A DNA stretch of 63,754 bases, counting the filler, from Ministeria vibrans ATCC 50519 (Eukaryota; Protista; Filasterea): assembly GCA_943704425.1 (NCBI GenBank). It is 9 parts of 9 records of this genome, joined end to end, with 100 filler letters (N's around TTAATTAATTAA, not from the genome) between each part and the next. Parts side by side here need not be neighbours in the genome. Positions count along the whole stretch, not along the records: positions 1 to 17,283 come from CALSCP010002647.1; 8 more parts are not named here. The stretch is one strand, 5' to 3'. Both the position numbers and the translations under genes were made by a program. Shown here in pieces: positions 1-63,754 of this stretch. How positions within the stretch are numbered: position 1 is the stretch's first letter; the number at the start of each line of letters is the position of its first letter. Below the pieces are notes generated by a model. That model was not told the DNA's origin, did no database searches, and was given only the letters and a program-made list of their open reading frames with translations.

Positions 1-152
1 TCGATGCTGGGTACGATTGGGAAGATAGTGGAGAAGTTCAAATGTCGTTTCAGTGGAGAGTCTTATGACCATTATGCGTCGCACTCGGGGGGGCACAGCG
101 CACCACACACCGGTGGCATGGCGTGTGCGGGGTGCGAGGGAGCGGTGATGGT

Positions 153-186
<34 letters not shown>

Positions 187-474
187 CGAGAGAGAGACAG
201 TCCGATCGAAACGATTGTTCTTTAAACTCCTGTCCACTCACCTGATAATGCTCGGGGGATCTAAGGGTGCCTATGCGGACGGGAACGATCAAATAGCAAA
301 AATAATTTATATTATATTTTAGATTTTACTATTTAGATTTTACTTTAATACTTTTTATATTCAATATTAATTTGAGATTGAGATATGTGTCAATATTGTG
401 TGTGAATTGAAATCACACAATTTTCAAAGTCTCATCATTGTTCCAAACAAGTAAACATAAAACAAGTTGTACAA

Positions 475-2534
475 TCATCGACCTCGGCCGCGTCCACCCC
501 TGCCGCCGCCACGTCCACCACCACTACCACGCCCCCTTCCCCCGCCACGACCACCACCACCACCACCACCGCGTCCGCCACCACTTGACCCGTGTCGCTT
601 AGGGGCCGCATCAAGAGCGTCTCCGTCGTCGTCGTCGTCGCCACCCCTGCCGCGTTTCCGACCCCCTCGAGAGTCGGTAAATTCGCGCAATTCCTGCAAA
701 ATACACAAGCCAAGAGGGTGAGTTCACAAAAAAGGCAACAAAAAATAAAACGCAAAGTTGAGCATACGCGTTGGGCATGGCGCTGCGCTTCTTCAACGCG
801 CTCACGCAAGACCATTGCTTCGGCTTCGTTGACTGGGAACTCGGGCATTTTGAGGCCGATGAGTCCCTCAATACGTTGGAAGAGCTCCTAGAGAGAGAAC
901 ACAGTTGTCAAATAAAATGAGCGCCAAAAGACAGAGAGGCAAGACGAAAGTGGGAAGGGGGCGATTCGTACGACGTCGTATTGGCTCAGGATGGTGACAG
1001 AGATGCCGGCACGACCCGCTCGAGCTGTGCGTCCTACACGGTGGATGTAGTCCTTGCTGTGGTTGGGCACGCTGTAGTTGACGACCACGTCGACATGCGG
1101 AATGTCCAGTCCACTGTGCACGGAAGCAAAAGAACAGGCAAAAATAGAATGAGTGGGGGAGGGGGTGGATGGCAAGTGAGGAGCGTGCACTGTTGCGTAC
1201 CGACTGGCAACATCCGTTGCAATGAGAATCGACCGTTGCTGGTCTTTGAACTTGTTGAGCGCGCCCAATCGCTTAGGCTGTGTCATCTGGCCGTGCAGAG
1301 GAATAGCAGACATACCCAGATTGCGCAGCAAATACGCGAGTCTGTGCAGCAGCAAATTGAGAATCATAGAGAAAGAAAAGAGCGACAGTGAGAGGAGGAA
1401 GAAGCACAAGTGGGGTGTGATAGAGTACCGCTGAGCTTCTTTGCAGAGATTGACAAAAATGATAGTGCTCTTGTTGGCGAGTTCTTCGTCGATAAGCAGA
1501 TGGGCAAGGTAAAGATCCTTGTACACGGCCGGCTTGAACACGTACGTCTGCTTCAGCGTCTTCACCGTCCCGTACTTGCTGCTCACTTCCACCTTGGCTG
1601 GGTTCCGCAACGACGCCCGCTGAAGCTTCGCCACCTAAATTACCATCCATAATGCACAGGTGTCATTGTTGATAACACGCAAGGCGACCAGAAATAGAAA
1701 GTAATCAAAATATCGGACCTTGCTTGTCATGGTGGCACTGAAGAGGAAGGTGTTGCGCTCTTTGGGAATGCACTGCAGAATCTTGTTGATTTCCTCTTCA
1801 AACTCCATGTTCAACAGTCGATCGGCTTCGTCCATTACAAGATACTGCGTCGCAAGAGGATGAGCAACAAAGAAGAAGGAAGAACGCAAAGTTGGGCGCA
1901 AATGACTCACTTTGATGGCACGCAAGTGAAACCCTTTGGTGTTCTCGAGATGATCCACGATGCGGCCAGGGGTTGCCACGACAATATGAGGCTTCTTGGC
2001 AAGGGCCACCGCCTGTGACATGTTGTCGATACCGCCCACAATGGTCGCTGTGTGGCGAGAAGGAGGCGTGTGAAAAGAAGCCGGCACACTGATGGCCGAG
2101 CGAATTGTGACATACCACACTTGAGGTTGATGGAGGCCCCGAGCGCTTCAAACTGCTGGCTGATTTGCATCGCCAACTCTCGAGTGGGCGAAAGGACAAG
2201 GGCGTAGAGAGGATGGATCTTGTCGGAGCACAGGAGAGACTGGAAAGAGAGAAGGAAAGAGAGAAGGAAAGGTGAGTGGTGCACCGACGGTCTTCCGTCT
2301 GCTCTTCGCTGGCCCTACGTTGAGAATGGGCAGAACGAACGCAGCCGTTTTGCCACTGCCAGTCTCTGCAAGTCCAATGAGGTCGCGGCCCTGGAGGCCA
2401 AGCGGAATGGCTTCGCTCTGGATGCGCGTGGGTGTCTTGAAGCCAACCGCTTCGCACGCGTCGCACAGCGGCTTGCACAATCCCAACGACTCAAACGTCG
2501 TCGTCACCTCTTGTTCGTCAGGGATATCAGTCAT
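475..2534 (-). CDS. DDX47: DEAD-box rRNA-processing helicase DDX47/RRP3 (multi-exon)
   Basis: Spliced exons give the Q-motif (GFKTPTRIQ), [54 protein letters not shown] and [13 protein letters not shown], ending in an RGG-rich tail. Confidence 0.93.
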
Positions 2535-2662
2535 AGAGAGAAAGGGGAAAAAAAGAGGAGGGTGGCGAGACTACTACGAAAGAAATCAAATGAACTTGAG
2601 AGTTGAGATTTTCACTTTTTACTTTTCAATTTTCACATCATTAATTTTTATTCACTTCATAC

Positions 2663-3705
2663 ATGGCTCGTACGAAACAAACCGCGCGAAAGTCCACAGG
2701 TACTTGGTGTGTCATTCTTGCGTCTCTCTCTGCCCCTTTTTTTTCTTTTCTTTCTTTTCGCTTTTGACGTTATGCAAGCACGAACTTGCCTTGACGCCAT
2801 CTGGTGTGGGGCGTGACTGCACGGGGGGCTTTTGCACACTCTCGGCGGTGACTTTGTGGCAGCGTGCGTTGCGAGGGGACTGAGGGGAGCAGTGAATGAG
2901 CAATGCGAAAACGGTTGTTGGAACGGAGTTGCTCGTTGCGGGAGAATGGCGCGAAGGGCGTGTTGGAGCGGGGTGTGGGGGGGGTTCCCTGCCTGCCCGG
3001 GACATGTGGGGCGCCCCAGCTGCGTCCGTTGCTGCTGTTGGGCAATTCCAACGCACTTTGACACTTTTGACTTTTCTCGGCGACCGAGACGTCCACCTGC
3101 CACACACTGCGTTGGCACTGCAATCGCCATTCGTTGCAGCGAAACACCACTAGACTGCACATGGGCAGATTTTCCATTTTCGAGCAAATGCTCTTTCTCA
3201 AGTTGTGCCTTGACACGTCGCACCTGCTCGCGCTCCGCCACCGCCTCGGANNNNNNNNNNTTTTTTTTTTTTTTTTTTTCTACTTTTCGTTCTTTTTCGT
3301 TTTTGTGAAACCTCTTTCCTGTGTCTCGTGTGTAGGAGGAAAGGCGCCGCGAAAGCAGCTGGCTACCAAGGCTGCACGCAAGTCTGCGCCGAACCAGGCG
3401 GGTGTCAAGAAGCCTCGTAAGTCAATTTAGAGCGAACGCTCAACGACCTTTTCAATGTTGGCGGTCGACCTTCATGTTTCGCAAGAGCCCTGAGAGAAAC
3501 GCTGGAGGGCGGTGAGAGAGGGAGAGAGAGGAGTCAGTGTGTGTGTGTGTGTGTGTGTGTATTCCAGACAGATGGAGAGGGAGGGGAGTAGGAGAGAAAG
3601 GAGAGAGANNNNNNNNNNNNNNNNNNNNNNNNNNNNNNNNNNNNNNNNNNNNNNNNNNNNNNNNNNNNNNNNNNNNNNNNNNNNNNNNNNNNNNNNNNNN
3701 NNNNN

Positions 3706-3757
<52 letters not shown>

Positions 3758-4200
3758 AACACACGTTGAGAAAGTGAGACGCAGAACAGTTTTTTAACAC
3801 TTTATGTATCTCAGATCGATACCGCCCTGGCACAGTTGCTCTGCGTGAGATTCGACGATACCAAAAGAGCACCGAGCTGCTCATCCGCAAGCTGCCCTTC
3901 CAGCGTCTCGTCCGTGAGATCGCTCAGGATTTCAAGACAGACTTGCGATTTCAGTCTGCAGCAGTCGCTGGTATGCCATTACTTTGTACAGTGCATGTAT
4001 TTATGCCAATGCTAACGCTGCCCCCCCTTTTTGTTTGTTGTTGTCTTGCTGTTTTCTCTGCAGCATTGCAAGAAGCGGCCGAGGCGTACCTGGTGGGCTT
4101 GTTTGAGGACACCAACCTGTGCGCCATCCACGCGCGCCGTGTCACGATCATGCCAAAGGACATCCAGCTTGCACGTCGCATCCGCGGCGAGCGCGCTTAA
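2663..4200 (+). CDS. H3: Histone H3, intron-containing variant (4 exons: 2663-2699, 3336-~3416, ~3815-3970, ~4063-4200)
   Basis: [13 protein letters not shown]|[26 protein letters not shown]|[52 protein letters not shown]|[45 protein letters not shown]. Confidence 0.97.
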
Positions 4201-4255
4201 GTCGCTTCAATAAACAACCTTCCCCCAAACCCAACGTGCCTCCTTCGGAAGCACA

Positions 4256-4287
<32 letters not shown>

Positions 4288-4340
4288 AAAGAGTAGAGAA
4301 AGAAAGGAAATGTAGAAAGAAGAGAGTGTTTTCATACAAA

Positions 4341-6468
4341 CTATAGACCGCCATAAAAGCCCCCTGCACCACTGGAGGGTTTGCCCTTGCCTTTGCCTTT
4401 GCGCGTCCATGCTGGCGCTGGCGCACTCGACGGCCCCGCTCCACCGTCATCATCATCGTCATCATCATCGTCGTCGTCACTGTCACTCTCCGACTCGTCC
4501 AAATCCATCTCCTCATACTCATCATCGTCATCATCGTCATCATCATCATCATCGTCGTCGTCGTCGTCATTTCTCGCTGTGTCGTGCCGTGCAGCCCCTC
4601 CACCATGCCCTGCCGTCTTCCAGTGTTGCTGCAGTGCCTCTGCCAGCACTGGGTTGAACATGTTCCCTTCACTTTCTCCCTCCCCCTCCTCCCCTTCCTC
4701 CGCCTCTTCGTCGTCAAAGAAATCATCAATCGCCCAGAACCGTACCGAACTGTCGTGCGAACAGCTTGCCACAAAGCGCTGGTCGTGGCTCATGGCCATG
4801 CGCTCAATAGGAAAGCCTTCATCGTGCTCGCCCAACACTCCCAACAGCTGGTTGGGCAACACATTGCAAACCCTTCAATGGCAAACGCAACAGTGAGGTA
4901 ATAAAGAGTGTTTATGTCTCGGTTCGCATCAACATACCGAATAAGCCCGTCGTGGCAGCCTGTCGCCACAATCGACTCCGTAATCTTCACCATGGAGTCC
5001 ACCGACGACGGATTGCCAATGAGGCGGTCATTCTGATCGCCAAACTCGTCCCAGTTGAAAATGAGAAGTGCGCCACTCTGCGACCCACACACAACCTTCT
5101 TGCCACGGTGCATCAGCGCCACCGACAGCAGCTCGTCCTCCTGATGGTCCGACCGCACCAGCAGTTTCCTTTGGCGCAGATCAAACACCGACAGTGTCCC
5201 GTCACCGCTCGCCGCCAGCAACGTCTTGTGTTCGCGTGCACAAAAATCCGAAATGTAATCCTCGTTGTCGTCAAAGGTCGCAATCATACGCGTTTGTCTC
5301 GTGTCCCACAGCTGTGCCAAACGCACGTCAGCACCTCAACTCTTTTCCCCTTTCATATCTATCCTACCTTGACCACACCACGGTCGTCGCCCGAGGCCAA
5401 TAGAGTGTCGCTTACTCGCAATAGCGTGTTAATGGGATCGCTGAGAAGAGCATGATAAGTGAGACAAGCAAAAATAAAAAAGTTCTCTCTCGCTCACTCT
5501 TACTCGTGTGCTTTGGGAAGACGAAACCCGACGACTCCCGATTCGACGTCGACAACCTGAAGACTTTTATTTGCATTGCCACAAAAGAGAGCTGTGCAGA
5601 GAGAGAAAATGAGGAGTGGTGCACTGCAATGTCCGCACACCACAAGTACAACAGTACGCACAAAGACACACACCGCAAAGCACAAAGATGTACACCACAC
5701 ATATACAACACTGCACAAAAACACAAAGACGTACACCACACATATACAACACTGCACAAAAACACAAAGACGTACACCACACATATACAACACTGCACAA
5801 AGACGCACAACACCACACTCTCACAAAGACACACACCACAAAGCACAAAGACATACACCACACATACAACACTGCACAAAGACGCACAACACCACACTCT
5901 CACAAAGACACACACCACAAAGCACAAAGACGTACACCACACATACAACACTGCACAAAGACGCACAGCACCACACTCTCACAAAGACACACAAAGCACA
6001 AAGACGTACACCACACATATACAACACTGCACAAAGACGCACAACACCACACTCTCACAAAAACACACAAAGCACAAAGACGTACACCACACATACATCA
6101 CTGCACAAAGGACGCACATCTCACAAACACACACACACACACACCTTTGCCATCCAACGAGAACTGCGCCGCTCGACACGCACGTTTCTGCAGTTGAATA
6201 GAATACTGAAGCTGTGGCGGCTGTGCGGCGGCATAGGAATAGCTGTAGAAGGAGAGAGAGGGCGCAAGAGGGTTCGTTTTCGAAGTTGTGCGTCGGGTGT
6301 CTTACACGCAGACTTCGCCGCTGATAAGGCCGGTGGCGATAATGTCTCGCTCCGGATGGAAGGCTAGCGCAAACGGCACCGAGCTCACTACGATGGGGGC
6401 GGGCGGTTCGAGTTCCTACAGCACAACAGGACATGAGGAGAACGCAAGAGAGTGAGCGGTACCGTCAT
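4341..6468 (-). CDS. WDR55: WD40-repeat protein WDR55/JIP5 (multi-exon, acidic C-terminal tail)
   Basis: Exons read LAFHPERDIIATG, FSLDGK|ALFCGNANKSLQVVDVESG, WDTRQ...EDYISDF...LLAASGDGTLSVFDLR...SDHQEDELLS...GKKVVCGSQSG, VASCSHDSSVRFW, and a terminal GGFYGGL. Confidence 0.85.
5655..6143. repeat. CA-rich ~41-bp minisatellite inside a WDR55 intron
   Basis: Tandem variants of cacaaagacgtacaccacacatatacaacactgcacaaa. The flanking WDR55 exons join in frame across it. Confidence 0.85.
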
Positions 6469-6731
6469 AGCGCAAAGGCGGGCAGGGGCGGCCGCGAAGA
6501 GGGTTCACGCTTCAAAGTATGGCGACTGAGTGCCAGAAGAGAAGGAAGTGAGTGAGTGGAATGTGAATGACCAAGTAAGAATGACTTCTCCTTCTCAATT
6601 TCAATTTTCACTTCAGAAAAATAATAATCATCACTTTTTTCTTATTCTTTCTTGCTCGCTGTAGTGATATCGGGCTTGCATATCATTAAGACTCAACATC
6701 CAAGCCGCTTATTAATTAGCATTATCAGTGG

Positions 6732-8007
6732 ATGACTGGCGTTGTAGTGGAAGAAATAGTGTTTTTGGGCACAGGAACGAGTTCGCAAGTGCCAACGGTG
6801 CACTGCCTGACAGCCGATCGGCCGTCATGCACGACATGCGTGCGCTCAATGCAGCCGGGCGATCGCAACAGACGCCGCAACACGTCCCTTGCGCTGAGAA
6901 TACGGCCGGATCATGGTGCTGGTGAGTGCGACGGAAGCGTCAAGGGGACTCGGCGTGACCCGTTGCTGTGTGCTTGCTGTAGACCGCCTGTCGACCATCC
7001 TCATTGACTGTGGCAAGTCCTTTTACGAAGCCGCCATTGCAGTCTTCCCCGAGTGCAAAATACGCTCAATCGAGGGCATTATTTTGACACGTAAGGACAA
7101 TTGCCATAATATACATTAACAACACAAAAATAATTGTTAACCTACTCTCTCTCTTGCAATAGACGAACATGCGTACGCGGCAAGTGGGAACACTCGTACT
7201 AATTAATCTAATTAATATGAGGTACTTTTTTTTATAGAGACGCAGTTTTAGGACTGGATGACCTACGAGACTTTACACTCCATGGACAGGTTCAGGTACG
7301 CTCATGAGTATATTATTCGTATTCAAAGGCCAAGATTGTGATTATGATTCTTATGACGATTGCCAATTTGCCATAGAGTCACATTGATGTTTACCTCACA
7401 AAAACAACCCAAAAAACGGTGCAAGCAACCTTCCCGTATCTGGTCGATGCGTCTCTCTCCACCGGCAGTGGACTGGTGTCCGATCTGCGTTTTCACGTCT
7501 TCGATGAGCACACGCCACTCACTGTCGCCAATCTCGAATTGCTCCCTTTGCCCGTCCCGCACGGTCGAGGCTGCACAAACTTGGGGTTTCGGTTCCAGAA
7601 CGTTGCTTACATTGCCGATTGCGAAGCAGTGCCCGACGATATTGTTGAAAAGGTAGGCGAAATAGGACCAAACCACCGCCTGACACTGGCACCTCATCTT
7701 GTAGATCAAAAACATAGATTTGCTCATTCTAGACTCGCTCAAATTTGAAGCGGACGTCAAGTCGCACTTGTCGTATGGCCAGTCACTCGATGTGGCGAAA
7801 CGCGTCAAGGCAAAGCGGACACTCTTTACAGGAATGTGTCACCTAATGGAGCACTACGCAACGAACGAACGCCTGCGTGAGCACGAAAAGGCAACTGGCC
7901 AATGGATTCGTCTTGCGCACGACGGACAACGAGTTCGCCTTGCCGATGTGGTCTCTGGCGCGGGCGATGCCTTGGGACGCGCGGGAGACACCAATGATCA
8001 AGACTAA
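6732..8007 (+). CDS. Metallo-beta-lactamase-fold hydrolase, PhnP-like (multi-exon, includes a 10-nt exon at ~7163-7172)
   Basis: IVFLGTGTSSQVP, NRRRNTSL and ILIDCGKSFY; the spliced motif LT|HEHA|DAVLGLDDLR; then LPVPHG, AYIADC, SHLSY and TGMCH. Confidence 0.88.
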
Positions 8008-9007
8008 TAATAATAATAAATTTATTCTGAGTAACATCATAAACTTTGTTGTCGGGTTGTTTCACACGTTGGCATTATGTGCGAGTGGTGCCTGATGTGT
8101 GTGTAGCGTAATTTTTATTGGTCTATTTTTAAAGCTTATTGTTACAGAGAGGCTAAACTCTTATTGCATATCTTGCCTTCAAAGATTTTATCTCATTTGT
8201 CCTTGTTGGGGATGGTGGCTCAAATTTGATTTGTGATTACTTTTCCGTTCGCCAGTTTGGCAACCTTAATCAAATTCAATTGTAGGGCAAAGGAAGGGCA
8301 AAGTCACAATTCGCAAAGTATAATAATTATAATTGAATGGAGGTCATACTCAGGAACCACCGCACATCCGTTTTATCGTCTGTGGCGGGCAAACTGTGGC
8401 CCTGTCAAAGTCGAAGAAGCCAGCGAGGTCACTCTCTGTCTGTTTTCTCTTCGTCAATTTCTGNNNNNNCAGGAACCACCGCACATCCGTTTTATCGTCT
8501 GTGGCGGGCAAACTGTGGCCCTGTCAAAGTCGAAGAAGCCAGCGAGGTCACTCTCTGTCTGTTTTCTCTTCGTCAATTTCTGGACATATATATTTTATAA
8601 TAATTATTATTATTATTAATTATTAATATTTTATTCTGTCTTTCATCTGTCTTTTCTTTGGCTCAATTGTCGTTCGTTTGTCGTTCAAACGAAACTTCTA
8701 AGGCATCATGAAAGCAGAGAAAGTCAGTCTGACAGACACAGGCACGAATCACTATCTAGTGAAGTACTGGTACGCCACAATGACCAACGTAAGAAAGATA
8801 TGGAGGAAAGCGTTTAATGAAGTTATACTGAAGTTATACTGATGAATTCATTCGAAACAACTTCGAAACCCCCATCAGCTTCTTCGTTAGCCTCTCAAAG
8901 AGTCGGGGTCGCAATTGCAGCCATACACGCCGCCATACAGGTCCCTTGAGCCGCAGAGCACACTACATCAAACGTCTATAACTTGAAACCTTTCCGTAGT
9001 CAGTCAC

Positions 9008-9841
9008 TTACGTGCGGGTGCACTCGTCCACCAAGCGATCCAGCCAGACCTGTTTTAGCGTCCAGGCCTCGTGCTGTGGCCCCTGGTTGCTCAGTTTCAG
9101 GATCACCTTGAGGCTGTGTGCCAGCGTGCCGACACCATCGTCAGTGATGGAGTTCGGGTTGAAGGGGCCCTGTTGGCGCATGTCGAGGATACCCTCTGTG
9201 AAGCCAAGCAGAGAGAGCAGTTGTTTGATGGACGTGACAATCTCGTGTAGGTGCTGTCCGCCGTCCACGGATAGGTCAACTCGCGCACAATGCCCTTCAA
9301 GCTGCTCTGGGCTCTGAATCATTGCGAGAAAGTGGTCGAGGTGCTCGTATTTGCGGCCGCCCCAGTGCTTGATGAACTCGTTTGTTGGCTCGGCGATAAG
9401 ATAAAACTGCGAGCGCAACAACATCTGAGCCCTCTGCCTGCGGTCGACCTCGTCGGCGTTTCCGCGCTCGATACGCCTGCGGACACCGTCTGGATCCTCG
9501 CTCTTGTGTGTCGCCGCCAGCTGCGCCACGTCCACCATGTAGTGCTCTTGTTCTCCGGCGCGCACGTACAGTGCCCATAGTGCATTGGCCGACTCGCTCT
9601 TGATGCCGCTGGAGCCGTAGACCACTCGGAAGCCGGTCCAGGCGAGCTGTGCAACCAACAGTGGACGGAAACGGTTCTTTGCCGCGTAAGTCTCGGCCAT
9701 GTTGTACACGATCGCGGTGGCGAGAGGGGCCAGCTCGGGGAGTGTCAGCTGGATTGCACCTGTAGCATTGAGTTGGGGTCGCTGTACCGGCACGAGATGG
9801 TCAAATTTCAACACAACAGACACCACGAACACCACACACAC
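9008..9841 (-). pseudogene. Intronless ORF fragment, tentatively the C-terminal region of an origin-binding (UL9-like) helicase family
   Basis: The patterns YNMAETYAAKNRFRPLLVAQLAWTG and RRRIERGNADEVDRRQRAQMLLRSQFY resemble, from memory, the helical tail of giant-virus/mobile-element origin-binding proteins. No helicase motifs are visible. Confidence 0.3.
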
Positions 9842-11223
9842 TCAACTGTACAACCCATACACGTACTGTTCGGATTTATGTTTTCGCAGAAGGCGGCACA
9901 CTGAGAACTTAGAAAAGTAGTGAGCTGTGAGCAGGCCCGCCAGGCCGTTCGATCTTGAGCTCTCAGTCGCCGAGATCACCTCACTTCGCCGCTCTTGCCC
10001 ATGTATTTTTTCTATTCCTTTTGTGCCTTTTTAGCTTGGGCACTTTTCCCCATCTACCTCTTCTAAGAGAAATCAGAAAAAGTGCCCAAGCCGATTTCTC
10101 CTGATGGCAAAATTGTTGGCAAAAAACAACAAAAAACAGGCTCATGACTGACACCACTCAGTCTCTTCCTTTCCCTAGCTTGCTCAAACAGGCAGAGACA
10201 CACACGCACATTCATTCTTTGTTCAATCACACACACATGGACACTGCAATACAGAAGTGTATGCAAAATGTCTCCTGCACTCCACTTTACAAAAAAACAA
10301 CCTAACCCTAACCCATTGTGAAATCTGCAAGTGTTCGCTTCGCCGGCACCGTCTTAATGGGTATCGTGTGTGTGAGGGAAGAGGGTGGAGACTGGGTGGT
10401 GCTTGATGTGACTGTGCGTGTGCACTTGGCCGGTGGGCGCTGCGGAGTGTGTTTTCGGGTGGCGAGAGCGGTTGTGTGGTTACTGCTGTCGCCGTCGAAA
10501 GCAAACGACACGTCGGCCTTTTGAGGTGTGGAAGTAGCTTTTATGGAGGCCGGTGTGACTGAGGTGCTGGTTCTGTCGAGTGAGCGAGCAATTCGTATTC
10601 GACCCTCTCCTTTTCACGATAGTGCTCTGGTGCGGCAACAATATCCAATATCCAATGGGCGAAAGAGAGGGAGAGACATGTCAAAGGGACTCGTAGGCAC
10701 AAGCACAGGTGCCCCACGCCACCCCCATCGCAGACTGCGCGTCTGGTCGCAGACTCGCCCGCGCAAACGATACAGTGTCGCCATCACTTGCTCTGGTCGT
10801 TCTTCGTTCCCAAACACGTCCACACGAATCATGTCCTCACCCGCGTTGAGGCGCAGTCGCACCGGAGCACAACCATCCATAAGAAGTACATTGGTGCATC
10901 GCTGTGTTGCTTGGATCGCACCCCCCGCCAGACTCTCCCGCCACAGTGCCACCATAACCAAGTATCTCACCTCGAGAGATTGGGTGACCAAATGAATTCG
11001 AAGCGAAAGGCAAAGTGGAGGTCAAGAGAACTCGTTAAACTTCCTTCATTGGCGTCAGCAGGGGTTTCTCGCCAAAGAACGATGTCGCATCACCATAAGG
11101 GAGAGATCCGTCTGCGGCAAGGTCCTTGTCGGCGAGCACGGAGACAATGTCGTATCCGTTAATGCCAATCGCTGTGTTGCAAAAACAACAAAAAAACACC
11201 AAGAGAAGGCAATCATTTTCTGC

Positions 11224-12179
11224 TTATTTGATCAGTTTTCTCACGCTAAAACTGCCCGGAGATTTGCCGCCGTAACCAAGCGTTTGCAGAGGGCCTCTCT
11301 TGGCGTAGAGGTCGATGTCACCGTCTGCTGTCAGTGTAAATGGTAGTATCACTGGTTTTGAAGAAACGTATCCGTAAAGAACAAATGCGCTGGAGCTGGA
11401 GCTTAAAGCCATAGAGGCCAGAGAACTGATTCTGAAATTGGTTAAGAGGGTGTCATTTCCGCGAGGAGTCCCATCTGTCGCACTGACAAAACGAATGCAC
11501 ATTGCTGACACGCCACAATAGAACGAGAACGCCAGATGACCCCCGATGAAAAGCGGGGAAAACCCACCACTTCGAACGTAATTCGAGCTCAGAATGCTCA
11601 GAGACCCCATCGTTCCGTCTTCGTTGATAATTCGTGAAGCCAAACCTGTAGCTGGTGGCATGTATGTGTTATCGTATGTCACTGGCCACACAACAAGAGC
11701 ACTACCGTTTAAGAGCCCGAATAGTTCTCGTGTAAACCGAGTTTCCAGTAGCGCCTCGGATATATCGACAGGCTCGGGTAAAATGAGTTGTCCGGTACGT
11801 GTAATTATTTGCCCGTACACGGCACCAAAGAAAGTGTTCTCATATGTCGAAGAATCAAAGAGGTAGCCAATATCTTGGCGAGATTCACTGCCAACAACAA
11901 GAATATTGCCTGAGTTCTCGAACAAATGCGTGCGCGGATCAAATCTTGCCGTTGAAGAACGATTTGTTCTTTGAAATACTTGACTCGATAGACCAACGCG
12001 GAACCCAGTAGTGTCAACAACTTGAGCATATAGACAGCATATTTGGCATCGCCCACTGGTTCCACTCCATTCTCTGTATGCCACTGCAAGCTGCACTGAA
12101 GCAGCGTCTCCTGCTCCCGACCATACGGACACAGCGCCTTCGATCCTGTCGGTGTGAAGTACGACAGGGGCAGGGACAT
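11224..12179 (-). CDS. Hypothetical beta-strand-rich protein, head-to-head with the LRR gene
   Basis: 302-aa open frame with protein-like composition. The overlapping 5' ORF suggests an intron or frameshift. No recognisable motif. Confidence 0.45.
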
Positions 12180-12324
12180 GGGGATTGGGGGAGCCGTGGG
12201 TGGCGAATTGAAGTGATCTTGGCTAGGAGGAGGTTCAGCCAGGTTGATCGAACAAAAACGACCCTTTTCAAAAGAAAACAGTCAGATTAACACCAATCTT
12301 TATCTGTTTCTTTGTCGCCAAAGC

Positions 12325-15300
12325 ATGTCTTCACTACAGGAACGCATTCAAGCCGCGCAGACGTCCCATTTCTTGAACCTGAGGGAGATGGGGCTCAGTT
12401 TACTCCCAGACGAAATTCTTGTTCTTGCTGACACTCTACAGGAATTGCTGTTGACAGACAACCCGCTTCGCGTGCTCCCCAACTGGATCGGACAGTTCAA
12501 GAAGCTCAAGGTATGGGAAGGGGGAGAGAAAGGCCAGGATTTCTCACGAGTTGGCTCGTTTTTTTTCTTCTTTTTCTGGACGAAGCTTCTGGACGTTGGG
12601 AATTGCAACCTCAAAACGCTCCCAACAGCCATTTTAGATTTGCGTGGGCACCTGGAGGAGATTACGTACAGCGGGAATGAGGGATTCTCGCCGTCTCTCA
12701 ACAATCTCTGCGCTAGTAAAGGGAGATTTTTTTGGTTGACGAGAAACTGAAACGCGAATTAATGTGGGGGTGTAGAAGGTTTGAGATAGACTGGATGATT
12801 GCTTCATTTGATTCTAACTCTTTTATCTTGCGCTTCTTGGCGTGGCAATGTCGGGCGACTCAGTTTGTAAGAAGGGAGTTTTTGTACGATTTTGCTAACA
12901 CTCCCAACTTTGCAGATTGTAAGATGTCAAGAATTGAGTGTATATCTGACACCATTTTCGCTCGATTCGATGCTCTTTGCTATTTGGTGTAGGGTGTAAG
13001 TTTGAAGAATGGATGAAAATGGATGGTGACTGATTTGGACTGTGATTTGGACTCTTCTTTGCGTTGTTTTAGTTGGTAAGTTTGAAGAATAGATGGGAAT
13101 GGATGGTGACTGATTTGGACTGTGGTTTGGACTCTTCTTTGCATTGTTTTAGAGGGTAAGTTTGAAGAATAGGTGGAAATGGATGGTGACTGATTTGGAC
13201 TGTGGTTTGGACTCTTCTTTGCATTGTTTTAGGGGGTAAGTTTGAAGAATAGATGGAAATGGATGGTGACTGATATGGACTGTGATTTGGACTCTTCTTT
13301 GCATTGTTTTAGTTGGTAAGTTTGAAGAATAGATGGAAATGGATGGTGACTGATTTGGACTGTGGTTTGGACTCTTCTTTGCATTGTTTTAGTTCGTAAG
13401 TTTGAAGAATAGATGGAAATGGATGGTGACTGATTTGGACTGTGATTTGGACTCTTCTTTGCATTGTTTTAGGGCGTAAGTTTGAAGAATAGATGGAAAT
13501 GGATGGTGACTGATTTGGACTGTGATTTGGACTCTTCTTTGCATTGTTTTAGAATGTAAGTTTGAAGAATAGATGGAAATGGATGGTGACTGATTTGGAC
13601 TGTGATTTGGACTCTTCTTTGCATTGTTTTAGGGGGTAAGTTTGAAGAATAGATGGAAATGGATGGTGACTGATTTGGACTGTGATTTGGACTCTTCTTT
13701 GCATTGTTTTAGGGCGTAAGTTTGAAGAATAGATGGAAATGGATGGTGACTGATTTGGACTGTGATTTGGACTCTTCTTTGCATTGTTTTAGTTGGTAAG
13801 TTTGAAGAATAGATGGAAATGGATGGTGACTGATTTGGACTGTGATTTGGACTCTTCTTTGCGTTGTTTTAGACAGTAAGTTTGAAGAATAGATGGAAAT
13901 GGATGGTGACTGATTTGGACTGTGATTTGGACTCTTCTTTGCATTGTTTTAGGGTGTAAGTTTGAAGAATAGATGGAAATGGATGGTGACTGATTTGGAC
14001 TGTGGTTTGGACTCTTCTTTGCATTGTTTTAGTTGGTAAGTTTGAAGAATAGATGGAAATGGATGGTGACTGATTTGGACTGTGGTTTGGACTCTTCTTT
14101 GCATTGTTTTAGAGGGTAAGTTTGAAGAATAGATGGAAATGGATGGTGACTGATTTGGACTGTGATTTGGACTCTTCTTTGCATTGTTTTAGAGGGTAAG
14201 TTTGAAGAATAGATGGAAATGGATGGTGACTAAATTGGACTGTGGTTTGGACTCTTCTTTGTATTGTTTTAGAATGTAAGTTTGAATAATAGATGGAAAT
14301 GGATGGTGACTGATTTGGACTGTGGTTTGGACTCTTCTTTGTATTGTTTTAGGGGGTAAGTTTGAAGAATAGATGGAAATGGATGGTGACTGATTTGGAC
14401 TGTGATTTGGACTCTTCTTTGCATTGTTTTAGTTGGTAAGTTTGAAGAATAGATGGAAATGGATGGTGACTGATTTGAGNNNNNNNNNNNNNNNNNNNNN
14501 NNNNNNNNNNNNNNNNNNNNNNNNNNNNNNNNNNNNNNNNNNNNNNNNNNNNNNNNNNNNNNNNNNNNNNNNNNNNNATAGATGGAAATGGATGGTGACT
14601 GATTTGGACTGTGATTTGGACTCTTCTTTGCATTGTTTTAGTTGGTAAGTTTGAAGAATAGATGGAAATGGATGGTGACTGATTTGAGCGGGTTGAAGAG
14701 GGTGAAGAGGACGAAGATGACGAAGGGAACGAGAGGAGAGACGACGTGGACCGTCGCTCTGACTGCTCATCGTCACTGTCCGACACTTTGGACCGGACGC
14801 ACGACGACGCCTTTGCAACCGCTCGACAGTCAGTCTATGATGCCATTCTCTTCGAGTGTAGCAGCGGGCTTGCCGTCGACAACGACACACTTCTCGCACG
14901 GCAGGTAGAGAGAGCCGACGGTGAGCCTGTTGTTGTGCTCTTCGTCGACGACAAAACACCTCAGGGAGCCGACGGTGAGGCTGTAGCTGTGCTCGGTGGC
15001 GACGACCAAACACCTCACAGAGCCGACGGCGAGCCTGTGGTTGTGCTCTCCGTCGACGACACACTTTGCGCACGGCAGGTAGAGAGAGCCGACGGTGAGC
15101 CTGTGGTTGTGCTCTCCGTCGACGACAAAACACCTCAGGGAGCCGACGGTGAGGCTGTAGTTGTGCTCGGTGGCGACGACCAAACACCTCACAGAGCCGA
15201 CGGTGAGGCTGTAGTTGTGCTCGGTGGCGACGACCAAACACCTCACAGAGCCGACGGTGAGCCTGTGGTTGTGCTCGGTGGCGACGGCGGCGCTCCCTTG

Positions 15301-15928
15301 TGGACAGTGTGTGTGGACTTCCACACTTGCTCTGTCTCAGTCAGCGTAACTATGCTATTTTCTTCGTAGCCAGCTGATCCGATCGTCTTCTGTGTAGAAC
15401 GACAACTGTACCTACTTCACGCCGTTTCAGCTCAACCAGACAAACGCGGCGAGTGTGGCCTACTGCTGCATCCTGTTCATCTGCTTCTCCTGTGACTGGA
15501 AGGCAGTACCTCTCGGACAGATGCAGTCCTTCTCCGCGTCCCTCACCGACTCGCTGTACGAGCTTGTGCGTCTGCGGTACGGCGAGCACCGGTGTCGTCG
15601 AGCGAGGCTAACCAACCGCATGCTCACGCGGACCGAGTTGCACCCTCACGAGACAGTGGTTGTACGACGCGGTGGTGGAGAGATCGAGTTCTTCGTGCTG
15701 CTGCATGTGGCGATGGAGCTACCTACACTCGAGATAGTCCACCGCACTCGGCACAGACACAAGCGCTACTGCGATCTGCGCACACCCTGGCAATCCATCC
15801 ACTCCATTGGCGTCGAGCATGCGACCAAGACAATCGTTGGCCTGTGCGACAAGAGCTCGGTCCTCGATGCTATGTTTCGTGTGTGGCGCAAGATTGATTG
15901 GCAAATCCGCACTCCAGCCTTTACATAA
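12325..15928 (+). CDS. Subtelomeric LRR protein: LRR N-terminus, microexon-encoded segment, acidic linker, 18-aa repeats and an unknown C-terminal domain (predicted model)
   Basis: Exon 1 (12325-12510) has LNLREMGLSLLPDEI and LQELLLTDNPLRVLPNWIGQFKKLK. Exon 2 (12586-12715) has LLDVGNCNLKTLPTAILDL. The AG-NNN-GT series follows, then an open frame from ~14689/14699 to 15306, and a phase-0 GT..AG intron (15307-15397) joins in frame to the ORF ending at 15928. The LRR part is secure; the downstream joins are inferred. Confidence 0.6.
12993..14688 (+). repeat. 80-bp tandem array, each unit a 77-nt intron-like repeat plus a variable 3-nt microexon
   Basis: Unit GTAAGtttgaagaatagatggaaatggatggtgaCTGATttggactgtgatttggactcttctttgcattgttttAG + NNN. 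There are 18 full units before the N gap, with triplets at 12993+80n. Confidence 0.95.
14905..15290 (+). repeat. Coding tandem repeat (~54 nt, 18 aa, about 7 copies)
   Basis: ADGE[P/A]VVVL[SVDDKTPQG/GGDDQTPHR] units within ORF 14746..15369. Confidence 0.85.
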
Positions 15929-16214
15929 ACACTCTTTTCTCTTGTATTATTCTTTTTCTTGCCTGCACTCTCTCCTACCTTCGCCCTGCTCCAGAATGCG
16001 GCGATGGGCGGCATTGGGCCCAAGGCTTACGTTGTCATTGTGGTGGCTGTGGTTGTACTCCGTAATCTTCCTATCCTTCAAATAAGTCATGCATGGATCG
16101 CTTTGAGAAGTGACGGGTGCGTAAGCGAGTTACCTTCTAAGATTGAACATCAGAGCCAAGTGAGAGGGGTGGCGCAAGAAGACTTTCGTCTGACAAACAC
16201 GCAGAAATCCAAGC

Positions 16215-16710
16215 TGATGGCGAACAGAGATCAGTCTTACTAATGGTTGGCTCACTCGACTGTCCGTTGAGGGGTGTCCAGGGTATCTCTAGGGAAAATC
16301 GAGCACTTCGTCTGGCTAGCAGAAATCAAGTCTTACTGATGGTGGGCTCCCTACTCCGTAGACTGTCTGGGCTGTCCAGCGTGTCTAGGGAAAATCGAGC
16401 ACTTCGTCTGGCTAGCAGAAATCAGTCTTGCTGATGGTTGGCTCACTAACCTGTCCGGGGTGTCCAGCGTGTCTAATGAAAATCGAGCACTTTGTCTGGC
16501 GAGCAGAAATCAAGTCTTACTGATGGTTGGCTCACTCGACTGTCCGGGGTGTCCAGTGTGTCTAGGGAAAATCGAGCACTTCGTCTGGCTAGCAGAAATC
16601 AGTCTTATTGATGGTTGGCTCCCTACTCCGTAGTATGTCCGGGCTGTCCAGCGTGTCTAGGGAAAATCGAGCACTTTGTCTGGCGAACAAAAATCAGTCT
16701 TACTGATGGA
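16215..16710. repeat. Subtelomeric ~90-bp tandem repeat, about 5 copies
   Basis: Recurrent tctagggaaaatcgagcacttcgtctggctagcagaaatcagtcttactgatggttggctc core. Confidence 0.85.
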
Positions 16711-16924
16711 GTGATGGTGCCTAGATATTCTTCTTCTTCTACTTTCCTGTTGTTTTTTTGATGTATTGATCATAATAATTTCGTCTTGAAACGGCCCTGT
16801 AAATCTCGCTTCATCTAAATTCCTTCTTGTTCTTTCTTTTTTTTATCTAAGTACGGAGTATATTGATATATAAAAACTGTTTTAAGGCCTTAGTGGGAAT
16901 GGGGCGACTGGCCGAGGAGTGGAG

Positions 16925-17148
16925 AGGAGTGGGAAGGGGAGATAGGGCTGGGGAGGACCTTCCCTGCTTGAATTTGGGCAGAGGGATTGCGCTCCTTCTC
17001 TGCTCGAATTTGGGCAGAGGGATTGCGCTGGGAAGGGGAGATAGGGCTGGGAAGGGAGATAGGGCTGGGGAGGGAGATAGGGATGGGGAGAGCGATTGCG
17101 CTCGGAAAAGAAGATAGGGCTGCGGAGGACCTTCTCTGCTCGAATTTG
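16925..17148 (+). repeat. G-rich telomere-associated degenerate repeats
   Basis: Repeated gggagatagggctggg and gaatttgggcagagggattgcgct motifs immediately proximal to the TTAGGG tract. Confidence 0.7.
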
Positions 17149-17283
17149 GGGTTAGGGTTAGGGTTAGGGTTAGGGTTAAACGTCTGAATACAATCGTAAA
17201 GTTCATGTCTCGGTTAGGGTTAGGGTTAGGGTTAGGGTTAGGGTTAGGGTTAGGGTTAGGGTTAGGGTTAGGGTTAGGGTTAG
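17149..17283 (+). repeat. Telomeric (TTAGGG)n at the contig end, interrupted by a 33-nt non-telomeric insert
   Basis: Five GGGTTA units at 17149-17178, a spacer at 17179-17211, then a continuous TTAGGG tract at 17212-17283 running into the gap, with the G-strand oriented 5'->3' toward the end. Confidence 0.93.
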
Positions 17284-17327
17284 NNNNNNNNNNNNNNNNN
17301 NNNNNNNNNNNNNNNNNNNNNNNNNNN

Positions 17328-17339
17328 TTAATTAATTAA
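17328..17339. other. Artificial contig spacer N-TTAATTAATTAA-N (also at ~21050, 41626, 53208, 55605, 58039, 60160, 62250)
   Basis: The same palindromic 12-mer, with stops in all six frames, is embedded in N runs eight times. Confidence 0.97.
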
Positions 17340-17425
17340 NNNNNNNNNNNNNNNNNNNNNNNNNNNNNNNNNNNNNNNNNNNNAAAAAAAAAAAAAAAAA
17401 AAAAAAAAAAACTGTGTGACGCTCT

Positions 17426-20400
17426 ATGCGCATCAACCTCTCAATGTTTTTGTTTGTTTGTTTGTTTGTTTTGATTGGTCAGCCCTTCCAACATGACCCG
17501 AACAGCGAAGTGTTGCTGGTGACCAACAACCGCACGACGGGAGCGGAGGTGAAGGCGTGGCGGGAGGTGTGCCGTCTTGTGTTCGGTGCGACCGTGTCAG
17601 CGTGGAACCTTGATTTGTACAACGGGGTGTCGATGGAGCAGCCTCTGGCCGTTTTGGGTGGCGACAACATGTTTGCTCACTTTCGCGGCCGCCTGGTCGT
17701 AGCGCTCAACAATCAAACATTGCAGATGGAGGCGAGGGACCACGCAGCCCTGCATGGCCGCATGGACACCGCCGAGATGCTGCGTGGCTCACTCGACCAC
17801 GCCACGCATTTCTACGTCCTTGGCTCCCCATCGTGCATCGACTACGATCGTCTGCTCCTTCCCATGCCAAGCGCCACTGTACACCCGATTGAGCACTCGT
17901 CGACAGAGGCATACCTCAACGTTGCCCGACTTGGTCTCACGGCTGCGGCGCTCGGCGACAGCGTTTTCGACGTCGCCACGGCGACCAGCGCTACCGCGTC
18001 GTCGCGCTTCAGAGCGCCGAGTGCCGGTGACCCGCATTTCTGCGGCTTCCTCGACGTCCAGATTGGGCGCACCGGACACCCCGTGGGCCAGCAAACTCCG
18101 TATTTTGTTGCGCTGTTCCCGTCCACCAACCACCTTGCATTCTACAAGACGTCGTCAGACGCCGATCGCGGTCGCGAGCCACTCGACACATGCTGGTTGG
18201 TCGATGTGCGGCTGTTCTCGGGAAGCAGTAGCGCAATGTCGGCACTCGAGGGCCATGATCGTGATCGTGCGATTGGGGAGAAGCTGCTGAGCAAGCAGCA
18301 GAAGAGGCTGTCTTCGTCGTCGTCGTCGTCACTCGCGCCAACCGTGTCCGGCGTAGGTCTGGCCAACTCGAGCGCATGGAGCGCCGATCCGGCAGTCGAG
18401 GAACTCTGGCTTGCAGCTCCTGGTCGTATCTTTGTATTGCGGTTCACCCCAAAGTGCGAGAAGCTCAATCGAGCCATGGTGGCGACGGCAGACGCTGCGG
18501 ACTCCGCCAACAGCACGAACCTAGTCACATGGCGCAACGAGTTGATGGCCGTGCTGTCGGACCCCGAGAGCAACGTGCCCGACGCCGCCCTGGCCAACGC
18601 CGTCGACCAGATGCGCCGGCGACGATCTTCTACGCCAACGGCGGCGGCTGACGGCGAAAATCCTCCTGTGGCGCTGTCCCTTCGAGGCCTGTCATCGTCG
18701 TTAATCCAAGTGATCTCCGAAGAAGAAGAAAATATCAAGTATCCAGCACGCAAGCTCTCTGCGCTGCCGGGTACCACGTTCTCCGGCCTGTTGCGCAAGC
18801 AGGCGGGAACGGGGCGTGGACTGAGCTTCAACATCCGCTGGTTTGTCCTCCACGGCTCCACGCTGCACTACTATGCGTCCGAGGCAAGCACTCGGCCAAA
18901 GGTTTCCATTCGCCTTGATCGCCTCCAGGTGCACGATGTCTGCCCGACGGAGGGCGCTGGTGGACTCGGTGGCAAAGATCAGGCAGGTGATGGGAGCGAG
19001 CGAGTCGTGTGCCTGGAGACGCCGACTATCACGTTGCTTCTCAAAAATGTCAAGGCAGGATTGTCCGGAGAGTGTTCGCCTCTCGACCGTCTCGCGGAAC
19101 TGTTGTGTGCTCAACAGAAGCGTGTTTTGGAGGATACTGCCGCAATGGGGGTGCCTGCACTCGCGTCGCTTGAGCAGCCGGCGAACACGGAGAGTGATTG
19201 GGAGGATATGAACGACGATTCGCTGGGCCGCCTGACTAGCGTGCCGCCGGTGCCGCGCGAGTGCATTGCCACACAAACGTCCGTGTTTGATCGCATCCAT
19301 GTGTACAGTCGAACGCTGAAAATTGCTAAGCGCCCCACGGAACGCACACTCATGCGTGAAGCCGAAAAGCTTGTAGCGACGTTGCGCGATTGTATGCCAG
19401 CCCATCGGATCTGGGCGGTGTACACGGGTGCAAGGGTGGAGGAGGCCGTGACGGCATCGTGGCTCCACACACGACACTACCTCGGCACAATCGACGTGTA
19501 CCGCTCGGCCAACACCGACTACGCCAGTATCGTGACGCGAGAGGCCACAAACGAGCAGGTGCATGATCCGGCCTTTATTGTTGGCGATGCGAATGTGTTC
19601 GCTTTGCTCAAGGCGACACACTTCTTCAAAAAGATCCACCTTCTCGTCACATTACCACACGAGTTCACGACGACCGCGCACAAGCGTCTGGCGCCCGTCC
19701 TGGCCGACTCCATTGTGAGCGACCTTGTTGACGAGCAGGCCACGTTTCGCCTTGGTGGCCGTGCCTGGGCCGGACCCTGGACACCGGCGACGCTGGAGCG
19801 CACTGGCCTTTCACACCTGACCCACTTTTGCGGCACATGGTTCGCCGAGACCCGCGAGATGGGTGTGCCTCCGGACTGCGATAAGCGGGCCCTCTTGGAG
19901 ACCATGGCGGTGAAGCTGCTGTTAGTGGCCGACCGCATGATTGGTAAGGCAGACATGATTAGCAAGCGTCGTCGGCAGCGCGTCGTATCGAAGGCGACAG
20001 TGGCCCTGGTGCATCGCTTCCTGGACAACTTGACCTTTGGTGAAAACGTCGGCGTTGCGCTTGCTACTGGCGTGGTAAGAGCCAAGAAAGGCGCCGTGAT
20101 TCAGCTGCGTCGTAGGCTCGACACTCGAGTTGCTGCCCTGAAGAAGACACAGAAGAAGGACAACCAATCACGTTTCGACATGCTCCAGAACCTGCGCGAC
20201 CCCCACGGTAAGACGAGCGACCGCATTCCATTGAGCAACGCCGTGCACATGGTCCCCGAGGCCGCGTGCGTTCTGTCGGCGTATGATTGGAATGCAAAGA
20301 TTGAAGTCAACCAGAGCGCCGAGGTGACGGCCGTCGGCGAAACTTCCTTTGTGTACAAGACCGCAGAGGATCGCGTGCGCGGCTGCAATGCCTACCTACA

Positions 20401-20428
20401 GAGTCAACCTTTCCCATTTTTTGTTTGA
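17426..20428 (+). CDS. Large protein with two PH-like domains (5'-partial, long terminal exon)
   Basis: 1000-aa open frame with PH signatures FCGFLDVQIG...YFVALF...LAFYKT...WRNELM and FSGLLRKQAG...NIRWFVLHGSTLHYYASE...ISRLD-like strand (VSIRLD). The real exon probably starts after the acceptor near 17482. Confidence 0.75.
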   Translation: MRINLSMFLFVCLFVLIGQPFQHDPNSEVLLVTNNRTTGAEVKAWREVCRLVFGATVSAWNLDLYNGVSMEQPLAVLGGDNMFAHFRGRLVVALNNQTLQMEARDHAALHGRMDTAEMLRGSLDHATHFYVLGSPSCIDYDRLLLPMPSATVHPIEHSSTEAYLNVARLGLTAAALGDSVFDVATATSATASSRFRAPSAGDPHFCGFLDVQIGRTGHPVGQQTPYFVALFPSTNHLAFYKTSSDADRGREPLDTCWLVDVRLFSGSSSAMSALEGHDRDRAIGEKLLSKQQKRLSSSSSSSLAPTVSGVGLANSSAWSADPAVEELWLAAPGRIFVLRFTPKCEKLNRAMVATADAADSANSTNLVTWRNELMAVLSDPESNVPDAALANAVDQMRRRRSSTPTAAADGENPPVALSLRGLSSSLIQVISEEEENIKYPARKLSALPGTTFSGLLRKQAGTGRGLSFNIRWFVLHGSTLHYYASEASTRPKVSIRLDRLQVHDVCPTEGAGGLGGKDQAGDGSERVVCLETPTITLLLKNVKAGLSGECSPLDRLAELLCAQQKRVLEDTAAMGVPALASLEQPANTESDWEDMNDDSLGRLTSVPPVPRECIATQTSVFDRIHVYSRTLKIAKRPTERTLMREAEKLVATLRDCMPAHRIWAVYTGARVEEAVTASWLHTRHYLGTIDVYRSANTDYASIVTREATNEQVHDPAFIVGDANVFALLKATHFFKKIHLLVTLPHEFTTTAHKRLAPVLADSIVSDLVDEQATFRLGGRAWAGPWTPATLERTGLSHLTHFCGTWFAETREMGVPPDCDKRALLETMAVKLLLVADRMIGKADMISKRRRQRVVSKATVALVHRFLDNLTFGENVGVALATGVVRAKKGAVIQLRRRLDTRVAALKKTQKKDNQSRFDMLQNLRDPHGKTSDRIPLSNAVHMVPEAACVLSAYDWNAKIEVNQSAEVTAVGETSFVYKTAEDRVRGCNAYLQSQPFPFFV

Positions 20429-21409
20429 TATGTCATAAGGAAAAAATTTAAATAATACGCTGTGTTGCCCAGTGTCGGTCAAGTCGGAAGAGGCCTCGTA
20501 CTTTCTTGCAGAGAACAAGAGGAATGCCATCGTTGTTACTTGACCTCGCATCACCGAGACAAACCTATCCCTCAACAAACTTCCGAGCCGCCTCCACAAG
20601 CTCCACACCATCCACAGCACTCACAGAAAGGAGATCATCACCAGAGTGAAAGCGAGACTGTGTTTAGCCCTTGAGGAAGATTTTATGGATAACTCATCTC
20701 CTTAGTTAAGACTTAAGACACTCTGTTTCTTGCCTTCTGGATTTGCGACCGCGTAGCCCTTCTAAGCCCGATTTAGCGAATCAGTAAGCACACGTGATAC
20801 ATAGGGCTCGTGTTATGTGTGGGTTGTTTTGTTTGAATCGATTTTATCGATTTTCGCTTCGCCTGTTAAATGTTAATTGTGTACCATTTGTGTCGCTGCA
20901 ATGCATGCTAGTGGTATTTGGTGAAGGTTTGTATTCATTTGCGGTGGTCGGCTGGAGCTGGTGTGTTCCGAATGAACGGTCTTTTTTTTTTTTTTTTTTT
21001 TTTTTNNNNNNNNNNNNNNNNNNNNNNNNNNNNNNNNNNNNNNNNNNNNTTAATTAATTAANNNNNNNNNNNNNNNNNNNNNNNNNNNNNNNNNNNNNNN
21101 NNNNNAAAAAAAAAAAAAAAAAAAAAAAAAAAATCGCAGAACTTGAACTTTGTGAAAACAGTGGGAGTTACGCTCAGCACGTCACGCTTCCTATGCCCCT
21201 TCCGGCTACCGCCTCCCTTGAAGTAACAAGTTTAATTAATTAAATCAGATCGGTGGATTGTGCGAAGGCATGGCAGATACGTGGGATGACTTACAAGTCA
21301 TCCCGACGTTGCGGTTGTTCGGGACTTCCAAAAAAAACGATTTTAGTTGAATAATTTAGTCACTTTTTTCTTCTTCTTCTTCGCATCACTATCTTCAACC
21401 GTTGCCATC

Positions 21410-33721: not shown

Positions 33722-35159
33722 ATGACGATCGAGGAACTAAAAGCACAGCTGAAGCCACTGCTGGATGCAGAGGCAAGCGCAGTTGCCGCTGTCCAAGCGC
33801 CCGCCAGTACATTTTGCAGTCGACCCGTTCTTCCCTCACTGTGTCTCTCCCGACAGAGTTTGTCGCCATGCACCACCTCGACAATGCGAATAAGGCTTGG
33901 GCCAAGTGCTCCGAAGCGACCAATCCGTACGCGACTGTCGCAACAAGTGCCATTCGTCAACCCATTTGTGTGCTTTTTGGGTGTTTGCTGTGTAGCGTTG
34001 CTCAAGGGATTGCGCTGAGGCTGGCCATCACGGAATGGGCTTCGGCTCTACTGGAGACCACCTTCACAAAAGAGAGTGAGCTTGGTAAGGGTTTGTGCGC
34101 AGAGAAACGACCGGCACAAGAAATCAACCATTCATCTTGTTAGTTTCCAACGCGTTTGCCGACACGCTCGCTACTGAGGCTGTTTCAGCCGCAATTGCCC
34201 AACCAAAGGCACTCTGCCTTGCGTATGTGGATGTGTTTGGCACGGAAAGGCTTCCCTTGCAGCACACGGTACTGATCGCAGTGTAGTGCATGAGACTATT
34301 TTTTGATGCGGGGGGGGGCTGTGACAGGATCCAATGGTATCCGTGTTAGGAAAGGAAATCGCAGAAGTGTGTCATTGGAGAAGTGGAGCTCTATCGTACA
34401 TGAGAGTAAGCGAGAGTGTGTAAGACAGAAAGTCACACCAGTTTGTGTAGTGTAAAGTCGTGGAACAGTCAAAGGAGACGGAAAAGTTTCGTCAGGCGAG
34501 TTTCACGCAGGTGCAGAAATAAAGGGGAGGGATGCAATATCTAACTCTGTGTATGTGTATGTGTGTGTGTGGTAGTTGATTGAGAATGGAATCGAACATT
34601 TTGAGGAGATGTTTCAAGTGCGGTGTAATGAGGAATGGGACTCGGTTGTCACAAACGACGAGTCAACGCGCGAAATGATGAAGCTCGGTACAGAAATATC
34701 CAAACATTATTGTATTATATTCTCTCGATTATCTTGTATATCATGAATAAATGGGTTGTATTCTTTGTCTTCTTTTATATTTTCTTATTATTATTATTAT
34801 TTTGTAGGGATTGTGAGTGATACGAATGTGCTTGCTCTGATGTATGCGTGTGAGTTGTGCTATTGGCATGTCATCTACTGTCCCGTCGAACATTCTGCGC
34901 GCGCCAGAGCTCATTCCATCCTCAACGCCAAAATGGTATGTCTCATTATGCCTCTTTCTTTCCATCTTGCATGTTTTTTATATTGCTTTCCTTTTTAGTT
35001 TGCGGGAAAGTACAAACGAGTTGTGACTGAGTTTCTTCCGAATCAGGTGAGAGCGAAAAAGCGGAAGAAAGCGATGCGACTGATTTTTTGTGTGTGTTTT
35101 AGGGATGGAATCTTGAAACAGCCGATAGAATACTGCTTGAGATTGGCACCATTGAATAG
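33722..35159 (+). CDS. RIMOC1: RAB7A-interacting MON1-CCZ1 complex subunit 1 (C5orf51) homologue (multi-exon)
   Basis: Manual splicing gives WASALLETTFTKESELVSNAF, EVCHWRSGALSYM, NGIEHFEEMFQVRC, GIVSDTNVLALMYACELCYW and QGWNLETADRIL. These are collinear with recalled human C5orf51 motifs (WRRGALLYM, GIFSDIHLLAMMYSGEMCYW). Confidence 0.8.
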
Positions 35160-35379
35160 AATCATTATAATAATAAAAATAATAATATAATTAAATTTTA
35201 TTATTATTATTATTATTATGTTAATAATATTAATAATAATAATAATAAAATTATTATTATTATTATTATTATTTAAATTACTTATTATTATTATTCTCGA
35301 TTAATTTTTAATTCCTTTAGTCTCTTCTCTTATTTCTTAATTCCGAATTCGTAACTCTTTTTTAATTTTTTTTTCGCCG

Positions 35380-38300
35380 ATGTCCAAGTTTGACAAAGAG
35401 TACGCTCGCATCAAGCTCCTTGGTCAAGGCAGCTTTGGCAAGGTTCGGATGATGGCCTTTGTCGTCCCTTTGTCGTCGTGCGTTTCCGATCACTTTCTCC
35501 TTCGCTAATGGTCAAAGACACACTGCAGCTGGTGCCTCGCCTTTTCTTGCATCCTGTCGTCCATGCTTTCTACTACACAGGGGCACACTCTTTTTTATGC
35601 TTTGCCTTCACTCAGTGTCATTTCAATTATTTTTGAATCGTCGTTTCGTTTTTTTTTTTTCAAATACTCAGGCTCTCCTCTGTCGCCGACGCGCCGACGG
35701 TGCCCAGGTAAGCATACGACGCGACAGAAGTGTGTTAACATGCATTGCGGCCTTTTTCATTGTATAATACTATAATAATTATGTATCCAGGTCGTTGTCA
35801 AGGAGATCGACCTGAGCACAATGAGTGTGCGCGATCGTGCCGAAGCCAAAAACGAAGTCGATGTGTTGCGCCGTCTCTCGCACCCGAACATTGTGGGCTA
35901 CCTCGACTCGTTTCGTCAAGGGTCCGGTCGTTCCGAGACGCTTTACATCGCCATGGACTACGCCAACGGCGGAGTACGATGACGGCCACTCACTTTCAAA
36001 TAGCAACAAAAGCACACACAAAACACACTCACTCTCATTTTAGGATCTCTATCAGAAAATTCAAGCGCAGCGCGGCGTGAACTTCCCCGAAGCCCAAATC
36101 CTCGACTGGTTTGTCCAGATATGCCTAGGCATCAAGCACGTTCACGACCGGAAAATCCTTCATCGCGACATCAAGACGCAAAACATATTCCTGACTCGCA
36201 ATGGAATAGTCAAACTTGGTATCTATTATTATTCATATTCAAATTCTTGTATAGGATTTCATGTCGATGTTTTTTTTGTTCTAGGCGACTTTGGCATTGC
36301 GCGAGTTTTAAAGAACACGTTTGAGCAGGCGCGCACCTGCATTGGCACACCCTACTATCTCTCTCCCGAAATATGCGAGAACCGACCATACAACAATAAG
36401 AGCGACGTTTGGTCCATTGGCTGTGTGCTGTACGAAATGGCGACGCTCCGCCATGCCTTTGAGGGTGCCAACATGAAGGGTCTCGTCGTAAAGATCCTGC
36501 GCGGCGCCTACCCACCCTTGCCGCGCATCTACTCGGACGAACTGCGCGCCCTCGTGACTGCCACCCTCAGCAAACAGCCGCGCGATCGTCCTTCTGTCAC
36601 GCGAATTCTTCAGCGTCCGCTGATCAAACGTCGCATCCGCTCATTTCTCAGCGAGACCATTATTGCGGACGAGTTTAGCCACACTGTGCTTCACGGTCGC
36701 GCGGGAGCAGCAGCTCCCGCTCAGCGTGCCGCTATAAGTGCTGCGCCTCGCAGTGTCATTGCGGCTGCGCGAGACCGTCCTCCGCCTGTCGCTCCGTCTG
36801 TGGCAGCCGCACAGCGCGCCGAAATGGACCGCGAAGTGGCCGCACGCAAAGCTGAAGAGGAGCGCATCAGGGCACGCATGCAGCAGGAGCTGCGTGCCAA
36901 GGAACAGCTGGCAATGCAACAACGTGACGCTTACAAGCGTCAACAGCAGGCGCCCGCGCCCGCAGCAGCAGCTGCTGCAGCTGTGCGTCGTGACAGTCAT
37001 CGCGAGATCCAAGAACGACAGCGCGCCGAGTACGAGCGCTACCTTAAGAACCGACACGCGGACTACGTAGCGCGCCACGCTGCACCACCCCCACCACAGC
37101 CAGCAAGAGCCGCTGCTGCACGTGCAGTTCCTCGTGGTGCACAGAGAGAACGTATTGAGCGGGCAAAAGAGGATTTGGTGCGTGTTGAGCGTGCTCGAGC
37201 GGAGAAACGCGAACAGGAACATCAACAACGAGCGCGCCAGCTGCAGCTGCAACAGCAGCAGAAGCAGAAGCCATTGCGTGTGGCGGCAGTGGCACCTGCG
37301 CCGTTCATTCCGGTCGTGAGTCGTCGTGAGCAGATGGCGGCTGAGCAGCGCCAACGAGTGGCGCAGTTGCGTGCGGAGCGAGAGCGTGCTGCAGTACGAC
37401 TCAAAGCAGAAACGGAGGCTAAACACGCGGCGGCGCAGTTGGAGGCGAAGAATCGACGGGAACGGGCCAAGGCGGCCCGTGAGATGAGCGAGGAAGACGA
37501 AAGAGAGATGGCGCTGTTGAAGGCGGAGCGAGAGCAATTGGAGCGGGCCAAGCGCCAGGAGAAGCTGAGGAAGGAGGAACAAGTGCAGCAGAGGCGGAAG
37601 AAGAAGGCGGTGAATGAGCGGAAGGAACCGACGCAGCCGGGATCCGCTGAGAAACGTGAGAAGGAGCGAGAGCGGCTGCGGGAGATGGTACAGCGGGAAC
37701 GGAAGGCGCTGCGGGAGCGACGGGCAAGTGAGGAGGTAGGAGTGCAGCAGAAGGCGGCTGATGGTGGTGGCGATGACGCCGTGGCGAGTGTGGTGGTGTC
37801 AGTGTCGAGTGTGGCGCGGGTGAGTGAAGAACGGGAGAGGGCGGCACGAGAGGAGGCCGAGAGGGCCATGGCAGCCATCAAGGCGATTGGTGCGGTGAAA
37901 GTGGAGCAAGAGAAGGAGAGTCGGGGAGCACAAAGGGAAGGAGACGAGACAAGCGATGATGAGACGGAAGAGGAAGACGTTGAGACTGCAATTGCGGTGC
38001 AGAAGACGGTAGTTGCGACTGTGCTGGGGACACCCGTGAGTGACGACTCGGACGCATCGGAACAAGAAGAAGAAGAAGAAGAAAAAGAAGAAGAAGAAGA
38101 AGAAGAAGAAAAAGAAGAAGAAGAAGAAGAAGAAGAAGAAGAAGGAGAAGGGGAGGAGGAGAAGGAGGAGGAGGAGGAAGAAGAAAGGACTGATGCAAAT
38201 GAGGGTGAGACCTCGCAGACAGTAACAAACGAAGATGAAGATTATGCGCGAATGATTAGTACTCTGCAGAATTTGGTGGGCGAGGAAGAGGAAGAAGGGG

Positions 38301-38859
38301 AAGAGGAGGGGGAAGAAGAGGGAGAAGAAGAAGAAGAAGAAGGAGAGGAAGCGGGTGAGATTTGTGATGATTTGACCATCTTCAGTTTGGATCGGAAGAA
38401 GATGAATTCCAATACGAAGAGGGATATTGAAGAAGGTGAGGCACATGATGAGCATGGAGCTGTGAGGGAGAAGGAACAAAAGACACAGTTTGTGATTTCA
38501 TCGTCGTCGTCGGATCAGGAAAAAGGAGACGAAGAAAGTGTCTTCGCGCGGTATAGAATCAAAACACAATGTGACACTAATTGATTGGGGGATTTTTTTC
38601 GTATAATTATAGTGCGGAAGCACTGAGAGTATTTTTAGAGGAGAAATTGGGGATTGAGACGTTTATTGCGGCGTATGAGTGTCTACGGCAAGCACAGTTT
38701 GAAGAGGAAGAAGGGGAAGAGGAGACTGTGTCGACTGGCGCACAGTTGTGTATGATTTTGAGTGCGGATCAACAGCGCTATTTCCCGGCCATTATGCACA
38801 TTGTGCATTTTGACTCGGCGTGCTTTGACAATGCGAATGCGAATGTGGCTACGCAATGA
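35380..38859 (+). CDS. NEK1: NIMA-related kinase, NEK1/3/5 clade, with a coiled-coil and poly-E tail
   Basis: [93 protein letters not shown] and a C-terminal [12 protein letters not shown]. Confidence 0.9.
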
Positions 38860-38996
38860 TAAAACGAGAGAGAGACACACACAAAGACGAAATATAATTA
38901 TAATTATTACTATAGTATTTTAACAAAATAATAATTATAATCTCCATGTTGGAAACATTTTGGAAAGAGACGGTCCTCGAGAGTGAGCCAAAAGAG

Positions 38997-39882
38997 TTAT
39001 TCGGGGTTGATGTAATACTGATTGAGGGGACCATAGGAGGATTGGCCTGAGAGGACTTTGACGACCTTGGGATGTTCCGCGGTGGCTTTGTACCACTGAG
39101 CCAGCTGTGGGGTGTCTAATCGACAGTAGTGGCAGTCAGTATACTCAGTACTCGTACAAAGTACTCCGTAGTAAGAGTACACCATCACAAAGAAGGGCGA
39201 TACCTTTGAAGATGTCGTTATGGCACAGAAACACCTGATGGAGCATGGAGAAGAGATAGAGCTCGCCTGCGGTCAGGCCAGTCGACGTGAACTGCGCGCC
39301 GTGCTTTCCGAACTGTTTCTCAAGCCGGGCCAAGTGAGGCGGCATCATGGTACCCCACATTTGATCGTAGACTAGGGGGAGGAGGAGGAGTGAGTGCGGA
39401 CGGGCTGGGACAGGTAGACAGTGTGTGCGGTTTGTACCGTCACGGCCGGGCTTTCCCTTCTCTCCCAGCGCCGCAAACACGGTCGGGTTGCACATGGACA
39501 AGAGCGAGTACACGTCTTCGGCCACTTGCATCAGCATGTCGCTCATGATGTGATCCTGCAAGCGAGCAAAGGTGAAGCAAAAGCGGCTCTCTCACTTGCA
39601 ATCGCCACACACCTCCTCAGTCGCACCAAACATGCTGCCTTTGCGAGCAAAGTACTGCACAATAGCCGTTGTCTGGCCAACCGCAAGGCCGTCCGGCCCC
39701 GTCAGCAGGGGAAGCTGCCCGAACGGCGAGATGCCAGACGCTTTCATTGGCGCCCAATCTTTGGATGAGTCGAAGCCGAGATCTTTGGGTCCAAGCCAGG
39801 CCACGCCGGAGAACTCGGCGACAAGAGCGGGGCCACACCCGCGGGCCAGAAGTGGGAAGTAGTACAGCTTGACGGCGTCCAT
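38997..39882 (-). CDS. Glutathione S-transferase (sigma/alpha-like)
   Basis: KLYYFPLLARG, SPFGQLPLL, GQTTAIVQYFARK and LTAGELYLF. Confidence 0.88.
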
Positions 39883-40114
39883 GTTCGAAATGAATAACAA
39901 AAGTGTGATCAGTCTGTGAACTTATGATCCGACACCCCCTGAGTGTCACTCAAAGGGACGCAGACTGTGAGTGAAAGGGTTTACTTATAATTTACTAGTA
40001 CAACGTCATGCAACGAGTAACGAGCAACGCTTTCGGGACAATTTCACCAATTTGAAATTTCCACATCGAGTTTAATGTTTATTATTATAGTCATTTTTAT
40101 AGTCATTTTTATTC

Positions 40115-41464
40115 ATGCGCTCCTTTCTGACCTTCGCTCTCGGCGCCACCTTTGGCATTGGTGCCGTACTGATCGTCCTTCGACGTCAGAAGCGATCACG
40201 ACGGCGACGACTGGACGCGGCGCTTGCGAGGACAGCGAGTGCACAGGCGGCGGTGGCAGTTGCGCCGAATGCACAGTTGGACAAGCACACGGACGAATTT
40301 GCCGCGCACGTCCGCCAAGTGACCGACCGCGTCTTTGTTGCCATTGGATATGCTTTGGCAAACTCAATTCTCATTGTTGGAACAGACGGATGTATCGTGG
40401 TCGACACCACCGAGTCGCCAGAAGCTGCAAGAGTGGTACGTGCACGCAAACCACACACCACTCATTTGCACTGTTGTCGATCTCTCTACCTCTCTAGGTC
40501 CTTGAGCAGTTCCGTCCCTTGATGAAGAACCTTCCCATTCGAGCTCTAGTGTACACACACAACCACACGGATCACATTGCGGGCGCGTCGGTGTTTGCTC
40601 GCGATGTGCGCGATCTTCGGGTCTTTGCGCACAGCTCCACCCAGCGCATCATTGGCGAGTTCTACGGACCCACGTCGCGTACCAACTACCGTCGTGCTAT
40701 GCGCCAGTTTGGCACGCTCCTTCCCACCGGCGCTCACCTTAATTCAGGCATCGGACCGCGCTTGGTGCATTCACACGCATCAACCGACGAGTTCGTTCCC
40801 ATCACTGACACATTTGAAACGAAGCTCGAAATCCACTTGTGGTAAACAAACAAAATAAGAAAATTGACGAAACAGGCCCTGGTTTCCAACACCATCTGTT
40901 CTTTCCATTACACGTATGCCCAGTGGCGTGCGACTGGTTCTTCTGCATGCGCCAGGCGAGACAGACGACCAGATTGTCGTGTGGCTTCCCGACGAAGCCA
41001 AAACACTCTTAGCCGCAGACAACTTCTACAAAAGGTGCGGAAACACAATCGTGACATGCGGCATAGATTTAACATTTAAGCACACATACACACATACACA
41101 CACACACACACAGTTTTCCGAACATCTATGCGATTCGCGGAACACCCACACGGGACGCAATGCAGTGGGTACGAAGTCTGGACCTGATGCGCGCACTGCA
41201 AGCAGAGCACCTTGTGCCATCACACACACTCCCACTCACCGGCGCACAGCACATCCATGCGACCCTGACCGACTACCGCGATGCCATTCAATTTGTCCAT
41301 GACCAAACGGTCTTTCATGCCAATGAGGGACTTCATCCATCCGACATCTGTGAGCGCATTGAGCAGACCATTCCCTCCCGGCTTCTGTCCCATCCGTTTC
41401 TGCAGCAGTTTTACGGCACTCTTGCTTGGAGTGTCAGAGGCATCTTCACCGGCTACTTTGGATG
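40115..41464 (+). CDS. Alkyl/aryl-sulfatase SdsA1/BDS1 family (MBL fold) with an N-terminal anchor, 3'-partial
   Basis: GYALANSILI, YTHNHTDH, HAPGETDDQ, DNFYK|.FPNIYAIRGT, LVPSH, YRDAIQFVHDQT and FYGTLAWSVRGIFTGYFGW. Confidence 0.92.
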
Positions 41465-41474
41465 GTATTTATTC

Positions 41475-41581
<107 letters not shown>

Positions 41582-41693
41582 NNNNNNNNNNNNNNNNNNN
41601 NNNNNNNNNNNNNNNNNNNNNNNNNTTAATTAATTAANNNNNNNNNNNNNNNNNNNNNNNNNNNNNNNNNNNNNNNNNNNNCCTCCGCGCACG

Positions 41694-42275
41694 GTGACGC
41701 GGATGTCGGATCGAATTTCGCAAGAGCCACTGAAGGTGTCGCTGCCGTGTGTGTTGACGTGGGTTGGTGCGAGTCCTGTTCCGTCTCTGGAGGTTGGGGT
41801 GCGACTGCGTGCATCGTACAATCGCCTTGAGGAGAAGGTGCGAGTTCGAGTGCAAAAGGTGTCAACGAAGCGTCTTCGCGGCGATGAAGAAGAAGAGGAG
41901 GAGGAAGAGGAGGAGGAGGAGGAGGAGGAGGAGCAGGAGGAGCAGGAGGAGCAGGAGGAAGAGGAAGAGGAGGAGGAGGAAGAGGAAGAGGATGCGGCCA
42001 AGTCCAAGGATGGTGAGAGCCCACGGAAGAAGATGCGGACGGTAGCGGATGTGGCGGAACAGCAGCGGAAGAAGGAAGAGCGCAAAAAGGTCGAGTTAGC
42101 GAAGAAGATGAAGGAACTTCAGGCTGGTCAGAGGAAAGTGCGTGAGTTAACGAAGGAGAAGAGAGATCTGGAACTGCGTCTTAAGCAACAGAGGGCGGTT
42201 GTTCAGCGCAAGCTGATTACTGCAGAGCGTCTCGTTGAAAAGATACAAGGGGAGGTCGTCGCAATGGAGCACTGA
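41694..42275 (+). CDS. 3' end of an acidic, coiled-coil protein (partial)
   Basis: Open frame from the contig start with a poly-E tract, an NLS-like PRKKMR and a heptad-rich C-terminus. Confidence 0.5.
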   Translation: MTRMSDRISQEPLKVSLPCVLTWVGASPVPSLEVGVRLRASYNRLEEKVRVRVQKVSTKRLRGDEEEEEEEEEEEEEEEEQEEQEEQEEEEEEEEEEEEDAAKSKDGESPRKKMRTVADVAEQQRKKEERKKVELAKKMKELQAGQRKVRELTKEKRDLELRLKQQRAVVQRKLITAERLVEKIQGEVVAMEH

Positions 42276-42292
42276 TTTATTTCGAGAGTGGG

Positions 42293-42383
<91 letters not shown>

Positions 42384-42903
42384 CTTGAGAGAGAGAGAGG
42401 ACTATTAAACAATAACCACTCATCACCATCAGATTAATCTCTTTTAATACATTGGGTGTTGCACAACCTTCATTCATCCATTTCTGCATCTGAAGTTAGC
42501 GCTGAGACAGCGTAAAGACAGCTTGCTTTCGCAGCTTATTTATTGACTCAGCGTGTCATGATGAATACTGAGCAATGACCCAATCAAAATTGAAGAAAAA
42601 TACAACCCATTTATTAATGATACACTCACCACGCGAAGACAATAGTGGTGACTGTATCGGAACTGCCATTCAATTATTATTATTATTAGGTCTTCAATAA
42701 TTCCCCCCACACTCTATTAATAAGAGAGTATAGACTTGTACTCAATGAATATTCAATATAGACTTGTACTCAATGTCAAACCAACTTAAATTAGACAAGT
42801 CATTTTTATTATTTTCATCCTCTTTAAAATCCGTTTATTTATTAATTTATTATTAATTTTTTCAATTTTCCTATACGAAAGAAAGAAAAGACAAAAAAAT
42901 ATT

Positions 42904-44658
42904 ATGTCGTTTCTTCGAATTGCCGTGCTCGCTCTAATCGCGCTCATCGCCATTGAAACGCTCGTCAAAGACGAATCATACGATGCACATGTGTCTACTA
43001 CGGCTGAATCGACGGTGTCTTCGGACTGGGATGTGCTGTTCGGCGAGGAGCGAGTTGCGCCGTCGGAGAAGCACGCGCGCTTTGAATCCGAGTCTGTGCG
43101 GCTTCTCTTCCACCACCTCATGCGCCGCATTGTACTGGAGCACAACGTTGACGTCCGTGAAGACATGGTTGCGGCGGCGACAGCGGATTCTCAAGGAAAC
43201 AAACGAAATCAGCGCGAAAAGCCGAGTTCTCTTTTGGAGCGTTTCCGAAACATTGGCAACAAACTCGACAAGGTCATGAAAGTGCTTATGGGAGCGAAGA
43301 ATCATTCCAAAAGCGCTACTTTGGGCAGCCTGATGTTTCGGTACCGCGAACTTTTGCATGATTCTGAAACGGGGGCGCAAAAGGACGCGGCGGAGAAAGA
43401 AATCGTCGCGGAGGGTCTCAAGGTGCTGGACAACTATGCGAAGAAGATCGACGAAGCGCCTCTTCCACTGAGCTACATCCGCATCAAGCGCAAACAAATA
43501 CGCCTTGTGGCAGGTGCGGCTATTCTTGCGCTGGTTTGCATTCTGCTGGCACCTCGGTCCGTTCGACTTGAGCTGACTCTCTTCCTCGCCCTTGTCCTCT
43601 ACCTCGGATGGAAAAAGCGTGTCACCGTCGCCAAAAAGTTTGGGTTTTCTACCGAAGACCTTGAGATCTCCAACTACCAAGACTACAATGACCGCGTTCG
43701 TGCTCTTGTCGAGCTTGATGTTGCTCCTCCGCGACACTTCCAGTCGATGCTCTTGGGACGCTACTCGTCGTACCAAGAGATGTTTGACGACATTATGTAC
43801 GGCGACGATGAGAAAACTGCGGGTCAATACAAGATTTCCGCGACAAGTTGGAGCACAAGCCAACTTGAGGACACGGTTCTCCAGCTAGAGTCTGGTTCAT
43901 TTGCCCAAGAGGACGTCTCGTTGCAGGATATGATGGAGGGAGAGGACGCCACGAACCAGGCCCAGAAGCATTGGACTCGAGCGCGCGCTACCCATCCAAA
44001 GAAGCAGCAAGCCGTGATCAATTGGTACCTGAGCCTGGTGAACATTATTCATGGTCTGCGCATCCATCTGATGGACGAGCATCTCATTGGCGTTGTTGGC
44101 ACAGGCAATGTGGGTAAGAGCACTCTGTGCAAGGAGCTCTTTGGACTCGAGACCAACCCTAATTTTCTCATCCGCACTGCCGAGCTCAAACTCTTTACGC
44201 TGCCAAATAATCCCGACGTCGGTGTTCTTGACTTTCCGGGTACAAATGACATTGACGAACAAGTGAGCAGCTACTTTCGGCGTTACAATTCAATGACGAG
44301 CTTCTTCATTGTCGTTGTCGACGCCACTCACGTCGAGCTCGATCAGCTGCACCTTGTGGACTCTGTGGTTGAAACGGGTCTTCCCTTTGTTGTGCTCTTG
44401 AACTTTGCACATCGTCTTATTGCCAGTGCGCCGCAGATCAGCACGGAGCGAAAAGAGATACTCATTGAGACTACATTCTCGAAGCTCTGCAGCAAACTCC
44501 ATGTGCGCGCCGACTCGAATTGCTTCCTGGTCGACCTGCTGCACACCCCCGGTCAGCCGACACACCCCACCATTTTGCCGCTGGCTAGTGTCCGCAAAAC
44601 GCTTGCTACGCACCTTGGAGAGCTTGGCATTCAGAATCCAGCTTCGCTCTTTGTGTGA
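42904..44658 (+). CDS. Intronless membrane-anchored protein with a C-terminal TRAFAC P-loop GTPase domain
   Basis: N-terminal hydrophobic signal, central TM hairpin (LVAGAAILALVCILLA...LTLFLALVLYLGW), G1 GTGNVGKST, G2 RT, G3 DFPG and a G4-position LNFAH. Confidence 0.8.
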   Translation: MSFLRIAVLALIALIAIETLVKDESYDAHVSTTAESTVSSDWDVLFGEERVAPSEKHARFESESVRLLFHHLMRRIVLEHNVDVREDMVAAATADSQGNKRNQREKPSSLLERFRNIGNKLDKVMKVLMGAKNHSKSATLGSLMFRYRELLHDSETGAQKDAAEKEIVAEGLKVLDNYAKKIDEAPLPLSYIRIKRKQIRLVAGAAILALVCILLAPRSVRLELTLFLALVLYLGWKKRVTVAKKFGFSTEDLEISNYQDYNDRVRALVELDVAPPRHFQSMLLGRYSSYQEMFDDIMYGDDEKTAGQYKISATSWSTSQLEDTVLQLESGSFAQEDVSLQDMMEGEDATNQAQKHWTRARATHPKKQQAVINWYLSLVNIIHGLRIHLMDEHLIGVVGTGNVGKSTLCKELFGLETNPNFLIRTAELKLFTLPNNPDVGVLDFPGTNDIDEQVSSYFRRYNSMTSFFIVVVDATHVELDQLHLVDSVVETGLPFVVLLNFAHRLIASAPQISTERKEILIETTFSKLCSKLHVRADSNCFLVDLLHTPGQPTHPTILPLASVRKTLATHLGELGIQNPASLFV

Positions 44659-46557
44659 GACGTGATTTGCATGTGGAAGAAAATGAAAAAGGAGGTGATG
44701 AACGAGAAAAACAATAAAGAACGTTATTATAATAAATTTTATTAAAACAACAGCTATTGCTTTCATAGTCAGCTTGACTTTGGTCTTGCTAGCATACTCT
44801 AATTATATTGATAATAAATTATTATGACGAAAACATTGTTACAGGAAGATGAATAAAAATATAATTATAATAATGACGCTGTTTGAGTTTGACCACGCTG
44901 TCGATGATGATGGTTCTGTCTACGCTCGGCTCATTACCGTTTGGCATATCCCGAGCCAAAAATGTGTCCGTGGCGTTGACGTCGCGTCCTCCCAAATTTA
45001 GGCAGCGGAGAAAAGAGAACAAATAGAGAGCAAGGGGAATAACAGCTCTGGGAAGATTGATCGTTCGTCTTGTGTGTGTGGCTCATCTTGATCGACGTGA
45101 GCAAAACAATTTTTTGCAGTAGAACCTCCTCAGAACCAAGCAAGCTAAGGGGCTCGAAACAAGCTTGCGGCGTCCGAACAGTAAATCGGAGTTAAATCTT
45201 AAACGATCAAACACGGTGTTTACAATTGCGATCATATGCACTACGTGTACATGAGACTACAGAGATTCAAGAACACGCATGGTCTTTGAGAAGAAGGAAA
45301 ATAGATATTTGAGGAATCTGATCTTCTCTTCTGCCTCACCTTCGCCTCACCCCCAACAAAGAAAAGGAAAAGAACTTGGGTGTCGACACCGATTGCAAGA
45401 AAGAGACTGAAAGAGAGATAAATGAAAGAAGCCTGACTGGTGCAAGAGTGAAAGGGTCTTGGGGGCAGAGCAGGGCGGGGCAGGGGCAGGGGCAGGGGCA
45501 GGGCAAGGTTCAGGCAAGGCAGGGCAGAGAAAAGGCAAAGAGGTGTGGCGTGAACAAGTGACGCGCGCGACTACTCTCACGTAGCCCTTACGCGCGTTCT
45601 CTCGTCGCTCTATGCCCACTTTGAATAGAAGCACCAAGGCGGTTCCATATTGGCAATGAATTGGCAATGAATTGGCAAGAAAGGAAGCAAACGTCAAACA
45701 AAATAAAAAGCAATGGGACGATTTCGCGATGTCATCCCAATCCCAAATGAAAAATTCAATGGTGGGGAAGCCTTGAGGATCTGGCAAGAAAGATGGTCAT
45801 TATCAGCTCCCAAGACCAAACTAGCTCTGCGGGAGTCTTCGACAACACTGATTGAGATGGGCGTTTGGCACTGATTGGCACTGATTTACGATTAGTTTTT
45901 TTGATAACTCTTCTCCTGCGACCCTTTCGCCTGGGCTTCTAGAAATACATGCGAGTGACCACACTCATCACTCTGACGGTTGCGTACCTTTCGCTTCTGG
46001 CTGTTCAAACAGCAGGCTCGGAAACGGCCCTAGGTGCCACTCAACGTCAAAATAATAAGGTACACCGAAAAAAACGTACTATTTTATAGCCGTTGCTGTG
46101 CGCCATGTCCTTCTCCTGCAAGCTGTGATGTATCCATTGAGTGTCTAAACTGCGCGGCGGCCTTGTTGTGAAAGATTACGAATGAACGAGCAGCCTGGTG
46201 TTCGACTTCTTTTTTTTTTCTTTTGTGGGTTTGTGGGTTTGTTTTGTGGGTTCGCGTTTTTTTTTTTCGGGACGGGGCCGGATGGGGTGGGTGTAACCCA
46301 TCCCTTATATAGAAGTCCATCTTTACTCCTCCGCGTGCTTGACGGTTGCAACATGGCGCCTAAAGTGCTTACCAGTCACCCCAGTTTGACGTTTGCTTTC
46401 TTGCTGAGTTGGCGGAGAGAGTTGCTAAGAACAAGAGAGCGGGGGTTTTTTTTATCATGAGCCTAAGTGACAGCGTGTGACTCTCCTTGCACTGCGCGCT
46501 CGTTATTTTTCTCTCATTTCCCGAAGCATTCACGAATATATTAACACTTTGTGCTAG

Positions 46558-49500
46558 GAATTAACCAAGGACACTGTCGCTTCAGCACTGGAGATTGAAG
46601 GTATGGAAGTCAGTAAAATACTGAGCAAAATTATAATAGTAATAGTAATAATGAATACTAGCATAGTAATAATAATCCTAATAATAATAATACTAATACT
46701 AATACTAATAATACTAGTACTAATAATAATAATACTTTACAACAGTTGTCAGTGAAAAGGAAACCTCTCCTGACTCCCGCTTGGTCACCCCTTTTCCTCG
46801 GCGAGGTAATCATGATCACTTAAAATATTTACGAATGATCTGGATATGGATGCTATAATTATAATAATAATTTATAAAAAAAAATTATTATAATAATAAT
46901 TAATATGACATTGTATTACTATTTCTTTCAGAACTTGAGGACTCAATCTTTGGATCGGACGAGACGATCAACGAAGAATGGAAGTCTCCATCGATTAGCC
47001 GTACCGACGAAGCCGCGGAATTTCCTCAACTCCAGCGGAACACTCGCGCTTACTGCTCCCCTGGCTACTACATGTACTGGGTCTCGCCCGGTGGCTGGCG
47101 GCGCCGTCGTCGCTACCATGTGTGCGCCGGCTGCCCTTCCCAAAAGGTAACCAAAAGCAACAGTATAATAATAATAATAATAATAATAATCATAATCATA
47201 ATAATCATAATAATCATCATAATCATAATAATAATGATATTTTTTTAGTATTCCCCGGCATCTTATGATACGAGTTCTTGCCGCGATTGTCCAGCTGGAA
47301 CGGTATACTTAAAAGAAGAAAAAAATTTATAATCGATTTGGTTTGTTTCTTTTTTGCAGTACAACGCGCAGTCCTCTCAGTCCGCCTGTCGCTCGTGCGG
47401 TGCCGGATACGTAAGCCTCTAGCACAGTATTTCTCGCAAACACAAACACTGTTTTTCTTTCTCAATGAGAGTTACAAATTATTATTATTATTGTGATTTT
47501 GTTATAATATTGTTCTCTCTTTTTATCACTTTTTTTCTCCTTTTTTTGTTCTCACTGTCTTTCATTTTTTCTTTCAATTTTATCTCTCTCTCTCTCTCTC
47601 TTTCTTCCTCTCTATCACTTTGTTTCTTTCTCCCTCTTTTTTCTCTCTCTCACTTGGTTTTTTTCTTTCTCTCTCCGCAAAATTACTACAGTATAGCCCC
47701 GCAGCCTCCACAGCGTGCACCGTCTGCCAAACCGGACGAGTGAGTTTGAAGATATAATTCAGTACGTCTTTGATGATGATTATTGACACCTTCCGCCGTT
47801 TTCCTTAGTACAACCCTTACACCTCGCAAGGAGTTTGCTCTCTTTGTCCCACGGGTCGCTACCGCAGCTCGTACGCTGCAACTGCACTGGCTCAGTGTAC
47901 CTACTGCCAGGCAGGCCGCTACCAGAACGCAAATGGACAAGCGTCCTGCGCACTCTGTCTCGCGGGTTACTACGCAACCGGAGTTGGCTATACAAGCTGC
48001 ACCGCGTGTCCCACAGGTCGCTACAGCGTGCAAACTGGTTCCACGTCGTCTAGCTCCTGGTAAGTGCCTTGCTTCCGAACACACAATGGGTAAATAACCG
48101 TGCTTGGTTTCAGTCTTTACTGTCCCGCCGGTCGGTACCAAGCGCTATTTGGTCAATCTACGTGCACATACTGCGGTACGGGTCGCTACAATCCCAGCTC
48201 GGGAAGTACATCGTCGTCTTACTGCGCCTCTTGCCCAACCGGTCGTGTAAGAAGACAAAAAAATTACGCATTATTACTATTATTATTAATAATTATTTTT
48301 ATCAAAAATTAATAATAATAATAATATAGTACGGCTCATCGTCGGGTGCCACTTCATGCACGTATTGTCCTTCTGGACAATACCAAAACGCCGCCGCCCA
48401 GACATCCTGTCGCGCCTGTGCCGCTGGATACTACACAGCAAGCACCGGCTCTGTTAGGTAACGACTTATTATTTTTATTATTATGTCAACTATTATTAAT
48501 AATTATTGTGTTCATCCGTGGTATTGTGCTTTTGATTATCAAACATAATTCATTCTCTTATTGATCCTGTAGCTGTGCTAAATGCCCGTATGGAACGCGA
48601 ACCATTCAAACGTACCCAACCAGCTGCTCCTACTGCCCAGCCGGCTACTACACCGTCTCAGCCACCAACCCAACCTGCACAGCTTGCCAGATAGGCCGCT
48701 ATCAGCCAAGCTCTACAACCGCTTACTGGACATGTCCTGCGTGTCCCTCTGGATACATCACGGGTGAGACGGCCTCTACATCCTCCTCGCAGTGCCTCTT
48801 GTGCACCAAGATGAAGGTATTGTTGATAACCATTACATTCTTTCATCTTACATCAATATTGTCTTTTAGTATGTCGTTCGTCGTCGCGCCTACTGTGTCA
48901 CATGCGGCGCCAACACATATACCCCTGGCAACAATTAGTACGTTAAACACTGGTACCCGTTGCAGTAATTTAACATTAAAGCGCGTAAATTATAGCCAAA
49001 CTTGCACCGGTTGTCCGAGTCTCTACTATGTCCCCGCTGGCGATACACGTGGTTGCCAGCAGTGTGGATACTATGCAAACCAGTACTACGAGGCGCGTCG
49101 TCGCCGTCGCATTTGGGGTGGCAGTCCGGACTCATTGTACGAACCTTCCTTTCTTCTCCCTGTTGTTTTTTCTATTTTGATGATGTCTCTCTCTCTCCGC
49201 TCTTAGTTGCCTCAACTGCCCTTCAGGGCAGATTGGAACTTCTGGAGGGTACGTAGAACTATAAAACAAAAAGAATATAAAAATTATTTTATTATTATCA
49301 TTATTATTATTATTACTATTGTTATTGTTATTGTTAGTATTCATACAAATAATATCTTATGATTGTCTACTACGACATTCTCATAGATGGGCGTGCACAG
49401 CCTGTGCCGCCGGTAGATACGCCGAAGTGCGCTCCTGCACCGCATGTGCACCTGGAACATACAACCCATACACCCTGCAAGTGTCGTGTTTGTCCTGTCC

Positions 49501-52500
49501 CTTTGCCCGTTACGGCAGTCAGTACGGTCTCACTGCATGCACAGAGTACGCATAAGATTTTTTTCTTTCTTTTGCAACAAACTTTCTTCACACTTACCGA
49601 CCTACACACACACACACACACACACATTTTTCTTTTCTTTTTCTTTCTACGTTAGGTGCCCTCGAGCACGATTTACCGCGCAATACGGACTGACATCATC
49701 GTCACAGTGCACTGCTTGCCCTTCTAACAAGGTACTGACTCAAATCAATAATAATAACAATAAACAACTTCTTTCATTGTTTACTTGAAACCCTTATAGT
49801 ATGATGACAATATTTCCCGCCGCCGCCGCCGTGAGTTCTCCTACTACTACCGCTACAGTGCCCTCTATACATGCGTTGATTGTCCAAGTGGACGATTCAG
49901 GTTCGATAATAATTACAATTTGTATTTCGTGAGACAACAAGACACTCATTCAGTGCATTCTTTGTTATGCTTTTGCTTTTTTACACGTCAGTGGCACAGC
50001 AGCAACGGCGTGTACTGGTTGCCCCGCTGGACAATACGCCGGGTCGACTTCGTGCCTTAGCTGTCCAGCTGGCAAATACCAAGACAGTAGCGAATTTTGA
50101 CTGCAAGTGCATGTGCAATTCATTAACCAATCATCTGTTGTTCCTCCCCAGCATCCGCACAAATCTCCTGCAAGAACTGTGGCACAGGCTACTACAATAG
50201 CCAAACAGGTCGTGTTTCCTCCTGTACATCCGCCTGTCCTCCCGGAACGTACTCTCCTGCTGGCGCCGCCACCTGGTAACACTTTCAACAACCACACAAC
50301 ACCACTACACTTTCTTTCTGCATGTCTATACACTATACACCAAACATTAAAACTCCTCTTGTGTTTAATGTCGTCTAGTTCAAGCTGCCAGAGTGGTCGC
50401 TACGGCTCGCAATATGCACAAGGCGCGTGCACGCTGTGTGGCGGAGGCACGTACATGCCATACGCGGGCCACACCAGTTGCACCAGCTGTCCGGCTGGTC
50501 GCTACACTGCCCTGACGGGACAAACCTCGTGTACATACACATGCGCCCCTGGACAATACTCTCCGGCTGGAGCCAAGGCGTGCACAACTTGCGCAACTGG
50601 ACGCTACACATCCACATACGCCCAGGGCTCATGCGCCCTTTGCGCTGCCGGAAAGTATGCATACAATGCCCAGAAATCCTGCGTCTCGTGCCCGGTCGGT
50701 CAGTATTCGCCGACCGGTGTCAACGCATGCTCGTAAGAACACAAAAAATGCCACTGCCACATCCTTCTTATAATAATGTATAGGCTATGTGGAGCGGGTT
50801 ACCACGCTCCCTCGACAGGCTCTTCTTTGTGCACCGCTTGTTCTGCGGGCAAGTACGCAAGCGGAACGGGCCGTTCTGTGTGCACCACCTGTCCATCGAC
50901 TCAGTACCAGGCCTCGCCCGCCCAAACAGGTTGCATCACATGTGGGCACGGCACAACGGCCAAGTCGGACCGTATCGGGTGCACAGCATGCGCTGCTGGC
51001 ACAGCTGGCACAAGTGGCAGCTGTGCCAACTGTGCCACGGGTCGCTACGCTTCAAAGACGGGTCTAACCAGCTGGTACACATTGCAATAGATCCTTTCTT
51101 CACATCGCTCACATTACGCCGCCCCGTCTCAATTCGTAGCACCGTGTGCCCAACCGGACAGTACGCTGACGTGACCAAGCTGACGGCGTGCAAGCTCTGC
51201 GCGACTGGCCGTGTGGCCAGCACGGGCGCCACGTCGTGTATTGGCTGCGCAACCGGCTACTATGCCGTCGCAGGCGAGGCGTCCTGCCGTGCTTGCTCTC
51301 CTGGCAAGTACAATGCGCAAACTTTGCAATCGTCTTGTACTAACTGCCCCGACGGAAAATATACCCAAGTGAGAACAACATCAGCACTGCTACAAACCCC
51401 ATGTTCTTCTTCTCTTAATACTATTTTTTGTAGTACTCCGCTCGTACAGCGTCCTCGCAATGCACCACGTGTGGCGCAGGCACGTACAGCAAGTCAGGGG
51501 CTTCTGTATGCTTGTCGTGCCCCGCTGGTCGTGTCTCGACCGCAGGCTCTGCCTCATGTGACGGCTGCGTCTCAGGCACTTACGCTGTGAGTGGCTCGTG
51601 CGCCCAGTGCACTGCTGGCTATTACTGCGTGAACAGCGTGCGCACACCTTGCGCCACGGGCTACTACAGCGCGGCTGGTGCTTCGTCGTGCACCATCTGT
51701 CCTGCAGGCTCCTACTGCCAGAATGGAAAGCGCACGTCGTGCCCTGCCACCACGTCGCAGTCGGCCACCGGCAAGACCACATGTCCCACCTGCACCGCCG
51801 GTCAGTACCAGCCGGATGCGGGCAAGACCTCGTGCATCATCTGTCCCACAGGCTCGTACTGCACGGGAGGCGTCAAGAATCTTTGCCCGGCGCATACTTA
51901 CGCCTCGACGACTGGTCGTTCGTCGTGCCCCGTCTGCGCCGATGGCACCTACACGTCTGCTTCGGCGACCGGTACCATCACCTGCACTGCGTGTCCTGCC
52001 GGCTCTTCGTGCACCAGTGGCATCAAGACGACGTGCGTCAACGGTCAGACTTCCGGTGCTTCCGCGTCCTCCTGCTACGCCTGCCCCCAGTACAAGTACT
52101 GTGTTGGTGGTGTTGCCACTACATGCGCTGGCGGCACGTGGAACCACGTGACGGGCCAGAGCGCCTGTCAGGACTGTCCCCAAGGCTCCATGTGCAACAA
52201 CGGTGTCAAGACTGCGTGCGCCTCGGGGACGTACAACACGGCGACAAAGAGCACCTCGTGCAGCAACTGTCCCGCTCAGTCCATGTGTACGTCGGGCACA
52301 CGCACGGTTTGCACGGCTGGTACCCATCAGCCCTCGACCAAGCAATCTTCGTGTCTCACCTGCCCCATTGGTTCGTCATGCCCTACTAACGGCGGTGGTG
52401 CGACAGTATGCGCCGATGGGACCTACACGGACAAGACGGGCGAGAAGTCGTGTTTTTCGTGCAAAGTCACGAACTACTGCTCGGGCGGCATCATGAAGGT

Positions 52501-53163
52501 GTGTGACGCTGGCTCGTACACCGACAAGGACGGAGCTTCGTCGTGTTTGGCCTGTCCCGCTCGCTACTTCTGTGTTGGCGGTTCCAAGACCATTTGCACC
52601 ACGGGCACGTACCAGGACCTCAAGAGCCAGTCGTCGTGCAAGGCTTGTCTCACCGGTCACTACTGCCAGAATGGTCTTGCGACCATTTGCCCCGTCAAGA
52701 ACAAGTGTGTTTCAGGCGGCATTGCTATTTGTACGGCGGGAACATACCAGGATGAGACTGGAAAGACTGTTTGCAAGAATTGTGTTCCCACCAAGTACTG
52801 CGTTAACGGCGAGGCGCTTACCTGCGCTGCCGGTTCCTACACCAGTGCATCGGGCGCCAGCTCGTGTCTCCCCTGCCCCCAGTACAACAGCTGCAATGGC
52901 GGCAGTGCCACCGTGTGCGCTGCTGGCACATACCAGCTGCTGACGGGCAAGTCGACTTGTACCAACTGCGAACCACGCTTCTCGTGCTCCGGTGGCAACC
53001 GCGTGCAGTGCGCCGATGGCTCGTTCACCGAACTTTCCAAGCAGGCTGGCTGTGCCACCTGCCTTGTGGGCCACAAGTGTGTGGGCGGCGGCATTGCCGA
53101 ATGCACTGCGGGAACGTACCAGCCCAACACGGGCGCCACCGAGTGTCTCACATGCCAGGCGGG
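46558..53163 (+). CDS. Very large Cys-rich repeat (GCC2/GCC3, ephrin-receptor-like/TNFR-like) extracellular protein, multi-exon, 3'-partial
   Basis: Dozens of C-x2-C-P-A-G-x-Y...C-x2-C units over many short exons and the 51512..53215 ORF. The true start lies somewhat upstream and is unresolved. Confidence 0.88.
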
Positions 53164-53263
53164 NNNNNNNNNNNNNNNNNNNNNNNNNNNNNNNNNNNNN
53201 NNNNNNNTTAATTAATTAANNNNNNNNNNNNNNNNNNNNNNNNNNNNNNNNNNNNNNNNNNNN

Positions 53264-53373
<110 letters not shown>

Positions 53374-53812
53374 GGACTGTTGACCCTGGGCAAAAGTGAA
53401 GAGGGCTGTGAAGGGTTTGTGACGCTGATTTCTCTCTTGCACCATTATCTGGAGACTCCTTTGCCCAGATCAGACGGAGGTTACTCACACACACTAATTC
53501 TTATATTGAAATAGTTGGTTCTGACGCGAAAAATGTTCAACTTTTGCTTTGTAGGTCGGCTGGTCTTAACGGAAGGAGTCATCGTATAATGGATTGGAAT
53601 AAATAGATAAATTTTAACATTGATAATAATAATAATATTTATAGTATATATTTTACAAAGCCGTTGACTGAATATGTATTCACAATTATACAACGGAGAA
53701 ATAGATATAAATAAAATGAAAAGGAAACACTTTGAAAGATCAAGGGAAGAAGAATTATTCATTCGAAATTTCAAATGTGAAATGAGTGAGTTAATCACTC
53801 TTTTTTTGCTTC

Positions 53813-54424
53813 ATGTCAACCCCCTCGCCAGCCTGCACTCTGAATGTGACAGGCCACGAGTTCTACGAGCAGGACGTGTACCATTGCTTCTCGTGTGGGC
53901 TCTGTCCGGGCGCAGGGGACGACGGGGCGGACTTGGGCGTGTGCTATGCGTGTGCGTCGCGCTGCCACGCCGGCCACACCGTTGTCCACGCCGGCCGTGT
54001 GCCCCTCTTCTACTGCGACTGCGGCGTGCGCGGATGCAGCATGCCCACTGTGCCGATTGCCTTCCTTGAGCCGACTGAGATCCCCAAAGGTTTGAACTTG
54101 GCCTCTGAATCATAATCGTTACTGTGATCTTTCCGTCTCTCTTCAGCTTCCTTCCACTGCTACACCTGCGGCATCAATCCAGAGAACCCCGCACTGCACG
54201 CTGCCCAGGTGCTATGCCATCACTGCGCGCGCCTGTGCCACGACGGCCACTCCATCGTCGCTGCCGCCCCTCTGCCGCCCTCCGCCGCCCTCCCCGCCGC
54301 TGTCTGTGTGTGTACACACGCAGATTGCGTCGATGGCGCACAACCTTGCTCGACCGGTGGTGCAGTGTGTTCCTTGGGTGAGGAGTCTGACTTTATTGGT
54401 GACATGTCGCGTATGAATCTATGA
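53813..54424 (+). CDS. Small protein with two UBR-box-type zinc fingers (intron ~54089-54147)
   Basis: CTLNVTG...QDVYHCFSC...VCYACASRCHAGH...FYCDCG, then FHCYTC...LCHHCARLCHDGH...CVC. Confidence 0.85.
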
Positions 54425-54615
54425 CATGACACACATGACTGTACTGTATGTACTCATAATACAACTGTATTTTATTTTTCTTCTTGATGTGTCTTTGATT
54501 GATGTCTCCTACTTGGTCTCATAGCACAAAGATATGTTCGTTGCTGGAAAAGGTCAACTCTCTTGATCTTGGGAAATGATTCTCTATCTTCAATTGTAAA
54601 CAAACCAAAACAAGT

Positions 54616-55560
54616 TCACTCCGACAGGCGGAGAATCGCAGAATCGTTGTGGCAATCGACACGCGATGGAACATGCTGAAACTGCTCGTTGGTAGGAGGA
54701 GGAGGCGGGAGGGCGCGTCGGGGGTCGGTCGAGCTGCCGCTGCTTGTGTGTGGTGGAGCAGGAACGACAAACGGAGTCGGGTGCTTGGCATCGTGTGGGG
54801 GCGTTGGGGTGTGTGCGTAGAAGGAGACGTTGTGAGAGTGGACACGGGCGGCAACAGCGTCGTAGGCAGGTGTGCGGGAAGCATAGTTAGGCGACGACGG
54901 TTGAGACTGTGCGCGGAAAGGACCCGACGTGACAAAGGGGCGGTCGTGTGTAGCAGGACGGACGGGCGTCGTCTTAGGAATGTACTCGGGGTTGCGCGTG
55001 TCGATTTTGACGGTGGCGCCCGGATGCGACTGGGAAGGGGACATGGTCCGAGGTGGAGGCGGTGTTGTTGATGTGTCGTAGGGGGAGGGAGGCACAAATG
55101 GATGTTCGTGGACGGCTGAGCGCAGGAGCGGCTTCGACGCAAAGGGCTGCGCGAAAGGATTGTGTGTGTCGACTTTGCTAGCAATATCCGAATAGCGTCG
55201 TTTGGAAGAGGGAGATGCACATGCAGTGGGAGAAGGAGAAGGAAAAAGAGGAGATGAGGAAGACGCGGAAAGCACAAAGGGCTGTTGATGTTGTGCCAGT
55301 TTGGCCTTGACAGGACGTAAGGACTGGCCCAGTTCGCTGTGGGTGTCGACTTTAGAGGTGACTTCAGCGTAATGTCTGTTGGGCGAAGAGAGACGAGTTG
55401 GCAAGGGAGTGGGTCGACGCGGAGAGGTAGAAGAGATAAAGGGCTGCGCGTGCTGAGCGGGTTTGGATTCGGCGGGCTTGAGGGTGCGACCGAGCTCACT
55501 GTGTGTGTCCACCTTGGACGTGACGTCGGCATAGCGCTTGGATGGAGAAGAGGGGCGTGG
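54616..55560 (-). CDS. Pro/Ser-rich basic protein with repeated Y-x2-V-x-SKVDTH motifs (3' part)
   Basis: The open frame contains YAEVTSKVDTHS, YSDIASKVDTHN, VKIDTRN, YDAVAARVHSHN and FQHVPSRVDCHN. Confidence 0.65.
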   Translation of the reverse strand, partial: PRPSSPSKRYADVTSKVDTHSELGRTLKPAESKPAQHAQPFISSTSPRRPTPLPTRLSSPNRHYAEVTSKVDTHSELGQSLRPVKAKLAQHQQPFVLSASSSSPLFPSPSPTACASPSSKRRYSDIASKVDTHNPFAQPFASKPLLRSAVHEHPFVPPSPYDTSTTPPPPRTMSPSQSHPGATVKIDTRNPEYIPKTTPVRPATHDRPFVTSGPFRAQSQPSSPNYASRTPAYDAVAARVHSHNVSFYAHTPTPPHDAKHPTPFVVPAPPHTSSGSSTDPRRALPPPPPTNEQFQHVPSRVDCHNDSAILRLSE

Positions 55561-55660
55561 NNNNNNNNNNNNNNNNNNNNNNNNNNNNNNNNNNNNNNNN
55601 NNNNTTAATTAATTAANNNNNNNNNNNNNNNNNNNNNNNNNNNNNNNNNNNNNNNNNNNN

Positions 55661-55770
<110 letters not shown>

Positions 55771-55774
55771 GCAG

Positions 55775-56430
55775 ATTGCTCAAGATTGCCGACCCACTCA
55801 TCCGCGCACAGTACGATCACAAGCTCACCGTCAAACAGAACATGTCCAAACTTGGCCTTTCGTTGAATCCCAACGAATCAATGCCCGTCAAGGCGCCAGG
55901 TACGGAGATGGGAGACAAAACGTATCGTATTTGACACACACACACGCTATTTTTTGTTTGTTTTGTCACACAGAGTCCGTTGCCATTCCCATGAGCGTCG
56001 TAGAGGAAGCCGTTGCGTCTGGCCAGGACCTTTCCGAGGCTGTTGACGCGGCTGTTGAGAAGGCAGAAGAAGAAGCAAGGCAAAAGAAACGAGAAAAGTC
56101 CAACACCGAGTTGGTGAAGCGTAGGATAGTGGGGTGCTTTCGTGTGTGTTTTCTCCACTTACGCCTTCTTTTTGTTTTGGTTTGCGTGTAGAGTTGGAAG
56201 AGGCAGCATCACAGAAGAAGGAAGTTCGACGATGGATGACGGATGGATCGCGTGCGTTTGCGTCTGCACTCGTTGCCAAGTACGGTGTGGACGACTACGC
56301 CGCCATGGCCAAGGATCACAAGATTAACTACTTGCAGCACACCGCTAATCAGATCCGTCGCAAGGTGTTGGCCTACCTCGATGACGTACGCGCCTGGCTT
56401 GCCGTGCAGGAAGAAGAAGCAGAGGAGTAA
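55775..56430 (+). CDS. NOP16: Nucleolar protein 16 (5'-partial)
   Basis: YDHKLTVKQNMSKLGLSLNPN and LVAKYGVDDYAAMAKDHKINYLQHTANQIRRK. Confidence 0.85.
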
Positions 56431-56464
56431 AAAAAAAAAGTGTCTTGTGTTTGTACTAAAAGGG

Positions 56465-57807
<1,343 letters not shown>

Positions 57808-57936
57808 CTACACAACAAACATGGTAGTACAATTTCAGATCCAAAGACAGACTCCTCTCTCTCTATCACTTTGTTTCTTTCTCTCTCTCTCTCTCTATCA
57901 CTTTGTTTCTTTCTCCCTCTCTCTCTCTCTGTCTCT

Positions 57937-57968
<32 letters not shown>

Positions 57969-58094
57969 TCTCGCACTTTGTTTCTCCCCCCCCCNNNNNN
58001 NNNNNNNNNNNNNNNNNNNNNNNNNNNNNNNNNNNNNNTTAATTAATTAANNNNNNNNNNNNNNNNNNNNNNNNNNNNNNNNNNNNNNNNNNNN

Positions 58095-58222
<128 letters not shown>

Positions 58223-58288
58223 TCTCGTATTATTATTATTATTATTATATTTTTGTATTACTATTATTATTATTATTATTATATTTTT

Positions 58289-58354
<66 letters not shown>

Positions 58355-58409
58355 TTTCGTATTACTATTATTATTATTATCGTTATCATTATTTTGTTGC
58401 ATGTTTTAC

Positions 58410-59307
58410 AAGTTGCAGGAGCAGTTTGGTCGCTCTAAGCTTGTCAGGCATTTCTTCGTAAAGAAGCTCGACGTAGTGATCAACTTCGCTGATGTGCGCG
58501 CGTTCTTCGCGTTCTGGTTTGAGGGCTTTCACAGGATTCTTTCCTGTGGTGTGTAAGGAATGAACAAATTACAGTACGCACTTGACGCCGTTGTTGATCT
58601 TACGAGGTGCCTTGTGTTGGTCGCTCTCCTGACGAGTCTGAAGATAGTACAGCAGTTGTTCTACTTCGCGTTGTTTTCCTTCGTGTATAAGATCGCACTT
58701 GGCAATGATTTCCCGCGCGAGTCGTTCGATGTTCGTTGAGCTGTTGAGATGCTTGACACGAATGCTTCAAAAGAAGAAGAAAAAAACACAAATGAGCCGT
58801 TCGCCTTGCATTATTCAGCCACCAGCAGGCTGCAAAACCAATGCCCTAAACAAAGGTAAGCCAAGTGGAGGGCGAGAGAGCCGCCGGCGCGCCGTACCCC
58901 CGTTGCGCTGGGCAACGTCAAAAACACCACAATAAAGTACGACAGTTGAACTTTTTTCAAACCAGGCGCTTGCGGGCCTTCAACGTACACCCGCCCACAC
59001 ACACACATATATATGCATACATATATACACACACGGCATCATTTTGGCTGCTTTGTGGCCGCACAAATTGCGCTCAGTGGCACTTTGGTTTGTGTGACAA
59101 GAACGTTTCAAAGTTTGACGTTGATTGATCTTTCCCCTTTGCGTACATCTTCTGCATCTCCTTCTGCTCGTGGCGCAGCGGATCGCCGCCTTCGGCCAAG
59201 ACAGTGGCGCGCATGTCGTAGTGGACAACAATGGCCTGCTCGCGGGGATGCACGTCGACGCGCGACGACTTGATGAGCTTCTGCAGGTAGCGTGCTTCGT
59301 CGTTCAT
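58410..59307 (-). CDS. KIFAP3: Kinesin-associated protein 3 (kinesin-2/IFT), 5' exons
   Basis: MNDEARYLQK...VDVHPREQAIVVHY...GDPL...KEMQK|IRVKHLNSSTNI...CDLIH...EVEQLLYYLQTR|...YVELLYEEMPDKLRATKLLLQL. Confidence 0.92.
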
Positions 59308-59521
59308 TTCTTCAGTCCACAAGCAGTCCAAGCAGCACCAGTTGCACCTGCGGTTGCTTGTGTGAGTGATTTTATCGAACGAAACGTAAAATTATAAATA
59401 ATAAAATTGAAGCATTGAACATCCCCTTGAAAATCAATCAGGTCAATAGTCATTTGTCCATTGGTCACCCTCTATCAAAAAAGATGTCTCTCTCGCTTTA
59501 TATTTCTCTCTCGCTTTATAT

Positions 59522-60031
59522 TTATACAGCATCCTTCCCAGACTCCTTGACAAACTTTTGACGGGCGCGGAGGGAGCAGGCAGAGAACGCCTTGACAAGG
59601 TCGGCGCAGTCGAGGGGCCGGTTGGACTCGTAGCACAATCTGACGGCGTTCTGTTGTTCTTCGCACGCATGCGATGGAGGAGTGTCTACATAGTGTGCCT
59701 GTACACGCGACACGGCCGCATTTAACTGGGCCGACTGCGCCACTTCGTGCTGTCTGGCCTCCTGCGACGCACTAACCAGTCGCGCCTCCTCCATCGCCAG
59801 AAACTCCTCGCGCGCCTCCTTATCGCCCTGCGCAAAGCCATCGCGGCGCGCCTGCTCCAGCAACTGATCAATCCGGCGTCGAAACACCACGCCGTCGTCC
59901 AGCGGCGCCAGCACAGTCCCGTCGTGTCCGCCGTCGTCCCCTTCTGCGCCGTATCTCCTCTCCTCGTCCTTCTCCTGCGCCACCCCGTCAATATCAGCCC
60001 CTGCAAGCGCCCTGATCACATCCGTAGACAC
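59522..60031 (-). CDS. MICOS subunit MIC19/CHCHD3-like (5'-partial)
   Basis: Coiled-coil followed by the C-terminal CHCH motif CEEQQNAVRLCYESNRPLDCADLVKAFSAC. Confidence 0.75.
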   Translation of the reverse strand: MSTDVIRALAGADIDGVAQEKDEERRYGAEGDDGGHDGTVLAPLDDGVVFRRRIDQLLEQARRDGFAQGDKEAREEFLAMEEARLVSASQEARQHEVAQSAQLNAAVSRVQAHYVDTPPSHACEEQQNAVRLCYESNRPLDCADLVKAFSACSLRARQKFVKESGKDAV

Positions 60032-60263
60032 CTACATCCCACATTCCGTAAGCCTTTCATCAACAGTCTGTCGCCACAACGACTCTTTTTTCCTTTTTTT
60101 TTTTTTTTTCCTCTCNNNNNNNNNNNNNNNNNNNNNNNNNNNNNNNNNNNNNNNNNNNNTTAATTAATTAANNNNNNNNNNNNNNNNNNNNNNNNNNNNN
60201 NNNNNNNNNNNNNNNGGAAATGTTATCTCGACAATGTCAATAATAATAATAATTATAATAATA

Positions 60264-60340
<77 letters not shown>

Positions 60341-60438
60341 TATTGTTATTATTATTAAAAATAAATAATTATATTTTATTATTATTCATTATTAATTTAT
60401 TATTAGTAAATATTTTTATTATTAAAATTCTGTTGTAG

Positions 60439-61638
60439 GATTAGCATAGGGGGAACCATTCACGAACTTTTGCCGCGCTTTCCAATGAGGTGGTACCTAT
60501 TCCTCCTAAACGGCACTGAATCGGGACGGAAAAGACGGAAAAGACTTTACGACGGAAGTGAAACGGTTGGCAGTGCAGGGGGAGTGCAGTTGGATGATAA
60601 AGAGCTAACTGCCTCCGATGTGGCGACAACCGATCCGCTTGTCCCGCTCTCTCTTGCTCTTTTTGGTACACGATTCAATGGAGTACTTGAGCTTGTCTTG
60701 TGTATGAATACTTTTTTTTTTGTTAGCGTGTGTTGAGGTGTCTGCGCATTTGAATGTACCAGTGGAGTCATTGGGCCCAGAACACGTCTGGGAAGCGTAT
60801 CACGCGTAAAAAAAAAAAAAAAAAAAAAAAAAAACTAAATTAATAGCAACTGTACTCTTCTCACGTTCAATTTGCATTTTTCTATAGGAATTATTCGCGC
60901 TCTGAGTTTTCTGAGCTGTTAGAGGGAAATGCATTCCTTGCAAAGACTGTTCTTGAGTCGTATCGACATGCAGTCAAGTTGGTCTGGGATCAGAGTGTGA
61001 TTGGGGACATTTCTTCCTATAGCGTACGAAAGACTGAAAAAAAAAAGAGAGAGAGGAAAGAGAGAGAGAGAGAGACACACACACACACACATACACACAT
61101 GACAAAGTGATAGAAGGGAAGAGAGAAAGCGGTGTATAGAGAACAACGTGAACATATCGATACAGATGTACAGCAGTGAAAGAGAGACTTATTGACAGAC
61201 TAAAATTTGTAGGAACTTGCGGAGATGTTGACGGAGTATGAGACAGAGTGGCTGATCACTAGCGACGAAAGTAACGCGTGGAGTGAGAGTGTCATTGAAG
61301 GAACGCACAGTGTGTTCTCACTGACGCGCAGCAGTACGAGCAATACAGGCGATGCAAGAGCAAGGACACACGCCGAGCGGAAGGCAGCTATCTTTGCACG
61401 CCAGCTGACTTTACAAAGCGGGAGTGCACTGCGTATCGGACGACTCAACAGCGAGGCGCTGCGTGCCTTCTGGTCGAGTCTTCTTTTTGAGCTGCGCTAC
61501 CTTGCCAACGACGACGATGAGCGCCACAGCATTCAGGCTCATCGTACGCTTCTCCGCAATCTCTCAGTGCAGTGTGCGGCTCCTCCGCTTGGCTACGTGG
61601 TATATGCCAGCCCACCTTTGTTGCTCCACACCTGGTGA
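60439..61638 (+). CDS. PCNX4: Pecanex C-terminal domain protein, PCNX4-like (3' exons)
   Basis: GRLNSEALRAFWSSLLFELRYLANDDDERHSIQAHRTLLRNLSVQCAAPPLGYVVYAS. The upstream exon boundaries are approximate. Confidence 0.85.
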
Positions 61639-61955
61639 CATCAATCAGAAACACAAAAATTATGCCTTTATATTACAACATTGATAATAATTTACGTTTG
61701 TATCATAGTTCCATACTCTCATGGTACATTGAGCCACCATAATTCCCCAAAATATAGTAGAAGAAGAAGACATTTCCAATTTATTATCAATCACAAACGA
61801 AAAGCGACAACACAACCAGCTCAGAACCACTTTCTAAGCTACGGAAGCGTCGAGAGGAAACGGAGACAGGTTGGCTGTTGGCCAGACAAGTGACGCGATA
61901 GGCAATATAGTAATAGTTGTAGGTTATAATTATAGTACGTACACATTTCTTTTCT

Positions 61956-62093
61956 TCACTCCTCGCTTAGTCCAATGTGTTTCGTTGCTTCGCGCACAGA
62001 CAACTTTGAAAGAGTGTTGCGGTGCTGCACAACAAAGTCGCGTACCATTCGGGGATCTTTGCGTGCAAAGTCGCGCAAGGCCCAACCAATTGC
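61956..62093 (-). CDS. AlkD-like DNA alkylation repair glycosylase, last exon (absent from the ORF track)
   Basis: After a ctag acceptor it reads AIGWALRDFARKDPRMVRDFVVQHRNTLSKLSVREATKHIGLSEE*, matching the AlkD C-terminal KAIGWALR...LS.LS.REA.KH motif. Confidence 0.85.
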   Translation of the reverse strand, partial: AIGWALRDFARKDPRMVRDFVVQHRNTLSKLSVREATKHIGLSEE

Positions 62094-62120
62094 CTAGGAA
62101 AAGAAAAGAGAATGAATGTC

Positions 62121-62205
<85 letters not shown>

Positions 62206-63148
62206 NNNNNNNNNNNNNNNNNNNNNNNNNNNNNNNNNNNNNNNNNNNNTTAATTAATTAANNNNNNNNNNNNNNNNNNNNNNNNNNNNNNNNNNNNNNN
62301 NNNNNTTTTTTTATCTGTACTCTTGGACCTCTTAACTGGCCACATACCTCATGACTGTACCTTGCCAGCAGTCCCCTGTCCCCGCCTTCAAGTCATGTCT
62401 CTCCTAAACCAGTCCCGGACGAGTTTTTTCCCCTCTCTCTTGTTTCGACTGTCATCACTCTCTCTCTCCCTTCCATACCGCCTCTCCTCTCCTTTCTTTC
62501 TTTACGCCACTCCACCCTATATCTACCTCCATCGTCTTTTATGCGCTTCTCCGTCGCACCGGAGCTCAAACACCCTCCCAACCATCACGAAATCGTCCTG
62601 TGAACTCTTTGTTGTTCTCAACTGAATCTCATCTCTTTTTTCTCTCTGTCTCCATTCCGTCTTGCTCCGCTCTCCATCTTCAACTGCCAGGCGCTCTTCC
62701 GTGTGCTGGAGGTAAGTGTCAATCCACCCTCACCCACATACACACACTTACATTCTGCTCACAAACTGTCTTTCTTTTTTTTTCGTCTCTTTTGTGCACA
62801 CTCTTCTGATATTCTTTCAGACACTGCCATTATCAACACCCCCGATACCAATGTGTCGCTTGCTATCAATGCGACTGCCGGGAAAGTTCGAAGTACGACT
62901 AGGCGCAATCATTACTTCTTCCACAACTTACACACCCCACGTTTATAGTCATTTCTGGATCAACTCTTGTCATGAAGAGCGGCTCAAAAATCACTTTTTC
63001 GAACACCACTAGTGGGTGCCTCACTGGTAAGAGCCTTGTACTTGATCCTTCTTGTATTTTACGCACTCCCTAGTTCATTATTTTTCAAAGAACCAGAGCA
63101 ATGACAAGCGTTTTTTTGTTTTTTTTTTTTTGTTCATTTTTGTTTTAG

Positions 63149-63754
63149 CCGCTTCGTGTGGATCCCCTCCCGCGGACGTGAACAGCTCGCCGGCCAGTGT
63201 CGCAACCCAATACGCGGGCGACATTGTCACGTACACTTGCTCCTCGGATGCGAGTCAGCCAAACGTGGCGACGACGTTTACCTACACCCGCACTTGTCTA
63301 GTTGACGGCACCTTCACGGCCGCGCCCTTCAATTGCACCAACCCGTGTTCCGTTAAACCCTGTCCAGGATCTTGCACGGTTGACGGTGATCGTATTGCCA
63401 CCTGCGTGTGTGACCCAGGTTTCACCGGGGACTTGTGTGCATCCAACATTGATGAGTGCGCTTCGAGTCCCTGCCAGAACGTTGCTGCTTGCACTGATGC
63501 AATCGATGGCTACAGCTGCGACTGTACTGGCACGGGATTTGACGGCCCCGACTGCAGCAATCCCATCGATGAGTGTCTTTCGTCGCCCTGCCACAACGGC
63601 GGCATCTGCACCGACGGTACCGCCGGCTACACATGCGACTGCACAGAGACGGGCTTCTTTGGTGACTACTGCGAAACAGACGTTGACGAGTGCGCCTCCT
63701 CACCCTGCCAAAATTCGGGTGTGTGCTCCAACAATGCCAATGGCTTCTCCTGCA
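63149..63754 (+). CDS. Extracellular Sushi/CCP plus tandem calcium-binding EGF repeats (Notch/Crumbs-type EGF), partial
   Basis: CGSPP...GDIVTYTC...RTCLVDGTFT...C, then NIDECASSPCQN, IDECLSSPCHNGGIC...YTCDCTETGFFGDYCE and DVDECASSPCQNSG. The frame is open to the window end. Confidence 0.9.

Follow-up and report, generated by a model that had tools for sequence, protein, structure and literature searches.

Tandem near-identical introns and three-base exons in a multi-copy LRR gene family of Ministeria vibrans

The micro-exon genes (MEGs) of Schistosoma contain exons whose lengths are multiples of three, ranging from 3 to 81 bp (PMC10526429). The gene family described here, a member of which was detected in a 63,754-nucleotide stretch of Ministeria vibrans ATCC 50519 DNA (filler included; hereafter the window), resembles the MEGs in possessing very short exons whose gain, loss or skipping keeps the reading frame, and in the variability of the encoded sequence, MEG products being variable and largely disordered. 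However, the MEG coding region consists largely of short symmetric exons, whereas here such exons form only one segment of the gene. MEG exons are also mostly longer than 3 nt, with introns that are long (up to 5 kb) and not reported to be near-identical, whereas here 20–40 consecutive exons of exactly 3 nt alternate with near-identical introns of 77–86 nt in a strict tandem array. The long, non-repetitive introns typical of MEGs are not found, introns here being 65–92 nt in length and near-identical, and the chain of microexons occupies an internal segment of an LRR/GTPase-type protein. MEG proteins are secreted, and variants of them arise through alternative splicing of the microexons.

In the spider silk genes (flagelliform and Argiope MaSp), exon-intron units are iterated, introns are homogenised and unequal crossing over between introns has been proposed as a driver of repeat turnover (PMC9779670). 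The silk exons encode whole repeat modules of many codons, whereas the exons described here each have the length of one codon. The LRR-ROCO genes of Ectocarpus are described as a multi-copy family with repeated exon-intron units, proposed as a source of receptor diversity (PMC3341825, PMC11378527). Brown-algal ROCO genes and the family in the window are both multi-copy and both combine LRR and Roc-COR-type modules, Roc-COR being a candidate assignment in the present case. The unit shuffled in the brown-algal genes is reportedly a whole LRR exon of ∼72 nt; here, in contrast, the LRR part does not vary, and it is a 3-nt exon of the linker behind it that is repeated.

The 'mirages' of amphioxus are unstable intragenic minisatellites with duplicated exon-intron boundaries, the units of which carry AG/GT signals (PMC3087553). 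Mirage units are ignored by regular splicing, whereas the units described here are spliced, leaving 3 nt in the mRNA. Single 3-nt exons are recognised by the spliceosome in both animals and plants (PMC8632122, PMC8831610). Such microexons are isolated between long unrelated introns, in contrast to the consecutive exons reported here. To our knowledge, 3-nt exons are known only as isolated rarities requiring special help for recognition, and no equivalent layout emerged from a literature search covering 3-nt exons in tandem or in succession, introns in tandem and introns of identical sequence.

Layout of the array and its upstream exons

The features of the locus as far as the assembly gap, with the evidence for each, are as follows.

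12325–12510, plus strand: exon 1, start codon and first LRR-type repeats (62 codons); open reading frame from ATG, conserved in paralogues
12511–12585, plus strand: intron 1 (75 nt, GT..AG); missing from RNA contigs of runs X1, X3 and X5
12586–12715, plus strand: exon 2 (130 nt), phase 1 at its end; X5 record 18, 0 differences
12716–12775, 12779–12863, 12867–12915 and 12919–12992, plus strand: four single-copy introns; sequence, paralogues and RNA
Within 12716–12995, plus strand: single-copy microexons AAG (12776), TTT (12864), ATT (12916) and GGT (12993); found in order in X5 RNA
12996–14479, plus strand: the array, 18 full 80-bp units followed by a truncated one where the gap begins; sequence, column counts and RNA contigs
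13073+80n, plus strand: microexons of the array, each unit being a 77-nt intron and a 3-nt microexon; sequence

Tandem Repeats Finder identifies 12996–14477 as a repeat of period 80 with 18.5 copies, 95% matches and 0% indels. Combined with counts made column by column for the 18 full units, this reproduces the exact 80-bp period and the 77 near-invariant nucleotides of the original prediction; its list of triplets (19 and one more past the gap, of 8 distinct kinds) was also recovered without change. The array is, as had been proposed, on the sense strand of the upstream LRR exons, although the match of exon 1 to Pfam LRR_14 is weak and under the curated cut-off. In the three columns between TTTTAG and GTAAG, a non-majority base is observed in 9, 9 and 7 units; intron column 50 (A/G) carries its minority base in 7 of the 18 units, and every remaining intron column deviates in two units at most. 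Mean pairwise diversity per site in the window array is 0.656 in triplets compared with 0.0235 in introns, a ∼28-fold difference, the introns constituting 96% of each unit.

All units of the window array begin with GTAAGT and possess an invariant CTGAT followed by a pyrimidine-rich tail extending to TTTTAG. CTGAT is invariant within a block common to all three intron subfamilies, again with a pyrimidine-rich tail alongside, and the introns show the hallmark of the U2-type GT–AG class, having GT at the 5′ end, AG at the 3′ end (in the form of TTTTAG or a close variant) and consensus-like flanks. The predicted RNA fold of the array intron is no better than that of shuffled sequences (z = 0.41), and there is thus no unusual predicted structure to account for its recognition. 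The predicted chain of microexons exists, but it begins at 12776 rather than at 12993 as originally suggested, because 3-nt exons also lie between the four introns situated 5′ of the array. This layout of four introns and 3-nt microexons 5′ of the array is also observed in five paralogues. Consecutive 3-nt exons number at least 22 in the window and up to ∼46 in paralogues.

Splicing of the microexon chain

The RNA evidence consists of assembled contigs whose RNA label is the guess of a tool; rare forms are dropped from such contigs, which reveal neither how abundant nor how complete the transcripts are, nor whether skipped forms are absent. Two introns, namely intron 1 and one of 52 nt (GT..AG) at 15346–15397, are missing in X1, X3 and X5 and present in the DNA run X9; X1, X3 and X5 thus behave as RNA. 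The 3′ end of exon 1 is joined to exon 2 in contigs of all three of these runs. A 223-nt contig from the same organism, X5 record 18, extends from the end of exon 1 through exon 2, matching 12583–12715 with 0 differences, and continues for 78 further letters, of which the 30 inspected correspond to the first ten triplets of the window in genomic order. Joining of microexons is also observed at paralogous loci. In both X3 and X5, the last triplets of the array on contig C915 are followed by two more microexons and then by the C915 downstream exon, and the chain of the C73 array is present as well, while in X1 a paralogue's exon 2 is joined to its first microexons. Array introns are precisely removed, nothing remaining between the joined triplets, and the genomic triplet order is kept in all contigs inspected. 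The joined chain is absent from genomic DNA, as searched in the 29.7-Mb assembly with up to 2 mismatches. Partly spliced forms are also found among the RNA contigs and, with respect to the chain tail of the window array, none of the contigs inspected extends to the array end. The search for spliced k-mers that was proposed with the original prediction was thus positive in RNA contigs, supporting the view that the 3-nt pieces are genuine exons, joined serially into mRNA.

Tandem duplications of an exon-intron boundary that regular splicing ignores are known (PMC3087553), and skipping of the whole block would also preserve the frame in full-length paralogues, both of which would suit a minisatellite of the amphioxus type, residing in one large intron or untranslated region and contributing no triplet to mature RNA. 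We consider this very improbable, as triplets are joined in order in RNA contigs from this locus and two paralogues, each of the 164 parsed units has an exon piece of 3 nt despite indels in introns of 65–92 nt, and the amino acids encoded by the single-copy microexons are conserved. Recursive splicing at zero-length ratchet sites was also considered and rejected, since three bases are always present between AG and GT and are retained in the RNA.

It is highly probable, in our assessment, that the array is composed of tandem GT–AG spliceosomal introns, each with a three-base exon, which are spliced end to end and read in phase 1. The spliceosome would remove every near-identical 77-nt intron and the mRNA would keep the three-base pieces end to end, four derived from the single-copy introns followed by at least 18 from the window array. 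Because neighbouring splice sites are 3 nt apart, removal of adjacent introns is probably sequential and by intron definition. The locus would offer a natural substrate on which intron definition, together with the order and fidelity of removal across dozens of steps, could be followed at splice sites 3 nt apart. Similar arrays may be hidden among 'intronic minisatellites', as standard gene finders and RNA aligners miss such exons.

The broken 3′ end and the reading frame

Downstream of the last full unit, the window contains the following.

14480–14577, no strand: assembly gap (N); identical 111-bp flanks, RNA neighbours absent from the assembly
14578–14688, plus strand: partial unit, TTG microexon (14641–14643) and truncated last unit; exact copy of 14369–14479
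14689–15345, plus strand: piece of an acidic gene with 54-bp repeats, unrelated to the family and fused to the broken array; paralogue comparison

The 111 bases to the right of the gap are identical to the 111 to its left, and the truncated terminal unit that closes the true array is already present at the left gap edge. In RNA contigs the last assembled triplets are followed by ACA and GGT, an order of neighbours missing from the assembly, and a joint that 'goes back 692' is observed in RNA contigs of two runs. The identical flanks and the unassembled neighbour order indicate that the array is misassembled at the gap and that the unit count is unreliable. The reading frame is independent of unit number, since each unit contributes exactly 3 nt. 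Misassembly near the gap might suggest that triplet variation is itself an artefact, a repeat having been collapsed and its assembly or consensus being in error, an explanation to which we assign negligible weight, as a run from 2011, taken as independent of the assembly, matches ten consecutive triplets exactly and the pattern is common to eight arrays.

Homology to the array ends at 14685–14688. Paralogues on C43, C2043 and C312 have their own coding sequence upstream, where the window has the array, and the fragment at 14689–15345 does not belong to the normal 3′ end of the array gene family. In phase 1, a stop is encountered 8 nt past the junction between array and fragment. The array does lie inside an LRR gene, as predicted, but the window copy is not an intact one; it is a family member near a telomere, truncated at its 3′ end, fused to a fragment of another gene and still transcribed and spliced. 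As the array is broken and fused to a foreign fragment, the predicted product of the window copy would end just past the chain.

Each exon provides one codon-length piece, as originally envisaged, but codons do not coincide with exons. Exon 2 ends in phase 1 as a result of its length, and a chain read in phase 1 has codons that straddle the junctions, each codon taking its first base from the end of one microexon and its other two from the start of the following one. Read in this phase, the single-copy microexons of six paralogues encode [KR]V[FY]W, in the form of KVYW, KVFW or RVYW, with synonymous changes in which both codons of F, Y and V are used; the phase 0 reading is not conserved in the paralogue comparison. 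On the 3′ side, the reading is V[DG]RAQWK-like in six paralogues, and phase 1 is required by the downstream exon. Phase 2 reading of the triplets generates 11 stops. One stop is observed in phase 1 compared with 2.8 in shuffled chains, a weakly significant difference, and this lone stop is situated in a 5′-truncated copy. In the variable part of the chain, phases 1 and 0 were indistinguishable by codon-usage likelihood. In full-length members, the chain is predicted to form a variable aromatic- and glycine-rich stretch of ∼15–45 residues, which would be preceded by a short LRR domain at the N terminus and followed by a module combining a coiled coil with a P-loop GTPase/COR-like part.

Paralogous arrays, triplet diversity and the downstream module

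The genome-wide check for paralogous arrays detected seven more, of 8–40 units each and each with its own triplet vocabulary. Arrays of the 77-nt unit are also present on C915, C73 and C43, and arrays of diverged 85–86-nt units on C1600, C1260, C312 and C1049. Triplet diversity is 15–89-fold higher than intron diversity in eight of eight arrays, reaching 0.56–0.71 per site, which is close to saturation. Triplets were originally thought to vary freely; instead they are restricted, 28 kinds being observed among 164, none of which ends in AG and two of which begin with GT, a scarcity that may reflect a splicing constraint and is counted in support of it. The intron consensus differs between loci at 1–3 of 77 positions, the flanks being 85–91% identical, and this greater similarity of introns than of flanks is counted in support of a probable concerted evolution of introns between loci.

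The presence of near-identical introns at several loci would also be expected if the units were a mobile, introner-like element that inserted repeatedly. This origin is hardly credible, as all copies reside in head-to-tail arrays with exact spacing in the paralogues of one gene family, instead of being dispersed through many unrelated genes. In addition, an intron has different triplets on its two sides and hence no target-site duplication, and neither terminal inverted repeats nor a stable fold is found.

Because each 80-bp unit contributes a piece one codon in length, the protein would change in frame whenever units were gained, lost or exchanged between near-identical introns; introns would be homogenised within and between loci and triplets would not. 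Unequal exchange, as a means of adding or removing codons, would fit the data. We tentatively suggest, as a possibility that we regard as rather doubtful at present, that the arrays are a spliceosome-read minisatellite acting as an in-frame generator of codon cassettes, by which a segment of a candidate LRR/GTPase receptor is diversified. Through recombination between near-identical introns, at mostly subtelomeric loci and both within a locus and from one to another, codon-length exons would then be gained, lost and swapped singly, leading to rapid diversification, to which variable inclusion of microexons may contribute. Such a system would also demonstrate the ability of a spliceosome to process dozens of consecutive 3-nt exons faithfully, a capability unpredicted by current ideas of a steric limit between neighbouring splice sites. 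A minisatellite with one codon per 80-bp unit decouples DNA repeat instability from the risk of frameshift. That the arrays generate receptor variation is a reasonable hypothesis, given that they occur in a multi-copy LRR/GTPase-type family and partly adjoin telomeres.

It is quite plausible, if short of probable, that the chain, although spliced and coding, does not generate diversity, representing an old, loosely constrained, low-complexity linker whose introns are alike through short-tract gene conversion and whose triplets differ since they are old and saturated. Triplet diversity far exceeds the 9–15% divergence of the flanks, consistent with old triplets and recently homogenised introns. 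Compared with shuffles, the arrays contain no excess of repeated neighbour pairs or higher-order repeat signal, and collinearity of triplet order between paralogous arrays is not beyond the shuffled expectation, which would be anticipated were each exchange to transfer no more than one triplet. Moreover, chains of two paralogous arrays were found in runs of two organisms (A and B) and their chain ends are identical between the two, indicating that chain change is not fast on the A/B time scale. An old linker does not readily account for a range of 8–40 units among close paralogues or for array-specific vocabularies; these differences require gain and loss of units and not conversion alone. Conversion should, in addition, homogenise the triplets too, unless their differences are maintained by selection.

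With respect to the downstream module, P-loop, DxxG and THxD-type motifs are readable in the ORFs of paralogue C73, a part that the window copy is without. The module is unplaced by Pfam and PDB sequence searches, Pfam Roc scoring E = 0.17, under the cut-off, with no Pfam match to a COR domain in the downstream ORF and no PDB sequence match. The language-model look-alikes of a 536-aa ORF are COR-A and Roc clusters (score 0.96, 200/256 features, top ten in agreement). A protein search with the read-through ORF of exons 1–2 returned only one unspliced environmental fragment and no chain-bearing protein, exon 2 alone gave no match, and neither the conserved intron core nor an intron end plus microexon was matched in metagenome scans. 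The triplet array is absent from four of four environmental contigs carrying homologues of the GTPase/COR-like ORF, and Tandem Repeats Finder detected no tandem repeats in the two environmental contigs on which it was run. No genes for light-harvesting proteins were found, and a marine microbe is indicated by the run records and by the sample names of the environmental contigs. In all three environmental contigs inspected by sequence, WD40 repeats are located upstream of the homologue of the GTPase/COR-like ORF.

Organisation of the array and of the gene upstream

The array at 12996-14479, in a leucine-rich repeat (LRR) gene, has an exact period of 80 bp; a tandem repeat search gave 18.5 copies at 95% matches, free of indels. 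Each unit opens with GTAAGT, carries a CTGAT that never varies and then a pyrimidine-rich tail, and closes with TTTTAG, three bases being positioned between TTTTAG and the following GTAAGT. Across the 18 full units, the triplet columns carry a non-majority base in 9, 9 and 7 units, intron column 50 (A/G) does so in 7/18 and the remaining intron columns in at most two. Pairwise diversity per site in the window array is 0.656 for the triplets versus 0.0235 for the introns. The period and column counts bear out the original observation of an 80-bp array with variable triplets, the list of which was reproduced exactly. Upstream, the gene is composed as follows.

Exon 1, LRR-type repeats: ATG at 12325, 62 codons
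Intron 1: 75 nt, directly after exon 1
Exon 2: 12586-12715, 130 nt, ending in phase 1
Single-copy introns: four, after exon 2 and before the array, also with 3-base pieces between them
Single-copy microexons: AAG at 12776, TTT at 12864, ATT at 12916, GGT at 12993

The triplet at 12993, originally taken as the start of the chain, belongs to it, but the true start lies 217 bp earlier, with the single-copy microexons. Since the single-copy introns are also separated by 3 bases, the chain of 3-base pieces does not depend on the repeat.

An N gap interrupts the assembled array. Its right flank (14578-14688) is identical over 111 bases to its left flank (14369-14479), and the left edge already closes with the same truncated unit as the true array end, indicating that the right-hand piece adds no independent sequence. 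In RNA contigs the last assembled triplets are followed by ACA and GGT, a neighbour order missing from the assembly, and a joint that goes back 692 is observed in two runs. The array is under- or mis-assembled, and its assembled unit count is unreliable. Frame continuity is independent of unit number because each unit adds 3 nt.

Retention of the triplets in RNA

RNA evidence was obtained from assembled contigs, not reads, in one set of runs compared with the window. Three runs, X1 and X3 from organism A and X5 from organism B (2011), behave like RNA: each lacks intron 1 as well as the 52-nt GT..AG intron at 15346-15397 in the acidic coding fragment beyond the array, and neither junction is present in X9, a DNA run of organism B. 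Record 18 of X5 (223 nt) contains the 3' end of exon 1, followed by 12583-12715 with 0 mismatches and by 78 letters; the 30 of these displayed match the first ten triplets of the window, in their genomic order. X3 and X5 also join the last four triplets of the paralogous array on contig C915 to two more microexons and then to the downstream exon of that gene, and each holds a chain from the C73 array. The spliced k-mers named in advance as a check were found, at contig level, with triplets in genomic order. The window's spliced chain was not found in the 29.7-Mb assembly with up to 2 mismatches allowed, so the contigs cannot be attributed to a processed copy in the DNA. These results show that the introns are spliced out and that the triplets are kept in RNA, and joining of the triplets rules out an inert intronic minisatellite.

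Other contigs contain chain followed by retained intron or retained intron followed by chain, and are partly spliced molecules of both kinds. The occurrence of both polarities suggests that there is no strict direction of removal. From established splicing knowledge, introns this short would be recognised by intron definition and, with an AG 3 nt before the next GT, factors on neighbouring sites would exclude each other, such that adjacent introns would be removed in turn.

Reading frame, triplet constraint and the array family

The last base of exon 2 is the first of a codon, and in full-length paralogues the post-array exon needs two bases to finish a codon and leads in frame into the P-loop exon. 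With these phases the chain would be read in phase 1, its predicted frame, each codon spanning a junction. When chains were translated computationally, the single-copy microexons of six paralogues encoded KVYW, KVFW, KVFW, KVFW, RVYW and KVYW, with both codons of Val, Phe and Tyr in use, and the phase-0 reading was not conserved; the 3' side of the chain is V[DG]RAQWK-like in six paralogues. Stops number 11 in phase 2 and one in phase 1, the latter in the 5'-truncated C312 copy. Codon usage in the variable part did not distinguish phase 1 from phase 0, and a stop-avoidance test for phase 1 was only suggestive.

Arrays of the 77-nt unit seen in the window are also present on C915 (38 units), C73 (32) and C43 (40), with a single unit on C2596, and diverged 85-86-nt units form arrays on C1600, C1260, C312 and C1049. 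A genome-wide pattern search indicated that the AG-3 nt-GTAAG arrangement is concentrated in array loci and at chance level elsewhere. The exon piece is exactly 3 nt in 164/164 parsed units and intron length takes many values from 65 to 92; tolerance of indels in the intron and their complete absence from the exon piece are a signature of constraint on the spliced product. The triplets do not vary freely as originally proposed, there being only 28 kinds among the 164; none ends in AG (0/164), only two begin with GT and A is rare at the second position. A triplet ending in AG would supply a competing 3' splice site.

Triplets are 15-89x more diverse than introns in 8/8 arrays, and each array has its own triplet vocabulary. 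The 77-nt consensus differs between four loci at only 1-3 positions despite 85-91% identity of the exons and single-copy introns there, suggesting that homogenisation acts on the array introns both inside a locus and from one locus to another. Misalignment of the near-identical introns, in exchange or slippage, would add or remove 80-bp units, each worth one codon-length piece, without frameshift; conversion would keep introns alike, and selection on the product, splice-site avoidance or both would keep triplets different. Compared with shuffled arrays, paralogues share no additional collinearity in triplet order, and neighbour pairs recur no more often than by chance, which does not fit recent block duplication. 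The order would fit gain and loss of single units together with exchanges carrying at most one triplet. That the system is a diversity generator is a tentative reading, which we consider rather doubtful. A tolerated, slowly changing linker, to which we assign somewhat less than an even chance, is favoured by two arrays whose chain ends do not differ between runs of organisms A and B.

The full-text literature search returned no account of 3-nt exons in succession, or of near-identical introns that are arranged in tandem and spliced. Among the nearest cases are brown-algal ROCO genes, in which the feature is reportedly LRR exon shuffling. Schistosome micro-exon genes share short exons (3-81 bp) but have long introns (PMC10526429). 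Spider silk genes share homogenised repetitive introns, but each exon is a whole repeat module (PMC9779670), not a 3-nt piece. Amphioxus 'mirage' minisatellites are ignored by splicing (PMC3087553), whereas here triplets enter RNA. The arrays combine features of all four at an extreme.

Downstream of the chain, full-length paralogues have a coiled-coil-like exon, then a P-loop GTPase region carrying a long insertion, and then a 536-aa ORF. The tested ORFs were not placed by sequence searches of Pfam and PDB (Roc at only E = 0.17), and the clusters that a language model finds similar to the 536-aa ORF carry COR-A and Roc; we term the family putatively ROCO-like. Environmental ENA contigs L043-L046 carry homologues of the GTPase/COR-like module, 52-88% identical. 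WD40 repeats precede the module in those read (3 of 4 fetched), joined directly to the P-loop exon in L043, and neither LRR nor microexon array was found in the four, which suggests that N-terminal domains have been swapped within the wider family. On C73 (L032), a caspase-like gene (1293-2153, minus strand; Pfam Peptidase_C14, E = 1.6e-05) lies directly downstream of the GTPase/COR-like gene and is followed, at the edge of the contig, by another LRR start carrying a diverged array.

The window copy and its surroundings

Array homology stops at 14685-14688, inside a unit; what follows is an internal part of an acidic gene that has 54-bp repeats. The paralogues of this gene on C43, C2043 and C312 have coding sequence of their own further upstream. 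Past the junction, phase 1 meets a stop after 8 nt. Perfect GGTTAG (TTAGGG-type) telomere repeats at 17149-17283 end the piece, placing the array ∼2.5 kb from a chromosome end. Combined, these features identify the window copy as a truncated, chimeric, subtelomeric family member, which RNA-like contigs indicate is nevertheless transcribed and spliced. At least 4/9 loci are truncated (window, C312, C2596 and C1600). C2596 (L034, 2640-3400) is a broken copy with LRR exons, four single-copy microexons and one 77-nt unit, then unrelated repeats; C1600 (L035, 3250-4560) is a broken copy with the array cut inside a unit.

The acidic coding fragment at 14689-15400 contains a tandem repeat of period 54 (6.7 copies), also with period 174, and its paralogue on C2043 (L041) lies ∼1 kb from a CCCTAA run. 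An ORF at 10614-10991 (minus strand) matches the C-terminal part of the C73 paralogue's COR-like ORF at 61% identity and resembles a piece of a further family member placed head to head with the LRR gene. Subtelomeric tandem repeats occur at 16218-16709 (periods 89-95/184 bp) and 16958-17122 (18/36 bp), within which RNA-like contigs have variable joints. A perfect 119-bp tandem duplication is located at 8351-8582 and a CA-rich repeat of period 79 bp at 5659-6118.

Follow-up and report, generated by a model that had tools for sequence, protein, structure and literature searches.

Three-nucleotide exons lead into a tandem intron array in a gene family of Ministeria vibrans

In Ministeria vibrans ATCC 50519, a short open reading frame close to a telomere is followed by four AG-NNN-GT motifs and then by a tandem 80-nt repeat, which raises the question of whether the triplets between AG and GT are exons of a gene or chance letters beside a satellite. 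The locus lies in a stretch of 63,754 nt, filler included (hereafter the window), joined from 9 parts of 9 records of assembly GCA_943704425.1. The preliminary description, made from the sequence, had taken the triplets for a real gene structure that is independent of the repeat and predates its amplification.

Direct reading places the motifs (AAG, TTT, ATT, and GGT) exactly where they had been reported, in the contexts tgtAG-AAG-GTTTGA, tcAG-TTT-GTAAGA, gcAG-ATT-GTAAGA, and gtAG-GGT-GTAAGT. Exon 2 ends in ...CTCTGCGCTA at 12715, and the donor GTAAAG starts at 12716. GT/AG boundaries are found in 4 of 4 lead-in introns and in all assembled array units, with rare GC or variant donors in paralogues. 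The branch-like motifs TCTAAC, GCTAAC, and TCTGAC, which are CTRAY-like, are likewise found, and are also conserved in paralogues. The suggested motif scan against shuffled sequence gives 22 YAG-NNN-GTAAG sites in the window versus 0.57 expected (200 shuffles, none reaching 22), all of them on the + strand at the microexon locus. Genome-wide, chains of three such sites, simple repeats aside, belong to this gene family only (100 of 179 matches listed). As for the intervening sequences, said to be all different, none is part of the homogenised repeat. Introns B and D, however, weakly resemble the repeat unit (z=3.0 and z=3.15, respectively, p about 0.01), so that calling them unrelated was slightly too strong; by this similarity, the two may be ancient relatives of the unit that have since diverged. 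The features of the locus are collected in Table 1.

Table 1. Annotated features of the microexon locus, in positions of the window.
Feature	Position	Strand	Basis
Exon 1, ATG, 62 codons, motif LxxLxLxxNxLxxLP	12325..12510	+	ORF, paralogue alignment, RNA-derived contigs
Intron 1, 75 nt, GTATGG...GAAG	12511..12585	+	spliced out in RNA contigs
Exon 2, 130 nt, phase 1 at end	12586..12715	+	RNA-derived contig; frame from ATG and LRR motif
Lead-in intron A, 60 nt, GTAAAG...GTAG	12716..12775	+	missing from 2011 contig X1 record 4
Microexon 1, AAG	12776..12778	+	first three letters past 12715 in X1 record 4
Lead-in intron B, 85 nt, unusual donor GTTTGA, TCTAAC branch-like motif	12779..12863	+	missing from spliced contig
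Microexon 2, TTT	12864..12866	+	spliced contig
Lead-in intron C, 49 nt, GCTAAC	12867..12915	+	missing from spliced contig
Microexon 3, ATT	12916..12918	+	spliced contig
Lead-in intron D, 74 nt, TCTGAC	12919..12992	+	missing from spliced contig
Microexon 4, GGT; preceding T + GG gives TGG = Trp	12993..12995	+	spliced contig
Array, 80-nt periods of a 77-nt intron (GTAAGT...TTTTAG) and one 3-nt exon	12996..14479	+	TRF, RNA contigs
Assembly gap (N), further units hidden	14480..14577		sequence; X1 contig with extra triplets
Unit end, last microexon TTG (14642-44), next unit truncated after 42 nt	14578..14686	+	per-column reading
Rearrangement junction (about 14687), then inverted copy of dispersed element	14687..16200	+	matches on C43, C2596, C312, C2362, others
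Telomere repeats (TTAGGG)n, end of piece	17149..17283	+	repeat search, sequence reading

Splicing was assessed in two data sets, X1 (2011 run) and X4 (2025 run, separate study), both of which are contigs rather than reads, their RNA origin being a guess from the label 'RNA?'. Record 4 of X1 (223 nt) holds the end of exon 1, exon 2 (12583-12715) with 0 differences, and then 78 letters, over the first 30 of which the triplet order was read. They are AAG TTT ATT GGT TTG AGG GGG TTG TTC GGC, i.e., the order of the genome, and the predicted junction string AAG-TTT-ATT-GGT-TTG is thus present after exon 2. Removal of intron 1 is seen in both sets: in contigs whose match begins at 12583, the letters just before it are the end of exon 1 (TTCAAGAAGCTC). 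Paralogues are also joined, in other X1 contigs and in X4: the C73 array appears in the order ACT GGA TTC CGG GGG CGA CGG AGA, and a C1260-like copy in the order AAG TTT ACT GGA TTG GGA TTG GGA. Partly spliced intermediates are present as well; in these, intron removal is not strictly 5' to 3', and record 7 of X1 retains introns A-C unspliced.

No skipping of triplets is found in the RNA contigs, which hide rare forms; no joined triplets occur among the matches listed for the DNA run X2, and the assembly holds no spliced copy. Since X1 and X4 are contigs and not reads, rare isoforms, transcript ends, and expression level are beyond their reach. Neither read-through of exon 2 to the stop at 12750 nor the use of splice sites that leave out the triplets is the dominant form. 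The copy in the window is transcribed and spliced, and its AG-NNN-GT triplets are genuine three-nucleotide exons; that they form a real gene structure is borne out by the joining of triplets in RNA contigs and by the conserved phase in paralogues. The triplets at 12776-12995 are very probably constitutively spliced 3-nt exons of a protein-coding gene, leading into an array of introns and further 3-nt exons.

Exon 1 is present on 11 contigs of the genome, and the family follows a common plan, in which two putative LRR exons are followed by four lead-in microexons set among unique introns, the array of 3-nt exons separated by near-identical introns, two tail microexons, and a module that is either a Roc-COR-like GTPase or a coiled coil with a protein kinase. 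The array introns fall into three families (77, 85/86, and about 90 nt). The predicted translation of the lead-in is K/R-V-Y/F-W, in phase 1, in every copy, with synonymous differences between paralogues (GTT/GTC, TTT/TTC, and TAT/TAC). Microexon 1 is AAG in 7 of the 8 copies aligned (GAG in C1260), and in C1237 too. In paralogues, microexon 2 is TTT or TCT, giving Val (GTT/GTC), and microexon 3 is ATT, TCT, TTT, or ACT, giving Tyr or Phe (TAT/TTC/TTT/TAC), both in phase 1, while microexon 4 is GGN in all of them and the donor of intron B is GTTTGA, GTTCGT, or GTTTGT. Identity of intron C reaches 84-90% in paralogues of the 77-nt family and about 45-57% in the 85/86-nt family; between intron families, the lead-in introns are about 50% identical and the exons 78-95%. 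The most divergent copy, with an exon 1 identity of 58%, has kept the four lead-in microexons. Because K/R-V-Y/F-W is maintained even where the introns cannot be aligned, the architecture is, judging from the paralogous sequences, older than any one repeat. The earlier proposal that it exists independently of the amplified unit and predates it agrees with the same lead-in microexons and phase across all three intron families. The tail is predicted to encode V-(V)-D-R/H-A-Q/R-W-K, and the predicted array segment, rich in Trp, Gly, Val, Ala, Arg, and Tyr, is completely different between paralogues.

Regarding the encoded modules, exon 1 matches Pfam LRR_14 with E=0.0023 (17 bits, below the curated cut-off of 40), and the LxxLxLxxNxLxxLP pattern is visible in its product. 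The kinase module is matched by Pkinase (E=2.6e-19), and a search of the protein collection gave no relatives of the kinase-type ORF. The Roc-COR-like module carries the motifs G1 GxxxxGKT, DxxG, and THLD; its nearest Atlas clusters are COR-A/Roc at 0.96, Pfam Roc has matches in 4 of 9 relatives (best E=2.9e-4, below cut-off), and the best PDB match is the LRRK2 Roc domain (E=0.12, sub-threshold). The relatives of this ORF are 8 ENA metagenome proteins only. On the two metagenome contigs inspected, the P-loop is preceded by WD40 repeats, with about one repeat to an exon, and a microexon array is absent. Metagenome scans gave no match for the intron core and, for exon 1, nothing except one spurious bacterial match. 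A search for light-harvesting genes in the organism found none, which makes a non-photosynthetic way of life probable.

All microexons are in phase 1, so that a codon takes its first base from the end of one microexon and its other two from the start of the following one. When three complete paralogues were spliced in silico, the reading frame stayed open from the ATG across 13, 43, and 45 microexons and on into the exons downstream, where the P-loop GxxxxGKT is in frame. In phase 1, intact arrays have 0 stops versus 4.6 expected when the triplet order is shuffled (P=0.003), the sole phase-1 stop being located in a 5'-truncated copy. Phase 2 of the intact arrays contains 13 stops, which is at chance level, and phase 0 is also stop-free, as is largely explained by triplet composition. 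According to nucleotide diversity in eight arrays, pi_intron is 0.008-0.042 versus a pi_triplet of 0.59-0.77 (0.024 versus 0.66 in the window array). This jump, 15- to 80-fold, is confined to the three exon positions, and neighbouring intron positions that are dispensable for splicing are still invariant. A neutral 'conversion gradient' as the source of triplet diversity was rejected, since the jump occurs only at these three positions.

The array of the window (TRF: period 80, 95% matches) has 18.5 assembled periods and is then interrupted by the assembly gap. An X1 contig reading TTG AGG AGG AAT GGG TTG ACA GGT and then GTAAGT has two triplets beyond those assembled after 14433. Roughly 180 units are assembled, and the summed k-mer depth, ~10^3 times that of unique sequence, hints at far more. 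The window copy is 3'-truncated at about 14687, 2.5 kb from the telomere; the dispersed element that follows it lies, at other family loci, upstream of the gene and in the opposite orientation to it. With ...TTTGAG as acceptor, a phase 1 stop is reached at 14694-96. Since the truncation is due to a subtelomeric rearrangement, the window copy may be a gene fragment, and since it has neither tail nor downstream module and would meet a stop two codons past the array, it may not yield a useful protein. A COR-like fragment lies on the minus strand at 10617-10991; a simple inversion as its link to the LRR-plus-array part of the window was rejected, there being no Roc region, tail, or array remnant between them.

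The tandem 80-nt structure so near a telomere, the spread of array-unit copies over many contigs (frequently next to gaps or at the ends), and the RNA contigs that keep introns A-C would all suit a simple subtelomeric satellite with chance AG...GT, in which the triplets are hypervariable spacer and exon 2 reads on to the stop at 12750. The head-to-tail arrangement is indeed that of a satellite; the units, however, are spliced and in frame, and thus neither unprocessed nor unconstrained. Fully spliced contigs come from two independent studies, lead-in and tail microexons are conserved with fixed phase and synonymous changes, phase-1 stops are absent from intact arrays, and the same coding modules always flank the arrays, all of which makes a satellite highly improbable. 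Next to no probability is given to the introns being the functional product and the microexons incidental. SNORD115/116 host genes carry tandem clusters of intron-encoded small RNAs, and near-identical tandem introns with tiny exons recall such snoRNA host arrays, as does the conservation of a core, GTGACTGATTTGGACTGTG, common to the 77- and 85/86-nt intron families (100 of 181 matches listed). However, Rfam gives no match at E<=1, neither the units nor the lead-in introns fold with excess stability (z from -1.1 to +0.4; +0.41 for the 77-nt unit and -0.38 for the 85-nt unit), and the arrays lie inside an open reading frame that joins conserved protein modules. On the empty Rfam search and the ordinary folding stability, a structured RNA was rejected. 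Transposon-like insertion of introners at every codon was also discarded, as target-site duplications and a shared proto-splice context are lacking and, among the matches listed, the introns occur in a single family only.

Another possibility, which we consider improbable, accepts splicing of the array and regards the product as irrelevant: a 'selfish' intron-plus-codon unit would be tolerated in a disordered linker, or the RNA would be non-coding in copies such as that of the window, and the triplets would be neutral. The window copy and several more (C312, C1600) are truncated fragments, the amino acids of the segment mirror splice-site preferences (G at the last exon base leads to G-initial codons), and the segment, as predicted from spliced models, has no assigned known domain. 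Neutrality, however, cannot yield a 15- to 80-fold jump at exactly three positions next to invariant intron neighbours that splicing does not need, nor does it agree with the avoidance of phase-1 stops in intact copies. In addition, eight consecutive triplets are common to the C1260 copy of organism A and a transcript of organism B, one base aside.

For constitutively spliced 3-nt exons of protein-coding genes, the short introns would be recognised singly, by intron definition, with strong GTAAGT donors and T-rich ...TAG acceptors offsetting exons too short for exon definition. Within loci and from one locus to another, gene conversion or unequal exchange would drive concerted evolution of the array introns, and protein-level selection would keep the triplets different, so that the contrast in diversity between introns and triplets would reflect concerted evolution on the one side and selection on the other. 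Because each unit adds exactly one codon, the arrays would be free to grow, shrink, and recombine in frame. The W/G/V-rich segment would serve as a fast-evolving linker, or for recognition, in proteins that are candidates for receptor-like signalling.

Several known systems share parts of this organisation. In Schistosoma micro-exon genes (MEGs), the coding sequence reportedly consists mostly of runs of very short symmetric exons; these are said to measure 6-36 nt and to encode secreted proteins made variable by documented exon skipping. MEG exon lengths are multiples of three, and therefore the frame survives any change in exon number, as it does here. In contrast to MEGs, the exons studied here have 3 nt, the introns are homogenised tandem copies, the contigs show inclusion in genome order without visible skipping, and the genes, those of a microbial eukaryote, encode host proteins of a putative LRR/Roc-COR/kinase kind that is intracellular in type. 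Recursive splice sites, or ratchet points, such as those of Drosophila Ubx and other long introns, retain 0 nt, leaving no exon behind, and serve the removal of one long intron. They likewise have a Y-rich ...AG acceptor almost directly before a strong GTAAGT donor, and stepwise intron removal is expected because both juxtaposed sites cannot be occupied simultaneously; here, however, 3 coding nt are retained per step.

In the LRR-ROCO candidate immune receptors of brown algae, tandem symmetric exons duplicate and shuffle, which has been proposed to diversify recognition (PMC3341825, PMC11378527). A variable region of tandem symmetric exons is common to both, and an LRR plus Roc-COR architecture would be as well, the assignments here being below curated thresholds. 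In the algal genes, however, an exon is a whole LRR motif and the LRR domain itself varies, whereas in M. vibrans single codons are the units and variation is found in the stretch that separates the LRR from the Roc-COR or kinase module. Spider silk genes (flagelliform, MaSp spidroins) also iterate intron-exon units with introns kept near-identical by concerted evolution, which are thought to promote unequal crossing-over (PMC9779670). Their long repetitive exons are homogenised along with the introns, in contrast to the 3-nt exons, which stay maximally different. Introners, or introner-like elements (ILEs), are near-identical spliceosomal introns across hundreds of unrelated genes, and in fungi, ILEs are predicted to fold stably (PMC3609843, PMC3879977, PMC4540971). 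The introns described here are also a family of near-identical spliceosomal introns in one genome, but they are tandem, belong to one gene family among the matches listed, and have no excess structure. Simple repeats aside, no matches of the core and of the motif chain lie outside family loci (100 of 181 and 100 of 179 matches listed, respectively).

Isolated exons of 3 nt are known rarities. No precedent appears to exist in the literature searched for runs in which 13 to 45 or more of them follow one another and are joined in RNA; that literature gave no description of arrays of 3-nt or single-codon exons, of homogenised tandem introns of this kind, or of ROCO genes with microexons. Gene finders and spliced aligners do not see 3-nt exons, so that genes of this type may be escaping notice elsewhere. 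Such runs set a practical minimum for exon size in bulk, and force intron-definition splicing with overlapping splice-site footprints.

A bolder and rather doubtful extension is that the arrays form a germline 'single-codon cassette' system, in which unequal crossing-over between paralogues or alleles rewrites the protein in frame, codon by codon. Each gene would then have dozens of one-codon exons, perhaps a hundred or more since the assembly is collapsed, with interchangeable introns between them, and diversity might increase further if any donor could pair, stochastically, with any acceptor after it. If true, this would be exon shuffling at its physical limit, generating diversity in the LRR-Roc-COR and LRR-kinase proteins of a unicellular eukaryote, and the spliceosome would routinely cope with tens of exons in a row, none long enough for exon definition or for both flanking splice sites to be occupied at once. 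The arrays also offer a clean natural system in which concerted evolution of introns can be set against selection on exons. In other protists and algae, proteins of the LRR-Roc-COR/LRR-kinase class have been suggested to act as immune receptors, and the arrays are a candidate route to their rapid in-frame diversification.

According to the contigs labelled as RNA, the four 3-nt microexons that follow exon 2 (12586-12715, + strand) of the LRR-family gene are joined in order to each other and to the triplets of the tandem array behind them. They come from two studies, one with run X1 (2011) and one with runs X4-X6 (2025), all marked "RNA?", with the label RNA itself a guess; X2 and X3 are DNA runs of 2022. 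Across 11000-13160, X1 and X4 lie on exons and leave 11292-12021 bare, and X2 is present throughout. Record 4 of X1 (223 nt) opens with the final 12 bases of exon 1 directly before exon 2, which shows intron 1 (12511-12585) to be spliced out. The record has 0 differences from 12583-12715 and then continues for 78 letters, the first 30 of which are AAG TTT ATT GGT TTG AGG GGG TTG TTC GGC; the genome has the same order, with the window's four lead-in triplets followed by the first six of its array. The junction string predicted in the preliminary description is thus present in RNA-labelled data; it has no match in the assembly with up to 3 mismatches allowed, and no joined form occurs among the rows listed for X2. 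Paralogues are joined likewise, namely the array of contig C73 in order (X1) and a C1260-like copy (X4). Partial splicing is also seen, for example ...TTTTAG CTC ATC GTAAGT..., as are nine joined triplets flanked by two retained introns in X4. Given these contigs, splicing of the window triplets is taken as shown. X1 and X4 contigs matching from 12289 begin with unrelated sequence (342 nt in X1 record 2), which may be either a 5' leader exon joined by splicing or the divergent upstream region of a paralogue.

Direct reading of 12000-15000 agrees with all coordinates reported earlier for the AG-NNN-GT motifs (see table); exon 2 ends at 12715 with ...CTCTGCGCTA, followed by a GTAAAG donor. As for the claim that the intervening sequences are all different, none of the four (60, 85, 49, and 74 nt) is a copy of another; introns B and D, however, weakly resemble the array unit (z about 3) and for that reason may be its ancient relatives. 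From 12996 TRF reports an 80-nt period, consisting of a 77-nt GTAAGT...TTTTAG unit and one triplet. Comparison of the 18 complete units shows near-random bases at all three triplet positions and variation in only 11 of 77 intron columns, mostly as singletons. All 22 YAG-NNN-GTAAG motifs of the window are on the + strand at the array locus (0.57 expected from shuffles).

Coordinates of microexons, repeats, and unusual units (window positions unless a contig or locus is named)
Feature	Position	Strand	Details
Microexon 1	12776-78	+	AG-AAG-GTTTGA, direct read
Microexon 2	12864-66	+	AG-TTT-GTAAGA, direct read
Microexon 3	12916-18	+	AG-ATT-GTAAGA, direct read
Microexon 4	12993-95	+	AG-GGT-GTAAGT, direct read
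Array units with variant sites	C312 (L019) oriented about 4412; L018 oriented about 4967; L015 about 6250		
Dispersed element	14688-16200		also C43, C2596, C312, C2362, C2043, C269, C2178, C654
CA-rich 79-nt tandem repeat	5659-6118		5.8 copies
119-nt duplication	8351-8582		perfect
89-95-nt repeat	16218-16709		about 5 copies, near chromosome end

In the genome assembly (29.7 Mb, 2860 contigs), the 77-nt unit is found on C2647 (the copy within the window), C73, C915, C43, and C2596, and units of 85-86 nt, 72-77% identical to it, on C1600, C1049, C1260, C312, C2854, and the end of C73. Exon 1 (62 codons with an LRR pattern) occurs on 11 contigs, and the conserved intron core has 181 matches. Since many arrays terminate at contig ends or N gaps, they are under-assembled. 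In the proposed genome scan for consecutive sites, chains of three intron-spaced YAG-NNN-GTRWG sites are confined to this family outside simple GT/GA repeats, among the matches listed (100 of 179). At a few individual units the presumed splice signals deviate (donor GCAAG, acceptor AAG, donor GTAAAT). The summed k-mer depth of X2 over array units at 12971-13160 is about 113,000-274,000, compared with about 139 for unique sequence, which hints at a genome total of some 10^3 units, with about 180 assembled, although summed k-mer depth is no copy number.

Introns and triplets differ sharply in variability, with nucleotide diversity over eight arrays of 0.008-0.042 and 0.59-0.77, respectively. The jump is restricted to the three exon positions, and neighbouring intron positions dispensable for splicing are invariant. 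We infer concerted evolution of the array introns, which would proceed through unequal exchange or conversion, while the triplets would be preserved by selection on the protein. Exchange between loci is suggested by the 77-nt family introns, 90-98% alike between contigs, and by the mosaic C73b copy, with a 5' part 92-99% like the window and a lead-in from the 85-nt family. Aligned to window 12217-12995, this mosaic (L013, oriented 6262-7252) is near-identical in promoter, both exons, and intron 1 (99%), but from intron A on it is of the 85-nt family, which indicates recombination of family members near the exon 2/intron A border. The segment predicted from the array has a high content of G, V, W (10.5%), A, R, and Y, a composition that is in part due to splice-site preference, a G as last exon base being also the first codon base. 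Array units gave no match in Rfam, and their folding revealed nothing unusual.

Codons span the microexon borders, since exon 2 finishes in phase 1. In this phase the lead-in encodes K-V-Y-W in the window and K-V-F-W, K-V-Y-W, or R-V-Y-W in other copies, with synonymous or conservative differences (GTT/GTC, TTT/TTC, and TAT/TAC; in microexon 1, AAG/GAG). C1237, the paralogue that has diverged most (exon 1 identity 58%), has a repeated intron of its own, about 90 nt long, and lead-in introns quite unlike the others, and keeps microexons AAG, TCT, TTT, and GGT (K-V-F-W). Between the 77- and 85/86-nt families, introns B-D are 43-57% identical and exons 1 and 2 78-95%. Conservation extends to the tail, where one TTG microexon, or two, set among unique introns, precede an exon giving V-(V)-D-R/H-A-Q/R-W-K. 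In models spliced in silico, the frame stays open from ATG to the downstream exons across 13, 43, and 45 microexons and includes the P-loop. Intact arrays contain 0 phase-1 stops versus 4.6 expected with triplet order shuffled (P=0.003), the sole one belonging to the 5'-truncated C312 copy; phase 2 has 13 stops, equal to the chance prediction. The 3-nt exon structure is thus older than the split between the intron families and is subject to coding constraint, which supports the earlier proposal of a real architecture older than the amplified unit.

Downstream of the array, C73, C1049, C1260, and C312 continue into a GTPase-like exon (P-loop GxxxxGKT, DxxG, THLD) and a large ORF grouped with COR-A/Roc clusters in Atlas at 0.96; hits to Roc, both in Pfam and in LRRK2, stay below threshold. 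In C915, C43, and C2121 a coiled coil follows. A protein kinase domain behind it (Pkinase 2.6e-19) is seen in C915 alone, C43 and C2121 being gap-interrupted or read less far. Scaffolds of ENA metagenome ERZ23497376 (L028, L029) carry relatives whose Roc-COR-like ORF has 61-63% identity and in which WD40 repeats, roughly one per exon, stand before the P-loop in place of LRR and microexon array.

In the window copy the array is broken by a stretch of N (14480-14577); at least two triplets beyond those assembled are present in an X1 contig. Near position 14687 a unit breaks off after 42 nt, and joined to it is a dispersed element, inverted here, which at other family loci lies upstream of the gene in opposite orientation; the acceptor ...TTTGAG, if used, leads to a frame stop at 14694-96. 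The copy thus has an expressed, spliced 5' end and is without tail and enzymatic module. Other fragments are 5'-truncated (C312) or 3'-truncated (C1600). The element is 86-97% identical over more than 10 contigs and is near the gene at four family loci (upstream and opposite at C43, C2596, and C2362). Within it lie a tandem repeat of 54 nt that looks coding (14911-15286) and an ORF of 157 aa (15455-15928). At 10617-10991 (- strand), 1.3 kb upstream of exon 1 and on the opposite strand, lies part of an ORF that matches the C-terminal portion of the Roc-COR-like ORF of the family with 51% identity (E=1e-33); neither a Roc region nor any remnant of an array accompanies it, so the locus is a patchwork of family fragments. 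It is also subtelomeric, since the piece terminates in (TTAGGG)n at 17149-17283, a tract interrupted as (GGGTTA)5, about 33 nt of unique sequence, and (GGTTAG)12. On C2788 (L025, 71-106) a telomere-like (CCCTAA)6 run is about 1.5 kb from the start of a second family member, and at least two copies are thus telomere-adjacent.

A literature search found no description of 3-nt exon runs. Micro-exon genes of Schistosoma, a near analogue, have symmetric exons of 6-36 nt, compared with 3 nt here. Brown-alga ROCO genes come near through exon shuffling, although the shuffled unit there is an LRR exon (PMC3341825, PMC11378527), and spider silk genes through homogenised repetitive introns (PMC9779670). 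Recursive splice sites and introners are also among the nearest analogues. The 3-nt exon arrays differ in a defining respect from every one of these, and are classified as a new extreme form of microexon/tandem-exon gene architecture, outside all of them.
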